64,000 nucleotides of DNA from a virus. The notes beneath the pieces were generated by a model. That model worked only from the letters and a program-made list of their open reading frames with translations, was not told the DNA's origin and searched no databases. The stretch is from positions 1 through 64,000 of the IMG/VR virus record IMGVR_UViG_3300025141_011586. One strand, 5' to 3'. Below are positions 1 to 64,000 of this stretch, piece after piece. A program made the translations under genes and the position numbers. Position 1 is the first letter of the stretch; each line of letters starts with the position of its first letter.

Positions 1-1
1 C

Positions 2-760
2 TCTCAATCACCAAACGTTGGCGACAACTATATTATTACATATCGCATAGGCGGAGGGTCTAGGGGAAACATAAGAAGTAACGCTATTAATACTTCGATT
101 ACTGGGGCTATAGGGGCTACAGAGTATGTCGGGGAAATAACAAATACTTCTGTTGGAGTTGGGGGAGCAGATGCAGAAACTGTGGATCATGCAAAGAGGT
201 ATGCTCCTCAAACGTTTAGAAGGCAAGACAGAATCGTTACTCTCCCAGACTTCGAAGCATTCGCTAATACTTTTATTTCCAAGTATGGATCGGTTGGAAA
301 AGCTACAGCCTCAGTAAGAAAAGCTTTTAGTTCAGCTAATGTAATTGATATTTATGTGTTGGAGAAAGCTAATGATTTACAATTAAGACGGGCAACCCCG
401 CAATTTAAGAGTGAGCTTCTTACAGCAATGAACAGGAAGAAGATGCTCACAGATGAATTAGTGGTGGTTGATGGTTTGATCAGAGCCTTGGACTTAGTGG
501 TTACTGTTAGAATTGATAAAGAACTTGAAAGAATGGAACCAGAAATACAAACAGTAGTAAGAGATAATATTTTAAAGTATTTCTTCGTTGATAACATAGA
601 ATTTGGGCAGGCTTTATATCTTCAAGATTTAGCTAGATCAATTCATAATGTTGAAGCTGTTCGGTTTGCTACTGTGGATAATATTTCTGATGATATCATG
701 GTTGAACATAATGAAATTATTCAACTAAATAACCTTACAATAAATATGATTTCGATATAA
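2..760 (+). CDS. Baseplate wedge protein, T4 gp6 / baseplate J-like (5' truncated by window edge)
   Basis: Frame is open from position 2, upstream of the ORF-track start. Reads YRIGGGSRGN...GGADAETVDHAKRYAPQTFRRQDRIVT.PD, the typical gp6/baseplate-J C-terminal pattern. Confidence 0.85.
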   Translation, partial: SQSPNVGDNYIITYRIGGGSRGNIRSNAINTSITGAIGATEYVGEITNTSVGVGGADAETVDHAKRYAPQTFRRQDRIVTLPDFEAFANTFISKYGSVGKATASVRKAFSSANVIDIYVLEKANDLQLRRATPQFKSELLTAMNRKKMLTDELVVVDGLIRALDLVVTVRIDKELERMEPEIQTVVRDNILKYFFVDNIEFGQALYLQDLARSIHNVEAVRFATVDNISDDIMVEHNEIIQLNNLTINMISI

Positions 761-3700
761 ATGGTATTTAATCCTAGATATTTTGATCCGAGAAAAAGGA
801 AATATACAAAAAGGAACTATGATGAAGCTATAAAAATCATAGTTCCTGGGATGTATCTGCAAGATGATCTTGACCTAAGTGGGACTGAATTAGATCCTAT
901 TGAGGATATAATTAATAGCCATGTTAGAGCAGCAGATATCATGTCAACTGCTGGAAGTGGTTTATTTGTTAGTGCTATTCCTGGAACTTACCTCTCTTCA
1001 ATTAATAACGCTTCTGGATTATCACATTACTTTATAAAACAAAATAATCTAACTCGAATAACTCCAGAAGATTTTGAGAGATTTATTCTCCACCCGTTAT
1101 CAGTTAGTATAAAAAGCTTTGATACTAGTAATTCCTTTGGTGCATTTGTCTCTGGTACTCTCCTCCCTAGAATTACCATAGATCATTTTGAGGATAATCT
1201 TCGGAAGACTGGAGGGGTGTATGCGGATAGTCCCTCAGGCACACACAAGTATTTAATTGAAAACTTGAGTTGGTTATACTTCCTTAATTCAAGTGGCTCG
1301 CCAGGAGCATCCTCATCCCCAACTCCTATATGGAGAACAGATAGAAGTACTGAGTATTATCGAAAAGGTCGCCGTTATGATGGCTCGTCTATAGTTAGTG
1401 GCCTTATGGTTCATAAGCTATACGCTGGGCAGACCATAGAACTTAATGATGCTATGAAAGCTTTTTCAGAGTATCTATTTAGAAATTATGAGGTTTGTGG
1501 CGGTTGGAGAGATAATAACCTTATACCAGCTAAATATAGGCCTTTTAACCATTTACCCTCAGGAATCGGAGGTGGATTTTCGGGAACCTGGACTAGTGGT
1601 ACTCAGCAATTAGACAAACTTAATACTTTAGTTGATGTCATATATTCCCCAAAACTCATGGATATACATGACGATAAAGTTAAAGATGCCTTCTTTAAAT
1701 ATTTGGTTCATAAGTCTGGATTAGGAGATACTCTTTTTACAAAGCAACTTTCAGGTACGGTTGGGGCAGGCCCTTTCCATAAATTACTTAAAGCATACTC
1801 TTATTCGTTTGCAGATGTAACAGATAAAGTAGAAAATATTAATGCTCTTTATGATATAGAGCAGTGCCCAAAACAATTTCTCCCCTACATAGCAGACTTG
1901 ATCGGGTGGAATTTGCTAGGATCAGACCCAGAAAGGCATAGGCTTCAACTAAAAAATGCAGTTGATATTTATAAAAGGTCTGGAACTAAGGAGTCGATTC
2001 AGATTGCTACCAATGCGTTGTTTGCTGACGCATTAAACGTTTCTGGGGATGTTCATGAGTTATGGGAATCCTATATTCCATTCTTAGCTTATTATGCTAT
2101 AGCTACAGAATCAAAATATTTTAGAACTTTTGATGATTGGACACCAGACTTAGCTCAGAGATTAGGGGTTAAAGGGTATTCAATTAGCAGCATGGATGAT
2201 AATATTCGTCATGCAGTAGATACAATTCTTTTGCATTTGGTGGCACTCCATCCAAAAGCCTTTATCTTTAACTATAAACCGTTCCCTATTACTGTTGCAA
2301 CGGACAGAAAGGCTACTCTTCCTCCTGGGAAGAAAGTTCCTGATCTATTTGTAACTTTACATGATCCTGATTTTATCTTTGATTATAGGGGTAGGGATTA
2401 TCCCATACCTCCTTTCGAGGAAATACCTTATTATCTTCAATGCGAGATAACCGATCAATTTGTAAATGATCTTGCTGAATTGCTTGCTTGTTTTGGGGTG
2501 CGTCGATCTTTTGCTGTAGATGTTAAGGAATACATTAAAGATAATACCTTAAGATCACAGGATAAATTTAGAGATGGGAACGGGTGGCTAATCTTCACTT
2601 CTGGAGTAAATGATCCACCTAATTTTGAAAAGATTGTTTCGAACCCTGCGAAGTATAGAACAGAAGTTCTAAGTATGTGGAATGGGAAGTCTTCTCACTT
2701 CAAAGTATTTTTAGAGGCAGATAGGTTTGATTTCACGGTAGACACTTTAACTAACGCAGGTAAGTATGCCCCCATATATGCAGCAAAACTTGCTAGAGAG
2801 TTTTCCCCAGCACACTCCGTACCAGATATTAGGCTAGAAACTTCAGCTATTGATGAATATCGACCAGGAAATGAGGCTAACAAATCTGAGGGACCTGCTG
2901 ATATTAAAGTTAACCCTAATAAGTCTGAATTCTATACAGGTTATGGACTAATTGAGACCTCCTCAGGAGGGTTCACAACAGGCGGCGGTGTTGGCGCAGC
3001 GTCTGGGGCGAGAACTAGGTATCCGACAGGCCTTGCTAGAGCGGGTGTGTCTGGTACTCACTTTGATGGGTGGCGGAGAACAAGGTATGGTGGAAAGAGG
3101 GAACTCTTTAGGCAACAGAGATCTCAGGATTCTGATGATAATTACGTATTGTTTAAACAAGGCGGGGGTAAGCAGTTCCTAAGGCGGGATGTTAACAGTA
3201 TATATGGGCTTCTTGCTAGCGGGATTACACTTCCAGACGTTGAGGAAACCCCAGTACCAGGAACTCTAGGGGGTGTGGTAGAAGTAGAAAGAAATGCCTT
3301 CCGAAGAAGAAATTTCAAAATGACCCTTCCGACTGAGGGCTACTACGATAGAACAGGATTCAACATGCCTATCTCCTGGGATGCTTCAACAGTGGAAAAA
3401 ACTGTTACTGTGAAGGAAGAAATGCCTTCCGAAGAAGAAATTCCAACTAGAACCATGTCGGTAGGCTTCCTTCCCCTAGGCTATATTCCTTCCACGGGGC
3501 AGTTCTACTCTATATCCAGTTATGACAATCTTCCTGATGTCTATCATATTTGTGAAGATTCCGGTTCATCCAGTATTTTCTCAGGAGTCCCTTCTGCCTC
3601 GTCATTCTTGTGTAGAGGTGCTAGTGGATTAAATAATGATGCATATTATAATATTGGAGCAACTTGGGAAAGACATGATAATTATGTAGATCGTGGACAG

Positions 3701-5386
3701 ACTCCCCCAATAATTAGGGTTATGCATGCTATTAGGGAAAGAGAGAAGTTAGCAAAGGCAGAATATTATGTAAGTTCAAACTTTGATGATTTTGCATATT
3801 TTTATACTTCTTTAAATGCAGAGCAAAGCTTTGCGAATAGCTCCACGGAATTCGATTCGTGGTTCCCTAATAATGTAGATGATTATTATAACTATCAATT
3901 TGGAAGAGGCGTACACCAATTATACAATGCTTATACCAAATACTTTAGAAGACATCTTCTAAGGCCAGATACTCTTTACAATAATGGACCCACTATTTTC
4001 TCCCATGCGTGGGGTCCGCTTCTATTTAATAGTAATTTCGATCTCTCTGGGCCAAATTCAAGTGTTAAGGGTAGTTCTGTTATCTCTACTCATTTAAATT
4101 CTACCTCTAGTTTAACCTTAGACCACCCCTCATTTTCTGGGTCTGTTGTCCCTCAAGCCAACGGAAGACCTTGGTCTGGCTATGCTCACGGTAATCATTA
4201 TTTGTCTGCTGGGGAAGGCATTATGGCTTCTGGTGCTGGGCAGACTTTAGAGATACGAAATAGAAATATAATCAGTGGTGTAGAGTTTATTCATGTGAGT
4301 GGCTCTTCTCCCTTAAATAGTTTCCAGTTGTTTAGGATTGATAGGGCTGGGGCTAAAGGGTTTGGCGAAGATTACTTCGTAGATAATACGCTTATCAAGC
4401 TCAAAGCTATAGATGGATTATCTAGGCTACGTTTCTCTGTTAAAGAAACTAGCGGTCTTACAACAGAGGCTTTATCTTCAACTTATGGCTATCAACGAGA
4501 TGATAATACATTAATACCAGATCATGAATTTAAATTGAGTATTAGAAATATTATCGGAGAAGAAAACGGAAAATATCTTGGTGGAGCTAAATTAGGGGTG
4601 TGGATTCATACTGAGGGGGAGGGGCCATATTTTTGGTCATATACCCCAAAAGGCGTGTGGCAGATGAATGAGGTCTCGGGAATAGGTAGAAAAACAATTC
4701 TTGATGAATTAACTCACTATTATGTTCCCCCCAAAGAGAGTCCCCCAAAACTACCATTTAGATGTATTGATGTAGTTAAGCAAGGGAATAACGTAATTAA
4801 TAATCCATCAGTAATTACGGAGTTTGATAAGGGGGATTACCGTACCGCTGAGTTTACTTTTAATACGTGTAATAATTGTAAATGCGGAATGAAAACAATA
4901 TCACTCACTCCTGATAGAAAATATCATGAGACGTATAGGGATGTTCATAAAGATATTCAAAATTACGTTATTGAAATATTTATGATTCCTGATTCAACGA
5001 ATGATACGAAGTTTGCGCTTATTGATGAGGTTAGTATAGTTGACCTAACCCTCAACGAAAAAACAAGATACGATGCATCAGGAACCCTACACTCAATTCC
5101 ACTATTAGAGAATAGAGGAGAATTTTGTGACAGTGTTAAAGTCCAGATAACTAGGGACGAGCTAAGGGAAATCTTTAGGTTCTTTAATTCTTCTGTGGGA
5201 GTAGGGGCTGCTCTCCCATATGCTAGCAGAGGTGGGCCTATGGCAGGGAAGAGTGGGGCAGATACTTCTGGTATATACGGAGTGAGTGGTGGAGGCAGGC
5301 TAAGTTATAGGCAAGCCCCTGAATGGTATTATTTTGAAAAACAGAGTGGCTATAATAACTTTACAAGGTTGGAAATTGTTAACTGA
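761..5386 (+). CDS. Large baseplate wedge protein with P2 gpI-like (gp7-type) domain
   Basis: 1541 aa; LYDIEQCPKQFLPYIADLIGW...RLQLKNAVDIYKRSGTKESI matches the P2 gpI-type motif; directly follows the gp6-like gene. Confidence 0.7.
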   Translation: MVFNPRYFDPRKRKYTKRNYDEAIKIIVPGMYLQDDLDLSGTELDPIEDIINSHVRAADIMSTAGSGLFVSAIPGTYLSSINNASGLSHYFIKQNNLTRITPEDFERFILHPLSVSIKSFDTSNSFGAFVSGTLLPRITIDHFEDNLRKTGGVYADSPSGTHKYLIENLSWLYFLNSSGSPGASSSPTPIWRTDRSTEYYRKGRRYDGSSIVSGLMVHKLYAGQTIELNDAMKAFSEYLFRNYEVCGGWRDNNLIPAKYRPFNHLPSGIGGGFSGTWTSGTQQLDKLNTLVDVIYSPKLMDIHDDKVKDAFFKYLVHKSGLGDTLFTKQLSGTVGAGPFHKLLKAYSYSFADVTDKVENINALYDIEQCPKQFLPYIADLIGWNLLGSDPERHRLQLKNAVDIYKRSGTKESIQIATNALFADALNVSGDVHELWESYIPFLAYYAIATESKYFRTFDDWTPDLAQRLGVKGYSISSMDDNIRHAVDTILLHLVALHPKAFIFNYKPFPITVATDRKATLPPGKKVPDLFVTLHDPDFIFDYRGRDYPIPPFEEIPYYLQCEITDQFVNDLAELLACFGVRRSFAVDVKEYIKDNTLRSQDKFRDGNGWLIFTSGVNDPPNFEKIVSNPAKYRTEVLSMWNGKSSHFKVFLEADRFDFTVDTLTNAGKYAPIYAAKLAREFSPAHSVPDIRLETSAIDEYRPGNEANKSEGPADIKVNPNKSEFYTGYGLIETSSGGFTTGGGVGAASGARTRYPTGLARAGVSGTHFDGWRRTRYGGKRELFRQQRSQDSDDNYVLFKQGGGKQFLRRDVNSIYGLLASGITLPDVEETPVPGTLGGVVEVERNAFRRRNFKMTLPTEGYYDRTGFNMPISWDASTVEKTVTVKEEMPSEEEIPTRTMSVGFLPLGYIPSTGQFYSISSYDNLPDVYHICEDSGSSSIFSGVPSASSFLCRGASGLNNDAYYNIGATWERHDNYVDRGQTPPIIRVMHAIREREKLAKAEYYVSSNFDDFAYFYTSLNAEQSFANSSTEFDSWFPNNVDDYYNYQFGRGVHQLYNAYTKYFRRHLLRPDTLYNNGPTIFSHAWGPLLFNSNFDLSGPNSSVKGSSVISTHLNSTSSLTLDHPSFSGSVVPQANGRPWSGYAHGNHYLSAGEGIMASGAGQTLEIRNRNIISGVEFIHVSGSSPLNSFQLFRIDRAGAKGFGEDYFVDNTLIKLKAIDGLSRLRFSVKETSGLTTEALSSTYGYQRDDNTLIPDHEFKLSIRNIIGEENGKYLGGAKLGVWIHTEGEGPYFWSYTPKGVWQMNEVSGIGRKTILDELTHYYVPPKESPPKLPFRCIDVVKQGNNVINNPSVITEFDKGDYRTAEFTFNTCNNCKCGMKTISLTPDRKYHETYRDVHKDIQNYVIEIFMIPDSTNDTKFALIDEVSIVDLTLNEKTRYDASGTLHSIPLLENRGEFCDSVKVQITRDELREIFRFFNSSVGVGAALPYASRGGPMAGKSGADTSGIYGVSGGGRLSYRQAPEWYYFEKQSGYNNFTRLEIVN

Positions 5387-6669
5387 TGAAGCTTAAGGGA
5401 AAAGTTGAGGTTTATAGGGGAAGTGATATAAGGGATGAGAATCTTTTATATGAAGACGATAACCTTATTGTAGATGGTGCTGGGGAGATTGTCGTAAATA
5501 TGCTTACGACTACTCCTAGCTTATCTGCTATCCCTGACTCTCGTTACATATTAGATACTTCTAACTATACTATCCAAGCTATATCTTTTGGCAAAGACAG
5601 AGAAGGGTATAAGCACCATGCTCACTTAGATTGCATGAGTGCAATGGATTACTATAATGTAAATTCTCTTAATATTGCTACTCAGCAAGAACTGTGGGGA
5701 GGGCGGAATAGTGCCTCAGCAGTGGTGTTCGTTTCTGCACATGGGAAGGCTGCTGGAGGGTTCGCTTCTTATTTCCCTAGTGGGGCTGAGGGCGATGTTA
5801 AACACAGCCCAGGGTATAGAATACTACCCAAATTTCCCTCGCCATTAGATACCAAACTGGAGGAGTCTTCTGAGACTCTTTGGGCGACTCCTCAATCGCA
5901 AGATAATACAAATCCTCAATATTTCCCTTCTAATTTTACAGGGACTGAAGTTGATCCAATAACCAACAATGTTAGTGCTGCTTTCGAAGCATTAGGGAGG
6001 ATAGGGCATAATCCTAATGTTGTAGAATTTAGTGGGGGCTTGGGAGAATTCAGAATATTAGGTGGGGCTTATCCTGTGGCAGGGAAGAAAGGTGGGTCTG
6101 CGGGGATCATACTTACTGAACTAGGTCAGCTTCGAGATAAGGGGTATGTTGGTGATAATCCCCTGGGCACCTCTATTTTTACTAGTGCTATATTTTATGG
6201 CAAGTTTAATGAAGCTAGTTCCATGGATTCTAGTGGATACCTTGGGCAAGTATATTCTATGGCTGGGAATGTTGCTCCAAGTAGCGAGTTGTATGGGGGC
6301 ACAAGACTTCCTATAAATAATATCCCCTCAATCCATTTGTCTGGGATGATCGTCTCTGCTCATCCAACCTTTTCGTCTACAGGGGAAGTGATTTATCAAA
6401 CTTATATTCCCTCTGGTGATTTGGGGTTTACCAATTTTTATGGCGGTATATTTAATATGGGCCTGTGGGCACTAGATATAAGAGAAAGCTTAAAGACTGG
6501 AGTGACCCCCCCATATGTGTGGCACCCCACTCAACACTATAGGAAATATAAATTGTTTGCAAAGAAAAGTTTTACTACCAATTTAGCAGAGATTCAAGAT
6601 CATTCCGATGAAGATCCAGGGATGCAGCATTATAAGGATCTTACACTTATTTGGAGAGTATATTTCTGA
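5386..6669 (+). CDS. Putative baseplate / tail-fibre attachment protein
   Basis: 427 aa; N-terminal GKVEV...DNLIVDGAG and C-terminal NMGLW...KLFAKKSF...LTLIWRVYF pattern; start overlaps the upstream stop; baseplate context. Confidence 0.5.
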   Translation: MKLKGKVEVYRGSDIRDENLLYEDDNLIVDGAGEIVVNMLTTTPSLSAIPDSRYILDTSNYTIQAISFGKDREGYKHHAHLDCMSAMDYYNVNSLNIATQQELWGGRNSASAVVFVSAHGKAAGGFASYFPSGAEGDVKHSPGYRILPKFPSPLDTKLEESSETLWATPQSQDNTNPQYFPSNFTGTEVDPITNNVSAAFEALGRIGHNPNVVEFSGGLGEFRILGGAYPVAGKKGGSAGIILTELGQLRDKGYVGDNPLGTSIFTSAIFYGKFNEASSMDSSGYLGQVYSMAGNVAPSSELYGGTRLPINNIPSIHLSGMIVSAHPTFSSTGEVIYQTYIPSGDLGFTNFYGGIFNMGLWALDIRESLKTGVTPPYVWHPTQHYRKYKLFAKKSFTTNLAEIQDHSDEDPGMQHYKDLTLIWRVYF

Positions 6670-7316
6670 TGAGATTTATTGAAGATTTAGGGATAACAGG
6701 ACACTTACAGATATCAAAGCTCTATAAAGGTAAGCCTGAGGAGATAGTATTTGATGACCATAACGTTATCGTATCGGGTATGGGTGTTGGCTTATCTCAT
6801 ATGTTTTCTGGCTCTGGTTCAGATATAATTACAGATTATCAATTAGACAGGTTTCAAGTCGGTGTGTCAGGGGATGATTCTGCTGGTAGTGCCATATACC
6901 AGTTAAGCGGTCCACTGACAAGTGTCGCTGAGTACGGGGGAGTTGCTTCTAATTTAGGCGTAGTAAGCGCGTTCCAGATAAGGAATGGGGCTCTTACTAC
7001 TGCAAAGACTTCAGTTTATGGCCTGATTCCATTTAAGAATGTAACTCGAATAAATGATACATCAGTAAGGTATACGCTTATTCTAGATGAAGACACAGCT
7101 AATTATACAAATTATGCAGCTAGGCATACTGGATCATGGGCTGTTGGAGACGTGGGTGCAAGGGCTGCTGCGTCTATAAATGAGATAGGGTTATTTATGA
7201 AAAACCCTAGAAATATTATAGGAGGGGCCTCTCTCTTAGTAGCTTACAGAAAGTTTACAGGAATTGTAAAGACTAGTGATTTCTCATTAGTTTTCCGTTG
7301 GACATTGAATTTCTAA
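6669..7316 (+). CDS. Putative baseplate protein, paralogous architecture to the upstream gene
   Basis: Start placed at the ATG of a TGATG overlap; HNVIVSG...INEIGLF...LVAYRKF...KTSDFSLVFRWTLNF pattern seen in myophage baseplate proteins. Confidence 0.55.
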   Translation: MRFIEDLGITGHLQISKLYKGKPEEIVFDDHNVIVSGMGVGLSHMFSGSGSDIITDYQLDRFQVGVSGDDSAGSAIYQLSGPLTSVAEYGGVASNLGVVSAFQIRNGALTTAKTSVYGLIPFKNVTRINDTSVRYTLILDEDTANYTNYAARHTGSWAVGDVGARAAASINEIGLFMKNPRNIIGGASLLVAYRKFTGIVKTSDFSLVFRWTLNF

Positions 7317-7320
7317 TATT

Positions 7321-10300
7321 ATGCCTTTTAAACCCACAGATTTCTATACTTTAAGCGGAGCAGCAAAGGTTTATAATTGTTGGACTGGTAAAGTTACTAA
7401 ATTTGATTCCAGTTCGTTCTACAACTGGGAGCAAGATAACGAGCCTGTTTATGATTTAGAAGAAAGAACCTACCTTAACTGGGAGCATGCAGGCTTTCAT
7501 GGGTCTAGTGTTCCAGGCATAATTTACACTGTGTCTGCTCATGCGGTTGAGACTGGTCAGGTTGATTGCAATAGAAATATATTCGCTGATGTAAGTTCTG
7601 CTATCGAGGCTTTGCCTTCTGAAATTAGGTTCCCAGTTCTTATTGAAGTTGCTAACTTTGGTGGCATGGGAGAACTTAATCTTAAGAATATTAAGATTGG
7701 GTATAATGGGTCTTTGGAAATCATAAACCGAAACTTTGCGAAGGTTTATTCTTTGTCAGCAGGGAGTCGCGCAGGGCCTATTACAAGTCGGATTCATACT
7801 TACACCGCTACTCCTAAGCTTGCTCAATATAATTTAATACAATCAGTAAGTGCTGCTGACGTTAGTGCGACATGGAAAGATTCTCATGCAGTCCATATAG
7901 GCTCTAGAGTTCTTAGTGCAACACATCCTAAAGGGGATCCTAGACACACTAATATAAAGAGTGTCTTACAACCAGTTGTCCATAACAGAGCAGGGGATAG
8001 GGCTCCTAGTAGATTGTCTGTAGGAATTAATGGGGCTCTCAGTGGGTCCAATGCGTCAGTTGATGTATTTGTTACCACTCCTTTTGAGGACTCTATTGAG
8101 GCTGTTGGTGCTCCTCACTATTTTGGGGAATACGATGTCAGCACAACTAATCAGATGACGAGTCAGCAAATTAAAATTACTCATGATATTCAAGCAGGAA
8201 CTAATGATCTGGTTACTGGCATGATGTATGGCAATGCGCTATCCTCCATCAATGTTCAAAATTGTGATGGTCCTATCTATATTAGAAATTTCTTTGTAGA
8301 TAGTAATTATGACAGGGAGTCTGGTGTAAATGTTGAGAATTCAAATGTTTGGATAGAGAACTGTGCTTCTATACGAAATGCGGAAGCTGGATTTAATTTT
8401 AAGAACTCTAAGGTTACAATTGCGAGAGGTATTGCTGCCTATAGAAATTATGGAGCAGGTACAGATGGGAGAAGGCTCACTGGTTTGTGGTCGTATGCCA
8501 AACAACAGGACTCAACTTTTGCTGATACAGCAGCAGGATTGAAGGCTTCTAACTCAGAAATAACTTTTAGTGCAACACCACATAAAGAGGATCATGCTTA
8601 TCCTGCTGAATTCCTAATCAACTTTTCTAGAAATGCTAATGGGGTAATTTTAGAGAACTCAAAATTGCAGGGAGGCGTGGCTCAAACAGTTGCTACTGAT
8701 TATTTGAGTGGAACTCAATTTAATATAGAGCTTAATAATGATCATGGGTTAATAGCTAGAAACTCTGTTATAGATCTTGATGGTAAATTAGCAATTTATA
8801 ATAATAACAGGGGAGCCCTCTTAGAGAACTCTACCGCTTATTTGGATACTTTTAGATTTCACGGAAACCAGAGAGAGGCACTCAAGTCTAGGGGTAGTAA
8901 TATAAAATACAATAAGGGCCTGTTACGAATAATGCAAACTCAATCTCCGATCACAACTGGATACAAGGAGTATCCTTTTGATTTTTCGGGCAATGGTCAG
9001 CATATGGTTTTGGAGGGAGGGTCCACCTTTGATCCATTTACTACCTCTTCTATGCCTTTGAAGTATGGGCAAATGAGGTTTACTCACCCCCACGGGATTG
9101 AAACGTCTTCGGCGGCGGCGGCGGGCGATATCGGCATTGACAGTTCGGCAATAGCACCTTTGAGTCCTATAGAAATTAGGGGGGGCTCTACAGCTACTTT
9201 TGTTCATCCTATAATGAGTACGCACTTTCCAGAGGGTAATTTATCAATAGGCCCCGCCGTTTATGGGGCTTGCATTTCTGTTACTGATAATTCAAAGGCG
9301 TTATTTAAAGGGTCTGTTAGTGGGGCAAATGTAATTATAGGCCCCAATGGAACCTCCCACGGACAAGTCTATCCTGAGCAGGCGCGTCTTGCGGGAGTGT
9401 ATGCAGGGCGAAATTCTAATGTCGAATTCAACGGTCCTACTTTTATAGGTAGGTTTGGGGTTGATGTTTTATCTGAAGATAATTCTGTGGCAACGTTTGG
9501 TCCTCACAAAAGATCTCAAGATGGGGCTCTAGACATACAGGGGTGGGCTTTGCGGGATTCTGGCAATCATACTGTTGTTGAGCTTCATGCGGTTAGGTCT
9601 TGCTTAGTTGCTAATAGAAATTCAACTATAAATATGACAGATCTTGGGGACTATAACGCTTGTTGGGATGGGGCAGCTAGAAGTAATCCTGAGTATGACA
9701 CTGGGGCAACTACCAATTATGGGTTGGGAACGTCTTCGTATACAAGGCATGGTAGCATGCAATTTTATCCCAATCCTATTGGAGGTCCTTTATATAAAAA
9801 TAGTGATGAGGGTGGAATGGCTAATTTTGATTCAGATCTAGGCGGGGATAAGGGGCAAAACGGAGATTATACATTCAAGAAGTTTGCTGGATCTCCTACG
9901 ATGCAGGATATCGACGGTGAAAGTTTTGATAGGTGGTACTATTTAACAGATGACCTCTATCAACCAGCCCAAAGGTATGCAGTTAGTGCTGTGACTGCTG
10001 GGGGTATGTGTGTTAGAGCTGTTGGAGGTAGCCATGTTAATGTGAAGAATGTGAACTTCCCTTGTGGGTGGTGGAATCCTTCTGGTCTTATTTACGATAT
10101 AAGTGGTGCGGATCAAGTAGGTAATACTAATCTTTTAAACTTCCATGCGTCTTTCTGTAATAGATTATTCATTTGGAACATTGCAGATAATTCGAGGTTG
10201 CATGCGTCTTTCTGTTCTGTCAGTGGGAGAGACCCCAGAAATATCCCAAGGATAGCTGGGGAAACAGAGATGTATTATGGTCCTAGTGCATTTTATGATA

Positions 10301-11082
10301 AAGATGGATATAATAGTTTGGGGGTTAGGACTGGGACAAATGCTAACCCCATAAACCCAGCATATAAAGCACCTTCAGCCACACCTGACACTAGTAGCTT
10401 GTCTGTTTTGGATTTCTTTGGGTTAGGAGCGATTGGAGTTTGGCCTCTTGCAGGGCTCTCGTCCGTACATACTCAAGACGCTCAAGTTGATCAAAAGACT
10501 CTCCCTCAGCAATTATTAAGCCCAGTAGCTTTTGCATCTTACGGGGCTGTGGACGGTATTCCAAAGAATGTAGGTCCATTCAGACTGTATGTTAGCGTTG
10601 ATTCCATTGCTAATTTCCTTAGTAGCGTCTCTCTTTCTGAGTCTCACCGTGCGGCTAATCCTGATGATGGGTATGCTATGCAGATATTCGCTCAAGGCTA
10701 TAACTTATCAGGATCAGTTTCTGCAACGAACGATTTAAGTTCGACTTGGGGGAGTATAATTAGAGCGAACCCACTCCTGCAAGTTAGTGCGATGAAGGCT
10801 GCTGGGTTCTATGGTAATGAAGCTTTAGTAACATCAGGATTTATATATAATAATGAGGTAGTTGATCCAACTACATACGCTAGAATTCGTTTAGACGAGT
10901 CTGCTGCTAGTATATTTGCTAATGCAAAAAATGGAGCAATGGGAACTTCTAATAGAGCTAAGATATGTACAATATATAAATCAACCACTGGAGTTCGAGG
11001 AGAAGGGGCGAATGAAGAGAGTAAGAGATATGGGAAGGGCTTTGTATCTCCTAACGTGTTTGATTTAGGTAAGGAAATGTAG
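7321..11082 (+). CDS. Tailspike / tail fibre with probable right-handed beta-helix
   Basis: 1253 aa; repeated N-x-x-G-hydrophobic-x-x-N-S turns (GVNVENSNVWIENC, NAEAGFNFKNSKVTI, NANGVILENSKL, NNRGALLENSTAYL) typical of parallel beta-helices. Confidence 0.6.
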   Translation: MPFKPTDFYTLSGAAKVYNCWTGKVTKFDSSSFYNWEQDNEPVYDLEERTYLNWEHAGFHGSSVPGIIYTVSAHAVETGQVDCNRNIFADVSSAIEALPSEIRFPVLIEVANFGGMGELNLKNIKIGYNGSLEIINRNFAKVYSLSAGSRAGPITSRIHTYTATPKLAQYNLIQSVSAADVSATWKDSHAVHIGSRVLSATHPKGDPRHTNIKSVLQPVVHNRAGDRAPSRLSVGINGALSGSNASVDVFVTTPFEDSIEAVGAPHYFGEYDVSTTNQMTSQQIKITHDIQAGTNDLVTGMMYGNALSSINVQNCDGPIYIRNFFVDSNYDRESGVNVENSNVWIENCASIRNAEAGFNFKNSKVTIARGIAAYRNYGAGTDGRRLTGLWSYAKQQDSTFADTAAGLKASNSEITFSATPHKEDHAYPAEFLINFSRNANGVILENSKLQGGVAQTVATDYLSGTQFNIELNNDHGLIARNSVIDLDGKLAIYNNNRGALLENSTAYLDTFRFHGNQREALKSRGSNIKYNKGLLRIMQTQSPITTGYKEYPFDFSGNGQHMVLEGGSTFDPFTTSSMPLKYGQMRFTHPHGIETSSAAAAGDIGIDSSAIAPLSPIEIRGGSTATFVHPIMSTHFPEGNLSIGPAVYGACISVTDNSKALFKGSVSGANVIIGPNGTSHGQVYPEQARLAGVYAGRNSNVEFNGPTFIGRFGVDVLSEDNSVATFGPHKRSQDGALDIQGWALRDSGNHTVVELHAVRSCLVANRNSTINMTDLGDYNACWDGAARSNPEYDTGATTNYGLGTSSYTRHGSMQFYPNPIGGPLYKNSDEGGMANFDSDLGGDKGQNGDYTFKKFAGSPTMQDIDGESFDRWYYLTDDLYQPAQRYAVSAVTAGGMCVRAVGGSHVNVKNVNFPCGWWNPSGLIYDISGADQVGNTNLLNFHASFCNRLFIWNIADNSRLHASFCSVSGRDPRNIPRIAGETEMYYGPSAFYDKDGYNSLGVRTGTNANPINPAYKAPSATPDTSSLSVLDFFGLGAIGVWPLAGLSSVHTQDAQVDQKTLPQQLLSPVAFASYGAVDGIPKNVGPFRLYVSVDSIANFLSSVSLSESHRAANPDDGYAMQIFAQGYNLSGSVSATNDLSSTWGSIIRANPLLQVSAMKAAGFYGNEALVTSGFIYNNEVVDPTTYARIRLDESAASIFANAKNGAMGTSNRAKICTIYKSTTGVRGEGANEESKRYGKGFVSPNVFDLGKEM

Positions 11083-11083
11083 A

Positions 11084-13519
11084 ATGGTATCATTTAAATT
11101 TGGACAAACAGATAGAAAATTTACTGACCCCGTAAGGTTCTTTAAGGCTAATGATCCTTACTACTGGGAAGTGGACAATATTCCATTAAAGCAAATTCAT
11201 GAAAATACCAAATATCTAAAAGAGAGATTAGATGGTATAGATATAGACACTGATATTAGAAGGAGAGATATTGCAGAACTCAAGCCTTATGCAAATAATT
11301 CAGATAATATTATCCGTATTAAAGCAGGAAGATACACATCAAGGATTAATAATGCTACTGATATAGATAGGCTTTCTTCTTTTTTCCAAAAAGAAGGCAT
11401 AAATATAGGGGAGGATTTATTGTTATCTCTCTCTGGGGCGAGCGTGTTAACAGATTTAGTTTCTAGAGCGAGATCCACACTTTCTATAAATGCTTTAGGC
11501 CTTAATGGTCTTTCAGAGAGAGCATTTACATATCCGATATTTACGCCTGATTTTCCTATAAATTCTGAGGATATGAAGACTAGCTGGCCTGGGCCAAATG
11601 ATTTTACTACTAGAGGGGGAAGGCTAGCAGGTAGACCATTTCCTATTTCTCAATTAACTCAATGGTATCAATACGCGAGCGATTTTATTGGCGCAGATGA
11701 CACTACTCGTACAGATTTTTCCAAGGAACCTGGGTTCACAGGTAACTTACAAACGTTAGAACAGGAACTTATACGATATTGGAGGGGCACTGCTAGAACT
11801 GCAATTGTAGATGTTCCCCAAGAATTGAATGTTACGATTCCCGCATTTGATGAAAATGATTTTTTCTATCTTGATTCCGCAACAGGGAAGAAAACTCTTA
11901 TTGATGCTAACTCTCGTATAGACTTGATTTTCATTTACTCTAAGCCAGTTGATACTAGTTCTGTTGAGATTGGTAAATTTACTGGTAATCCGAAGACACG
12001 AACAAAGATCACTGCGGCGACCGCTGGCGTTCTGCTTGGCGCAGGGGTTGGGCTAAACGAGCACTCTAAGTCTAAGGATAATTTTACTTACGTTAAGGGA
12101 GTGGACTCCGAAGGCAGATCAGTAATGATGCCTAGTGTGGGAGATGAAAATAATACAGATAGTGGATTTTTATCAGGAATTAATCAGCCAACAGGGATAC
12201 ATGGATCGTTCCCCTCTCCAGAAGACCTACTAAATATATCACCCCTACTTTCAGAGAAGTTAGAAACCGATAGTTGGTTACTCACTGGTCAGACTATACT
12301 TCCTGTTGCTTATGTTAAGATTAACAAAACTGCTACTCTCAATAAAAAGGGAGCTGCGATAATTACAAATGATGATATCGTTGATATAAGGCCTTTCTTT
12401 AGAACAGCAGAATTATCTTATAACGAGAGGGCGGGAGTTGCGGCAGCGATGCCTCCTTTGTCTATAGCAAATGCTGCTGTAGGTAAGTATCAACTAGATT
12501 ATGAGGTCAATAGAGTCTATAGAACTTTAAATTTAAGGCTTAAAAATATAATCCGTAATCCTGATATCAGCCCCGTCCCCCCTGGCGGGGGAGATCCTGA
12601 TCCTGGTGGAGGAGGAGGAAAATCTCCGTCTATGCCTCGTAGGGTAGCTACAGGATATGTTTTTGGGGGATCAATGTATGGGCCAGAGGCAGCTATGGCA
12701 GATTATTTTGGGATAAGGACTAAGACCGATATTCGAAACTCTGCCCCTAATAGAGCTACAAATAAAGCGAGGGTTAGAGATTTCTATGGATTAAAATCTG
12801 ATGTCGTTCTTCCTGATTATCCTGATTGGGATCCGGCCAATGCAATGGGGCTTAATGGTAGGAAGGTAGGGGGTCCAAATAGTTGGACTTGGGTGGTAGA
12901 TCTTTTTGCGAAATCATCCGGCGGCAAAAAGTATGGATACGTAGATTACGAATGTTTTGATGAAAATAACTTTGGAGATCAGCGAAGCTACTTCACCGCT
13001 GGGCATCAGCCCTTCGGGGGGCAGACAATAGGGTCGGGATTTGCCCCTGGAGGGTATGGAGGTGAACGACGATTCTCGTGGATCCAAAAAACAATTAAGC
13101 TTGATAAGACTGATGTCGAGTGGATGGGAGACTATGATGTTGAAGTATCCTTTATAGGAGTTCAAAGCACAGCATATTGGATTGACAAGCAAAGAGATGA
13201 GTTTACAATTTTTGTTGCACAGAGAGGAGGTTCGAGAAACCCTCATGATTGGACGCAGAGGGGGCAATTGATCCCGCCGATCTGGCCTGTTGGGCGGACC
13301 AGGGGTGCCGAGAATTCAAGGAATTTGCTCGACGGGTGGCCTGTTTTAAATAGTGTTCTTTCGACTGCGCCTAAGCGTAGACAGAATTATCTGGGAGAGC
13401 CAGCAATCGGAATTGCTTTGTATCCTACAATTCAATTTACTGTCACTGGATATCCCTCTGACTGGGTTGGAGTTCATACTGATCTCACCCGCCCTGGTCA
13501 CAAAATAAAACTAGTGTGA
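11084..13519 (+). CDS. Putative tail fibre / virion structural protein
   Basis: 811 aa; N-terminal YYWEVDNIPL motif shared with the upstream gene; Pro/Gly linker before a C-terminal domain. Confidence 0.5.
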   Translation: MVSFKFGQTDRKFTDPVRFFKANDPYYWEVDNIPLKQIHENTKYLKERLDGIDIDTDIRRRDIAELKPYANNSDNIIRIKAGRYTSRINNATDIDRLSSFFQKEGINIGEDLLLSLSGASVLTDLVSRARSTLSINALGLNGLSERAFTYPIFTPDFPINSEDMKTSWPGPNDFTTRGGRLAGRPFPISQLTQWYQYASDFIGADDTTRTDFSKEPGFTGNLQTLEQELIRYWRGTARTAIVDVPQELNVTIPAFDENDFFYLDSATGKKTLIDANSRIDLIFIYSKPVDTSSVEIGKFTGNPKTRTKITAATAGVLLGAGVGLNEHSKSKDNFTYVKGVDSEGRSVMMPSVGDENNTDSGFLSGINQPTGIHGSFPSPEDLLNISPLLSEKLETDSWLLTGQTILPVAYVKINKTATLNKKGAAIITNDDIVDIRPFFRTAELSYNERAGVAAAMPPLSIANAAVGKYQLDYEVNRVYRTLNLRLKNIIRNPDISPVPPGGGDPDPGGGGGKSPSMPRRVATGYVFGGSMYGPEAAMADYFGIRTKTDIRNSAPNRATNKARVRDFYGLKSDVVLPDYPDWDPANAMGLNGRKVGGPNSWTWVVDLFAKSSGGKKYGYVDYECFDENNFGDQRSYFTAGHQPFGGQTIGSGFAPGGYGGERRFSWIQKTIKLDKTDVEWMGDYDVEVSFIGVQSTAYWIDKQRDEFTIFVAQRGGSRNPHDWTQRGQLIPPIWPVGRTRGAENSRNLLDGWPVLNSVLSTAPKRRQNYLGEPAIGIALYPTIQFTVTGYPSDWVGVHTDLTRPGHKIKLV

Positions 13520-13520
13520 G

Positions 13521-16500
13521 ATGGTTGACGAACCCATCCAATTTGGCTGTGGGGAGATAAGGCCAGGAAAGAGACCTCCAAAACCCCCTCCCCCTATCCC
13601 AGTCCCCCCTATTGGAGTTGGAGGTGGTGGTGGTGGTGGTGGTGGTAGCGTTCCGCCAGTCCCAGTTTGCCCTCCCTTCTGTGGTAAAAAACCAACTAGA
13701 CCACAGCCGAATTATGGGCCTGCGTGGATATGTCTTACATCTTGTAGGATCTACTGTAATAAACATCCGTTATGGCCTATCCCTGGCTTTTGGGAGGAGG
13801 GGAACATGTGTTTCGAGGAGCAGGATTGTTACGAGGGTCAGTGGACTGAGCCTGTGTATGGCCCTAGATACTATGAGATACTACCTCATGAGTGGGAGAG
13901 GTTTCTTCGGGTGCAGTGGGAATGCTCGGATAACAAGGGTGCAACGGGTGATAAACGATGTGAGGTTTTGGAGGGCGCAGATGTGCTTGAGCGAGAGGCT
14001 CTTGCGATGATAGAGGATCCTACTGCGGCACATTGGAAATCTGGCCTGACCGCGCAGGCGGACTGTCGGGAGAACTGTCATGGGGCTTACGGGGAGTGCG
14101 TTGCGCCCGTGGAGGAGGAGGAGTTGGGGTTTAAATGTGATTCGCCTTCGGTGTTGCATGGGGAGCCAGGGACATGTGTACCGTGCAAAATAGACCCAAA
14201 GGATCCAAAATGTAAGAGGTGGACTAAGAACGATTGTGAGAACAGCCCTGAGTGCATGATAGGAGGGACTATAGCACCACCAGGAACCGTAATCACCCCA
14301 GGTCGAATTGGGAGACCAGAAAAATCTGTTTGTTTGCCTGTTGCAGTTCGTTATTGTCCTCCGCCTGGACCAATTACAGGGCCAGGAGGGAAAATGGGAA
14401 AAACAGCAGAGCCTAAAAAAATAAAACAACAAGTAATGGCTTGTTACGAATGCTCCTTCAATCATGAAACTGGTAAACATGGGCTTACTGGCAGGGCTAG
14501 GAATAACTGGAAGGATGCTGTAGATAAGTTCGGTGGCGCAGAAGCGTTTGGGGAGGATTGGTATAAAAGCGCACAAGACAAGTCTCGTGATTGTGACCTG
14601 GATCCTACTGAGTGTAAAACAAAATGCAAGAATAAAAACTTTGATTGCCCTGACGGGGATAAGCGAAGAGGAGATCCTGATCCTATTCCCGATGGTTGGA
14701 AGTGCCTTAAAAATCTAGGACCTCCTCATTGCGTTCAATGTTTTCTTGATGGATCAGATCCCGATTGTCTTTTTGACGAGATAGAAGAGTGTGAATTAAC
14801 GTGTAAGGATGCTCCAATATTTACAGGAAATGATCCTATAATAGATCTTAAAACGTTTAAGACGGTAGAGATAGATCCCCTGGTAACGTTTAAAGAGGTT
14901 GACCCCGTTAAAGTTCAAGATAAAACCTTTGGTGATATAAGTCTAAAAGATATTTTGATAAAAGCTTTGCCCATTGGCCCTACTCTTGGCGATAGAACTA
15001 TTAAAGATCTTTTGATTGGTAATGTTCCTCTTACTCCTACAGGTATTATTTTTACAGGTAATGATATTCAAGATATATTAATTAGTGCGATTATTGATCT
15101 ATCTCCTACTGGAATTAGCATTGGAGATATAATGCTAAAGGATATTTTATTGGGTGCGATACCTCCAGGAATTATTTTAGGAGAAAGGAGGATAAGGGAT
15201 ATCTATATTCCTTATATTCCACCTGGAATCATTATTGGAGGGGAAACAATAAAGGATATCTTAATTAAAGCGCGACCGATAGGGGGGAGGAGCTTAGGAG
15301 ATATAACCCTACGAGATATTCTAGTTGATCCTAAAATTCCGGGGAGACCGTGGATTCAGATCGGAGGTATAACCCTACGAGATATTCTAGTTGATCCTAA
15401 AATTCCGGGGTTTCCAGGAATTCAGATCGGAGATATAACCCTACGAGATATTTTACTGCCCCACATTCCTCCAGATGTATCTTTTCGGAGAGATTCTGTA
15501 CATGACCTTGTTGAGTTAGAGGATCCTACCATTGGAGGCCCAGTTCGACCAACCACATTTGGAGGCCCAGTTCGACCAACCACATTTGGAGGCCCAGTTC
15601 GACCAACCACATTTGGAGGCCCAGTTCGACCAACCACATTTGGAGGCCCTGTAGTTGGCGGTGACCACCCCGAATTTAGAGATGTAAACCAAAGGAATAT
15701 AGCTGAGTTAGATGACCCCACACTCGGCGGTCCCAGGGCTGGTGGGGACTTGCAGGAACCAGTTCCTAGACTCGGTTTTGATCCAGTTCATAGAATGGCT
15801 GGGTTTCCTAAGGAAGTTGGATCACCTCTTCCTGGATTGGGAGACGATGTTCGACGTTCCCCATATTCAAAGGCTGGGGGGCAGGCTACTAGAATTAGAG
15901 ATCAGGTAATTAGTGTTCCTGATCTTGCAGGCAAGTTAAGTTTTGGTGAAAAAGAGATTGATAGTGGTCACATATATCATACCAGATATACGTTCACTGG
16001 TGACGCTCCGAAAGATGTTAATTTAAATACTAAGCCTACGGAGATAAATGGTAAATATTTAGATATTTTTAATGATAACGTTACGCCGGTAGTAAAATAT
16101 TTTATAGATAGGCAAGGAGAATATAAGGGGCCTTGGCATGAGTCTATTATCTTCGCATTGATTACTGAGAATAAACATATCTTAAATAGTATAAATCAAA
16201 ACTTATTGTATGTATTTGATAATTTAGCTTATGCTAACGATTTGAAGATTGCTCCCGAAATTTTTCACAACATAATAGTTAAAAAGTTAATAAGTAAAAG
16301 AATTGAGGAGTTTGATTCTAGTTTTTATCTGTCTATGTACGAGAAACAAAAAGACAATAGGATAATACAAATAATAAAAGCACCAGACCCTATTGATAAT
16401 TATAAAGTGGCTTTGGGGATGATCGCTGAGGAGGCTATTCCCGCAGATCCTGATAAGTATGGCGGTGAAGAGGATATAGATTATATAACAAATATTAAAC

Positions 16501-18020
16501 TTCCTCTGGACGATCTAGGGAGTGGGGCTGCTATTTCTTTCTCTGCCTGCAATGTAGATTCCTCTGCTATTAAATTTCCCTTCACTAAAGGGGCGGGAGG
16601 CACTAGTGGGGTGGTGGTGTCCGCAAACTGTGAGGGAGCCCCAGTGAGCGCACTGCTTTATCCAGGGTCTGGTCCTGGGTATTACTTTAAGTTGTCCGCA
16701 AATCCTACGATACCTCTTATGATGGAGACAGACCTAAGCAAAACTTATATTACCCCCATAACAACGTTAGAGAAAGCAATTACCTTATTTGGGCATGATC
16801 ATGTAATGTCGTTAGAGGTAACTTCTGTGGCAGATAAATCTGAATTAGATTCATCATTCACCACATCTTTTACGGATAATAAAATATTCTGTTCCCTTAT
16901 ACCTGGAACAGTGAAGGATGATCCCGATAGAAAAGACAATGATTTTATTAGTGAGTACCTCGCAGATTATGAAATAATCACTGATGAGACTAAAAGGTTG
17001 GACGCTTCTATAGAGGCAGGCTTATTAGCTATGCAAATCAATATCCACAAAGATGATCCTATAAGATCTTATCTTTCTGATTACGTGGACGAGGCGGAAG
17101 GTACTAAGGCATGTTCCATGAGATTTAAGAACATAGATTTCAGAAATTTCTTAGGGGAAGTGTCTCCTGCTGAGGGGCACATTGTAGCGAGAGGGCTTGT
17201 GCCTAAGGTTTTGGTTTTTGTATTTTCCTCAGGGAGCAAGTTTCTCCCAATACGTGAGGGCTTCTCTGATATTATAAGTATTTCTAATGACACTAATTCA
17301 AAGCGTAGGTTTGTAAGAGGTATGCCTATAATATCTCACCCTAGTCCTGACACGGCTGGATATGCTTTGGATAGAACTTTAGTGTTTGATGAGTTCGGAA
17401 CATATGGTATAGGGCTTGTAGGTCAGCAATATGGAAATTTAAATACTAACAAATTCTTTTTCAAATTTGATCCTGATAGTTCCAAGTATAAAGATACTTT
17501 CTACAAGACTACGGGTGGTGATCATGAAAATGATTATACTGTATGTAGCACGTACACTGGTGACGAGCCAGCACAAGAAACTCCTATACTAAGGAGGGTG
17601 GCAAAAGAGATAATCAATGAAACCTTACGAGCTAAATATTATAGAAAGGGATTTACTTGGTGGGATATACTTAGTCGCCTTACTTTAGGAGAGGTGGGGA
17701 GAATGATTAATGATCTACCCCCTGATATATGGAAGGATTTGGCTACAGGTAGATTCACTGGGGGGAATAAGATATTTCCCTCCCTGAATTCCGATGATGA
17801 GATAACGGGTATAATAACTACGAAACCTTCTGCTGATGATGAAACCATCGCAATGGGGGTGACTGATGATCCAGTAGATATAACAGATACCAAGATCATA
17901 AAGGCTACCGATAGGTTTGATACTATAGCGAGAAGTGAGGAAGAGCACGGATTACGGGGAAGTGCTACCATTTTTGATGCGAATGAAGTAGATGCTGCTT
18001 CAACTGATTTAGAGGAGTAA
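13521..18020 (+). CDS. Large multidomain virion protein (Pro/Gly N-terminus, Cys-rich modules, internal repeats)
   Basis: 1499 aa uninterrupted ORF between tail genes and PAAR; function not recognised. Confidence 0.5.
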   Translation: MVDEPIQFGCGEIRPGKRPPKPPPPIPVPPIGVGGGGGGGGGSVPPVPVCPPFCGKKPTRPQPNYGPAWICLTSCRIYCNKHPLWPIPGFWEEGNMCFEEQDCYEGQWTEPVYGPRYYEILPHEWERFLRVQWECSDNKGATGDKRCEVLEGADVLEREALAMIEDPTAAHWKSGLTAQADCRENCHGAYGECVAPVEEEELGFKCDSPSVLHGEPGTCVPCKIDPKDPKCKRWTKNDCENSPECMIGGTIAPPGTVITPGRIGRPEKSVCLPVAVRYCPPPGPITGPGGKMGKTAEPKKIKQQVMACYECSFNHETGKHGLTGRARNNWKDAVDKFGGAEAFGEDWYKSAQDKSRDCDLDPTECKTKCKNKNFDCPDGDKRRGDPDPIPDGWKCLKNLGPPHCVQCFLDGSDPDCLFDEIEECELTCKDAPIFTGNDPIIDLKTFKTVEIDPLVTFKEVDPVKVQDKTFGDISLKDILIKALPIGPTLGDRTIKDLLIGNVPLTPTGIIFTGNDIQDILISAIIDLSPTGISIGDIMLKDILLGAIPPGIILGERRIRDIYIPYIPPGIIIGGETIKDILIKARPIGGRSLGDITLRDILVDPKIPGRPWIQIGGITLRDILVDPKIPGFPGIQIGDITLRDILLPHIPPDVSFRRDSVHDLVELEDPTIGGPVRPTTFGGPVRPTTFGGPVRPTTFGGPVRPTTFGGPVVGGDHPEFRDVNQRNIAELDDPTLGGPRAGGDLQEPVPRLGFDPVHRMAGFPKEVGSPLPGLGDDVRRSPYSKAGGQATRIRDQVISVPDLAGKLSFGEKEIDSGHIYHTRYTFTGDAPKDVNLNTKPTEINGKYLDIFNDNVTPVVKYFIDRQGEYKGPWHESIIFALITENKHILNSINQNLLYVFDNLAYANDLKIAPEIFHNIIVKKLISKRIEEFDSSFYLSMYEKQKDNRIIQIIKAPDPIDNYKVALGMIAEEAIPADPDKYGGEEDIDYITNIKLPLDDLGSGAAISFSACNVDSSAIKFPFTKGAGGTSGVVVSANCEGAPVSALLYPGSGPGYYFKLSANPTIPLMMETDLSKTYITPITTLEKAITLFGHDHVMSLEVTSVADKSELDSSFTTSFTDNKIFCSLIPGTVKDDPDRKDNDFISEYLADYEIITDETKRLDASIEAGLLAMQINIHKDDPIRSYLSDYVDEAEGTKACSMRFKNIDFRNFLGEVSPAEGHIVARGLVPKVLVFVFSSGSKFLPIREGFSDIISISNDTNSKRRFVRGMPIISHPSPDTAGYALDRTLVFDEFGTYGIGLVGQQYGNLNTNKFFFKFDPDSSKYKDTFYKTTGGDHENDYTVCSTYTGDEPAQETPILRRVAKEIINETLRAKYYRKGFTWWDILSRLTLGEVGRMINDLPPDIWKDLATGRFTGGNKIFPSLNSDDEITGIITTKPSADDETIAMGVTDDPVDITDTKIIKATDRFDTIARSEEEHGLRGSATIFDANEVDAASTDLEE
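14931..15480 (+). repeat. Nine degenerate 19-23 aa repeats (G-D-x-x-L/I-K/R-D-I-L), the last three sharing a near-identical DNA core with a 66-nt period
   Basis: TATAACCCTACGAGATATT recurs at 15302, 15368 and 15434; the protein repeats are visible in the translation. Confidence 0.85.
15532..15649 (+). repeat. Perfect 27-nt tandem repeat, about 4.4 copies (GGPVRPTTF)
   Basis: TTGGAGGCCCAGTTCGACCAACCACAT at 15532, 15559, 15586 and 15613 plus a partial copy; no spacers. Confidence 0.95.
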
Positions 18021-18025
18021 TTATA

Positions 18026-18313
18026 ATGAGACTTGTTGGTGTAGCAGGGAGCCCAGTTACCGCGCCTTGTTCGCGTCTAGTAACTCCTGGCTCACTTACG
18101 GTATTTGCAGATGGCATGGGGGTGGCTAGGGTAGGAGTGGATACTGCTCATTTGGTTCCAATAGTTGGCCCTGGGTCTCCTACGGTATTTGTGGAGGGGG
18201 CAGTAGTGTCTTTAGTTGGGGATGCAATAACAGTGCATGATAGCAAACCTACGCATACTGTCTTTACTACTACACTAGCAGTACGAACCCACTCAGTATG
18301 GTCGGGAGGGTAA
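18026..18313 (+). CDS. PAAR-family baseplate spike-tip protein (gp5.4-like)
   Basis: 95 aa; GSLTVFADGMGVARVG and GSPTVFVEGAVVSLVGD repeats with His/Cys residues. Confidence 0.8.
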   Translation: MRLVGVAGSPVTAPCSRLVTPGSLTVFADGMGVARVGVDTAHLVPIVGPGSPTVFVEGAVVSLVGDAITVHDSKPTHTVFTTTLAVRTHSVWSGG

Positions 18314-18352
18314 CAAAAAATAAATTTTATTTTCATTTGTTCTATTACAAAG

Positions 18353-18360
18353 CTAAATAA
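18353..18360 (+). promoter_or_regulatory. Putative late promoter (CTAAATAA)
   Basis: Resembles the T4 late consensus TATAAATA; intergenic, upstream of the head operon, preceded by an A/T tract. Confidence 0.55.
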
Positions 18361-18417
18361 ATATGAGAATTACCGAGGTAGTCTCATACATATTTCTAGA
18401 AATACAGGAGTTTAATT

Positions 18418-18756
18418 ATGTACAAGGATATTGATCCAAATATTGCTAAGGCCTTAATGGAAGGTTCAAGCTGGGAGAAAGCTGGTTTTAAGGTTGTCGA
18501 TGAGACAGGTAACGAAGTTATTCATGAGGCTAATGAACCTCAGGCACCCGCACAAGAGGTAGAGCCTCATTCTTGCCCTCTGTGCCTAAGCGAGCTTACT
18601 GAGCCTATCTCTGACGAACAGATCGTTGAGCATCTTGATAGTGTCCTGACGATTATGGACGTTATTGAAGAGAGTTTAGTAAATGAAGATCCTAACGCTG
18701 AGGTAGTTGAAGAGGATTCCGATGACGAAGAGTGGGAATGGGTTGAGGAAGAGTGA
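18418..18756 (+). CDS. Acidic hypothetical protein with CxxC motif (head module)
   Basis: 112 aa; AGGAG Shine-Dalgarno; HSCPLC...EH; Glu-rich tail. Confidence 0.65.
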   Translation: MYKDIDPNIAKALMEGSSWEKAGFKVVDETGNEVIHEANEPQAPAQEVEPHSCPLCLSELTEPISDEQIVEHLDSVLTIMDVIEESLVNEDPNAEVVEEDSDDEEWEWVEEE

Positions 18757-18759
18757 TTG

Positions 18760-19299
18760 ATGTCCAGCAATCTCCCTAATGTTTCAATAGGGGACTTTGC
18801 GGAATCAATACTGAACGAGGGGCAAACGCAAAGTGCGCCCCCTCAAGGTTCTCAGTCGTTCGATAATTCTCCTTCTTTTGATTCTATGCCTACCCCCTCT
18901 CCTGGGCAACTTGATATATCAAATGTCCAGGTTCCTGATGATTTTGTAACTTCGCTTGTCGAGGGTAAGGAATCTGAGGTTGAGCAGGAACAGGTTAGGG
19001 CAGCAGCTCCTTTAGGGGAGGACTCTGGGGATAGATTAGAGATACTTCTTTCTCGTCTATGCTCCTTATTGGAAGAAACTAAGGGCTTGATCAGTGAGAT
19101 GGGTATGACCGCTGGGGCTGGGTTATCTCCTGGGGCTACCGAGGTGGGGCATCTTGGAGTTACTCAGGCTTGCCCTGTTCAGAGAAAGGCGCGTAAGAAG
19201 GTGCGTAAGAAGGTGCGTAAGAAGGTGCGGAGAGAGAGGAAGCCTGTCGCAGAAACGATTGAGGCAGTTCTGAGGGATCTGGATAATGGAACTATTTGA
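18760..19299 (+). CDS. Hypothetical head-module protein
   Basis: About 179 aa; acidic body with a basic (RKKV)3 tract. Confidence 0.6.
   Translation: MSSNLPNVSIGDFAESILNEGQTQSAPPQGSQSFDNSPSFDSMPTPSPGQLDISNVQVPDDFVTSLVEGKESEVEQEQVRAAAPLGEDSGDRLEILLSRLCSLLEETKGLISEMGMTAGAGLSPGATEVGHLGVTQACPVQRKARKKVRKKVRKKVRRERKPVAETIEAVLRDLDNGTI
19191..19229 (+). repeat. 12-nt tandem repeat x3 (RKKV)
   Basis: GCGTAAGAAGGT repeated three times. Confidence 0.9.
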
Positions 19300-19663
19300 T
19301 CTAATAACTGAAGCCAAGAAGGATAAGAAGACCAAGGCTCAAAAATCGAGAGTTAAGGTTTATGACACCATAAAAGATGCTCTCAATAAAAGTTATATGG
19401 GTCAGGTATTTTCAACCAAGAAAGCGGGAAGGCTTTATGTTACTACCCATAAGAAGTGGGGAAAAGATAAGGCATCACAAGTAGGGTCAAAGATTGCTAA
19501 GGGATTCACCCCTGGATCGGCCACGCCTGGGGCTTCTTGGCCTGAGGTAAAGGGATATGCTGTGCGTACTATGGCTAGGCATGGTGGGCAAAAGACTAAG
19601 AAATTTACTGGTGGTAAATACTGGAAGAGTAGAAAAAAGGGTAAGAAACATGCTGCTAAATGA
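19286..19663 (+). CDS. Small basic protein, possible internal head / DNA-binding protein
   Basis: 125 aa, very Lys-rich after a short MELFDLITE leader. Confidence 0.6.
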   Translation: MELFDLITEAKKDKKTKAQKSRVKVYDTIKDALNKSYMGQVFSTKKAGRLYVTTHKKWGKDKASQVGSKIAKGFTPGSATPGASWPEVKGYAVRTMARHGGQKTKKFTGGKYWKSRKKGKKHAAK

Positions 19664-20810
19664 TATTCGTATTTTAGAGAACATAGAAATTCTTTCTGAG
19701 TCTACATCTCCTCAAGGGATGAAGATTAGAGGCGTATTCCAAAGAGCGGATGAAGCCAATAACAACAAGAGAATTTATCCTAAGGCTATCCTTGAGACGC
19801 AAGTTAAAGCTCTTCAGCCTATGATTAAGGAGAACCGCCTCTGTGGTGAGTTGGATCATCCTAGTCATGACATAGTTAAGCTTTCTAATGCTTCCCATCT
19901 TGTAACAGGATTGTACATGAAGGGTGGTGATGTAATTGGTGAGGCTAGAATCTTGGGCACTCCAGCAGGTAAGGTAGCTCAAGCCCTTATTGAAGGTGGC
20001 GTTAAGATTGGAATTTCAAGCAGAGGCGTTGGAACTCTGTCAGAAGATACCATGCAAAAGGTAAAGTTTGTTAACGATGACTACAAGATGGTTACCTTTG
20101 ATCTTGTAGCAGATCCTTCTACTCGTGGCGCATACCCTGATCTTTACGAGTCCAAGCAAAGTGCCCTGGAGACTCGCAAGTTTGTTGACGATGCCTATAA
20201 GAAGGCGTTAGGGGAGCAAGTCTTTGTTACTATGTTGAAGGACAAGCTTGGTTCTCTTAACGAGGTTTATTCGGCCAAGGATTATAGATCTCCTACTCCT
20301 CCTGCTAGACAGAAGAGTAACACGGTTAACCCAGACTATGATTCTGTTATGAAGGCCAGAGGCTATCCTAGCGTTGATGATATTATGAAGAGGGGTTCTA
20401 ATGATGATCCATCTCACAAGTGGTTTAAGGCTATGATGACAGCAGTAAAGGGGCAACCCACTGTGCAAGAAGGTAAAAAGAAGAAAAAGGTTAAGAAGGC
20501 AAAGGTTTATTACGAGGGTGTTAGCTCCGAGGATATCAAAGCTGAGGTTGCCAGGAGATTAGGCGGAGATCTGACCCTTGAGGATATTAAGGCTGAGGTT
20601 GCTAGAAGGCTAAGAGAAGCTAAAAAGGTTGTCCCTTTTGGCATGACCGCTCTCTTCAACGGCGGTAACGGGGGTGGCGAGGAGGCTGCGCCTAAGCCCG
20701 AGTCTAAGCCTAAGCCCGAGTCTAAGCCTAAGCCCGAGAAGCAGTTGCCGAAGAAGCGAAGGCCGACATCGAAGCCGCCAATAATTGTCGCTAAACAACC
20801 GAAAGGCTAA
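19650..20810 (+). CDS. gp21: Prohead core protease (T4 gp21-like) with long C-terminal extension
   Basis: NNNKRIYP, GELDHP, SH, GTPAG, GISSRGVG, TFDLVADPST motifs. Start moved to the ATG at 19650. Confidence 0.92.
   Translation: MLLNDIRILENIEILSESTSPQGMKIRGVFQRADEANNNKRIYPKAILETQVKALQPMIKENRLCGELDHPSHDIVKLSNASHLVTGLYMKGGDVIGEARILGTPAGKVAQALIEGGVKIGISSRGVGTLSEDTMQKVKFVNDDYKMVTFDLVADPSTRGAYPDLYESKQSALETRKFVDDAYKKALGEQVFVTMLKDKLGSLNEVYSAKDYRSPTPPARQKSNTVNPDYDSVMKARGYPSVDDIMKRGSNDDPSHKWFKAMMTAVKGQPTVQEGKKKKKVKKAKVYYEGVSSEDIKAEVARRLGGDLTLEDIKAEVARRLREAKKVVPFGMTALFNGGNGGGEEAAPKPESKPKPESKPKPEKQLPKKRRPTSKPPIIVAKQPKG
20691..20738 (+). repeat. 18-nt tandem repeat (PKPESK) in the protease tail
   Basis: CCTAAGCCCGAGTCTAAG twice plus a partial third copy. 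Confidence 0.9.
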
Positions 20811-20853
20811 ACTTACATAAAATTAAAAAAAATTGGTATATTTTTCATAAAAG

Positions 20854-20861
20854 TATAAATA
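20854..20861 (+). promoter_or_regulatory. Putative late promoter TATAAATA
   Basis: Exact T4 late consensus upstream of scaffold and capsid genes; AAGGAG SD follows. Confidence 0.65.
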
Positions 20862-20886
20862 TTAATAAGATACAAGGAGAATCTTT

Positions 20887-21513
20887 ATGCGTAAAAAGAA
20901 GAAGAAAACACTAGATCAAATCCTCCCTGAGGGTTTATCGGAGTCAGCAGTCAAAGAGATTACTGGACTCATGCAAGATGTTATAAACGAACAGGTAGAG
21001 GAAAAGGTTAAGCTTCTTGAGGCTAGAGTTACCTCCTTCGTTCGTGCGAATATCGATACTCTTAAGGAGCAAGCTGTCAAAGAGCTGGAGCTAGAAAATG
21101 ATACTTTCCATAACGCCCAACTCTTTGAGACCGTTAAGTCGATCATGGCAGTGGAACTCGACAAGGATGACGAGGATTCCGCCATTAAGATCCTGGCAAA
21201 CGAGTCCAAGGAATTGGAAGGCGAGATGGGACTTCTTAGCAACGAGCTTGATAGAGTCCTTAAAGAGAACAGTAAGATGCAAGCAGTTATTTCTGCCTTA
21301 TCAGATAAGACAGACATGCTTGACGAAGAGAGGAATTCTTTGGTTGAGGCTAATAGCCAGCTAGAGAAAGTCGTGGAAACTTTGGAAGAGTCCAATAAGA
21401 AGCCATTCAAGTCTTCTGAGAAGGCCCTGGTTGTTTCCGAAAATAATGTAAATGTACAAAGAACTGGAGATAACGAGTTCTTAACCGAAGATGTTATGAA
21501 GTTTATGCCTTAA
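20887..21513 (+). CDS. gp22: Prohead core scaffolding protein (gp22-like)
   Basis: 208 aa acidic coiled-coil between protease and major capsid genes; LPEGLSE N-terminus. Confidence 0.75.
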   Translation: MRKKKKKTLDQILPEGLSESAVKEITGLMQDVINEQVEEKVKLLEARVTSFVRANIDTLKEQAVKELELENDTFHNAQLFETVKSIMAVELDKDDEDSAIKILANESKELEGEMGLLSNELDRVLKENSKMQAVISALSDKTDMLDEERNSLVEANSQLEKVVETLEESNKKPFKSSEKALVVSENNVNVQRTGDNEFLTEDVMKFMP

Positions 21514-21525
21514 GGAGGCAGTAAT

Positions 21526-23193
21526 ATGGATAGTTTAGGTGGTTCAAATAGTTTAGTCCAAAAGTGGGAACCAATTCTAGAAGGCATCGACAACGATTAT
21601 ACTCGTCGTGTAACGGCGCAGCTTCTTGAGAATCAGGCCAAGCAAATTGTGTCTGAAAAACTCCAGGAGAGTGGCGGTGTTACAACGGGTTCAACAACTG
21701 TCGGTCATTTGGGAACCTTCCAGAAGTTCGCTTTCCCGCTTGTTCGTAGGGTTTACCCTGAGTTGGTTGCCAACAATATTGTTGGTGTTCAGCCCATGCA
21801 AGGCCCAGTTAGCCAGATCTTTTATCTTGGTAATAGTAGGTTCCATAACACAACCCAACAGGTTGTGTACAGCAAGTATAAGCTGACCTACCGTGGTCTC
21901 AACAACGAAGCTATTGGTTCTAGGTCAGACATTGCCGAACAAACTGTTGCTGGTGGGTTTGATCCTGATCAAGGTTGGGGTACTGGCCAGTTCGCGGGTG
22001 CCGCTGGCGCGGGTTCTGGTATGGATCTTGATGGTACGCTTTCAAGGCTTAGTACTTCTGGTGTCGTGTCCGCTAACGCTGGTGGACCTAGCTCGACGTT
22101 TGGTGGCAAGATCGCTTCTTGGCCTCATACCAATACGACGATGGGTTGGACGGTTTCTGGTGGTGAGCAACTGAACCTTACTGGTATTCCAGAAATTCAG
22201 TTCCACATCCAGCAACAGGCAGTTGTGGCTAACACTCGCAAGATGAGAGCCCTGTGGACGATTGAAGCTTCTCAGGACCTCAAGGCTTATCATAACCTTG
22301 ATCTTGAGCGTGAGCTGACCGATCTTCTTAGTAAGGAACTTTCCTTGGAGATTGACCGCGAGATCCTTGAAGATCTTCGCATGATTGCTTACGGTTTCAA
22401 TGGTGCTAATACCTTGGGTAACTGGAAAGCTGAGTCTCTGGATAACGGGAATCCTAACGCTTTCGGAAACACAAAGGGTGTTTTCCAGGGAGTTAATGAG
22501 ACTGGGACGGGCGGTACGCCTGATTTCACTCCGAGTGCCTTCACCTACGAACAAGCAGATGAGCTTAAAGAGCTTCAAACTGCTATTGATTCGAATGTGT
22601 TCCTCGTGGACTTTACTGCAACAACGGGTGCGAATGCTGGCTTGGCTGATTTCAATCCTCGTCACATCGGTGAGTTGTATGGTAACCTGCTGGCAACAAT
22701 GAACATTGCCTCACAGGATATCTACAGAACAACTCATAGAGGTCCTGGTACTGTGATGATCACCTCACCTCTGATGGCTAGCTTCCTAGAAAGCTCTGCC
22801 AAGCTAGAGGGAGGAATTGCTCCAGCGGATGCCCCAACTAACATGGGCACCAAGGTGCAGTACAAGGGCAAGTTCGCTGGCAAGTATGACCTGTATGTTG
22901 ACCCCCTGTGGCCTGAGGACGAAATCCTTTTGGGTTACAAGGGCTCGAATGCTATGGACGCAGGCTTTGTCTACGCTCCGTACATTCCGCTACAGCAACT
23001 GCCTACTATCACGGATCCTGATAACTTCCAACCCAGGAAGGGTATCCTGACTCGTTATGGCAAGGCTGCTATCACTCCTGCTCATAGATTCTATAGAATC
23101 ATTAGAGTGGTTGGTCCTAATGCTAACTGGCTGCTCTCGCCATTCGCTAGAGTCCAGAAGATCGGTACAACCACGGTAACTGGTTATAAGTAA
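21526..23193 (+). CDS. gp23: Major capsid protein (T4 gp23-like)
   Basis: KWEPILEG, LLENQ, PLVRR, GVQPMQGP, RKMRALWT.E..QDLKAYH, EIDREI, YAPYIPL, FQPRKGILTRYG. Confidence 0.97.
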   Translation: MDSLGGSNSLVQKWEPILEGIDNDYTRRVTAQLLENQAKQIVSEKLQESGGVTTGSTTVGHLGTFQKFAFPLVRRVYPELVANNIVGVQPMQGPVSQIFYLGNSRFHNTTQQVVYSKYKLTYRGLNNEAIGSRSDIAEQTVAGGFDPDQGWGTGQFAGAAGAGSGMDLDGTLSRLSTSGVVSANAGGPSSTFGGKIASWPHTNTTMGWTVSGGEQLNLTGIPEIQFHIQQQAVVANTRKMRALWTIEASQDLKAYHNLDLERELTDLLSKELSLEIDREILEDLRMIAYGFNGANTLGNWKAESLDNGNPNAFGNTKGVFQGVNETGTGGTPDFTPSAFTYEQADELKELQTAIDSNVFLVDFTATTGANAGLADFNPRHIGELYGNLLATMNIASQDIYRTTHRGPGTVMITSPLMASFLESSAKLEGGIAPADAPTNMGTKVQYKGKFAGKYDLYVDPLWPEDEILLGYKGSNAMDAGFVYAPYIPLQQLPTITDPDNFQPRKGILTRYGKAAITPAHRFYRIIRVVGPNANWLLSPFARVQKIGTTTVTGYK

Positions 23194-23213
23194 TAATCAG
23201 CTAGACTGATAAA

Positions 23214-23253
23214 AGAAAAGACTGAGAGACATAAAAAGCTCTCAGTCTTTTCT
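23214..23253 (+). terminator. Intrinsic terminator after the capsid gene
   Basis: Perfect 15-bp inverted repeat AGAAAAGACTGAGAG / CTCTCAGTCTTTTCT with a 10-nt loop. Confidence 0.85.
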
Positions 23254-23263
23254 GCATTCTAGG

Positions 23264-23271
23264 GTATATAA
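23264..23271 (+). promoter_or_regulatory. Putative late promoter variant GTATATAA
   Basis: Between the capsid terminator and the neck gene, where transcription must restart. Confidence 0.5.
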
Positions 23272-23289
23272 GATAGAGGGCTTTTTATT

Positions 23290-24177
23290 ATGGCGTTTAC
23301 AGATACCTTCGGACCTGTTAGACCAAGAGTTACATCTTACGGAACTTCTTTTGGTACCTATGGTGGTAATCGGATTACGGATACAAGCTCCGCTCCAGGG
23401 GATATAGATCCTAGTAAGCTAAATAAAAATACGCTTGTAGATGGAGTAGAGTTTACTAGTTTTGATGACACCGTTAAGGACTATGTTCTGGCCAAGCTTG
23501 GGCATCCTGTGGTGAGGGTAGAGCTATCTCCTTTACAGTTAAAAATTGCGACTGATGAGGCTGTAACTAAATTGTCTTATCACGCTCCCTTATGGTCACG
23601 AAACTACGCCACCTTTGAGGCCTCTGCACCATATAATGTCTATGAGATTCCTACTTATATGTTAGATAATCTGGAGTATGTGGTCTACAAAAAGAGCCTG
23701 CTCTCACTCCAGTCTCAGGCAGGAACTTTGGAATTTGATTTCTTCATCAAATACTTCCAGGATAATCATTTGTTTGGAGATTTTAACGTTGGAGAATTTT
23801 ACCTACTTCAGTCTCATCTAGAGCAGATGAGAAAGATTCTGTCTCAGGAGGGGTCCTGGGACGTGCTTAATGGTAAATACTTGCAGATAAATCCTAGGCC
23901 TGCTAAGACTGTGGAGTATGTCCTTTTAGAGTATAGGGCTTTAAACTCAGACACTATACATCCCGCTTACAGAAACTGGATTCAAAGATATGCTTTGGCT
24001 AGTGCTAAGGGTATCCTTGGGGAGATAAGGAGTAAGTATTCTATGTTGCCTTCTCCTGGTGGAGGGGCTCAGTTGAATGGGCAAGCTCTAAAAGAAGAGA
24101 GTGCAAGAGAAATGAAAGAGTTAGAAGAACAGCTTCTCGCAGAGATCGAGGAGCCACCAGTCTTCACAGCATTCTAA
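23290..24177 (+). CDS. gp13: Neck protein (gp13-like)
   Basis: LGHPVVRVEL, WIQRYALASAK..LG.IRSKY...P.PGG..LNG motifs. Confidence 0.88.
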   Translation: MAFTDTFGPVRPRVTSYGTSFGTYGGNRITDTSSAPGDIDPSKLNKNTLVDGVEFTSFDDTVKDYVLAKLGHPVVRVELSPLQLKIATDEAVTKLSYHAPLWSRNYATFEASAPYNVYEIPTYMLDNLEYVVYKKSLLSLQSQAGTLEFDFFIKYFQDNHLFGDFNVGEFYLLQSHLEQMRKILSQEGSWDVLNGKYLQINPRPAKTVEYVLLEYRALNSDTIHPAYRNWIQRYALASAKGILGEIRSKYSMLPSPGGGAQLNGQALKEESAREMKELEEQLLAEIEEPPVFTAF

Positions 24178-24762
24178 ATGGCATACAAAAAGAATTATAA
24201 AGTAACCACGCCGATGCCTCTTATCCCTGATATCGATATTGAGGATAGCGAGCTAAGTTTATTTGATCCTACGAATCCAGATATTAATCTATTTAATTTG
24301 GTTGACGATGAGATCATTAGACTAAGTGGGTCCAAGTTATATTTCTATAAGTTTTATCTGGCTGAGGATGATTATGACGATGTCTACATGGAGTCCAAGA
24401 ATAAGGCCATTGTATCGGAGCCTATGTTAGTTCATGGTCACTATGACCCCAAGATTCTAGAGGAGAATCTATCAGAGTTTGGCATTGAGCTTACCAATGA
24501 TCAAGTTTTTGTATTTAACAAGAGCTACATAGAGCAGAAGTTAGGTAGGATTGTTACCCCAGGAGATGTGATTAAGCCAGCTTTTCAGAATCAGAAGTAT
24601 GAAATCTTTGAGGTTCAGGAAGATGCCTTTGAGGCTTACGGGGTTTATCATCTTAACTGTCATGCTAGATTGCTTAGGGATTCTGTGGAGATTCAGGATG
24701 CTCCTTTGCTAGATACAACTGATCCTTTAGGGGGGTATGAAGGGAAAGTGGGTACTGTATAG
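24178..24762 (+). CDS. gp14: Neck / head-closure protein (gp14-like)
   Basis: E.I...G....Y, D.VY.E, LSEFGIE, PGDVI, YEIFEV pattern; follows gp13. Confidence 0.78.
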   Translation: MAYKKNYKVTTPMPLIPDIDIEDSELSLFDPTNPDINLFNLVDDEIIRLSGSKLYFYKFYLAEDDYDDVYMESKNKAIVSEPMLVHGHYDPKILEENLSEFGIELTNDQVFVFNKSYIEQKLGRIVTPGDVIKPAFQNQKYEIFEVQEDAFEAYGVYHLNCHARLLRDSVEIQDAPLLDTTDPLGGYEGKVGTV

Positions 24763-25595
24763 TGGCAAAATTAGATCCAAGATATATGGTTACTGACAAT
24801 AGCCTAAGCTCAGTTGATGGTAAAACTACTTATCAGGTTAAATTTGATACAGAGACAGTACTCACTAAGACTCAGCGGGAGTCCGATGCAGACTTTGGCT
24901 TAGACCCTAGAAGAAAGACAAATAGGGAGATAGCTATCAAGAAGGAGTTGCTTGAGCTACATCGAAAAGAGAGTGATATTTCAAGAGTCTACAAAGAAAC
25001 TTTAAGAGCTGTCATACATCTTTTTAGTGATCTATTTGTTATCGACTCGGACGATAACTTAGTAAAAATTTCTTGTACCCACGGTCACCCAGAGAGGGTG
25101 ATAGCAAAGCTGAAACAAGAAAGTAATATTATACTTCCTGTTATTACCGTTACCCAGTCTACTAGCGACAACGACGATAACAGAAGAAAATTTACGCCTA
25201 TTCTAGTTAATGAACGTTACTGGGATACTGATAAGCATAGGGCGTATAGGATAGTGAGTTTTGCTCCCAGGCCTGTTAATATTAACTACAGTATTAATTT
25301 TTGGACTAAGTATATGGTAGATATGGATCAGATGTTAGAACAATCTAGGTTAAAGTTCAACCCTGATGCTGCTATTAATACGCCCTTCAGTACGAAGACA
25401 AAGGCTTTTATAACTGAAGAGGTAGATAATTCTGAGCTTACCCCAGGGGATACTGCTGAGAGGATTCTAAGGAAGACCTTGAACATTTCTGTTGAGGGTT
25501 ACATACCAAGCCCGAAGTTCTTGTACTCTTCTACTGGTAAGATAGAGAAGCTAAAAGCAGAGGCTGTACTTCATCACATAGATAAGAGAGAATAA
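24762..25595 (+). CDS. gp15: Tail terminator / sheath stabiliser (gp15-like)
   Basis: ILPVIT, PRPVNINYSINFWTKY..DMDQMLEQ...FNP motif; follows gp14. Confidence 0.78.
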   Translation: MAKLDPRYMVTDNSLSSVDGKTTYQVKFDTETVLTKTQRESDADFGLDPRRKTNREIAIKKELLELHRKESDISRVYKETLRAVIHLFSDLFVIDSDDNLVKISCTHGHPERVIAKLKQESNIILPVITVTQSTSDNDDNRRKFTPILVNERYWDTDKHRAYRIVSFAPRPVNINYSINFWTKYMVDMDQMLEQSRLKFNPDAAINTPFSTKTKAFITEEVDNSELTPGDTAERILRKTLNISVEGYIPSPKFLYSSTGKIEKLKAEAVLHHIDKRE

Positions 25596-25632
25596 AAATT
25601 AAAAATTTTCGCATCACTTTCGGGTAGTGTCA

Positions 25633-25640
25633 GTAAATAA
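25633..25640 (+). promoter_or_regulatory. Putative late promoter GTAAATAA
   Basis: Upstream of the sheath/tube operon; GAGGAG SD follows; preceded by an A/T tract. Confidence 0.55.
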
Positions 25641-25656
25641 TATAGAGGAGTTTATA

Positions 25657-25953
25657 ATGGTTAATGAGGATAGGATAATAAAGAAGGGTAAGCCTGCGTT
25701 TAGTACCCCAAAGTCTCTTAAGCCTCGCAAGGTGATTGAAGCTCCTAAAGAAGTAAAAAGGCAAGTAGTTCCTACGAAAGCAGTAAAGAATGAATGCCTT
25801 CAATCATTAGAAGTTTATTTTAAGAACAGTGAAGGGCAAGATGATACCTGTTGGTTACAGCCGAGAGGGGTTTTAAAGTTGCCTGCTTCCTGTTTAACGT
25901 CTCAAATCGATCTTTTGCAAAAGAGGAGACTAGTTCGAGTTTTTAATATCTAG
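25657..25953 (+). CDS. Hypothetical protein preceding tail sheath
   Basis: 98 aa from the ATG downstream of a GAGGAG SD. Confidence 0.65.
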   Translation: MVNEDRIIKKGKPAFSTPKSLKPRKVIEAPKEVKRQVVPTKAVKNECLQSLEVYFKNSEGQDDTCWLQPRGVLKLPASCLTSQIDLLQKRRLVRVFNI

Positions 25954-25963
25954 GAGATAGCCC

Positions 25964-28156
25964 ATGCCAACTTACGTAAGTCCAGGTGTATATGTTATTG
26001 AAAAGGACATATCACAATATCCCCCAACTATTAACTCTTCTGTTGTAGGGTTGGTGGGTTTCGCCTCTAAGGGTCCTGTGAATAAAGCGACCTTAATTAC
26101 TAGTCCAAATAGATTAATAGATACGTTTGGTGAGCCATCTGAGACCATAAGAGGGCAGGGTCTTGAAGGTGCATTGGAGATATTGGAGACCACAAATAGC
26201 CTTTACTATGTAAGAGCAGCTAGTACTGATGCTGCTGATGCTTCTGCTAGTATACAATTCGGTAGTTGTCCTGCGGTTTTGGTGTCTGGGCCAAACTCCG
26301 ATGACAACGGTCTCGGTGTCACTGGGGGAGCAGCCGCGACTATTTACGCTCAGGTGTATAATAATAATGGCGTTAAGCAATACGACTATCCTAAAAAGTT
26401 TAACATTAAAAATAATTTTACTGCCAATGCTGATGCCTCAAGTCAGGGTAAGGCATTGGCGAAAGTATTCGGTGGGTCTTTACAAACAGGAAATCTAGGT
26501 GTTCATTGGGATAAGGAGAGTGCTGCGTCTGGATATATAGTTAGTAGATTCGCTGGGTCTGGTGCGTATATGGAGCTATCTGCGTTTGTCCATGAAGATA
26601 ATAACTCTAATAAGGGTATGGAAATATTCCAAGCAGTTAACGCCCCATCTGGAACTGTATCAGGCGAAGGCATTGGGGGCACTGCATCGCACAATAATTT
26701 TGCGAGTGCAATTAAAGTGTATGGAGGCTCAATATACACAGGAGAAACCACTTCCGGTTTCGGATACCTTGTTGAGTCTCTGAATCCTGGAGCTGGCTAC
26801 AACGCTGGGAAGAAGCCTAACGGGGAGACTAGTGGAACTAGTATTACTGTTACTAACCAGAACGGTCCTTATTTTTCTCTCAATGTCAATGACAGGGGTC
26901 AGCCAGTTGAAACTTTCAAATGCTCTCTGACAAAAAATAAGGATTTTGTTGAGGATGTAATCAATGTTGGTCAGGATAATCCTAAGTCTGATTACATTAA
27001 GGGAAACCTCTTTGCTTCAGGTCTTCTGACAATAACCCCTAACGCACTACACTCTTTCGGTCAACCCCTCACTGAGATAGCTCATGGGTGGGATGGAGTT
27101 AGTATGCGGTGGCAGACATCTGGTGGGACTGCGCTCACCAATGTCGGGGACGATGCTGCTATCGGCAAGAAGCACCCCGCTAGGCCTAAGTTTGTGAAGG
27201 CAATTGAAGGGACTTATAATTTATCTGGTGGCAATAACGGCCAGTCTGCAAGCGATAATACTAATGACACTAACTTGATCGGTACTACATCAGGGGGTGC
27301 AAAGACTGGTATGCAGGCCCTGGATGATGAGGTTCTTAATATCTCAATAGCTGCTGTCCCTGGGTATACTAGGCAGGCTGTTCAGAATGCCTTGATCAGC
27401 CTAGCAGAAACCACACAGGATTTCCTCGCTGTGGTAGCTCCTCCCTACGCTGTTGGCGGTGCTCAAGACGCAATCGATTGGTCTAATGGGCAGGGTGGAG
27501 GCAGAACCGCTGCTATAACAAGTAACTATGCTGCGATCTATTGGCCATGGTTGAAGGTATTCAGCGTCCATGATGGCAAGGATCGTTGGTATGATCCAGC
27601 AATATTCGCTATAAGGCAAATGGTTTACACCGATAATGTTGGTGAGCCATGGTTCGCTGCTGCTGGCTACAATCGTGGTAGATTAACCAAGCCTGTTGAT
27701 GTGGAAGTTATAGTAAATCAAGGTGACAGAGACTCCATGTACAGTGGTGGAAATGTTATTAACCCAATTGCTAACTTCCCGCAACAAGGAATTACAATAT
27801 TCGGGCAGAGAACTGCACAAAGAACTGCAACCGCTCTTGATAGAGTAAACATTCGCAGGCTGATGATCTTCATCAGGAAAGTTCTTCTGCAAGCAGGCAG
27901 GCCTTTTGTCTTCGAGCCAAATGATGAGTTCACTTGGCAACAAGTTGAAGAAACCTTGAATCCGTTCTTGGATGATATCAAGAGGAGAAGAGGTCTTGTT
28001 GAATTCCGTGTCGTATGTGACGATACAGTAAATACTCCAGTTAGAGTTGATAGGAACGAGCTTTGGTGCAAGGTTCTCCTCAAGCCAACGAAGACTGCTG
28101 AGATCATAATCTTTGAGCTTAACCTGACGAATCAGTCCGCGCAATTAGGAGGATAA
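25964..28156 (+). CDS. gp18: Tail sheath protein (gp18-like)
   Basis: YVSPGVYVIEKD, GFASKGP, YWPW, PWFAAAGYNRG, FGQRT, DRVNIRRL, FEPND. Confidence 0.97.
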   Translation: MPTYVSPGVYVIEKDISQYPPTINSSVVGLVGFASKGPVNKATLITSPNRLIDTFGEPSETIRGQGLEGALEILETTNSLYYVRAASTDAADASASIQFGSCPAVLVSGPNSDDNGLGVTGGAAATIYAQVYNNNGVKQYDYPKKFNIKNNFTANADASSQGKALAKVFGGSLQTGNLGVHWDKESAASGYIVSRFAGSGAYMELSAFVHEDNNSNKGMEIFQAVNAPSGTVSGEGIGGTASHNNFASAIKVYGGSIYTGETTSGFGYLVESLNPGAGYNAGKKPNGETSGTSITVTNQNGPYFSLNVNDRGQPVETFKCSLTKNKDFVEDVINVGQDNPKSDYIKGNLFASGLLTITPNALHSFGQPLTEIAHGWDGVSMRWQTSGGTALTNVGDDAAIGKKHPARPKFVKAIEGTYNLSGGNNGQSASDNTNDTNLIGTTSGGAKTGMQALDDEVLNISIAAVPGYTRQAVQNALISLAETTQDFLAVVAPPYAVGGAQDAIDWSNGQGGGRTAAITSNYAAIYWPWLKVFSVHDGKDRWYDPAIFAIRQMVYTDNVGEPWFAAAGYNRGRLTKPVDVEVIVNQGDRDSMYSGGNVINPIANFPQQGITIFGQRTAQRTATALDRVNIRRLMIFIRKVLLQAGRPFVFEPNDEFTWQQVEETLNPFLDDIKRRRGLVEFRVVCDDTVNTPVRVDRNELWCKVLLKPTKTAEIIIFELNLTNQSAQLGG

Positions 28157-28162
28157 TAAATA

Positions 28163-28738
28163 ATGGCGACTTCACTATATCAAACTCAATTCGGTAGAAA
28201 GTTTACTGGCGGTAAAAATCTACCTCAAGTCTCTACGGATCTCGATTCGGTAAGAGCATACCAATTCGAACTTCAGTTCCAAGGTGTGCCTGCTGGTGGA
28301 ACCGTTGCCAGAGACTTTACTCTTGCAGCGAAGCAAGTAAGCCCCGCTGGATTTACGGTGGAAGACATTACCGTTGATCGTGTTAACGATAGGGTATTCT
28401 ATCCAGGTAAGGCTTCTCCCGAAGAGATTACAATTACTTTCGATAATCTCATGCTCAAAACAGTAGCCTCAGACTTGTGGGGATGGTTTAAAACAAGCTA
28501 CGATCCCATGACTGGTGAACTAACCAAGCAGGGTGGTCCACGAGGAGACAAGTCATTTAAAGCTATGAAGCTCTCTATCCTTCAGTTAGACAATGTTCTA
28601 AATCCTCACGCTACCACAGAGCTTTATGGTGTTTGGGTGAAATCATGGAAGACTGCTGAATTCAATTATGCCACTAATGAATTCCATACTATAGAAGTTA
28701 CATTCCGCTATGATTTCATGGATAACTTTAACTACTGA
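28163..28738 (+). CDS. gp19: Tail tube protein (gp19-like)
   Basis: 191 aa directly after sheath; R.YQFEL, YPGK, ITFD, LYGVW, IEVTFRYD. Confidence 0.88.
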   Translation: MATSLYQTQFGRKFTGGKNLPQVSTDLDSVRAYQFELQFQGVPAGGTVARDFTLAAKQVSPAGFTVEDITVDRVNDRVFYPGKASPEEITITFDNLMLKTVASDLWGWFKTSYDPMTGELTKQGGPRGDKSFKAMKLSILQLDNVLNPHATTELYGVWVKSWKTAEFNYATNEFHTIEVTFRYDFMDNFNY

Positions 28739-28759
28739 GATGCACTAACATCTGAATCC

Positions 28760-28790
28760 AAAAGGTCCGACTTCGGTTGGGCCTTTTCTT
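28760..28790 (+). terminator. Intrinsic terminator with C(UUCG)G tetraloop
   Basis: AAAAGGTCCGAC-TTCG-GTTGGGCCTTTT followed by CTT. Confidence 0.85.
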
Positions 28791-28797
28791 ATATCAC

Positions 28798-28803
28798 TAT
28801 AAT
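28798..28803 (+). promoter_or_regulatory. -10 hexamer TATAAT 5 nt before ATG (leaderless-type promoter)
   Basis: TATAAT-acact-ATG(28809); no SD; immediately after a terminator. Confidence 0.6.
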
Positions 28804-28808
28804 ACACT

Positions 28809-31397
28809 ATGCAATATTATCAGGAACTCCTTGAAAGCTTTGATAAGTTAAAGAAGAGGAAGTTCAAGCTTACGATAATGGAGCAAGGGGGCAATGCAGA
28901 AGCTCAGGCTCAAGCTGCGCTGGAGGCGGCGAAGGGTGGCACCCATGATACCCCTGTTGAAATAGGAGCAACCAAGAATGGCAGTCCCATCAGAGGGTAT
29001 GTATCATCGGAGGGAGCTGTGTTGGTTGTGGCTCCCTGGCCAAGAGGCGGAGTAAGGCAGAAGAGGGTAATTGATGCGCCTCCGCCAAATGGGACTGGCC
29101 AAGTAATACCTGACGTGTGGAAAGAGTTTTTAACATTTTTTTCAGGTGATGAAGAGGCTGCTCCTGTTGAGGGTGAGGAGCAGGAGGTCTTTGGTGGAGG
29201 GGCTGCTCCAGGGGATACGATTAGGACTATGTTAGAGTCTGGGAGCCAGAAAATAAGGGATAGGCTTGGTGACTGGTTCCTAGGTATGAATAGATTATCT
29301 GGAAATCTGTTCGATAAGTTAGGGCCTCATAAAGATATTCTAGGGACTATCCCTGGAGGTAGTGCAGAGGGATTTGCAGGGTCCTTTACTGGGGCTGCGG
29401 GGAGATCAGTAGAAAGGCAGCTTGTCAATAGTAAGAGAGTTGTTCGAGATGAGGAGGGCAGGTTATCAAGGCTAGGTGCAATGGACCCAGTAGATCTAGC
29501 GGTTGGAGCTAGTAGGCTTCATAACTTATTATCCAAAGCTAGCTTAGATAAGATATCCGAGTCGGAGGCTCTGGAGTTGAGATCCAATATGGCTTTTAAC
29601 GAAGATGGGTCTGTCTTCCTGAGAACGGGAGGTCCTAATGAGGGCTTGCTGTTCAAAGACAATGGGAGAGCTATAACAGCCGCTATGAGGGTGGCAGAAG
29701 ACAGGGGTAATTTTAAATTTGACGTGCTCCCCTTGAAGGCGGCGACCGCAGGCATATCTTCCTGGAGAGGCAAGAATTTAGAAAGGGTTTCAACTATTCG
29801 AATGCTTGCCAAGAAATGTATTGGTGCTAGAGAGATGGGGATGGAGGTTGAGCACCCCCCTCAACCCGTAGCGTGTGCAGCTCTTCAGAGAGAGGTGGGA
29901 GAGTTTGTAGGGGAAGCTCACAAGTGGAGAGAAGCTCATCAATGGGCCAGAGGTTTTGAGTTAGGTGATTCTGCAATTAGAGCAGAGGACCAAGAGATTC
30001 TTAGATCCATACAGAGCACTGGCATCCAAGGAGAGGGCATAGCTGATATGGTCAGAGGTATCTTCCAGTTGTCCAAGGAGAGTGATGATTTGTTGGATGC
30101 GGATATGATAGTTCCAGTCGGAGCAATCACTGGAGGGGGGAGAAGGGCAGATGTTAATGCTATCTGGGTAGACGATGAAAAGTGTGGCAAGGCGAGAGAT
30201 GGTTTGTTGCGGAAGGGGTTCTCTGAGGAGGACATCGATAATAATCAAATGATACGGAGAATGAGTGCTAAAGAGGCCTTTGAGAATAGCACCGCTCTCA
30301 GGGATGATTTCCTAGCGGTCGAAGGACTGCGTGATGCAAACTCAAAGGTGTGCGTTCACGGAACAGGACTGAAGCACTACGAGCATGGGCTTGGGAATCC
30401 AAAAATTGGAGAACTTGAATTTAATAAGGTAGATGAAGTTCTTGGGGGGGCTATAGATGCGAGTGAACCTCATTGGGCAGAGATGCGAGAACACACCTAT
30501 AGTGAATTGGGTATGGACGAGGTAGCGCAACAGGCAATGTTAGGTGTGCATAAATCGATAAAGGATATTGATGATAGAGTTAGAGATTTGCCTGCGAATG
30601 CGACAGTTTCCGATGAGGAGGGAGGCATCTTAACTACTAATCATAACGCCTTACAGAATTTTGCGAAACGTACGTTAGATGATATTTTAGATAACACCAC
30701 TGTCGGTGAGTTGTTCCCTAAAGGTACCAACGAAGATGATAGTAGGTCTGAGTTATATAGCCAATTAAATACCCTGATGGGAAAGCAAGGCGGGGAAACT
30801 ACATTAGATACTCCCGAAGGTGAAGAGAGAGCACGAGAGCTTATCTCTAGATTCCTAAGACAGCGATATACTATGAAACGAGTAGCGCAGGAGAACGATG
30901 GAGAGAGAAGCGGGGGAGCTGCGACTGATTATCTGGCGGTTAACACTTTCCTAACAGGTGGATCAATTAATAATGGGGACAGTGGGGATTTTAGATCCAT
31001 CGCTGATGGTGAATTGAAATACTTTAGGCATAATGAGGTTCTGGAGGTGGTTAAGGCATTCAGGAACGGGAGGAGCTATAGGGGCATGACAGTCTCTATA
31101 CCTAACACAAACTCATTTACAACGAAGCTTGTTCTTGATGGGAATAAAGATACTTATGTTAGCTTTGGTGCTGAGGGTCAGTCTAGTGAAACGGTAGACG
31201 GAGGCTTCTCTAGGAATACTAGATTCGTTACTCATGCATCTGGAGGTCTATTGAATGAGATTGCAACGCCTAAATCAAGGTCAGCAAGTGTTCCTGAAGA
31301 GGTTAATGCTGATGCTCATGATCCAATAAACAATGTTATTGAAGAGTATCTAGAGAATCAAAGAGATATTCTATATAAGATTCTCGAAGCTAGGTAA
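28809..31397 (+). CDS. Large hypothetical protein
   Basis: 862 aa ORF, Gly/Glu/Ala-rich, no motif recognised. Confidence 0.6.
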   Translation: MQYYQELLESFDKLKKRKFKLTIMEQGGNAEAQAQAALEAAKGGTHDTPVEIGATKNGSPIRGYVSSEGAVLVVAPWPRGGVRQKRVIDAPPPNGTGQVIPDVWKEFLTFFSGDEEAAPVEGEEQEVFGGGAAPGDTIRTMLESGSQKIRDRLGDWFLGMNRLSGNLFDKLGPHKDILGTIPGGSAEGFAGSFTGAAGRSVERQLVNSKRVVRDEEGRLSRLGAMDPVDLAVGASRLHNLLSKASLDKISESEALELRSNMAFNEDGSVFLRTGGPNEGLLFKDNGRAITAAMRVAEDRGNFKFDVLPLKAATAGISSWRGKNLERVSTIRMLAKKCIGAREMGMEVEHPPQPVACAALQREVGEFVGEAHKWREAHQWARGFELGDSAIRAEDQEILRSIQSTGIQGEGIADMVRGIFQLSKESDDLLDADMIVPVGAITGGGRRADVNAIWVDDEKCGKARDGLLRKGFSEEDIDNNQMIRRMSAKEAFENSTALRDDFLAVEGLRDANSKVCVHGTGLKHYEHGLGNPKIGELEFNKVDEVLGGAIDASEPHWAEMREHTYSELGMDEVAQQAMLGVHKSIKDIDDRVRDLPANATVSDEEGGILTTNHNALQNFAKRTLDDILDNTTVGELFPKGTNEDDSRSELYSQLNTLMGKQGGETTLDTPEGEERARELISRFLRQRYTMKRVAQENDGERSGGAATDYLAVNTFLTGGSINNGDSGDFRSIADGELKYFRHNEVLEVVKAFRNGRSYRGMTVSIPNTNSFTTKLVLDGNKDTYVSFGAEGQSSETVDGGFSRNTRFVTHASGGLLNEIATPKSRSASVPEEVNADAHDPINNVIEEYLENQRDILYKILEAR

Positions 31398-31923
31398 ACC
31401 AGAAATCATTATCTAAGTCTAGCAAGTCTTTAAATTTATATATTATATATTTATTAAAGATTAGATGTTTATATTCTTTATTTGAATATAGAGTTATATC
31501 ATCAACAAGTTGATTATTTAATATTGCTAATATCTCATTTCTATCTTGTTGCCATATAATAATAGATGGGACTCCTGCTCTCTGTGAATCTTTTTCACAT
31601 TGTTTTATAAAAGTGTAGAATGCAGACCGATCATTGAACAGGCTGCTCAGGTTCTCTTTGTTGTAACCCTTTTTACACTCGACGATAAACCTAAAGTTTT
31701 TGGGAGTTACTAGATCACCATGAATCTTTAAATATTCAGGGAGAGCATGTGTTGTAGCAAAGGCTCCACTCCCAGGAGTACGGCAGAATTCCTTGGTTTC
31801 AAACCTACTGTTGAGAAATTTACAAATTTTTCTTTCGAAGGATTGCCCTTTAGCCCTGCTGTTGACCCTCTTCTTAGGCTTTAAAGCCTCTAGATCACAA
31901 TTGTCTTTTATTTTTTTCGACAT
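31390..31923 (-). CDS. Holliday junction resolvase-like PD-(D/E)xK nuclease
   Basis: NSRAKGQSFER...RTPGSGA...GDLV...VECK motif; start moved to MSKKIKD (CAT at 31921-31923). Confidence 0.8.
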   Translation of the reverse strand: MSKKIKDNCDLEALKPKKRVNSRAKGQSFERKICKFLNSRFETKEFCRTPGSGAFATTHALPEYLKIHGDLVTPKNFRFIVECKKGYNKENLSSLFNDRSAFYTFIKQCEKDSQRAGVPSIIIWQQDRNEILAILNNQLVDDITLYSNKEYKHLIFNKYIIYKFKDLLDLDNDFWFT

Positions 31924-31939
31924 CAATCTATTATAGCCT
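31924..31939. promoter_or_regulatory. Bidirectional -10 element CTATTATAG between divergent start codons
   Basis: Plus: TATTAT-agcct-ATG(31940). Minus: TATAAT-agattg-ATG(31923). 16-nt gap. Confidence 0.65.
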
Positions 31940-32227
31940 ATGCCAGAGACTGTTAAATTAAATATTGACGGATGGAAAATTCGTCTTGACGAAAGAAGTA
32001 GAGGTCGCATGAAATTTCAAATAAAGTTAAATAAGGAAGAGACAGAAGCTTTCAAAGCTTTTACTGACACTGTAAAGCCTGAGGAGGTTCCTCTTGACGA
32101 TTTTGTGAAGAGTATATTTTTAACAGGCATTGAATCCATGAACAAGAAGTTAGTGGAGATGGTCCAGAAATATGCCGAAGAGCATAAGGACGAGTTTAAT
32201 CCCTCTGGAATAGAAATTGTAGAGTAA
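31940..32227 (+). CDS. Hypothetical protein, possibly ribbon-helix-helix-like
   Basis: 95 aa; MKFQIKLNKEETEAFK strand-helix-helix pattern. Confidence 0.6.
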   Translation: MPETVKLNIDGWKIRLDERSRGRMKFQIKLNKEETEAFKAFTDTVKPEEVPLDDFVKSIFLTGIESMNKKLVEMVQKYAEEHKDEFNPSGIEIVE

Positions 32228-32535
32228 TGGACGAAAATATTATTTTCTTGGACAAGGAGAACCAGATCAATAAGGTCACCCGCGATCAAAAAAAGTCTGG
32301 GGAGAAAGTTAGGATCTTGTTCACATCTATGTGGGACGAGTGGTCATCTAATCTTGTGGAGAAGCTAAAGGGCTATAGAAAACAGGCAAAGTTATATGTG
32401 ATTAATAGCTTTACAATGCCCCATTCTTTTGTTATATTCAAAACAAAGAGAGTGCCCTATCTCATCACATTAAACGGAGATAGAGTGTATAAGGAAGGAT
32501 ATCTACCAAACATTTATAAAGAACTTGGGTGCTGA
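32227..32535 (+). CDS. Thioredoxin-fold protein lacking the CxxC motif
   Basis: ILFTSMWDEWS aligns by eye with VDFWAEWCGPC; KRVPYLITLNG aligns with the cis-Pro RGIPTLLLFKNG segment. Confidence 0.6.
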   Translation: MDENIIFLDKENQINKVTRDQKKSGEKVRILFTSMWDEWSSNLVEKLKGYRKQAKLYVINSFTMPHSFVIFKTKRVPYLITLNGDRVYKEGYLPNIYKELGC

Positions 32536-32867
32536 CCAGTAACCTTCTCGATATAGTTTGATATCTTTTCATTGTATTTTTTGTTTTTTGTGTAGAGAAG
32601 TTTCAGGTTGTTTAGTATAATGGTCGTGAAGAAGTTGAAAGCCTTGCCCTTCTGAGGGTTGAAGTTCTTCAGCGTCTTAAGTATCAAAACAAAACACTCC
32701 TGTTTAGCATCATCCTTATCGACATTGAAGCCGAAAGAGTCTATAATATTGGAAATGAGTTTATCGAACATGCTCATCAGCTCCTCCTCATTGGTTTTCT
32801 TATCCTTGAGGTAAGCTTTGATCAGTTTTTCAAATCTTTTATTATCTACATAATGCTTCTTAACCAT
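32514..32867 (-). CDS. gp55: Late-transcription sigma factor (T4 gp55-like)
   Basis: HYVDNK N-terminus and NFNPQKGKAFNFFTTII region; start moved to MVKKHY (CAT at 32865-32867), 117 aa. Confidence 0.8.
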   Translation of the reverse strand: MVKKHYVDNKRFEKLIKAYLKDKKTNEEELMSMFDKLISNIIDSFGFNVDKDDAKQECFVLILKTLKNFNPQKGKAFNFFTTIILNNLKLLYTKNKKYNEKISNYIEKVTGQHPSSL

Positions 32868-32881
32868 ACCATATAATAGTA
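32868..32881. promoter_or_regulatory. Bidirectional -10 element between sigma factor and polymerase part 1
   Basis: Plus: TATAAT-agta-ATG(32882). Minus: TATTAT-atggt-ATG(32867). 14-nt gap. Confidence 0.65.
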
Positions 32882-33889
32882 ATGTTTGAACTAGAAAGAC
32901 TTTACAGTGGATCCAGCACAACAACCTCCTGTGAAGGTTGCTCTATTCTTAAGAATTCTAGCAAGCCTTTTCACGCTCATATGGATCATGAAGACCTACC
33001 TGCTTCAGATGTTCTCTTCCTCTCCGACTCCTATAAGTGGAACGGATATGAAAAGACAGCGTTCAAAAAGGAAGAGATAGCTCTGTTCCAGGGTGGGCTG
33101 TCAGGATACTCAGGGTTTACATGGACCACATCTCCATCAGTAAAGTGCCCCGCAGTTAAGGAGGCAGATATGTCCCCCTCTAACATGAAGATTTGCAGGG
33201 AGTATCTAACAGATACAATACGCCACGTAAACCCTAGGCTAATCTTTGTTTGTGGCAACCTTGCAATGAAGATGCTAATCAAGAAGAGTGGCATCAGCTC
33301 CAAGCGAGGTAGGTGCTTCATGTATGAGGGCATACCAGTGGTCCCCTTGTTCCACCCACAAACTGTTATCAATGAACCTCGTCATAAGTTCTTATTTGAT
33401 ACGGACATAAAGAATTCAATCGATAAGTATATCCTTAACAAGGAGGTATCACACAGCTTTGATTACAAGGTTATCATGTCTTATGAGGACTTGAATGAGT
33501 TTTGTTCCGAGTTAATAGACACCTCTGAGACAATTGCCTGTGACATTGAGACCACAGGGCTGGACTTCCTGAGGGATAAGATGATGACTATAGCCTTCAG
33601 TCTTAAGGATAAGGGGTGGGTTCTGCCTATTGATCACAAGGAAGTGGAGTGGGAAGATAGTATGAAGGAGAGTATTCTTAGGGCTGTCTCTGAGATCCTA
33701 TCCAACAAGAGGAACAAGAAGGTATTTCACAATGCTAAGTTTGATCTTAAGTTCTTGAAGCAGTATGGTATAAAGGTGGAGAATGTATGGGATACAAAAT
33801 TGATGCATCATCTCATCGATGAGAACACTCCAAAGAGTTTGATGGAGCTAGTGAAGATCTACTTTCCTAAGGAGTTGGAGAGCTTTTAA
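32882..33889 (+). CDS. polA: DNA polymerase family A part 1: UDG family 4-like domain plus N-terminal part of 3'-5' exonuclease (ExoI, ExoII)
   Basis: CEGC, VKCP, CREYL...NPRLIFVCG, FHP (UDG4-like); DIETTGLD (ExoI), HNAKFD (ExoII), DTKLM. Stops before ExoIII. Confidence 0.88.
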   Translation: MFELERLYSGSSTTTSCEGCSILKNSSKPFHAHMDHEDLPASDVLFLSDSYKWNGYEKTAFKKEEIALFQGGLSGYSGFTWTTSPSVKCPAVKEADMSPSNMKICREYLTDTIRHVNPRLIFVCGNLAMKMLIKKSGISSKRGRCFMYEGIPVVPLFHPQTVINEPRHKFLFDTDIKNSIDKYILNKEVSHSFDYKVIMSYEDLNEFCSELIDTSETIACDIETTGLDFLRDKMMTIAFSLKDKGWVLPIDHKEVEWEDSMKESILRAVSEILSNKRNKKVFHNAKFDLKFLKQYGIKVENVWDTKLMHHLIDENTPKSLMELVKIYFPKELESF

Positions 33890-34178
33890 TCCTCAAGACT
33901 CTCACACCCTCACCTGGAGCAGCCTCGCCCGTTTTTGGATCGACTTTGGAAAAACCTGACCAGGGTTGAGCCCCAACCCAAGGCTTTTCAGGATCCATGG
34001 CACGTTCTGTGTGGCGTAATCGCGCAGCCTTAGCTCTGGCCTTCTTCCCAGGCCTCCCTTTGGATGCGGTTGATGCCTTCCCAATATAGCCACTAGAAGA
34101 TGTACGATGTCCTGGGCCACCTCCAGCGGTGATCTCTTTTAGCAGCAGTTCAGTTATTCTCCCGTAAACTTTATTCAT
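33867..34178 (-). CDS. Small basic protein, antisense within the polymerase locus
   Basis: 103 aa; ATGA-coupled to the upstream minus-strand ORF; MNKVYGRITELLLKE leader. Confidence 0.65.
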   Translation of the reverse strand: MNKVYGRITELLLKEITAGGGPGHRTSSSGYIGKASTASKGRPGKKARAKAARLRHTERAMDPEKPWVGAQPWSGFSKVDPKTGEAAPGEGVRVLRIKSSPTP

Positions 34179-34561
34179 TTTTGTCTCGGATGCTCACCAG
34201 CGTCCCACTGTTGTTTAGTTTTCGCCGCTCTCGCTGCTTTCTCGGCCTTCTTCGCTGCTGCCGCCTTCTCTGCTGCCGTCTTCTCTGCTGCCGCCTTCTC
34301 TGCCGCCGCCGCTGCTGCCCTAGCTTTCCCCCCAGGAATTATTCGGGACAATATCCTTTTCCCACGCTCTATTGCTGGATCGAGATTAATGGTAAGCTCA
34401 TATAACACTTCTGCCATTCTTTCATAATTTTTATTCATTTTTACTTCCTTTATCCCGTGCTTTGCTTTAACCTGCATCACACAACGTTCATGCTTCGAGT
34501 CCTTTTTGGGACCTGTGGCTTTATGGCACACAGCCCAGGGATTTACTTTTCTTTTAGCCAT
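34175..34561 (-). CDS. Small basic Ala-rich protein, antisense within the polymerase locus
   Basis: 128 aa; NPWAVC...ERC N-terminal module, internal MNKNYERMAEVLYE, AAEK repeats; purine-rich leader. Confidence 0.7.
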   Translation of the reverse strand: MAKRKVNPWAVCHKATGPKKDSKHERCVMQVKAKHGIKEVKMNKNYERMAEVLYELTINLDPAIERGKRILSRIIPGGKARAAAAAAEKAAAEKTAAEKAAAAKKAEKAARAAKTKQQWDAGEHPRQK

Positions 34562-34577
34562 ACAACTTCTCTTTCCC

Positions 34578-34589
34578 TATTATATACTC
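34578..34589. promoter_or_regulatory. Bidirectional element: leaderless -10 for polymerase part 2 (+) and late-type GTATATAA for the antisense pair (-)
   Basis: Plus: TATTAT-atactc-ATG(34590). Minus: GTATATAA (34587-34580), identical to the 8-mer at 23264. Confidence 0.6.
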
Positions 34590-35069
34590 ATGCTCACTGT
34601 CAACAATCCTAAAAATTTCGACTGGAGTAGTATGTCCTTACATGATTGTGCTAAGGGCAACGCTCTGGATGCTTATTTCACTCTGAAGCTCTTCCATATA
34701 TGCGAGGAGAAGCTACAGGAGTATGGGATGCTAGGATTATACGAAAATCTTATGGCTCCTGCGACAGAGGCATTTAAGGATATGGAGTATGCAGGGTTAG
34801 ATGTGTCTCAAGAAAAGTTGAAGACGGTAGGGAAGGAGTTGTTTGAAAAGAATGTAGATCAAGCTGATTCTCTTTATGCTTTCAAGCAGGTAAATAAGGA
34901 GGACAACCTGTCCTCTAATAACCATTTGATTGAGGTGCTGTATACCAGAGAGGGGGGGTTTAATCTTTATCCCCCTGACAAGACTGCAAAGGGATCTCCC
35001 TCCGTGTCTGCCCCCACGTTGAAGCTATTATTAGAACAAATTGAGAACGAGTTGAGGACCAGGGAATGA
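34590..35069 (+). CDS. polA: DNA polymerase family A part 2: ExoIII helix plus thumb
   Basis: FDWSSM...GNALDAYFTLKL (ExoIII), MEYAGLDV, NLSSNNHLIEVLY, KTAKGSPSVS thumb motifs. Start at MLTVNN, 159 aa. Confidence 0.85.
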   Translation: MLTVNNPKNFDWSSMSLHDCAKGNALDAYFTLKLFHICEEKLQEYGMLGLYENLMAPATEAFKDMEYAGLDVSQEKLKTVGKELFEKNVDQADSLYAFKQVNKEDNLSSNNHLIEVLYTREGGFNLYPPDKTAKGSPSVSAPTLKLLLEQIENELRTRE

Positions 35070-36151
35070 CCAAGTGGAGACACAGAGATGAGAGTAAGAA
35101 GATAAGTAAGTGGAGAGTTTCCGAACTTACTACACCCGCCCTCAAGAGTGCTAGAAATTTTGTGAAACAATTACTCGACCTTCGCAAATCTGAGAAGCTA
35201 TACAAGACGTACATACAGGGGGTCAGGAAGGCCGCTAAATTTAACGGGTGCGACAAGATCTATGTGGACTACAAGCTCGATGGCACCATCACAGGGAGGC
35301 TCTCATGCACAGCCTACACTGCTCAGGAGAGTAAGGGAGTTTCCTTTCACACTTTACCTAGAGAGACAGAGAATAATATCCGTAGCATCTTTGTAGCACC
35401 TGATGGATACAAGTTTATAACCGTGGATTACAGTGCGATGGAACTGCGTGTCCTAGCTCATGTTGCAAAAGAATATAACATGCAGAAAGCTTTCATCGAG
35501 GGGCGAGATCTCCATAGTTATACTGGGAGCCTACTCTTTAACAAGAAAGAGGGGGATGTCACAAAAGAGGAGAGACAGATAGCTAAGACAGTTTCTTTCC
35601 TTATCGTCTATGGGGGAGGAGCTTTTAACCTCGCTGAGACTATGGGCATTCGACTGAAGAGGGCTGAGAAGATCATCGAGGCATACAAGAATGTCTACCC
35701 AGGGATCTTTAAGTATATGGAGTTCATTGAGGCCTTTATCAAGAAGAACGGTTACGCTTATTCAATATTCGGTCGGAGAAGGAATCTCCCTGACGTTGCC
35801 TCTAGGAATCGTACCGTAGCCAACAAGGCTATAAGACAGGGGATTAATTTCACAATCCAAAGCACTGCTTCGGACGTTCTGGTCTGTTCGCTTCTAGGTA
35901 TTGTTGAGAAGTTTAAGCAGAAGGGTATGAAGGCTAGGATTGTTAGTACGGTTCACGATAGTATTGAAGCTATTGCCCCTGCCGATGAGGTAGACGAAGC
36001 TTGTCGTATCATCTATGATGAGATGGTGAACTATCCGTATATTAAAAAGACTTTTGGTATTGATTTTTCTGTCCCGCTAGACATAGAGATTCTAGTGGGA
36101 GAATCTTTCGGAGATGGGGAGGAGATAAAAGTATGCAACGTAGAGCCTTAG
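35066..36151 (+). CDS. polA: DNA polymerase family A part 3: palm and fingers
   Basis: TGRLS, DYSAMELR (motif A), RQIAKTVSFLIVYG (motif B), GRRR, NFTIQSTASD, VHDS (motif C); ATGA overlap with part 2 and GAGGA SD. Confidence 0.93.
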   Translation: MTKWRHRDESKKISKWRVSELTTPALKSARNFVKQLLDLRKSEKLYKTYIQGVRKAAKFNGCDKIYVDYKLDGTITGRLSCTAYTAQESKGVSFHTLPRETENNIRSIFVAPDGYKFITVDYSAMELRVLAHVAKEYNMQKAFIEGRDLHSYTGSLLFNKKEGDVTKEERQIAKTVSFLIVYGGGAFNLAETMGIRLKRAEKIIEAYKNVYPGIFKYMEFIEAFIKKNGYAYSIFGRRRNLPDVASRNRTVANKAIRQGINFTIQSTASDVLVCSLLGIVEKFKQKGMKARIVSTVHDSIEAIAPADEVDEACRIIYDEMVNYPYIKKTFGIDFSVPLDIEILVGESFGDGEEIKVCNVEP

Positions 36152-37086
36152 TAACAGGGGGATGTGGATTCATAGGAGCCCACTTAACCGAGAGACTGCT
36201 TAAAGAGGGGTGGAAAGTAGAAGTAGTAGATAATTTCCGCGAGGGCGATCCCGACAAGCCTCTTCCTGAAGGCGTTAAAGGCGCTATTCTCTGGCCTATG
36301 GATTTTACTGATTCAGTCATACTAGATTCTATAAGGGATAAAAAGTATGATATGGTTTTTCACTTAGCTGCAATCCCTAGAGTGGCCTACTCAGTAGAGA
36401 ATCCAGTGGAGACTACAGATAATAATATTCTAAAGACGGTGAAGTTATTTCACGCTTGTATAGGAAATGTTAAGAAAGTAATATTCTCATCATCATCATC
36501 TGTATATGGCGGTATTTTTGATGGGACAACAGTAATTAAACCTGTCCAGGAGTATATGGCTAGACATCCCAAATCTCCTTACGCTTGGCAGAAAGCAGCA
36601 ATAGAAGATGCTGCTGGCATATTCTCTGACCTGTATGAATTAGATATTATTTGCCTTAGATACTTCAACGTCTTCGGCCCAGGACAAGTTGCCGAGTCAG
36701 CATACTCTACAGTGGTATGTTCCTGGTGTGACGCAATTAAGAATGGTAAGCCTCTCAGGCTGGACGGCAATGGTTATCAGTCCAGAGACTTTTGCTACAT
36801 AGATAACGTGGTAGACGCTAATATTCTAGCGGCTGAAGGTACCGCTCGCGGAGGATGCTTTAATGTCGCTGGAGGTGAACGAATCCCCCTTATAAGGATA
36901 CTAGATTATTGTCAGCAGAAGTTCTCTGGACTAGAAGTAAAGGAAGCCCCAGACAGGAAGGGTGATGTTAGACATACTCTAGCTAGCCTGGAGAAATCTA
37001 AAATGTTTTTGAACTACGAACCGAAGGTACTTTTTTGGGAGGGTCTGGCTAAGACGTTTGATTGGTGGGGTTTAGAGCCTAAATGA
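36133..37086 (+). CDS. NAD-dependent nucleotide-sugar epimerase/dehydratase (extended SDR)
   Basis: TGGCGFIG, HLAA, SSSSVYG, YAWQK, LRYFNVFGP, RDF. Confidence 0.93.
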   Translation: MQRRALVTGGCGFIGAHLTERLLKEGWKVEVVDNFREGDPDKPLPEGVKGAILWPMDFTDSVILDSIRDKKYDMVFHLAAIPRVAYSVENPVETTDNNILKTVKLFHACIGNVKKVIFSSSSSVYGGIFDGTTVIKPVQEYMARHPKSPYAWQKAAIEDAAGIFSDLYELDIICLRYFNVFGPGQVAESAYSTVVCSWCDAIKNGKPLRLDGNGYQSRDFCYIDNVVDANILAAEGTARGGCFNVAGGERIPLIRILDYCQQKFSGLEVKEAPDRKGDVRHTLASLEKSKMFLNYEPKVLFWEGLAKTFDWWGLEPK

Positions 37087-38090
37087 AGGCCTTAATTATA
37101 ACCGATAATCATCTAGGTAATGTTATGCCTGGATACCTGGACGCTCAGATAGAGTGCTTGAAAAATATCTACGAGGGTGGAGGCTACACTCATGTCATAA
37201 TGATGGGAGATGTTTTTATTCGCAGATCACCCAAGCCCACCACACTTCTAAAGTTAATGGATCTCCTGAACTATTATTCGATGTTCAGCGAAGTTCATAT
37301 CCTAAGAGGGAATCACGATTCGGAAACCAAGGCAGACGATGGTATCACTGCCCTTACATTATTCGCAAAATCTAACGTTAACATTTATGAGCACGTAGGT
37401 ATGGATACCTCTATGGGGTGGTTCTTTATACCTCATTATGAAAATGAAAATATTATTAAAAAAACTTTGGAATCTGTCCCTGAAAAGTCTCTGGTATTTG
37501 GTCACTTTGGTTATTCAGATTGCCCTAATATCCTTGGGAGGTATAGTAGCCTTATTACTCTTGATGAGTTTAGGAATCGCACTTTTCTGGGGCATCTTCA
37601 CTCAAATTTTAGAAGAAAAAATGTTACTGTCCTAGGGACTCAGTATACTACTAGCTATGTAGAGGCTGGTAAGACCAATTACTACGGTGTGTTAGAGGGA
37701 GAGCCTTACAACTGGCAGTATAGCCAGAAGAAGGTGCCAGCTTGTGGGGGACCGAGACATTTGGTCTATGCAATAGAGGATCTTTACAATAATTTGGACG
37801 AGATAAATGATCCAGATTACTTCACCTTGCTCAGGGTCTGGGTAGACTCTCTTTCGAAAGAGAATCAGGTTGGCTTACAGGAAGATCTCTATGAGCACTG
37901 CAAGGTTAAGAGTATAGACATTCAGTTTAATCCTGTATTTAGTGAGGAGGAGCTTAGTGATTACGTCCCCTCTTCAGATGTATTTTCTATAACAGATGAG
38001 ATGATAGAGGATTATGTTAACAAGAATACCACCACTCTATCGAAGGGAGACTTAATGCAAGGCTTGGAGTTGTTAAGGCATGAAGATTAA
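37083..38090 (+). CDS. gp47: Recombination nuclease subunit (gp47 / SbcD / Mre11-like)
   Basis: Metallophosphoesterase motifs DNH, GD, GNHD, GH, GHLH; adjacent to an SMC-like ATPase. Confidence 0.9.
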   Translation: MKALIITDNHLGNVMPGYLDAQIECLKNIYEGGGYTHVIMMGDVFIRRSPKPTTLLKLMDLLNYYSMFSEVHILRGNHDSETKADDGITALTLFAKSNVNIYEHVGMDTSMGWFFIPHYENENIIKKTLESVPEKSLVFGHFGYSDCPNILGRYSSLITLDEFRNRTFLGHLHSNFRRKNVTVLGTQYTTSYVEAGKTNYYGVLEGEPYNWQYSQKKVPACGGPRHLVYAIEDLYNNLDEINDPDYFTLLRVWVDSLSKENQVGLQEDLYEHCKVKSIDIQFNPVFSEEELSDYVPSSDVFSITDEMIEDYVNKNTTTLSKGDLMQGLELLRHED

Positions 38091-39678
38091 GAGAATCGAA
38101 ATAAGAAATTTTTATTCTATAAAGGATGTAAAGCTAAACTTCGAGAAGTATAAAGGAATAACCTTGGTTGAAGGGGTTAACAAGGATACGGGAGGTTCTA
38201 ACGGGGCAGGCAAGAGCGCATTATTTGAGGCTGTTGTCTGGGGGTTGTTTGGAAAGACCATTAGAAAATCTACTGAGGCTGCTTTGATTAACAACATTGC
38301 GAACAAAGGGTGCAGTGTTAAATTATTTTTAGATGACGAGGTGGTAATCATAAGGTCGAAGAAGCCTACATCTTTGGAGTTCCGCAAGGGAGAGAAAAGC
38401 TTAACCAGAGCTAGCGCATTGGAGACCCAGAAGATTGTTGAGTCTTACCTGAAGATAGACTACAAGACGTTCATGTCTTCCATGATCCTGGGGCAGCATA
38501 ATAACGTAGACTTCTTGAGCGCAACCCCAGAGGACAAGAGAACAATAATAAAGAACTTTCTAAACCTGGACGAGTTGTTTGGAGTGAGAGAGAAGATAAG
38601 GAGTTACAAGTCTTCTTATAATTCTGAGGCTAAGTCTAAAGTTTCTGTGATTAAAGAACATCTAGGCGAATTAAAAAGGCTGGAGACCAAGGTAAGCGAC
38701 ATAGAGAAGAGTAAACAGGGGTGTGATTTCCCTGAGAACATAAAATCATTCGACCCTAGCGAGGTTGTGAGGCTAGAAAAAGAATATGATGCGGCATGTA
38801 GAGAGATATTTGAGGCGAAGACTGCGATAACAAAGCTAGATGAAGTTAGCCATGAACTTATTTTAAAAATTAACAAGGGGGTGTACGAGGATACTGAGGA
38901 GTGTCCCTCCTGTAATCAAGATGTTAAGGTGTCTCAAACTGAGGAGGACATAGAGAAGTACGACTACCAAGTACATCAGTTTTCTAGGTTAAGAGAAGCT
39001 AAGTCTGACGAGATAGACACGCTGATCAAAAAAAGAGACAGTATTGATGTCCCAATCTCACATAAAAAGTTGTCCGAGTATGGAAAGTTTAATGACCTGT
39101 GCGTTCGTCAAGATACCTTTAGAGAAATCATTGAAACGTTAAAGGTTAAGATTCAGAAGAGGGAAAAAGAGAAAGTTAACAGCCAGACAGATTATGAGGT
39201 GATGAAGTTCTGGGAGAAAGCTTTTTCTGAACAGGGCTTAGTTAGGTTTGTTGTTAGAAATATTTTGGATCATCTAAACAACACTTGCAATAGATTTCTA
39301 TCTCTGGTATCTGGAGCGAAGCTGTCGATAGAATTTGATGAGAAATTAAATGAAAAAATTACTTCCTGCGGTATGGAGGTTCAGCACGTTTCCTTATCAG
39401 GCGGAGAACGTAGGAAGGTTAATGTTTCCATACTGTTAGCTTTACAGAGCTTGTTAAGTTTAACAAAAGAGAACAAGCCAAATCTACTTTTTTTTGATGA
39501 AGTAGCTGAGAATTTAGATGAGGATGGTGTGCAAGGGTTGTATATATTGATGCAAGAATTGAAAAAAACCAAGGATTTGTTTATAATTACCCACAACAAT
39601 CATTTCAAATCTGTATTGGATTTTGATAACAAGATTACTATGATAAAGTCTCGCGGAATATCTAAATTAAAGGAGTAG
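38080..39678 (+). CDS. gp46: Recombination ATPase subunit (gp46 / SbcC / Rad50-like)
   Basis: NGAGKS Walker A, CPSC zinc hook, LSGGE signature, FFDE Walker B, ITH. Confidence 0.93.
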   Translation: MKIKRIEIRNFYSIKDVKLNFEKYKGITLVEGVNKDTGGSNGAGKSALFEAVVWGLFGKTIRKSTEAALINNIANKGCSVKLFLDDEVVIIRSKKPTSLEFRKGEKSLTRASALETQKIVESYLKIDYKTFMSSMILGQHNNVDFLSATPEDKRTIIKNFLNLDELFGVREKIRSYKSSYNSEAKSKVSVIKEHLGELKRLETKVSDIEKSKQGCDFPENIKSFDPSEVVRLEKEYDAACREIFEAKTAITKLDEVSHELILKINKGVYEDTEECPSCNQDVKVSQTEEDIEKYDYQVHQFSRLREAKSDEIDTLIKKRDSIDVPISHKKLSEYGKFNDLCVRQDTFREIIETLKVKIQKREKEKVNSQTDYEVMKFWEKAFSEQGLVRFVVRNILDHLNNTCNRFLSLVSGAKLSIEFDEKLNEKITSCGMEVQHVSLSGGERRKVNVSILLALQSLLSLTKENKPNLLFFDEVAENLDEDGVQGLYILMQELKKTKDLFIITHNNHFKSVLDFDNKITMIKSRGISKLKE

Positions 39679-39680
39679 AG

Positions 39681-41573
39681 ATGAGCATTGCGAAACTGAA
39701 TGAGCTAGGGCAGAGAATATTCGAACAGAGGTATGCCTACCCTGGAGAGAAGGGGTGGGGGGACAGGTCTAAAGCAGTAGCTAATCATGTAGCGTCTGCT
39801 GAGAGTGACCAAAACAAGGAGAAGATATCAAAGAAATTCTTTGAGGTAATTTCCTCTGGTGATTTTATTCCTGGGGGTAGGATTCTATTCGGCGCAGGAA
39901 GAAAACAATATAACCTTCTTAATTGCTACGTGATTATTCCTGAGGATAGCGTGGAGTCTATAGGAAAGACTATTCAGGATGTGTACAAGATTTCCTGTGC
40001 GGGTGGAGGTATCGGGTTTAATTTTAGTAAGATCCGCCCAAGAGGCGATGACATTCAGAACATTCCCAACTCAGCTCCAGGGTCAGTCTCCGTTATGAAG
40101 ATGATAAACGAGATAGGAGATCATGTAAGAGCAGGAAAGAATAGAAGGACTGCTTTGATGGGTATTCTTGATGTTACTCATCCTGATTTACTAGAGTTTC
40201 TTCATGTGAAACTAGACAAGAAGCAACTTTCTAATTTTAATATTTCGGTTGCCGTGACTGACAGATTTTTTGAGGCTTGCGAGAATAATGAGGAGTGGTA
40301 CTTCACATTTAACAGTAGGAAATACTACGTGTATCGCATTGACAGGGAGTCGAACGGCGAGTCTGAGACCATTAGTGTGGTAGGTCTGAACGAGGAGGAT
40401 GCTTTAGCGCGAGCCAGCAATCATTATAGTTTGGGTGCTGAGGATAAATTTACGCTAGTCGATAAGTATCCCCTGATGGCAAAAGAACTTTGGGAAGAGC
40501 TGTGGAGCAATGCTGTGGAGTCTGGAGACCCAGGCATCTTCAATCTGTCCTTAGCTAATAAGTATACTAACGTCTCTTATTTTGAGGAGATGCAGTCTAC
40601 TAACCCTTGTGGCGAAATCAGTTTACCAAGTTATGGAAACTGTTGCTTAGGGCATGTCAATCTTTCTAACATGGTAGTTGATGGGGAGTTTGATTGGAAG
40701 AAGTTTGCTAATGCAGTTCGCACAGGAGTTAGATTCCTTGATGATGTGTTGACCGTAAATTCTTTCCCTACACCAGAATGTCGGGAGGTAGGGCATCGCT
40801 CAAGGAGAGTTGGTCTTGGTATTTTGGGGTACCATTACATGCTTATCAAGCTTGGTATAAAATATGGTAGTGACAAGTGTTTAGAGTTTACTGACCGTCT
40901 CATGGTTACCTTTAGAGACGAGGCATATAAGACATCGGTCTACTTGTCGAGAGACAAAGGGCCATTTGCTGCGTTTGACGCTAAGAAGTATTTAAATGAA
41001 GAATTTGCTAGAACTTTACCTGCGAGAATTAGGATGCTTATTAAAGAGCACGGCATACGAAACGCTGTTATGCTCACCATTGCTCCTACTGGCACTATTA
41101 GCATGGTACATGGAGTATCGTCTGGTATCGAGCCTATCTTTGCTGCTATGTATCATCGTCGTTATAGGGAGAGGAATACTTGGACGGAGACTGTGGTAGT
41201 TGATCCTTTGTTTAAGCATTTCCACGAAGAAGGTCTCCCCTTAGATAATTTTGTGGGGGCCTATGACATTGATCCTAAGCAGCACCTAGCTGTCCAGGCT
41301 GTATTTCAGAGGTACATAGATTCCTGCATTAGTAAAACGATTAACTTGCCTTCTGATGCAGAATCAGACGAACTTAATAAAACTGCGCTGTCCTTTGCGC
41401 CCTACCTTAAGGGGCTAACTATTTACAAGGCAGGGTCTAAGGGACAGGAGCCACTAGAAATTATTCCTTTAACTTCAGAAAATATTAAGAAGTATCTAGG
41501 GGATTCTTCTTTAATAGAGGAGACAGTTTCTGATGGATCAGTCTGTTCTTTAACGGGAGGTGAATGTGGTTAA
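39681..41573 (+). CDS. nrdJ: Ribonucleotide reductase, probably class II (B12-dependent)
   Basis: PGGRIL, NC, TNPCGE, IAPTGTIS, SKTINLP, C-terminal Cys pair; no small-subunit gene adjacent. Confidence 0.85.
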   Translation: MSIAKLNELGQRIFEQRYAYPGEKGWGDRSKAVANHVASAESDQNKEKISKKFFEVISSGDFIPGGRILFGAGRKQYNLLNCYVIIPEDSVESIGKTIQDVYKISCAGGGIGFNFSKIRPRGDDIQNIPNSAPGSVSVMKMINEIGDHVRAGKNRRTALMGILDVTHPDLLEFLHVKLDKKQLSNFNISVAVTDRFFEACENNEEWYFTFNSRKYYVYRIDRESNGESETISVVGLNEEDALARASNHYSLGAEDKFTLVDKYPLMAKELWEELWSNAVESGDPGIFNLSLANKYTNVSYFEEMQSTNPCGEISLPSYGNCCLGHVNLSNMVVDGEFDWKKFANAVRTGVRFLDDVLTVNSFPTPECREVGHRSRRVGLGILGYHYMLIKLGIKYGSDKCLEFTDRLMVTFRDEAYKTSVYLSRDKGPFAAFDAKKYLNEEFARTLPARIRMLIKEHGIRNAVMLTIAPTGTISMVHGVSSGIEPIFAAMYHRRYRERNTWTETVVVDPLFKHFHEEGLPLDNFVGAYDIDPKQHLAVQAVFQRYIDSCISKTINLPSDAESDELNKTALSFAPYLKGLTIYKAGSKGQEPLEIIPLTSENIKKYLGDSSLIEETVSDGSVCSLTGGECG

Positions 41574-41856
41574 GAAAAAAGAGAATAAGAAGTTGCAAGT
41601 TGAGGCTCTAGGTGATAGAGTATTGGTTCAAAGGAAAGATGCAGAAACAGTGACACAAGGTGGAATTATTTTAGCAGAAGGCTCTCAGGAGGAGCCTATT
41701 GAAGGAACTGTTTTTGGTATTGGCCCTGATTGTGTGAGCATAAAGGTAGGAGACATTGTGTTGATGCCTGCTTTTGCAGGGAACCAAGTTACCCTGCGAG
41801 GAAATCAATTTTCTGTTCTAGCGGAAGAGGAAATAATGCTTAGGATTCACGAATAA
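41566..41856 (+). CDS. groES: Co-chaperonin GroES-like
   Basis: LGDRVLV, TQGGIIL, GTVFGIGP, IKVGDIV; GGAGGT SD before GTG. Confidence 0.92.
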   Translation: MVKKKENKKLQVEALGDRVLVQRKDAETVTQGGIILAEGSQEEPIEGTVFGIGPDCVSIKVGDIVLMPAFAGNQVTLRGNQFSVLAEEEIMLRIHE

Positions 41857-41861
41857 TAACG

Positions 41862-42323
41862 ATGCCCTTTTATAGGTTTGAATGTGAGGAGTGTGAAGTT
41901 TCCTGGGAGAAGAAGGCTTCTATGAAAAAAGCTCCACAGAGAAGTCGTTGCGAGACATGCAAAAAGATGAGACCGAGGGTGTATGGTGCTCCCGCAGTGC
42001 ATTTTAAAGGCATGGACTTCGAAACGAATCGTTCACGAGCAGAAAGATTTGCAAAGGAAGGGATGGACAAGGATACTGCCAACGAGTTCCTGAATAACGA
42101 GGTACAATTTTCTAAAGATCGAAGACAAGATAGCGCGAAAGTATACAAGAGAGTGGTCCCAGACTACAAAAAAATGGCAAAGGAAGGCTTGGTTAAGAAG
42201 TGCTCTGATAAAAGAGTAAGAGAGAGGACAGATATTGCTAGAAAATTAACTAGAGATATGCATAATAATGCAGGACTAGATCCACACAAAGACATCAACC
42301 CCAACTTAAATTCTATTTACTAA
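41862..42323 (+). CDS. FmdB-like zinc-ribbon protein
   Basis: MPFYRFECEEC...CETC...R...AVHFKG pattern. Confidence 0.75.
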   Translation: MPFYRFECEECEVSWEKKASMKKAPQRSRCETCKKMRPRVYGAPAVHFKGMDFETNRSRAERFAKEGMDKDTANEFLNNEVQFSKDRRQDSAKVYKRVVPDYKKMAKEGLVKKCSDKRVRERTDIARKLTRDMHNNAGLDPHKDINPNLNSIY

Positions 42324-42334
42324 CAGGTAACAAC

Positions 42335-43666
42335 ATGAAGTACAACTTTTCTGACAACATTCAAAGGGCAATTCTGTATTTGCTTAAGGCAGATAAGGAT
42401 TTCCATCTCCAAATCTCAAACCTTGTTAAGCCTGATCATTTCGAGTTCACTGTTCACAGCAATCTCTTCCTTGCCGTTAGGGGTTACTTTGAACAGTATC
42501 ACAAGCTGCCGTCAGACGATATCCTTATGGAGCTTGTAAAGAAAGAGAAAGGTTCTAAGGAGGATCTCTCAGACTACGAAGACGAGATTCATTATATTAA
42601 CAATCTAGATACCAGCTCCCTCGATAGCAGGGATTATTATCTGGATTTGATTGAGGACTTCGCTAGAAAGCAAGAGGTGAAGGAGGCAATTAGGAAGTGT
42701 GTCGAGCTTGTTAAGGAAGACCGCCTTGATGAAACAGAAGAGACCATCAGAAACGCGCTGATGGTTGCTAGGACTGTCGATTATGGGCAGGATTATTTCT
42801 TGTCTGTGAAAGAGAGATGGGAGAGAGCTAACGCTAGGAAGGGTGATGATAAATTTAAAACTGTGTTGCCTACCTTTAATCATTACTTGGAAGGAGGGCA
42901 CAACGCAAAAGAGCTTTGCATGGTCATTGCTCCCCCTGGAGTAGGCAAGAGTTTGTTCCTAGTTAATCAAGCTGCAACGACATTAATGGAGGGAAAGAAG
43001 GTATTGTATGTATCCCTTGAAATGTCTGAGGATAAGATTGCAAATAGGTTCGACTCGGTTACAACCCTGCTGCCTAACAGAAAACTTAAAGAGACATCGA
43101 CCCAGCTCACTCTGCATGAGAGGCTTGAGATGTTTAAGGAGCATTTCCCTGGCTCCGAGTTGATAATCAAGGAGTATCCTACAGGGCAAGCAACGGTTAA
43201 TACCATCAGGGCTTTACTGGTTCAGCTAAAGAGTTATAAAAACTTTATTCCTGATCTTGTAATTGTAGATTACCTGGAACTTCTTCGCCCCGTGAGGTCA
43301 GTTGATGCTGAGTATATGGCACAGCAGAGAATTTCTGAGGAGCTTCGAGGGCTTGCAGTCGAATACAACTGTTTGGTGTGGACTGCAACTCAAACGAACA
43401 GGGAAGGGAAGAAGGTAAAGCTTATTACAGATGCTCAGTTAGGGGATTCTTACGGAAAGATTAGAACTGCTGACTGGGCTGTGTCACTTAATCAAACCGA
43501 GGAGGAATACGATAACGGGAGGATAAGAGCGTATGTGGTAAAGGCTAGGGATAGCAAGCAAAGATATATTGTTCCTATGGACGTAGACTATACCACTTTA
43601 AGAATGATGGAGGGATCTATTACGGAGGATATGGAAAATGACATCTCGGGTATCTCCGAAATCTAA
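42335..43666 (+). CDS. gp41: Replicative DnaB-like helicase (gp41-like)
   Basis: APPGVGKS, SLEMSE, IIKEYPTG, VDYLELL, TATQTNR, KARD. Confidence 0.92.
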   Translation: MKYNFSDNIQRAILYLLKADKDFHLQISNLVKPDHFEFTVHSNLFLAVRGYFEQYHKLPSDDILMELVKKEKGSKEDLSDYEDEIHYINNLDTSSLDSRDYYLDLIEDFARKQEVKEAIRKCVELVKEDRLDETEETIRNALMVARTVDYGQDYFLSVKERWERANARKGDDKFKTVLPTFNHYLEGGHNAKELCMVIAPPGVGKSLFLVNQAATTLMEGKKVLYVSLEMSEDKIANRFDSVTTLLPNRKLKETSTQLTLHERLEMFKEHFPGSELIIKEYPTGQATVNTIRALLVQLKSYKNFIPDLVIVDYLELLRPVRSVDAEYMAQQRISEELRGLAVEYNCLVWTATQTNREGKKVKLITDAQLGDSYGKIRTADWAVSLNQTEEEYDNGRIRAYVVKARDSKQRYIVPMDVDYTTLRMMEGSITEDMENDISGISEI

Positions 43667-44042
43667 AAAGCATTTATTTTCTAAGCTTAAGGCAAAGAAG
43701 ATTGATACTGTGGATGCAGGATGGAGAGTGTTCAATATCATATATAAGACGGGACTTAAGACCGCTAACGATCCATGTTTTGGGAAGACAGATTTTGATG
43801 CGTGTGAAATTTATCTTGATAGAGGGATGGAGCACGGTTTGGCGAGAGAAACCCTCATACATGAAGTGTTTCACATTATGTTAGAGAGTTGTGGGCTAGG
43901 TGGAGACGAGGATGATGTTGAGCCTCTGTTTGTGAAGAATAATGAATCTTTAACGATGCTCACCAGCAGAGCTTTCTTGTTGTTGGCAAATTTGAACTCG
44001 GAATTATTTAAGATATTATTTTGTGAGGATAAAAATGAATAG
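43638..44042 (+). CDS. Small HExxH metallopeptidase-like protein
   Basis: FGKT...IYLD...ETLIHEVFH...E motif. Confidence 0.65.
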   Translation: MTSRVSPKSKKHLFSKLKAKKIDTVDAGWRVFNIIYKTGLKTANDPCFGKTDFDACEIYLDRGMEHGLARETLIHEVFHIMLESCGLGGDEDDVEPLFVKNNESLTMLTSRAFLLLANLNSELFKILFCEDKNE

Positions 44043-44475
44043 ACTAGAAGAAACGCTGGATGATTTTCAGTGGGAAGTTTACGATGAGATAGCAGCGAAC
44101 ATTGCTAAGATTGACCCTACGAATATTGATGAGGAGCTACAACGACAGGCTCTCACTTACTCAAAGTATTATGGCCTGATGGCTCTATGTAAGGACAAGC
44201 TTAGGGAGGCGGAGCTAGATCTAGAGGTGTTCGTTGCGCGGACGAGGCACGATGAATACACCAGGAAGACAGAATCAGGTGAGAAGATAACTGAGAAGAT
44301 TATGGAAGCATTTGTTTTCTCGCGGCCTGATTATAAGAATTTTGTGAAACAGGTAAGTAACAGGAAATCCCAACACGAGATGTTGAAAGGGCTGGTCGGT
44401 TCTCTATCACAAAGAAAGGATGCTCTGATTCAGATATCATCTAATGCTAGAGCAGAAAAAAATATGTATAGTTGA
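44035..44475 (+). CDS. uvsY: Recombination mediator (UvsY-like)
   Basis: Helical 146 aa; KID..NIDEEL..Q...Y, KITE, RKDALI pattern; next to SSB. Confidence 0.6.
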   Translation: MNRLEETLDDFQWEVYDEIAANIAKIDPTNIDEELQRQALTYSKYYGLMALCKDKLREAELDLEVFVARTRHDEYTRKTESGEKITEKIMEAFVFSRPDYKNFVKQVSNRKSQHEMLKGLVGSLSQRKDALIQISSNARAEKNMYS

Positions 44476-44504
44476 TTTACTTTTTTGAAACATTCTGCTA
44501 TGAT
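44476..44504 (+). promoter_or_regulatory. Sigma70-type promoter for SSB
   Basis: TTTACT-17 nt-TATGAT with extended TG; GGAG SD downstream. Confidence 0.6.
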
Positions 44505-44546
44505 ATACTAACGTAATAACAAACTAACTAACTGGAGAAAAAATTA

Positions 44547-45287
44547 ATGGCAATCGATTTAGAAGCACTGCGGAAGAAGCACGAAGAACTTAGCGGGAAC
44601 AAGTCTGATCAGACCTTTCTGAATAATTTCTTGCGCTTGGAGGACGGAACTAATTTGGTTCGAATTCTTCCTTGGAAGGATGACGAGAAGGAGTTCTATG
44701 CAGAGACCAAGATCCATAGAGTGGAGATGTCGGACGGCAACGTCAGAAATTTTCATTGTAGGAAGGTTCACAACGAGGCTTGCCCACTTTGCGATGCTTA
44801 CTTTAAGCTGTGGAAAATGTCGAGCGACAAGGATGATGAGTTCGCAAATAAGGCTAGGCAGATCAAGCCCAGAGAACGTTACTACATGAACGTAGTCGTT
44901 CGGGATTCTGAAGAGGACCAGAAAGTTAAGATTCTTTCCGTGGGGCAGATAATTTTTAAGAAAGTTATCAGCACCATGCTGGATGAGGATTTTGGGGATA
45001 TTACTGATCTTCAGACAGGCCATGACTACAAGATCATCAAGGTTATGGATGGTCCTTGGCCTAAGTATGATCAAAGCCAACCAAGGCCGAAGGCAGAACC
45101 CGCAGGAAGTAATCAAGACATCTCTGCGTGGATGGAGTCACTTCATGACATCCATGAGCTTGTTAAGCTTGAGGAGTATGATGCTGTTAAGGAGGTTGCC
45201 GAGGGTATGGTTCCTTCGGAAGATCGACCAATGGAATCCTCTGGCGAAGAAGAGGATAATGAATACTTGAAGAACTTGAAGGGGTAG
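44547..45287 (+). CDS. gp32: Single-stranded DNA-binding protein (gp32-like)
   Basis: VRILP, H...C...CPLC zinc site, RYYMNV, DITDL.TG.D, YDQS, acidic C-terminus. Confidence 0.85.
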   Translation: MAIDLEALRKKHEELSGNKSDQTFLNNFLRLEDGTNLVRILPWKDDEKEFYAETKIHRVEMSDGNVRNFHCRKVHNEACPLCDAYFKLWKMSSDKDDEFANKARQIKPRERYYMNVVVRDSEEDQKVKILSVGQIIFKKVISTMLDEDFGDITDLQTGHDYKIIKVMDGPWPKYDQSQPRPKAEPAGSNQDISAWMESLHDIHELVKLEEYDAVKEVAEGMVPSEDRPMESSGEEEDNEYLKNLKG

Positions 45288-45288
45288 T

Positions 45289-45837
45289 ATGAAGAAAATC
45301 TTTTTGTTAGGAGTCCTGTTGGTTTTTTCAGCAGGGCTGGCAAGTTGCAGTGTATTTGATTGGGTTAACGATAAGGACCTCGTTATCACCACAATCGATC
45401 AGGTTAAGGAAGGAAGCAGAGGAGACTTGGTTGTTCTTCCCACCGAGAAGATTCCAGAAAAGTATAGAGAATCTTGGAAGGACGATGTGGTTGTAGTAGC
45501 ACCAGAGGACTCCTTAAAGCCAGACGCAGCGTTCGTTCCACTGTCCACTGAAGGAGATAGCTGGGACATGGGGGCAGTTGGTACCCTGTTGTCCGCTGCG
45601 GCAAAGGCTGGAGCTACCTTCTTCCCCCCTCTAGCGGGGCTGGAAGCTCTATTGCTCTTGCTGTTTAGGAGAAAGCGAGAGCATTACAAGAATGCTATGA
45701 AATCTATCCTGCCTGTTAACGGTAGTGTGGATTTGACAGAAGGTGTAAAGAGTGTTGGAAGAGCGTTGGGCATGGTTCACTCTTCGGAGTCTAGCAAGGA
45801 GGCTTTCGAGGATGATAAGTTAGCGGAAAAGAGCTGA
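45289..45837 (+). CDS. Predicted lipoprotein with an internal hydrophobic segment
   Basis: MKK + hydrophobic core + LASC lipobox; second hydrophobic stretch ending LLLLLFRRKR. Confidence 0.7.
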   Translation: MKKIFLLGVLLVFSAGLASCSVFDWVNDKDLVITTIDQVKEGSRGDLVVLPTEKIPEKYRESWKDDVVVVAPEDSLKPDAAFVPLSTEGDSWDMGAVGTLLSAAAKAGATFFPPLAGLEALLLLLFRRKREHYKNAMKSILPVNGSVDLTEGVKSVGRALGMVHSSESSKEAFEDDKLAEKS

Positions 45838-45854
45838 CAATATAGTTGGACCGT

Positions 45855-45889
45855 AAGAGGGCGGGGGTGATTCCTCGCTCTCTTTTTTT
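45855..45889 (+). terminator. Intrinsic terminator
   Basis: AAGAGGGCGGGGG-TGAT-TCCTCGCTCTCTT followed by a T run. Confidence 0.8.
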
Positions 45890-45892
45890 ATC

Positions 45893-45898
45893 TATTAT
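45893..45898 (+). promoter_or_regulatory. Leaderless-type -10 hexamer for the glycan operon
   Basis: TATTAT-atttc-ATG(45904) directly after a terminator; no SD. Confidence 0.6.
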
Positions 45899-45903
45899 AT
45901 TTC

Positions 45904-47088
45904 ATGAGTGAAAAATTAAAAATCTTAGTTATCCCCGCTAACGAAGGGGGTTGTGCTTACTACAGAGCTATTATGCCCTTTATGAAACTACAGGAAGTCT
46001 GTCCTGATAGAGTTGAAGTAAGGCTGGACAAGAATCCCTTAGGCCTTGATGAAAAGACGGGCCAGTGGAAGGACAATTGGGCGTTTGAGAATATGAAATG
46101 GGCTCATATTATTGTCGTAAGTAACATCAGCAATTTCGGGGGGAATTACACAGCCAGAGTAATAGGTAAGGGGAAGGAGTTTAAGAAGTTTGTTCACTTT
46201 GATACTGATGATTTACTCACAGAGCTTTACGATGAACACCGCTTGAAGAAACTTTACGAAGAGAAGGGGTTGTCACAATTAACAAAGCATTTATACTACT
46301 CCTCAGATCTTGTAACGGTAACACAATCAAAGTTTGCTGAACGGGTTGAACCTTTTGTTGCCAAGTGTCTTGCTGTGGTCAAGAACTGCATTGATTATGA
46401 TTTACCCTGCTGGAATTTGCCAAAAAAGGTAGGGCATAGGCCAATAAGAATTGGCTGGGCGGGAGGCATTCATCACGATCCTGATGTAAAAGAGTTTGCT
46501 TCGGTCCCACACTTGGTCAACCAGAAAGTGGGACAGGAGAATGTATGGTGGGATTTCTATGGTCATCCCCCTAAAGGAGATAAAGACGATCCTGATGATT
46601 GGCAGGTAGATGTTTGGAAAGGGTATAAGAAAACTCTTTTAGGTGGTTTCAAGGGACATAAAAATTGGACAATCCATCACGCCATGGCTCCAGACTCTTA
46701 CGGTGGGATGTATGCTAACATGGACATAGCAATAGCTCCTCTCCAGATGAATAATTTTAACGATTCGAAGTCGGATATAAAAGTGGCAGAATGTGGTAGG
46801 TATAAGGTGCCTCTAGTGGCCTCTAATGTTGGCTGCTATAATGAGACGATTGAGAACTGGAAAACAGGATACCTTATCCCGCCTGGAGCGTCGAAAATAA
46901 AGTGGGTCAAGGTCTTGACAAGATTGATCAAAGAGCATGGGTTGAGAAAGCAGATGGGTGAAAACCTCCATGCTATCACGGAGCAGGATTTTAGTGCTAG
47001 AAATGTTGTAGCAAGCAGAATAAATTTGTATGAGGAATGTTTTAAGTTAACGTTTGATCCTAGGGAGAGAGAAGATGTCGCAGATTAA
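45904..47088 (+). CDS. Glycosyltransferase (GT-B, GT4-like)
   Basis: GCAYYR...P, DTDD, IGWAGG..H..D, DIAIAPL...FN..KS.IK..E, PLVAS. Confidence 0.88.
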   Translation: MSEKLKILVIPANEGGCAYYRAIMPFMKLQEVCPDRVEVRLDKNPLGLDEKTGQWKDNWAFENMKWAHIIVVSNISNFGGNYTARVIGKGKEFKKFVHFDTDDLLTELYDEHRLKKLYEEKGLSQLTKHLYYSSDLVTVTQSKFAERVEPFVAKCLAVVKNCIDYDLPCWNLPKKVGHRPIRIGWAGGIHHDPDVKEFASVPHLVNQKVGQENVWWDFYGHPPKGDKDDPDDWQVDVWKGYKKTLLGGFKGHKNWTIHHAMAPDSYGGMYANMDIAIAPLQMNNFNDSKSDIKVAECGRYKVPLVASNVGCYNETIENWKTGYLIPPGASKIKWVKVLTRLIKEHGLRKQMGENLHAITEQDFSARNVVASRINLYEECFKLTFDPREREDVAD

Positions 47089-47863
47089 GATAGTTAGTGG
47101 GTTTACCCACGGAGGAGGATCAACTCATGCGTATATGAATCTTTGCGACTTGTTCAACGAGAATGGATACGACTGTACGTTCTACGGGCGACACCCTTGG
47201 CATCTAGATAAATGTTCTAAAGGGGCACTGATTCAGAATCTCGAACCTGAGATGGATGATACATTTTTGGTTCATTACTTCAGGATTGATGATATCATCC
47301 CGATGTGTAAGAAGATGGTTCTCAGTGTTCATGAGAAGAACATGTTTCCGATAAAGGATGTGGAGTATTCCCACTATAATTTTATTCATTACATAAATGA
47401 TGACCAACGGAAGTGGCAAGCAATCGATCACCCATACCATATTATACCTAACGTCTATGACGATCTGAAAGAGGAAGAGAAGACAGGTAGTGCTGCTGGT
47501 ATTATCGGAACCATAGATCGCAACAAGAACACACATGTCTCCATCAGAAGAGCTTTGGATAAGGGATACGATTCTGTCCTATTATATGGAGAGGTTACTG
47601 ACAAAGATTACTACGAGGATAAGGTGAAGCCCTTACTAAATGATAAGGTAGTCCAGATGGGGCACTGTGGCGATAAGCAAGAGATGTACAACAGTGTGGA
47701 GTCCGTGTTTCTCTCCTCCGATAGCGAGGTTGCTCCGCTAGTAAAGGGGGAGTGTAACTTGACTGGGACAAATTTTTACGGCAACAAGAATACCGAGGGG
47801 TCCGCCTTCCCAGTAGACAGAAAAGAGATCTTGGACATGTGGGTTAAAGCTTTGGAATTATGA
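47075..47863 (+). CDS. Glycosyltransferase (GT-B-like)
   Basis: GG N-terminal loop, IIPN, IGTIDRNKN, SSDSEVAPLVKGE. Confidence 0.72.
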   Translation: MSQIKIVSGFTHGGGSTHAYMNLCDLFNENGYDCTFYGRHPWHLDKCSKGALIQNLEPEMDDTFLVHYFRIDDIIPMCKKMVLSVHEKNMFPIKDVEYSHYNFIHYINDDQRKWQAIDHPYHIIPNVYDDLKEEEKTGSAAGIIGTIDRNKNTHVSIRRALDKGYDSVLLYGEVTDKDYYEDKVKPLLNDKVVQMGHCGDKQEMYNSVESVFLSSDSEVAPLVKGECNLTGTNFYGNKNTEGSAFPVDRKEILDMWVKALEL

Positions 47864-48585
47864 TTAGGATCCTCACCACCCTTTTCAATGCCGAGGAGTA
47901 TATCGCTAACTGCCTCGATAGTATCATTAGCCAGGAAGAGAAGGATTGGGTGTGCTACGTTACTGATGATATGTCTACAGATTCCTCCGCTGAGACTGTG
48001 AAAGAATTTTGTGAAAAGGACTCTAGGATTAAGCTAATCAGGAATAGAGAAAAGAAGTATCAGCTAGGAAACTACGCTCAGGTGATGGAGCTAGACGAAA
48101 TAGATGACGAAGACATTGTTATAACTGTGGATGGGGATGACTGCCTCCCTGACCCGAAGGTCTTCACTAGGGTTAAGGAAGCCTACTCTGATGGGAACAC
48201 TTGGGTAACCTACGGGCAGTTCGTTCAGTGGCATGGTGAAAAGAATTTGTCTATGGGATTCTCCTCGCCTCCTGAGGACTTCTCTAAGCTCCGTGAAGCG
48301 AGGCAAACGATCTCACACCTTAGGACGTTTCGCGCTTTTTTGTGGCGCAGGATCAAACCTGAGGACTTCCTGGACGATAATGGAGAGACTATACAATGCG
48401 CTGGAGACATAGCGTTCATGTTCCCAATGCTTGAGATGGCAGGAGAGAAAAGATCAAAATTTCTTTCCGACATAAACTATGTCTATAATCTAGATACCGA
48501 TCTTAACGTTCACAAAAAAGAGTTAGGTAAGCAGTTGGATATGGCAGTGTTAATAAGGAGTAAGGAGCCTTACCGAGAATTATGA
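47860..48585 (+). CDS. Glycosyltransferase family 2
   Basis: FNAEEYI..CLDSI, DDMSTD, VDGDD. Confidence 0.9.
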   Translation: MIRILTTLFNAEEYIANCLDSIISQEEKDWVCYVTDDMSTDSSAETVKEFCEKDSRIKLIRNREKKYQLGNYAQVMELDEIDDEDIVITVDGDDCLPDPKVFTRVKEAYSDGNTWVTYGQFVQWHGEKNLSMGFSSPPEDFSKLREARQTISHLRTFRAFLWRRIKPEDFLDDNGETIQCAGDIAFMFPMLEMAGEKRSKFLSDINYVYNLDTDLNVHKKELGKQLDMAVLIRSKEPYREL

Positions 48586-49565
48586 CGCAATTTCACATTA
48601 ATTACTTGTACCCCCCACTCATAGGACCAGAGATATTTGCTCATAGATTGAGGGGAGCCTTAGAGGGTAGAGGGTGGAAATTCAGAGATTACTTCCCAGG
48701 AGGGAATGGTTTTGATGAGGAGTTTATTAATCTTGCTATTATTGAGGGGCCTTATGTCCGTGGAGCGAAAAACATCCTTAGGTTGGATGGGTTGTATTTT
48801 GATTCTGAAAATCAACTAACGGATAAACTGAACTCTCCTATTTTTAGTTGCTACGACAACTTTGATGCGGTGATCTTCCAGTCCGAATTCTCCAAGAAAA
48901 TGTATGAAGCTTTCCGAGGTGAGCGGACCCCTAATTTTATAATACCTAATGGGGTGCCAGAGTATTTTTCCCCACACACAAGAGAAAATCCTTACATGCA
49001 TTATCTTAAATCTAAGTACTCTAAGGTATGCATAGCTTCTGCAACTTGGAGGAGGCATAAGAGGTTGGAGGAGGTGATTGAAGCTTTTAGGGACAAATCC
49101 CTAGAGAACGTAGCCTTGGTAGTTCTCGGCGGCGAAGACTATAAACTTTCTGTGAAATCTCTCCCCCCTAATGTCATTATGCATGAGAATGTTAAGCCTC
49201 AGTCCCTGCCCCCCATGTACGTTGCAGCGGACGCTATGATTCATCTAGCGTGGTTAGACTGGTGCCCTAATACTGTGGTTGAAGCACTAGCCTGCGGAGT
49301 CCCAGTCCTATGCTCTCATAATGGTGGCACGAAAGAATTAGTCAAGGATAATGGGGTAGTAATTCAATTAGAGGAAACTTATAAGATAGGTGAGAGAGTA
49401 CCTCTGTATAACCCCCCGAAAGTTGACACTAAACAAATCGTTGCTGGCATTCTAGAAGTCTTGGAGCATAAAACAGGGTTTGAGAGGCCAGACCTAAGTA
49501 TAGAGTCTGTAGCAGACAATTATATTTCTGCCACGCAGTCTATCGACAAAAGTGAAGGGGTGTAA
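48582..49565 (+). CDS. Glycosyltransferase family 4
   Basis: IPNG, HKRL, DWCPNTVVEALACGVPV. Confidence 0.9.
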   Translation: MTQFHINYLYPPLIGPEIFAHRLRGALEGRGWKFRDYFPGGNGFDEEFINLAIIEGPYVRGAKNILRLDGLYFDSENQLTDKLNSPIFSCYDNFDAVIFQSEFSKKMYEAFRGERTPNFIIPNGVPEYFSPHTRENPYMHYLKSKYSKVCIASATWRRHKRLEEVIEAFRDKSLENVALVVLGGEDYKLSVKSLPPNVIMHENVKPQSLPPMYVAADAMIHLAWLDWCPNTVVEALACGVPVLCSHNGGTKELVKDNGVVIQLEETYKIGERVPLYNPPKVDTKQIVAGILEVLEHKTGFERPDLSIESVADNYISATQSIDKSEGV

Positions 49566-49566
49566 G

Positions 49567-50379
49567 ATGGGGTTAGGAGGTCATTTAACCTGGACGGCAG
49601 CAGCGAGGGAGATAAAGAAAAAAACAGGCTTGGTATCTGTGCCAGTGAACGGTAACAATATTGTTACTGATGATATATTCAAGAATAATCCTAACTTCTC
49701 TTTTGACACCTCTGACGGGAAAGAAAAAATAATTCTGGATCTAGGAAAACCAGAAACAAATTATTGTATTGCTGATCTCCCTGACAGAGCTATTCAAAAA
49801 ACAGATAAGCACATAATAGAGACTATATGTGAGCATTACGACATACTCGACCCAGAGCTGAAATGCGATTTATTTTTTACGGAGGAGGAGCTTGAAAAAG
49901 CGAGAGGCTTAATAAAAGATTTGCCTCTTAGATTTTTGGTCATAGAGCCTCATTCAAAAACCAGTTATTCAATTAATAGACAATACCCTTTGGATAAATG
50001 GCAGAAGGTGGTAAACGAGTTGTCTGAGAAATTTCCTATTGTTCAAGTAGGGGTTTCTGGAAAACGTGTCCTGGATTCGGTTGTGGACCTGACAGGCCAG
50101 ACAACTTTTAGGGAAGCTGCTGCTATAATAAGATTGAGTTCGCTTTTATTAAGTAATGAGGGAGGATTGGGACATGCTGCTACCGCTACAGAAACCAAAG
50201 CCCTTATCGTTCTTGGAGGCTACACAGGAGCTAAGATGGTTTGTTACCCTCAGAATATTAATATAGATGTTGCGACACACGGACCTTGTGGAATGAAGTC
50301 GCATTGTTCGCTGTGTCAAGAAGATTATGAAAATCACAATTATGGTGAGATAGTAGAAAGGGCACTTGAAGTTTTATGA
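49567..50379 (+). CDS. Glycosyltransferase family 9 (heptosyltransferase-like)
   Basis: GLGG, VDLTGQTTFREAAAII, NEGGLGHAATA. Confidence 0.85.
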   Translation: MGLGGHLTWTAAAREIKKKTGLVSVPVNGNNIVTDDIFKNNPNFSFDTSDGKEKIILDLGKPETNYCIADLPDRAIQKTDKHIIETICEHYDILDPELKCDLFFTEEELEKARGLIKDLPLRFLVIEPHSKTSYSINRQYPLDKWQKVVNELSEKFPIVQVGVSGKRVLDSVVDLTGQTTFREAAAIIRLSSLLLSNEGGLGHAATATETKALIVLGGYTGAKMVCYPQNINIDVATHGPCGMKSHCSLCQEDYENHNYGEIVERALEVL

Positions 50380-51071
50380 AAGAGATTCATATAAAGAATA
50401 AGCTAAAGAAAATCGGTATGCCTGTGGATAGCTTATCCTTAGGAGACTTTGATTCTATAGGGCATTTTACAGCGTATAAGGATAGAGCTGAGGGAAGTGA
50501 ATTATATAAAAAGGTAGGTCGATTTTTCAGGCCCAATTATGAACGAGGCCTTTTGATTTACTCCCTCATAAAAAAGCATAATTTAAAATCTTATCTGGAG
50601 GTAGGGTTCGGGAGAGGATACTCTGCTTTGTGTGCCGCAAAGGCGTTAGAGGAGAACGGCGGAGGCAAAATAACTACTATAGACCCAGCGATCCACCCAC
50701 AACAGTGGGAGATGATTCAGCAAGTTTTCCCTAAGCCTTGGGTGGATATGATTACTATAGCCCAGGTGAAATCTCAAGACTATCTTGCTATGCACAAGGA
50801 TAAGTATGATTTTATTTACATTGATGGGGACCATACCTATGACGCTGTGAAGGAAGATTGGGAAAACTGTAAAGATAGATACAATAACTTTCTTTTGTTC
50901 GATGATTATCATAAAACTCAGGAGAAGGAAGAAATTCAATGCTCGAAGCTGATTGATGAAATTGAAGATGATTCTAAGGAACTTATAATTATGGATCGTC
51001 GCATATTTTTTGATGACCGTAGGGTCCCTGATAAGCAAATTGATTATGGACAGGTATTGTTAACAAAATGA
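50376..51071 (+). CDS. Class I SAM-dependent methyltransferase
   Basis: LEVGFGRGYS, ID, DFIYIDGDHTY, FDDY. Confidence 0.88.
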   Translation: MKEIHIKNKLKKIGMPVDSLSLGDFDSIGHFTAYKDRAEGSELYKKVGRFFRPNYERGLLIYSLIKKHNLKSYLEVGFGRGYSALCAAKALEENGGGKITTIDPAIHPQQWEMIQQVFPKPWVDMITIAQVKSQDYLAMHKDKYDFIYIDGDHTYDAVKEDWENCKDRYNNFLLFDDYHKTQEKEEIQCSKLIDEIEDDSKELIIMDRRIFFDDRRVPDKQIDYGQVLLTK

Positions 51072-51994
51072 AAATCCTATTTAGCAGAATGCCAATAGAA
51101 CGTGAAACCCCTTGGGGAGGAGGGAACGTTCATCTCTACCATTTGAATGATTATTTAAAAGAGAAAGGACATGAGGTAGTTCATTATCAGCATGTATTTG
51201 ATTCCGAGTCAGGGAAGTTGGAAACGGATTTATGTTACATAACTGATCCGAGGCAGGCTGATCACATTTATGATATAGCAGAAAAATATGGTACTCCTAT
51301 CATTCAGAGAGTAGGGGACTTAGGTACTCACGGGAAACCTGAGATATTAGATATCTTGAAGAGGCGAGAAAATCAGATAGATCTCTTCATCTTCCCCAGT
51401 GCCTGGGCTAGAGATTACGCTTTGCAGGCAGGACTTGTCCCATCCGATTCCAGAATTATTCCAAACGCAGTAGACCCTATTTTTGGAGATAAGCCATTGA
51501 AAGTGGTAACTCATCACTGGTCTGATAATCCTATGAAGGGGGCGGAAATATACTCTCAATTGATTAATGATTGTGATGATCTCAATGTGGAATTTACTTA
51601 CATAGGGAGGCCATGTTTCGAACTTCCTGGAATAAAATCGAAAAATTTTAAATTCATCCCTCCCCAAACGAAAGGGGCTTTGAATACGGAACTGAGAAGG
51701 CATGATTTTTATCTCACAGCTTCCCTGCAAGAGGCTGGGGCTAATCACGTTCTTGAAGCTGTGGCCTGTGGACTCCCCGTTTACTACCATTCCGATGGTG
51801 GGTCTATACCAGAGTACTGTTCTGGGAGAGGCATTCCTTACTATTCTTATAATGAGCTTAAGAATTTTTTAAAGCCTAGATCCACAGTAGACGATATGTG
51901 CAGAGCCTACTATGACGTATTTAATAAGGTAGCACTGTTTAAAGATTTTAGCGATGATCTAGACTCGACTGGGATCAAAAGCTCCATGCTCTAG
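51068..51994 (+). CDS. Glycosyltransferase family 4-like
   Basis: PWGGG, IPNAVD, KG, EAGANHVLEAVACGLP. Confidence 0.87.
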   Translation: MKILFSRMPIERETPWGGGNVHLYHLNDYLKEKGHEVVHYQHVFDSESGKLETDLCYITDPRQADHIYDIAEKYGTPIIQRVGDLGTHGKPEILDILKRRENQIDLFIFPSAWARDYALQAGLVPSDSRIIPNAVDPIFGDKPLKVVTHHWSDNPMKGAEIYSQLINDCDDLNVEFTYIGRPCFELPGIKSKNFKFIPPQTKGALNTELRRHDFYLTASLQEAGANHVLEAVACGLPVYYHSDGGSIPEYCSGRGIPYYSYNELKNFLKPRSTVDDMCRAYYDVFNKVALFKDFSDDLDSTGIKSSML

Positions 51995-51998
51995 ATAA

Positions 51999-52676
51999 AT
52001 GCGTATTCAAATAGGTATTGATGATCTTAGTCCTCGCCCCACTCAGAGCTTAGAGCTATGGGAGAATGTACAGACGTTGTTGGACCGAGGATTGAAGGTA
52101 GATCTCTTTGTTACCTTTGCTATGAAAAGGGACTGGGATGGACCTTATCTGCTAACTGATTATCCCGAATTCGTAGAGTCCCTGAGATCTATATCTGAAT
52201 TATCTGGGGTCGCACTCAATGTGCACGGATATAAGCACAGTTGGGGCTCAAATAATAATGACGAGTTTTTATATGCTCCTAAAGATGTTTTGGCAGAGAG
52301 GCTGGATAACATTGATAGGATAATAAAAGAGACTGACCTACCATTTACGAAAGTATTCCGTCCACCAGCCTGGAAAATATCTAGGGATGGAGTTGATCTT
52401 TTAATACAACATGGCTACACTCATTTATCTTTGATTAGAGGGCGTACAGGAAATTCTTATTATTCTAAAATATATGATGTTTTAGACTTATCCAAACTTA
52501 AAGTTCATCACTGCGATAGTGCTCCTCCACATTACCCTTTAGGAGAAGGAGACATAGCCGCGACTTACCACTTCTCAACTTTCCTAGATAACGCAATATC
52601 CAAAGAGAATTGTGATCAACTATTATCTCATATAGGAGATAAAGAAATATCTCCTTACTGGATAAAGGAGACTTAG
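51999..52676 (+). CDS. Polysaccharide deacetylase-like protein (NodB/CE4 fold)
   Basis: IDD, HGYKH, FRPPAW, YH motifs. Confidence 0.8.
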   Translation: MRIQIGIDDLSPRPTQSLELWENVQTLLDRGLKVDLFVTFAMKRDWDGPYLLTDYPEFVESLRSISELSGVALNVHGYKHSWGSNNNDEFLYAPKDVLAERLDNIDRIIKETDLPFTKVFRPPAWKISRDGVDLLIQHGYTHLSLIRGRTGNSYYSKIYDVLDLSKLKVHHCDSAPPHYPLGEGDIAATYHFSTFLDNAISKENCDQLLSHIGDKEISPYWIKET

Positions 52677-52677
52677 C

Positions 52678-53331
52678 ATGGGAAAAAGCGATGGGTTAAT
52701 TGTTCCAACCTATAAAGCGTTACTGAAGCCAGTACCAGTAGTAACATGGGACATAAAGAATGAGGGATTTAGACAAGAGAGAGTGCCTGGGACTACAGCC
52801 TTGTTAGGTTTTTCTGAGTGTTCCTGGGTCGGGGGAGATTGCTACGATTTGTCACTCAAGAATTGGAATATAAACAGCGAGTGGGAACTGGATAAGAAAT
52901 ATGATCGAATAATTTCTACAAGGTGTCCGTATTTCTGTAAAGACCCAGAAGACTTTGTTGACAGGGTTTATGCTAATCTCAAGCCAGGGGGAACCTTTTT
53001 ACTGGATTGGGGGTTAGGAGATCACTGGAGGTTTGACGATTATAAGGTAGGCTGGGTGAAGAATGGTGAGCATGAATTTGCGTATGAGAACGACAATCAC
53101 TTGTGGTCTACGGTCTGGGACGATTCCTTTCTGGAGGATTCCAATTTTATAACTTTTCAGAACAATGTTAAGAAGTTTGGGTATACTGATGTTAAAAAGG
53201 CAATTCAGGAGGAGGTCCCCAAAATACTGCCGTTAAAGTATTTTGAGAGGTACTTTACTTTTCAGACACAACTTAGGGCTCTGTGGGATGGTCGCCCTCA
53301 ACTCTATATTATGGTTTTCGGGGTAAAGTGA
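52678..53331 (+). CDS. Hypothetical protein with degenerate methyltransferase-like fold
   Basis: YDRII...LKPGGTFLLD post-motif; canonical motif I not evident. Confidence 0.5.
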   Translation: MGKSDGLIVPTYKALLKPVPVVTWDIKNEGFRQERVPGTTALLGFSECSWVGGDCYDLSLKNWNINSEWELDKKYDRIISTRCPYFCKDPEDFVDRVYANLKPGGTFLLDWGLGDHWRFDDYKVGWVKNGEHEFAYENDNHLWSTVWDDSFLEDSNFITFQNNVKKFGYTDVKKAIQEEVPKILPLKYFERYFTFQTQLRALWDGRPQLYIMVFGVK

Positions 53332-54195
53332 ATGAAGATTGTATTCCCAGTGCCTGAGTGTACATTCTTGAGATATTTTGTACCTTTAGCTGCTGAGGCT
53401 AAGAAGAGAGGGCATGAGGTTGTGTTCAGATTTTCCTCATCGGGCAAGTATAACTGCCCTCGCCTATCCCATAATTATAAGCAGTGTAAAGAGATCATAG
53501 AGAAGTATGGTTTTGTGGAGGACGATAATGTAATAGGAGATATCTGTTTTGTCATAGAAGGCATCGGGAGGAATCTTGCTTGCGTCAGATACTCTCTTAC
53601 CTATATGACTGATTTCATGTTCTTAATGGATGACTACGAACTTGACGTAGATCATATAGTCATGCCGTCCGAATATTTCGCAAAGAAGTTTAACAAGGTG
53701 AGTCCCAAAAATTTGTATCTAGGGAGCCCAAAGTATGATGTTGAGCTTAATTCACAGGACATCTTTGAAAAGTATTCGTTGGATAAAGACAAAAGATATG
53801 CGCTGATTATCTACCCTAGATCCCGAGATTTGGGGAAATTTGATATAGAGAAAATATGTAAAGAGTTACAGGAAGATAACTTCGTTCCTATTATAAAGAC
53901 GAGAGGTAAGGATCCGATAAGGGCTATACCTGACGTAAGAGGGTTTTCTGATGAGTCCTGGTTCCCCCATACTACGATGGAATTAATTCATATATCTGAC
54001 AGAATAATTAACACTGGTTCTACCATGATAAAAGAAGCAGTCATGCTGGACAAGGGCGATGCTGTAGTAAACTATAATATAAAGCCTTTTACCTTGCTGG
54101 AAGAGCTTTACGAAAACGGCGCAAAGCAAAAGTATATGCCACATACCAATGCAAGTAAAAACATCATAGATCATATGGAAGAAAATTACACATGA
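53332..54195 (+). CDS. GT-B-like transferase (TagF/sialyltransferase-like)
   Basis: LGSPKYD, STMIKEA pattern; immediately upstream of neuA. Confidence 0.5.
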   Translation: MKIVFPVPECTFLRYFVPLAAEAKKRGHEVVFRFSSSGKYNCPRLSHNYKQCKEIIEKYGFVEDDNVIGDICFVIEGIGRNLACVRYSLTYMTDFMFLMDDYELDVDHIVMPSEYFAKKFNKVSPKNLYLGSPKYDVELNSQDIFEKYSLDKDKRYALIIYPRSRDLGKFDIEKICKELQEDNFVPIIKTRGKDPIRAIPDVRGFSDESWFPHTTMELIHISDRIINTGSTMIKEAVMLDKGDAVVNYNIKPFTLLEELYENGAKQKYMPHTNASKNIIDHMEENYT

Positions 54196-54761
54196 AAGTT
54201 GTAGCAATAATACCAGCAAGAGGCGGCAGTAAAAGACTGCTTCGAAAAAATATAGCACCGATATTTAATAGGCCTATGATGTTTTGGGCCTTGCAAGCCT
54301 GTTGGGGCTCTGCTTATAAAATTGAGCCCTGGGTCAGCACTGAGGATGAGGAAATTGTAAAAGTAGCAGCAGGCTATAGAGCTAAGGTTCACCATAGATC
54401 CCCTGATTTGGCTACGGACGATGTTTACAAGCAGGCTGTAATAAGGTCCGCAGCAAGGGACATCTTGGAGTCCGAAGAGGGTGAGCCTGATATTTGGGTC
54501 TCCCTCCAGCCTAACTCCCCAGAAATAAAAAGCCACCATCTAGATGAGGCAATAGACACTTTACTAGAGGCTAAGAGGGATGAGATATTTAGCGTGGATT
54601 TTAATTTGATGCAGAATGCTGCTTTCAGGGTTTTCAGGGGAGATTATGTTTTTCAAAAAGACCTGAGCACTAACTGTGGCGCATACATTTGTGACATAAA
54701 AGATGTACATACTCAGGAAGATATAGATTCTATAGAACAGAGCAGATATAGTAAGTTGTGA
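54192..54761 (+). CDS. neuA: Acylneuraminate (nonulosonate) cytidylyltransferase
   Basis: IIPARGGSKRL.RKN, VSTED, LQPNSP, DVHTQED. Confidence 0.9.
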   Translation: MKVVAIIPARGGSKRLLRKNIAPIFNRPMMFWALQACWGSAYKIEPWVSTEDEEIVKVAAGYRAKVHHRSPDLATDDVYKQAVIRSAARDILESEEGEPDIWVSLQPNSPEIKSHHLDEAIDTLLEAKRDEIFSVDFNLMQNAAFRVFRGDYVFQKDLSTNCGAYICDIKDVHTQEDIDSIEQSRYSKL

Positions 54762-55513
54762 AGAAGGTATACTTTATAGACTGCGGTGCGAATATAGGCC
54801 AAAGTAACATGAAAAATATTTATATTATAAGTGAGTTGTGCGGTCAGTGGGGCGGTTCAATGGAGAAAGCCAAAACCATGATTGACCAGTCTAAAGAGGG
54901 AGGTGCTGACGCTGTGAAGGTTCAGCTCTGGGATACCTGGAAGCTCCCTGGGGATGATCGTGGGAAATGGGAGTATCTCTCCATGAGCAAGGACCAGCTT
55001 ATAGAGTTGATGAGCTACGCTTACAAAAAAGGAATTGTTCTCTTTGCCTCACCCTTCGACGAAGAGAGGTTTGGCTGGACAATAGATGTCGATCTAGAGG
55101 TGAATAAGATTGCAAGCTCAATGTTAGAGTGGGATAAACCTTTATGTGATAAGATGGTAGAGAGTAGGGTTAAGACCTATTGCTCTTTGGGAAAGTGGAG
55201 TCGCCAAGACCCATTGCCCTACACCCAGGACAACGTTATTTACATGCACTGTCTGCCTTTCTACCCACACTCTCACAAAGTAGCCATGGAAAATATGCCG
55301 TGGAAGTTTTCTGATCCTATCACAGGGTATAGTGATCATTCTATAGGCATTGAATCAGCTAAGGAGGCGATCAAGAGAGGAGCTACGACTATCGAGAAGC
55401 ATTTCACTCTTGACCATAAGTTACAAAGCCCCACAGAGAGTGCTCATGCATGTTCTATGAATCTCGAACAGTTAAAAGAGCTTAGAGAGTTTTGTGATGA
55501 TAGAGACACCTAG
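54758..55513 (+). CDS. neuB: Nonulosonic acid synthase, NeuB-like TIM barrel without C-terminal antifreeze-like domain
   Basis: GADAVKVQ, SPFD, KIAS, HC...YP, GYSDHS, IEKHFTLD. The NeuB-like part begins at Met 54809. Confidence 0.88.
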   Translation: MKKVYFIDCGANIGQSNMKNIYIISELCGQWGGSMEKAKTMIDQSKEGGADAVKVQLWDTWKLPGDDRGKWEYLSMSKDQLIELMSYAYKKGIVLFASPFDEERFGWTIDVDLEVNKIASSMLEWDKPLCDKMVESRVKTYCSLGKWSRQDPLPYTQDNVIYMHCLPFYPHSHKVAMENMPWKFSDPITGYSDHSIGIESAKEAIKRGATTIEKHFTLDHKLQSPTESAHACSMNLEQLKELREFCDDRDT

Positions 55514-56207
55514 AAAAGTTTTAGTTTTTGCGGCTCACCAAGATGATGAGACCATTGGTTGTGGGGCTACATTAAAGAAGTGGTCTTTACAGGGGTCAAA
55601 GGTAAAAGTAGTCTTTATGACTAATGGATCTCCGAATCCTATAAAAAACCAGCCTCCGAGGGAGATAACTAAGGGGGCTCATAACCCATTCCTTCGCATG
55701 AAAGAGGCTCATCTTGCAACCAAACTTTTAGGGGTTAATGACGTAGAAACTTTTTTAGATAGTTCGACCCAGTGCCTGCGAAACGATCAGTTAATGTTAC
55801 ATAGAGTGATTAAGATCATTAGAGGGTTTCAACCAGACCTAGTTCTTACTCATTGTGATATTGATAAGCATAGAGATCATAAGAGTGCATTTAATATTGT
55901 TAAAGAAGCTTGCTGGAAAGCTCAAGAAGATCTTCATCCAGAGCTAGGCTCTCAGTGGAGAGTGAGTGATATTTGGGCTTTTGAAGTCTCTGACCTTTTA
56001 CCTGAAGTAGATTTTGTTGTGGACGTAACAGAAACTTTTAAGTTCAAGAAAGAAGCGTATCGAAAGTATATTTCTCAGCATAAATTGTTATCTAGTATGC
56101 ATGATCACATAGATGGCCTTTCCAAGGTGAGGGGATCGATGATAGGGAAGGGAAAAAGAGGGGAAGCTTTTACCAGACTATCTTGTAGTCCTATTATTAT
56201 ATCGTGA
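55494..56207 (+). CDS. PIG-L/LmbE family deacetylase
   Basis: AHQDDE, HRDH, SQ, EAF. Confidence 0.9.
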   Translation: MMIETPRKVLVFAAHQDDETIGCGATLKKWSLQGSKVKVVFMTNGSPNPIKNQPPREITKGAHNPFLRMKEAHLATKLLGVNDVETFLDSSTQCLRNDQLMLHRVIKIIRGFQPDLVLTHCDIDKHRDHKSAFNIVKEACWKAQEDLHPELGSQWRVSDIWAFEVSDLLPEVDFVVDVTETFKFKKEAYRKYISQHKLLSSMHDHIDGLSKVRGSMIGKGKRGEAFTRLSCSPIIIS

Positions 56208-56851
56208 AAGATAAATCTGTTGTTCTGATAACGTCCTCTGCCCCAAGACATCAATTTTTTGTGGAAACTATGTCTGAGAGGCTTGACGTAAGACTGGTTA
56301 TTTCCGAGGAAGGGGCTGTGAATACTGAGGACGTGGTTAATCTTATTAAGGATGTGGACCCAGACATTATTTTTACATTTGGATGTAATCTCTTGAAAGG
56401 GAACATCTATAAAATTCCTAAATTAGGCTGCGTGAATATACACACAGGGTTGGTTCAGAATTACAGAGGGGTTGATAGTAGCTTTTGGGCGATGCATGAC
56501 CGTAAGCCTGAAGCGGTTGGATTTACTCTACATTTTGTTGATGACTCTATCGATGCTGGTGACGTTATTTTTCAGGAAAGGCCAAAGCTATCTAGAGCAG
56601 ACAGTTTGGATGATGTATTCTTAAAGACCTGTAAGGAAGCGATTGAATCTTTGGCGCGGAAAGCCCCTGAAATAATGGAGGGAGTGGCCCCTGCCAAGCT
56701 CGCTAGGAGAGGGAAGTTATATCAATCGAAAGACATGAGCCTTGAAATAAAAACGAAGGTTGAAAAGATGCTACCAGATGTGTTATCGGGATACCTCGAT
56801 AACAAACAAGAACGAGATAAGGAGATTGAGTTAATATCATGCTTGACGTAA
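56204..56851 (+). CDS. N10-formyl-THF-dependent formyltransferase
   Basis: NIHTGLVQNYRG, GFTLH, IDAGD. Confidence 0.88.
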   Translation: MKDKSVVLITSSAPRHQFFVETMSERLDVRLVISEEGAVNTEDVVNLIKDVDPDIIFTFGCNLLKGNIYKIPKLGCVNIHTGLVQNYRGVDSSFWAMHDRKPEAVGFTLHFVDDSIDAGDVIFQERPKLSRADSLDDVFLKTCKEAIESLARKAPEIMEGVAPAKLARRGKLYQSKDMSLEIKTKVEKMLPDVLSGYLDNKQERDKEIELISCLT

Positions 56852-57696
56852 TTTTATGCACTTACAACTCAGAAGATACGATAAAAGATTGTGTTGATTC
56901 TATTTTGGGTCAAACGTTTAGTGATTTTAATTTGTACGTTTTTGACGATAACAGCAAGGATGGGACGGTGGAGTTGTTGCGAGAGTTTAACGACGATAGG
57001 ATAACCCTCATCTCCTCCGAGGATAACGTTGGAACATACGCTGCGAAAAATTTTGTATTTAAGAATTTTTGCAAGTCTCAGTATATTGCCTTACATGATG
57101 CAGATGACACTAGCGAAAAAGACAGATTTGAGTCGCAGATTAATTTTATGAAGAGTTGGGGTATTCAGTGCTTGGGGACCTGTGTCACCGAATTTTGGGA
57201 AAATGGGTCCATGCCGCATACCATATCGTTAGTTGAGGAGTTAGGGTTGGGGGAAAATGAAAGGAAGAATATATACCCAAATATGATTACGAAGGAGTCC
57301 TTGGGAGAGCTAAAGGGGGCTCTGTCTCCCAGCGGGACATATGAAAACTACGTCAATTTTAAATTTTGTATGAACGGTTCTGTTATGTTTAATAGGTTTT
57401 TGTTAGAAGACTTAGGTGGGTGGGACGGGCATGCTAGAGTAGGCGGAGATACTGATATTTTTATACGGTCTTTAGCGATTGCGAATGTCTACAACCTACA
57501 ACAGTTCCTGTATAATCGTCGCTTTCATAAAAGCTCTCTAACTGCGTCAAAAGATTGGGGAATAGGGTCCAAACGTAGGAGAAAATACAACCTGAACAGG
57601 GCCGAGGTTATAGAATCAGTTTTAGAGGGAAAGACTGTTGTTAGGGATTTCTATTACCCTGAGTTTAAACACAAAGTTATAAAATGTGTGGATTGA
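56839..57696 (+). CDS. Glycosyltransferase family 2
   Basis: TYN, DDNSKD, HDADD. Confidence 0.88.
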   Translation: MLDVILCTYNSEDTIKDCVDSILGQTFSDFNLYVFDDNSKDGTVELLREFNDDRITLISSEDNVGTYAAKNFVFKNFCKSQYIALHDADDTSEKDRFESQINFMKSWGIQCLGTCVTEFWENGSMPHTISLVEELGLGENERKNIYPNMITKESLGELKGALSPSGTYENYVNFKFCMNGSVMFNRFLLEDLGGWDGHARVGGDTDIFIRSLAIANVYNLQQFLYNRRFHKSSLTASKDWGIGSKRRRKYNLNRAEVIESVLEGKTVVRDFYYPEFKHKVIKCVD

Positions 57697-59300
57697 TAGG
57701 ATCTACAGGTCCAAAGGTCAGTAGGACCACATTAAATGATATCCACCACAGAGGGCCAGATTCCCGAGGCTTGTTCTGCGACGAAAATATCTCCATGGGA
57801 CACACTAGGTTGGAGGTCATAGATCCAGAAAATGGCTCACAGCCCAGGGTATCTGAGGAAGTCGTTTTAGTATTCAATGGGGAAATTTATAATTACTTAG
57901 AGCTAAGATGTAACCAAGAGAAGTCTGATACCGAGGTGCTATTACAGTACTATCGAAAGCACGGGATAGAGAAAACTTTAAAAGATATAAATGGGATGTT
58001 CTCTTTTGCCTTATATGATAAGAGGAAGGGCAAACTATTTCTCGTCCGAGACCGCATTGGTATAAAGCCTATGCACTATTTCCACAGAGATGGTGAGTTA
58101 GTGTTTTGTTCTGAGATAGAGCCTATTAAAAATTTGGTGGGTTTAGAAAAATTGTCGATTGACAAGTTGGCTGTTTCTATATTTTTCAGTTTGTATTACA
58201 TCCCGTCTCCTCTGACCATATGGAAAGAAATACGGAGCCTGAGACCAGGGCACTATGTGGAGTATGATATAAGCTCTGATAGTTTTTGTGATAAAGAGTA
58301 TTGGAGCTTGCCTCGCCCTACAAAAAATAAACAAAGCCTCGATGACTTGGAAAACCTATTAAGCCATTCTGTAAGATTGCGAACTCGCAGTGATGTGCCG
58401 TATGGGGCGTACCTTTCAGGAGGGGTAGATTCATCGTTGATCGTGAAGTGTATGTCAGACTTGGATGAAGGTGTTTCAACTTTTACAGCACAGATAAATG
58501 ATGAGGAGTTGGATGAGAGTTCATACGCCGCTTACGTAGCGTCCGCGTGTGAAACGGATCATACTAACCTGGAAGTAAACTATGGAGATATAACTTTAAA
58601 TTTCCTAAGAAAGATCAGTGCTAACTTTGGGCAACCGTTCGCAGATTCCTCAATCATACCTACCTATCTCATCTCTAAAAAGATTTCTGAAAATGTCACA
58701 GTTGCGTTGGGGGGAGATGGTGCAGACGAGTTATTTTGTGGGTATGATAAGTATAGCCGTATAGAAGATAAAAATGAGTTCAAGTTTTTTAGGAATGATG
58801 ATTTAAGTTTTTTAAACAAGGGTTATGTCTGCAATAATATTTTATATCTCAACTCCTTGCTTCCTTATTCTGTGGATTCCGACATCGAGTTTATGAGGCT
58901 TTTAGATATACATGTTTTTCTGGAGGGAGACATTCTTCAGAAGGTTGATAGGACCAGTATGGCAAACTCTCTAGAGGTAAGAGTTCCATTTTTAGATCAT
59001 AGAATCGTTGAGCTTTCCAACAATTTAAACTATGATATTTTATACGGGAAGCCAAGAAAGGCTGCGCTGAAGAATATCCTATCTAAGTATTTCCCAGGAG
59101 ATTTCGTAAAGCGACCTAAAATTGGTTTCATGCTCAATATGGGAGGTTGGGTTGATAAGCTCTTCTCCCGAATAAAGTCCTTTAAGGTATTTGAGGACAA
59201 CATATTTGTTAAGGATTTCAACTTTTCTGGCGTGAAAGATAATTATCTTAAATTTGCAATAATCATGTTCTCTTTATGGTATGAGGATGTCTATGCGTAG
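57684..59300 (+). CDS. asnB: Asparagine synthetase B-like glutamine amidotransferase
   Basis: MCG, HRGPD, NGEIYN, RDRIGIKP, LSGGVDSS, GDGADELF.GY, EVRVPFLD. Confidence 0.92.
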   Translation: MCGLIGSTGPKVSRTTLNDIHHRGPDSRGLFCDENISMGHTRLEVIDPENGSQPRVSEEVVLVFNGEIYNYLELRCNQEKSDTEVLLQYYRKHGIEKTLKDINGMFSFALYDKRKGKLFLVRDRIGIKPMHYFHRDGELVFCSEIEPIKNLVGLEKLSIDKLAVSIFFSLYYIPSPLTIWKEIRSLRPGHYVEYDISSDSFCDKEYWSLPRPTKNKQSLDDLENLLSHSVRLRTRSDVPYGAYLSGGVDSSLIVKCMSDLDEGVSTFTAQINDEELDESSYAAYVASACETDHTNLEVNYGDITLNFLRKISANFGQPFADSSIIPTYLISKKISENVTVALGGDGADELFCGYDKYSRIEDKNEFKFFRNDDLSFLNKGYVCNNILYLNSLLPYSVDSDIEFMRLLDIHVFLEGDILQKVDRTSMANSLEVRVPFLDHRIVELSNNLNYDILYGKPRKAALKNILSKYFPGDFVKRPKIGFMLNMGGWVDKLFSRIKSFKVFEDNIFVKDFNFSGVKDNYLKFAIIMFSLWYEDVYA

Positions 59301-59913
59301 CCCTGAAGTATCGATCATAGTAACGAATTATAACTACGGAAAGTTTGTGGCGAGGTGTATAAGAAGCTGCTTGGCACAAAAAAACGTTTGCGTGGAAGTC
59401 ATCGTCGTGGATGATAACAGTTCCGATGAGTCTGCGGAGATTTTAGACCCGTTTAAGCAGGATGTTAAATTTATTCGCAACGGGAGAAATCTAGGGGTAG
59501 CAATGTCTGCTAATAGAGGAATAAGAGCAGCCAAATCCCAGTTTGTGATCAGAGTCGATGCGGATGATTTCATATCCAGCGATATGTGCTATTTCATGAA
59601 GACATACCTGGAAGCAAATCACGATGCTTTTTGTGTCTCGTGTGATTATTTTATGGTGGACGAATATGAGAATGTCATCGAGAGGAAATACGCAGAAAAG
59701 GATGATATCTCCTGTGGCATAATGTATCGTAGAGACCTACTTTTAGAGTCAGGAGGATACAACCCTAAGATGAGGCATAAAGAGGAAAAAGAATTGCGAA
59801 AAAGACTAGGGGAATACTATAATATACATCATCTGAGGATTCCTTTTTACAGGTATAGGATGCATAACTTCAATAAAACCAAGAGTAAGGAATACGAGGA
59901 GACCAAGATCTGA
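59293..59913 (+). CDS. Glycosyltransferase family 2
   Basis: NYNYG, VDDNSSD, VDADD, YRYR.H. Confidence 0.9.
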   Translation: MRSPEVSIIVTNYNYGKFVARCIRSCLAQKNVCVEVIVVDDNSSDESAEILDPFKQDVKFIRNGRNLGVAMSANRGIRAAKSQFVIRVDADDFISSDMCYFMKTYLEANHDAFCVSCDYFMVDEYENVIERKYAEKDDISCGIMYRRDLLLESGGYNPKMRHKEEKELRKRLGEYYNIHHLRIPFYRYRMHNFNKTKSKEYEETKI

Positions 59914-59915
59914 CG

Positions 59916-60137
59916 ATGTTCACAATATTTTTAATTTACATTTTATACTGCTATAAGAATTTTTTGCCGGTGCTATGGTATGATTGGGTTCTCCTTTGTG
60001 CCGTTTTCATCGGGTCCCTTTTTTGGGACCTCTGTAAAATATCTTACGCAACAGCTATAACGAGAAGAGATTTAAATGAGTCACTCAAGGCCAGAAATCA
60101 AAATCAAGAAACTTCATTCTTTAGCAAGATTACCTGA
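59916..60137 (+). CDS. Small putative membrane protein
   Basis: 73 aa with two hydrophobic stretches; fills the gap after the last GT but overlaps the dUTPase start. Confidence 0.45.
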   Translation: MFTIFLIYILYCYKNFLPVLWYDWVLLCAVFIGSLFWDLCKISYATAITRRDLNESLKARNQNQETSFFSKIT

Positions 60138-60519
60138 AAGGCAGACTTCGGGAGCGGTAGGGTATGATATATGCACGGTGGAAGAGACTTTCTTTCCTCC
60201 AGGGGAGGTAACTCTGGTAAGGACGGGAATTTCCATAGAGCTTCCAGAAGGGTATCATGCTGAGTTATACACAAGAAGTTCCTGGGGAAAGCGTGGTCTC
60301 CATTTGGCTAACGGAGTGGGTATTATAGATTGTGACTACCGTGGCGAGTTAATTTTTTCGTATGCTAATATAAGTGCTGGGAGACATTCTATTCACCCAG
60401 GTGTCAGAGTAGGGCAGTTGTTAATTAGAAAAACGCATGTTTTAGATGTAGTGGAAGTAGATAATTTGAGCAGCACAGAGCGGGATGACGGTGGATTCGG
60501 TTCCACTGGAGAAATCTAA
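60076..60519 (+). CDS. dut: Trimeric dUTPase
   Basis: GYD, RSS, GIIDCDYRGE, Q, R..GGFGSTG. Confidence 0.95.
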   Translation: MSHSRPEIKIKKLHSLARLPERQTSGAVGYDICTVEETFFPPGEVTLVRTGISIELPEGYHAELYTRSSWGKRGLHLANGVGIIDCDYRGELIFSYANISAGRHSIHPGVRVGQLLIRKTHVLDVVEVDNLSSTERDDGGFGSTGEI

Positions 60520-60531
60520 GGAATATATGCG

Positions 60532-61737
60532 ATGCCATGGACGGAGGATGGTAAATACATTAAAAGGAGCGAACTCATGAATTTAAACATACCTGATTTG
60601 GATATTGAAGATTTTGAACCTGATCTTGACGCAGTGAAAGATGAGGTTATTGACGCTGCCAGTGGCGCGATGGTCTATGGGATTATAGGGACGGGTCAAG
60701 GCGGAGGAAGGATAGCTAAAGCGTTCTACGACCTTGGCTACCACAAGACTGTCGCAGTTAATACAGCGAAGGCTGATCTAGCCCTGCTAGAGCTTCCTGA
60801 CAACCACAAACTCCATATAGATACCTTCACGGATCAAGGTGCAGGCAAGGATCAAGAGCGGGGGAAGCAAGCTGTTGAAGAGAAGAGCCAAGAAGTATTC
60901 AATAAGCTCAGAGAGATTTTTGGAGAACGGATAGACAGAATCCTGGTATGCGCGGGGACTGCTGGAGGCACTGGTGGTGGAAGCGTAACGACCCTGGTAG
61001 GAATTGCTAAGAGATATTTCACCTACGTAGGCAAAGAGGACGCGAACAACAGAGTTGGGGTGGTTGCCTCTCTACCAACAGATGGTGAATGTGCGTCCCC
61101 TACGGTTGCTAAGAATGCATATACCAGGGTCACTGATCTGTGTGATAAAGCGAAAAAGGGCGAGTTTGCCCCGCTTATTCTAGTGGACAACCAGAAGATT
61201 AAGAAGCTTTACCCGAGTCTGACAGTCAAGCAATTTTGGCCTACCTTAAATAATACTATCGCGGGATTGTTTCATGTGTTCAACGCCTTGGCTACGCAGA
61301 ATTCTAACTATACAACTTTTGATCCTGCCGATTATGATTCCATTATGAGGGCTAAGGGCTGCATGATCATGGGCGTTACGAATGTTAAGAATTTTGAGGA
61401 GGAGACAGCCCTGTCTATGGCTCTAAAGCAAAATCTGGAGAAGACTCTGTTGGCGGAGGGATTCAATTTGAGGACTGCCAAGGCTGCTGCTTCTATAGTG
61501 GTTGGAGGATCTACCCTCTTCGAGGAAGTGGCTGGACTGATGGATTCTATTGAGTATGGTTTCGATACACTTGGAACTATGACTGGTGGAGCAACCGTGC
61601 ATCGCGGTATTTATGAGGATGAGAAGAAGCAAAGTCTTGTTGCCTATACGATAGTTGGTGGGCTTGATTCTCCGACGAAGAGAATAGAGGGGCTTAAAAA
61701 GTTTTTGAGATCGTCGGATGACGTATACGGAGAATAA
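60532..61737 (+). CDS. Tubulin/FtsZ-family GTPase (alternative start 60577 has an AAGGAG SD)
   Basis: GTGQGGGRIA (T1), NTA..D (T2), GAGKD (T3), GTAGGTGGG (T4), LVDN, N, FDPADY (T7). Confidence 0.9.
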   Translation: MPWTEDGKYIKRSELMNLNIPDLDIEDFEPDLDAVKDEVIDAASGAMVYGIIGTGQGGGRIAKAFYDLGYHKTVAVNTAKADLALLELPDNHKLHIDTFTDQGAGKDQERGKQAVEEKSQEVFNKLREIFGERIDRILVCAGTAGGTGGGSVTTLVGIAKRYFTYVGKEDANNRVGVVASLPTDGECASPTVAKNAYTRVTDLCDKAKKGEFAPLILVDNQKIKKLYPSLTVKQFWPTLNNTIAGLFHVFNALATQNSNYTTFDPADYDSIMRAKGCMIMGVTNVKNFEEETALSMALKQNLEKTLLAEGFNLRTAKAAASIVVGGSTLFEEVAGLMDSIEYGFDTLGTMTGGATVHRGIYEDEKKQSLVAYTIVGGLDSPTKRIEGLKKFLRSSDDVYGE

Positions 61738-62747
61738 TGAACGAAGAAGTTTTTAAGAGGTTGAAGGGGGCTGGATTACTTTCTGACCAGCCGATGGATT
61801 TAGGTTTAGTTCCAACAGGTTCTATGGCTCTAAATATGGTTGTATCAGGTAAATATGATGGGGGAATTCCCGTAGGAGGGATTACCCAGATAAAAGGGGA
61901 GTCTTCAACCGCTAAAACTGTTTTCGTTACAGGTATTTTAAGGGCAGCGCAAAAGAAGGGATATTATGCAGTCCTAGCTGACAGTGAGAATGCTTATAAT
62001 GTTGATTTCGCAAAGATGCTGGGGATAGATCCCACTAGGCTGTTCTATCACGCCCCAGAAAGTATAGAGGAGTCTTTTGAATATATTGAAAACACTATTA
62101 ACCAGATTAGGGATATGGATCCTGATACTCCTATTGTGGTCGGTTATGATAGTATCGCTGTTAGCCCTACTCGCAAGGAGCTAAAGGGTGAGGACTACGA
62201 GCAGTCTCAGATTGATGGAGCCTACAGGGCTAAGATAACTGGCGGGTGCCTTCGTAAGATAAACCCTATACTACGCAAAAAGAGGGTAGCGTTGGTGATC
62301 GTTAACCAGCTTAGAAGTAAGGTGGGAGTCATGTATGGAAGCCCTGATACTAACGCTGCGGGAGGTAGAGCCTTGGAATACTATCTAGCTGTGGATCTTA
62401 AAACTATATCAAACAAGACCTCTGACCTTCTCAGGAATGAGAACAAGAAGATTATAGGTATCAGAGGCACTGTGAGGAACACCAAGAATAAAGTTTCTAT
62501 GCCTTACAGGGAGTGTGAGTTCGAGCTTATGTATGATAAAGGGTTGACTGAGGACTTCGGTTTGCTGAAGAGTTTAGTTGAAGAGGGGCATATCTCTAAG
62601 AACGGAGCTTGGTATAATTGTGGAGATAAAAAGTTTCAAAACATAGATTCTTTCCGTAAACTTTTGGAGGACAAGAGTTTAGAGGAATTTGATGAAGTGA
62701 GAAAAATTTTGAAAGTTGATTTGACAAAGAAGATAGAATCACTATAA
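61737..62747 (+). CDS. recA: RecA/UvsX-like recombinase
   Basis: PTGS..LN...GGIP.G, GESSTAKT, DSE, YDSIA, NQLR.KVG, GGRAL, KNK..PYRE. Confidence 0.92.
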   Translation: MNEEVFKRLKGAGLLSDQPMDLGLVPTGSMALNMVVSGKYDGGIPVGGITQIKGESSTAKTVFVTGILRAAQKKGYYAVLADSENAYNVDFAKMLGIDPTRLFYHAPESIEESFEYIENTINQIRDMDPDTPIVVGYDSIAVSPTRKELKGEDYEQSQIDGAYRAKITGGCLRKINPILRKKRVALVIVNQLRSKVGVMYGSPDTNAAGGRALEYYLAVDLKTISNKTSDLLRNENKKIIGIRGTVRNTKNKVSMPYRECEFELMYDKGLTEDFGLLKSLVEEGHISKNGAWYNCGDKKFQNIDSFRKLLEDKSLEEFDEVRKILKVDLTKKIESL

Positions 62748-62748
62748 T
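62721..62748 (+). promoter_or_regulatory. Consensus sigma70 promoter (probable early promoter)
   Basis: TTGACA (62721-26), 16 nt, TATAAT (62743-48), with an A/T-rich UP-like tract upstream; overlaps the recA stop codon. Confidence 0.85.
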
Positions 62749-62759
62749 AGGATAAGTAA

Positions 62760-63026
62760 ATGAGCGAAGTATCAAACAAATTGGTTAGGTTCCTTGAGGA
62801 CGCTTTCGAGCGAGTCTTTCAAAAGAAAGATTTGTCCGAGATGTCGGATTCTTTGGAAATTTCTAAATGTTCATTTGAATATAAGACTCTGGAAGAGTAT
62901 ACTGAGGCGGGAAACAGGTTCAGGAGAACCAAGTCTCAGATGGAACGCAACCTCCCTAGGGAGGAAGCCTTCGAAGAGTACAAACAACAAAAACTAAAAG
63001 GAAAAGAGAATGTCAGTCCAAACTAA
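62760..63026 (+). CDS. Hypothetical protein
   Basis: 88 aa directly downstream of the consensus promoter. Confidence 0.65.
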   Translation: MSEVSNKLVRFLEDAFERVFQKKDLSEMSDSLEISKCSFEYKTLEEYTEAGNRFRRTKSQMERNLPREEAFEEYKQQKLKGKENVSPN

Positions 63027-63804
63027 ACTGAAGAACTACTCAGAGCTTAATGTCCAAGCCCCTGCGATTTTTGCAGAAGCACCAGCGGCTCATGTCTCCA
63101 AGAACTACAAGTTTGTCCCTACCTACAAGGTGCTGGAAATGTTTGCCGATCAAGGCTGGGAGCCTTACAGCGCAAACCAAGTTAAGGGTAGGACTGTTGA
63201 TGCGGATATGACTGCGAAGCACGTTGTTCGTATGAGGCATAGGGACCTCACGCTGAAGGAAGTTGGAGACACGATCCCTGAGCTGGTGTGCGTTAATGCT
63301 CACAATTGGCAATCTGGGTATAAGCTTCTCTCTGGCCTGTTCAGGCTAGTGTGCTCAAATGGCATGATTGTCCAGGATCAGAGCTTCGGAGAACCTGTCC
63401 ACCTCCGCCACGAGGGAGTCACTGGAGAGGTGGTGTATAACCTTTCCCAGAAGTTCTGTAAGGAGTCCATGAAAAATGTCGAGGAGGTCTTTCGGTGGAA
63501 GAATATTGATCTGTCCACAGACCAAAAGCGAGAGTTCGCCCAAAAGGCAACCGCCCTCCGCTGGGAAGCGGTTCCTGAGGAGTTCACAAACGAACTTCTC
63601 CGAGTTCGCCGCCCTCAGGATAAGGGAGACGATCTCTGGTCCACGTTTAATGTTGTTCAGGAGAACCTGATCAGAGGTGGTTGGTACAACTCTGATACAC
63701 GCAGGATGGTGCGCCCTATTGTAAATATCACCAAGGATATTGATATCAATTCAAATCTTTGGGAGCTAGCATCTGGATATGTTCCTGATTTTTGGAACAA
63801 CTGA
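63010..63804 (+). CDS. DUF932-like protein
   Basis: S.NY.FVPT, KH.VRMR, NAH, GLFRLVCSNGMI, H, DLWSTFNVVQENL. Confidence 0.85.
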   Translation: MSVQTKLKNYSELNVQAPAIFAEAPAAHVSKNYKFVPTYKVLEMFADQGWEPYSANQVKGRTVDADMTAKHVVRMRHRDLTLKEVGDTIPELVCVNAHNWQSGYKLLSGLFRLVCSNGMIVQDQSFGEPVHLRHEGVTGEVVYNLSQKFCKESMKNVEEVFRWKNIDLSTDQKREFAQKATALRWEAVPEEFTNELLRVRRPQDKGDDLWSTFNVVQENLIRGGWYNSDTRRMVRPIVNITKDIDINSNLWELASGYVPDFWNN

Positions 63805-63805
63805 C

Positions 63806-63813
63806 CTAAATAA
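63806..63813 (+). promoter_or_regulatory. Putative late promoter CTAAATAA
   Basis: Same 8-mer as at 18353; intergenic. Confidence 0.45.
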
Positions 63814-63853
63814 TACTGGTGGGGGGGCAAAATCTCCTCCACTGGTAAGACCT

Positions 63854-64000
63854 ATGAAGAGTAAATTCAGATCACCTCTGTACCTAGACGATGATCATCT
63901 GTATATAACGGAGGCACAGCTACAGTTTTACATCAATGGGCTGGAAAATCCAACCAAGATTTCTGACATAATGTCAGGAGGCACGGTTTCTGTGAAGTTC
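63854..64000 (+). CDS. Hypothetical protein (3' truncated)
   Basis: ATG at 63854, open to the window end (MKSKFRSPLYLDDDHLY...). Confidence 0.5.
   Translation, partial: MKSKFRSPLYLDDDHLYITEAQLQFYINGLENPTKISDIMSGGTVSVKF

What the first reader, a model, noticed from the sequence alone, without database searches (positions are those of the whole stretch)
32882..36151. Three-piece family A DNA polymerase with its proofreading site split across genes 700 bp apart
Seen: part 1 (32882-33889) has a UDG-like domain, ExoI (DIET, 33542) and ExoII (HNAKFD) and stops at YFPKELESF. Part 2 (34590-35069) resumes LTVNNPKNFDW with ExoIII (NALD, Asp at 34668) and the thumb. Part 3 (35066-36151) has palm and fingers. 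The parts are collinear, seem to lose no domain, retain the catalytic acids, and each has its own initiation signal (two leaderless -10 boxes, one SD with ATGA coupling). The 700-nt gap holds two antisense genes, with no intein termini or homing endonuclease. The part 3 frame has a stop at 35042 and no slippery heptamer follows, arguing against frameshifting. Established: family A polymerases are normally single chains and the DEDD site needs ExoI, II and III together. Inference: a heterotrimeric polymerase assembled non-covalently, whose proofreading could be tuned by separate expression of part 1. This is the best candidate for an undescribed system in the window.
Basis: partly seen in the sequence, partly recalled or inferred. 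Interest (0 to 1): 0.9.

Follow-up and report, generated by a model that had tools for sequence, protein, structure and literature searches.

The report
Three-gene split phage DNA polymerase
This uncultured marine phage, like many of its relatives, encodes its only DNA-copying enzyme as three separate genes cut through the proofreading domain and the thumb, and the first cut has become a landing site for unrelated extra genes.

Summary
Three collinear ORFs (32882-33889, 34590-35069, 35066-36151) together make one UDG-like/3'-5' exonuclease/family A polymerase. ExoI and ExoII lie in part 1, the ExoIII Asp in part 2, and motifs A, B and C in part 3.

The layout is neither an assembly error nor window-specific.
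- All 80 related viral loci that hold parts 1 and 2 have the same first breakpoint. 42 have no insert (41 with a TAATG-type stop-start overlap) and 38 have inserts of 151-2287 nt.
- In 76 of 78 loci, part 3 starts inside the end of part 2, in either the -1 or the +1 frame.
- All three parts are under strong purifying selection (median dN/dS 0.05-0.11).
- Four relatives that are 99-100% complete have no other A, B or C-family polymerase.
- Contigs from other marine runs bridge both edges of the gap. One near-identical strain lacks the insert but keeps the split.

More distant relatives have a two-piece form with the same first cut. Fused forms lie outside that clade.

The best reading is a conserved three-subunit polymerase. 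Split family A polymerases are already published, but with cuts at other positions, so this is a new variant of a known kind. Tunable proofreading has no support. Earlier agents of this scan reported the same architecture on other DNA.

The parts
32872..32877 (+). TATAAT element 4 nt before the part 1 ATG (candidate promoter, unverified)
   Evidence: Read. A TAT[ATC][AT]TA[GT] element ends 0-9 nt before the part 1 ATG in 50 of 53 distinct relatives. It also occurs before 173 of 803 other long + strand ORFs, so it is common in these genomes.
32882..33889 (+). Part 1 (335 aa): family-4 UDG-like domain plus the first two thirds of the 3'-5' exonuclease domain (ExoI D221/E223 at 33542-33550, ExoII D288 at 33743-33745)
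   Evidence: Pfam UDG 1.4e-08. DNA_pol_A_exo1 1.6e-20 over profile positions 2-129 of 173. Median dN/dS is 0.112.
33867..34178 (-). Antisense gap ORF B (103 aa, basic, starts MNKVYGRITE). Its 3' end overlaps the end of part 1 by 23 nt and its ATG overlaps the stop of ORF A (ATGA).
   Evidence: No Pfam or PHROG hit. The same kind of basic antisense protein sits at this junction in relatives.
34175..34561 (-). Antisense gap ORF A (128 aa from ATG 34561; 87 aa from the internal ATG 34438, which begins MNKNYERMAE and has AAGGAAG upstream)
   Evidence: No Pfam or PHROG hit.
34578..34583 (+). TATTAT -10-like hexamer 6 nt before the part 2 ATG (candidate restart promoter, unverified)
   Evidence: TAGCCA-17-TATTAT. 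The related element [AT]TAT[AG]TA[GC] lies 2-3 nt before the part 2 ATG in 23 of 30 distinct insert-bearing relatives and in 0 of 28 without an insert.
34590..35069 (+). Part 2 (159 aa): last third of the exonuclease domain (ExoIII GNAxD, Asp at 34668-34670) plus the first part of the polymerase domain up to the thumb
   Evidence: Klenow chain 160-294, E 3e-11; phrog_17 positions 809-927. Median dN/dS is 0.059.
35066..35069 (+). ATGA stop-start overlap of parts 2 and 3, with GAGGA 9 nt upstream
35066..36151 (+). Part 3 (361 aa): rest of the thumb, palm and fingers (motif A D121 at 35426-35428, motif B R170/K174/F178/Y182, motif C H297/D298 at 35954-35959)
   Evidence: DNA_pol_A positions 58-380, 1.9e-80; invariant residues; Klenow chain 302-584. 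Median dN/dS is 0.054.

Best explanation
**What it is.** This is a conserved, functional three-subunit family A DNA polymerase of an uncultured marine myovirus that has a T4-like head protease and late sigma factor. An ancestral single-chain UDG-like/exonuclease/polymerase gene was cut twice. The first cut lies between ExoII and ExoIII. The second, later cut lies in the thumb.

**How it most likely works (inferred).**
- The three products are made separately and reassemble without covalent bonds.
- Part 2 is the bridging piece. Its N-terminal ExoIII segment completes the exonuclease fold and active site of part 1. Its C-terminal segment completes the thumb of part 3.
- Parts 2 and 3 are translationally coupled through an ATGA overlap behind an internal GAGGA.

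**The gap.**
- In relatives without an insert, parts 1 and 2 are coupled in the same way (TAATG).
- In this window a strain-variable 700-nt cassette of two antisense genes sits exactly at that boundary.
- Part 2 is therefore probably re-expressed from the conserved AT-rich element just upstream of its ATG (inferred).

**Shown:** the anatomy, conservation of the breakpoints, collinearity, selection, uniqueness of the polymerase, and the insert polymorphism.
**Inferred:** assembly, activity and the expression signals.
For: **Completeness of the enzyme.**
- The three parts are collinear against Klenow and PHROG 17.
- The catalytic residues of all six motifs are invariant across homologues.

**Breakpoint 1.**
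- It is identical (..ELExL stop / MLT[IV]) in 80 of 80 related loci that hold both parts.
- 41 loci have a 1-nt stop-start overlap, 1 has a 7-nt overlap, and 38 have inserts of 151-2287 nt.

**Breakpoint 2.**
- Part 3 starts with ATG or GTG inside the end of part 2 in 76 of 78 loci. The overlaps are 8 nt (50 loci), 4 nt (18), 17 nt (5), 26 nt (2) and 11 nt (1).
- Both -1 and +1 frame relations occur, so no single frameshift mechanism fits.

**Selection.** Median dN/dS is 0.112 for part 1 (61 pairs), 0.059 for part 2 (33 pairs) and 0.054 for part 3 (31 pairs), using pairs with dS of 0.1-1.5.

**Breadth of the family.**
- A part 2 profile found 2557 proteins among 1.84 billion cluster representatives.
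- The best 92 are all stand-alone proteins of 113-181 aa.

**No other polymerase.**
- Four relatives estimated 99-100% complete (111-131 kb) have exactly one PolA match, the split one, and one exonuclease match.
- They have no PolB or PolC-alpha match.

**Assembly.**
- Contigs of other marine runs bridge part 1 into the gap (X4 33833-34150; X5 33859-34244) and the gap into part 2 (X4 34496-35154; X5 34442-34675).
- A 3258-nt contig of run X7, 95-99% alike, lacks 33890-34568 but keeps both genes separate.

**History of the cuts.**
- More distant syntenic relatives (L092, L093) have part 1 plus a fused part 2+3 that starts at the same MLT[IV].
- On a quick tree of the polymerase core, all split forms make one clade (SH-aLRT 100) apart from 9 fused forms.
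Against: - No protein, activity or transcript data exist for any member.
- The complex-modelling job gave no verdict.
- Part 2 folds poorly on its own (pLDDT 60). That fits dependence on partners but proves nothing.
- The residue aligned to the Klenow ExoIII tyrosine is an invariant Gly, so full proofreading activity is not assured.
- One relative (L021) has a frameshifted part 2 in tblastn.
- In one distant relative (L093) the two genes are in the same frame with a single TAA between them, so read-through to a single chain is conceivable there.
- The window's own record is only 43% complete, so a second polymerase in this particular genome is excluded only by analogy with complete relatives.
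- Both trees are quick searches with SH-aLRT support only.
Confidence: 0.8

Rival explanations
1. Recoding: ribosomes join the pieces by programmed frameshifting, hopping or stop read-through, so that a single-chain polymerase is the real product.
For: - At the insert-free junction the stop is overlapped by the next start (TAATG). In a few loci the last Leu codon of part 1 equals the Leu codon after the ATG (for example CTT..CTT in L005 and CTG..CTG in L012).
- In L093 the two genes are in frame with one TAA between them.
Against: - 38 of 80 loci, including this window, have 151-2287 nt with other genes between parts 1 and 2.
- The Leu codons do not match in most loci. Examples are CTC/CTG, CTA/CTG, CTC/TTA and TTC/CTT.
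- At junction 2 both -1 and +1 frame relations occur, and a start codon is always present.
- No conserved slippery site is visible.
Confidence: 0.04
2. The pieces no longer form one enzyme. Parts 2+3 act as an exonuclease-deficient polymerase, with part 2 as a structural stub. Part 1 has drifted to a separate role, for example a UDG-like DNA-binding or processivity factor.
For: - The ExoIII tyrosine position is Gly.
- Motif A of the UDG domain (GEAPG, seen in the fused relative P0131) is replaced in part 1.
- Antisense inserts uncouple part 1 from part 2 in many genomes.
Against: - The ExoI, ExoII and ExoIII acids are all invariant even though they lie on two chains.
- The exonuclease half of part 1 has a dN/dS of 0.117.
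- Parts 1 and 2 stay adjacent in 80 of 80 loci, and 41 have overlapping stop and start codons.
Confidence: 0.1
3. A decaying or broken polymerase gene (pseudogene), or an assembly or sequencing artefact.
For: - The window is a metagenomic record that is 43% complete.
- One relative (L021) shows an extra frameshift in part 2.
Against: - The same breakpoints occur in 80 loci from many samples.
- dN/dS is 0.05-0.11 and the catalytic residues are invariant.
- Contigs from other runs bridge both edges of the gap.
- Complete relatives have no other polymerase.
Confidence: 0.02
4. The gap is an intron or intein (including a split intein) that is removed at the RNA or protein level.
For: - Phage polymerase genes often carry group I introns or inteins.
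- Two fused relatives (P0115, P0124) are 1129-1208 aa long and carry a large insert in the polymerase domain.
Against: - No Rfam family matches 32500-36500 at E<=1 apart from a chance lncRNA hit.
- 42 of 80 relatives have no insert at all, yet are still split by a stop and a frame change.
- Part 1 ends and part 2 begins in polymerase-homologous sequence. At most about 3 Klenow positions are unaccounted for, which leaves no room for intein halves.
- The gap ORFs are antisense and have no Pfam hit.
Confidence: 0.01

Closest known systems
Split exo|pol family A polymerase of S-SBP1-like and S-TIP37-like (clade B) T7-like cyanophages (Czernecki et al. 2023, PMC10201439, passages read; PMC12695635, passages read)
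   Same: - A natural gene fission of a phage PolA into adjacent genes.
- It is argued to be neither a frameshift nor decay.
- The pieces are expected to reassemble non-covalently.
   Different: - That enzyme is cut once, at the boundary between the exonuclease and polymerase domains, in a T7-like podovirus polymerase.
- Here there are two cuts. One is inside the exonuclease domain, between ExoII and ExoIII, so the DEDD site is shared by two chains. The other is inside the thumb.
- Here the enzyme is a UDG-PolA of a myovirus, and the first junction carries variable cargo.
Split DNA polymerase of OM43 phages MEP401 and MEP402 (PMC10580990, passages read; record OP830906 read)
   Same: - A PolA in two genes with a small ORF of unknown function between them.
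- The layout is conserved in related metagenomic genomes.
   Different: - Tested here: the MEP401 cut lies at Pfam DNA_pol_A profile positions 132/154 (gp13 covers 48-132 and gp15 covers 154-380).
- The window's cuts lie at DNA_pol_A_exo1 position about 129 and DNA_pol_A position about 57/58.
- MEP401 is a small Zobellviridae podovirus, and its exonuclease domain is intact in one chain.
UDG-PolA enzymes (N4-like cluster 17, SPO1, SP-10; PMC10201439)
   Same: - An N-terminal family-4 UDG-like domain precedes the exonuclease and polymerase domains.
- The nearest deposited phage polymerases are of this single-chain type, for example Bacillus phages Nachito, YungSlug and SP-10, at 31-36% identity.
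   Different: - Those are single chains of about 800-900 aa.
- Here the same domain order is spread over three genes.
Genes in pieces of T4-related phages: split gp43 (PolB) and the nrdA of Aeromonas phage Aeh1 split by the mobE homing endonuclease. These are recalled.
   Same: - An essential replication gene of a T4-like phage is cut into separately translated, reassembling pieces.
- Foreign DNA sits at the cut.
   Different: - The polymerase family is different (B rather than A).
- No homing endonuclease was found here. It was absent from 2 of 2 window gap ORFs and from 10 of 10 sampled ORFs from relatives' junctions.
Separate exonuclease and polymerase chains of phiKZ-like phages (PMC3201878, passage read)
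   Same: The proofreading and polymerase functions lie on separate polypeptides of a large phage.
   Different: - That is a family B enzyme.
- It is split between domains, not through an active site.

Membership tests
Family A DNA polymerase (Pfam PF00476 plus PF01612) | Polymerase motifs A (D..E), B (R..K..F/Y..YG) and C (HD.E) | tested here: met
   Part 3 matches PF00476 at 1.9e-80. D121, E126, R170, K174, F178, Y182, G183, H297, D298 and E301 are invariant in 16 sequences.
Family A DNA polymerase (Pfam PF00476 plus PF01612) | DEDD 3'-5' exonuclease motifs ExoI, ExoII and ExoIII | tested here: met
   ExoI D221/E223 and ExoII D288 are in part 1. The ExoIII D27 is in part 2 and aligns to the Klenow ExoIII Asp. 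The usual Tyr is replaced by an invariant Gly.
Family A DNA polymerase (Pfam PF00476 plus PF01612) | A single polypeptide chain (the usual state) | tested here: not met
   There are three ORFs, with stops and frame changes at both junctions in the window and in about 80 relatives.
UDG-PolA | A family-4 UDG-like domain N-terminal to the exonuclease domain | tested here: met
   Pfam UDG at 1.4e-08 on part 1 residues 88-168. PDB 1ui0 (uracil-DNA glycosylase) at 5.6e-06. C17, C20, C89 and C105 are at least 90% conserved.
UDG-PolA | An active UDG site (GEAPG-type motif A) | tested here: inconclusive
   Part 1 has LFLSDS where the fused relative P0131 has FVGEAPG. The H-P of motif B is kept. No structural or activity test was possible.
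Split exo|pol PolA of T7-like cyanophages | One cut at the boundary between the exonuclease and polymerase domains | tested here: not met
   Cut 1 lies at PF01612 profile position about 129 of 173, inside the exonuclease domain. Cut 2 lies at PF00476 position about 57. The published position is taken from passages of PMC10201439. The cyanophage records themselves were not fetched.
Intein or split-intein fractured gene | Intein N- and C-terminal splicing blocks at the ends of the pieces | tested here: not met
   Parts 1 and 2 have no Pfam hit other than UDG, exonuclease and RNase_H_2. The piece ends abut in the Klenow alignment (chain position about 149 and about 152).
Group I or II intron | A structured self-splicing RNA in the gap, with exons that join in frame | tested here: not met
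   No Rfam match. Insert-free relatives are still split and out of frame.
Programmed ribosomal frameshift | A conserved slippery site and one fixed frame relation | tested here: not met
   Junction 2 uses the -1 frame (ATGA) in some loci and the +1 frame (GTGNNTAA) in others, always with a start codon. The codons before junction 1 vary.
Homing-endonuclease-made genes in pieces | A homing endonuclease gene in the gap | tested here: not met
   The window's two gap ORFs and 10 sampled junction ORFs of relatives have no endonuclease hit in Pfam or PHROGs. The only hits are a GT2 glycosyltransferase and a dNMP kinase.

The most novel reading that the evidence does not exclude
The internal boundaries of an essential, split polymerase operon may have become a dedicated cargo site.

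- Antisense cassettes settle exactly at the ExoII/ExoIII cut. They encode basic proteins whose N-termini resemble the T4 internal-protein capsid-targeting sequence.
- The cassettes bring a near-symmetric AT-rich element that restarts expression of parts 2 and 3.
- Near-identical strains with and without the cassette would then make the proofreading piece (part 1) and the polymerase pieces in different ratios, and would differ in replication fidelity.
Probability: 0.1. Interest if true: 0.8.

Novelty: new variant of a known kind. Interest (0 to 1): 0.6.

Why it matters
**A natural fragment-complementation experiment.** A DEDD proofreading site shared between two polypeptides, and a thumb built from two chains, show where a family A polymerase tolerates cuts. 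That is useful for split-polymerase engineering and for understanding how the exonuclease and polymerase domains communicate.

**Annotation and ecology.** The family is large. The best 92 hits, all stand-alone part 2 proteins, are representatives of separate 50%-identity clusters, and there are 80 viral loci here. Annotation pipelines and polA-based virioplankton surveys that expect one long gene will miss or mis-size these enzymes.

**Genome evolution.** The variable cargo at the first cut, polymorphic even between near-identical strains, is a clear example of a gene fission site becoming a hot spot of genome plasticity.

Tried and rejected
**Intron.** Rfam search of 32500-36500 at E<=1 gave only a chance lncRNA hit (18 bits against a gathering score of 40).

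**Close cultured relative.** blastn of the locus against deposited phages found nothing. tblastn of the three parts gave at best 31-36% identity, all to single-chain polymerases.

**Complex modelling.** The job used part 1 residues 190-335, part 3 and part 2, with part 2 as the partner. The verdict was 'no answer': score 0.91, but a control scored 0.79. It is not used as evidence either way.

**Fold of part 2 alone.** Mean pLDDT was 60 and pTM 0.26. That is too poor for a fold search, so none was run.

**RNA evidence.** One metatranscriptome run (X20) gave only a 151-nt contig on part 1 and a 60-nt low-complexity piece in the gap. This shows nothing about expression. Parts of the stretch without cover in X4, X5 and X7 are not interpreted.

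**Homing endonuclease in the gaps.** None was found.

**Hop between matching Leu codons at TAATG.** The codons match in only a few loci, so this was rejected.

**Promoter and terminator scan.**
- 10 promoter-like sites against 6.3 +/- 2.3 expected.
- 4 terminator-like sites against 3.6 expected.
- The scan is only suggestive.

**Literature.**
- Searches for a three-piece or ExoII/ExoIII-split PolA found no paper that describes it.
- PMC3620275, PMC6302109 (no occurrence of 'split') and PMC11348598 were read in passages and do not bear on it.
- Supplementary files were not opened. Those of PMC10201439 and PMC10580990 may list further split PolAs.

**P0109.** The search for its locus in viral contigs found only an unrelated 21% match.

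**Trees.** The careful tree search did not finish, so the quick tree was used. One search was also run as a quick tree.

Full report
**What is there.**

The window is part of a 73-kb IMG/VR virus record that CheckV rates 43% complete. Nearly all of its genes are on the + strand.

PHROG matches identify a myovirus with T4-like features:
- a head maturation protease (19557-20807, 1.2e-47);
- a major head protein (21526-23190, 1.4e-78);
- a tail sheath (25964-28153, 1.9e-77);
- a late sigma factor on the minus strand (32517-32924, 7.8e-05).

- **Part 1** (32882-33889, 335 aa) hits Pfam UDG and DNA_pol_A_exo1. The exonuclease match covers only profile positions 2-129 of 173.
- **Part 2** (ATG 34590 to 35069, 159 aa) has no Pfam hit on its own.
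- **Part 3** (35066-36151, 361 aa) matches DNA_pol_A profile positions 58-380 of 381.

**The parts are pieces of one enzyme.**

PHROG family 17 (DNA polymerase) places them at profile positions 482-785, 809-927 and 931-1236.

Against the Klenow fragment the mapping is as follows.
- Part 1 residues 194-314 align to chain positions 6-128.
- A 25-sequence profile of part 2 aligns positions 9-147 to chain 160-294 at E 3e-11.
- A 16-sequence profile of part 3 aligns positions 34-321 to chain 302-584.

Extrapolating to the ends of the pieces, cut 1 falls near Klenow chain position 150. That is between ExoII and ExoIII.

Cut 2 falls near chain 294-302. About 40 extra residues are shared between the end of part 2 and the start of part 3 there. 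From memory this is the thumb tip, where other PolAs carry insertions. PMC10201439 describes such thumb-tip insertions.

The invariant part 2 Asp27 (34668) lies on the Klenow ExoIII Asp. The aligned Tyr position is an invariant Gly, giving GNAxD.

The following catalytic residues are invariant in the alignments:
- ExoI D221 and E223;
- ExoII D288;
- motif A D121 and E126;
- motif B R170, K174, F178 and Y182;
- motif C H297, D298 and E301.

**It is a clade-wide architecture.**

Two scans of IMG/VR gave 90 loci at 48-68% identity. Some contigs were found twice.

Cut 1:
- Among the 80 loci that hold parts 1 and 2, every one ends part 1 at the same place (..ELExL, then a stop) and starts part 2 with MLT[IV].
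- 41 loci overlap stop and start by one base (TAATG, TGATG or TAGTG).
- One locus overlaps by 7 nt.
- 38 loci carry an insert of 151-2287 nt exactly there.

Cut 2:
- In 76 of 78 loci, part 3 starts with ATG or GTG inside the end of part 2. The overlaps are 8 nt (50 loci), 4 nt (18), 17 nt (5), 26 nt (2) and 11 nt (1).
- One locus has a 21-nt spacer. This is L021, whose part 2 also looks frameshifted.
- One locus (L091) has a 537-nt insert that encodes a dNMP kinase (phrog_139, 1.3e-25).
- The 4-nt overlap puts part 3 in the -1 frame and the 8-nt overlap puts it in the +1 frame. No single frameshift mechanism fits both. Separate, coupled initiation behind the conserved GAGGAG/GAGGA does.

**The pieces are under selection and are the only polymerase.**

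Nei-Gojobori dN/dS was computed on pairs with dS of 0.1-1.5. Most pairs are saturated.

| Part | Median dN/dS | Usable pairs | All pairs |
|---|---|---|---|
| 1 | 0.112 | 61 | 2346 |
| 2 | 0.059 | 33 | 1596 |
| 3 | 0.054 | 31 | 1596 |

Four relatives rated 99-100% complete (111-131 kb) each have one PolA match and one exonuclease match, at the split locus. They have no PolB and no PolC-alpha match. The window's own record also has only this one.

**History of the cuts.**

A part 2 profile was searched against 1.84 billion cluster representatives and found 2557 proteins at E<=1e-3.
- The best 92 are all stand-alone proteins of 113-181 aa.
- Next come proteins of 480-563 aa in which the part 2 match sits at residue 1. 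The six that I read all begin MLT[VI]/MLSI and run on through the polymerase motifs. They are parts 2+3 fused but still cut from part 1.
- After those come fully fused proteins of about 680-870 aa, with the match near residues 240-490.

Two of the two-piece forms were recovered with their neighbours. L092 and L093 are syntenic with the window. Their gene order is a RusA-like gene, the late sigma factor, part 1, the fused part 2+3, and (in L093) an SbcD-like gene.

In L093 the two genes are in frame, separated only by TAA-AAC-ATG. This hints that the first cut may have begun as a nonsense mutation rescued by reinitiation.

A quick tree of the polymerase core (40 rows) shows three things.
- All split forms fall in one clade (SH-aLRT 100), apart from the 9 fused forms.
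- Two-piece forms are basal within that clade.
- The three-piece forms make a clade (98) that also holds the two-piece P0093. That placement may be a re-fusion or an artefact.

If the root lies among the fused forms, cut 1 is older than cut 2.

**The gap.**

The window's 700-nt gap has 50% G+C against 44% in its flanks. It holds two antisense, translationally coupled ORFs, 34175-34561 and 33867-34178. Neither has a Pfam or PHROG hit.

Relatives carry a changing cargo at the same site:
- one to four tandem antisense basic proteins of the same kind as the window's (N-termini such as MNxY[ED]RI..LL.E);
- an antisense lipoprotein-like protein of about 166 aa;
- a sense 91-aa membrane protein;
- a sense 62-aa coiled-coil protein;
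- a GT2 glycosyltransferase.

No homing endonuclease was found in the 2 window ORFs or in 10 sampled ORFs.

On a quick tree of part 1 (67 rows), the insert state needs 23 changes over 10 states. Near-identical pairs differ in state: L075 and L084 have no insert while L078, L086 and L090 have the 91-aa gene, and L060 differs from L064.

Sense inserts keep TAATG overlaps at both ends. Antisense inserts are followed by a conserved [AT]TAT[AG]TA[GC] element 2-3 nt before the part 2 ATG. That element is present in 23 of 30 distinct insert-bearing upstream sequences and in 0 of 28 without an insert. It occurs before 28 of 803 long + strand ORFs in the same loci, a count that includes the part 2 genes themselves. 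In the window this is the TATTAT at 34578-34583. Its role as a promoter is an inference.

**Assembly.**

Contigs from other marine runs bridge both edges of the gap.
- Part 1 into the gap: X4 at 33833-34150 and X5 at 33859-34244.
- The gap into part 2: X4 at 34496-35154 and X5 at 34442-34675.

A 3258-nt contig of run X7, 95-99% alike, joins 33889 to 34569 with 25 other letters between. Those letters contain the reverse complement of an MNNVY start, which looks like a remnant of the cassette. X5 also holds a form that skips 33889-34429.

The insert is therefore real and polymorphic between close strains, while the split is constant.

**Comparison with what is known.**
- Czernecki et al. 2023 (PMC10201439; passages) report a split of the exonuclease and polymerase domains into two genes in S-SBP1-like T7-like cyanophages as the first seen in PolAs. 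They also describe single-chain UDG-PolAs.
- PMC12695635 (passages) uses the same split to define clade B cyanopodoviruses.
- MEP401-type OM43 phages have a PolA in two genes with a small ORF between them (PMC10580990; passages). I located that cut at DNA_pol_A profile positions 132/154, which is not at either of the window's cuts.
- Five literature searches found no paper on a cut between ExoII and ExoIII or on a three-gene PolA.
- Earlier agents of this scan reported the same three-gene architecture (e1-6017031, e1-5872352) and the two-piece ExoII/ExoIII cut (e1-3410896, e1-3543581) on other DNA. My results agree with them. They are not independent evidence.

**Verdict.**

The heterotrimer reading is well supported by comparative evidence, though it has no biochemical test. 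The idea of tunable proofreading has no support: the stop-start overlap in 41 of 80 loci points the other way. The finding is a new variant of a known kind, namely natural split family A polymerases. Its unusual features are an active site shared between two chains and a cut that serves as a cargo hot spot.

Noticed in passing
window 33867-34561 (minus strand): The two gap proteins start MNKVYGRITE and (from the internal ATG 34438) MNKNYERMAE. T4 ipII and ipIII, read from NC_000866, start MKTYQEFIAE, which from memory is the capsid-targeting sequence cut after I/L-x-E by the prohead protease. The window encodes such a protease (19557-20807). The gap genes may therefore be packaged internal proteins. 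A post hoc pattern hit only these two of 494 ATG-initiated readings in the window, and none in 20 shuffles.
   Followed up: partly
window 32882-33450 (part 1 N-terminal domain): The UDG-like domain keeps four Cys that are at least 90% conserved (C17, C20, C89, C105; candidate Fe-S ligands) and the H-P of motif B. It has LFLSDS where the fused relative P0131 has FVGEAPG, so it is probably a structural, inactive UDG domain.
   Followed up: partly
window 32514-32924 (minus) and 31390-32010 (minus): A late sigma factor (phrog_234) and a RusA-like resolvase (phrog_244) lie antisense just upstream of part 1. The sigma gene and part 1 diverge from one TATAAT-like element, with their start codons about 15 nt apart. 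The same layout occurs in L092 and L093.
   Followed up: partly
L091 6992-7543: A dNMP kinase gene (phrog_139, 1.3e-25) is inserted, in sense and with an ATGA overlap, at the part 2/part 3 junction. The second cut can therefore also take cargo.
   Followed up: yes
L093 4995-5003: In this distant two-piece relative, part 1 and the fused part 2+3 are in the same frame. Only TAA-AAC-ATG separates them, giving an 867-aa open frame with one stop.
   Followed up: partly
P0115 and P0124 (fused relatives, 1208 and 1129 aa): Two single-chain relatives carry a large insertion inside the polymerase domain. From its position and length it looks like an intein with an endonuclease. It was not analysed.
   Followed up: no
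L015, L016, L019, L022, L028, L030, L047, L048, L050-L054, L068 and L018 (junction 1): A conserved antisense protein of about 160-170 aa with a lipoprotein-like signal (..LSSC/TSC) and Gly/Ala-rich segments fills a 486-542-nt insert in many relatives. It has no Pfam or PHROG hit. It could be a lysis or exclusion protein.
   Followed up: partly
relatives' loci, + strand ORFs: A TAT[ATC][AT]TA[GT] element ends 0-9 nt before the first ATG of 173 of 803 long ORFs. This points to a genome-wide start-proximal promoter or initiation signal in this phage group.
   Followed up: partly
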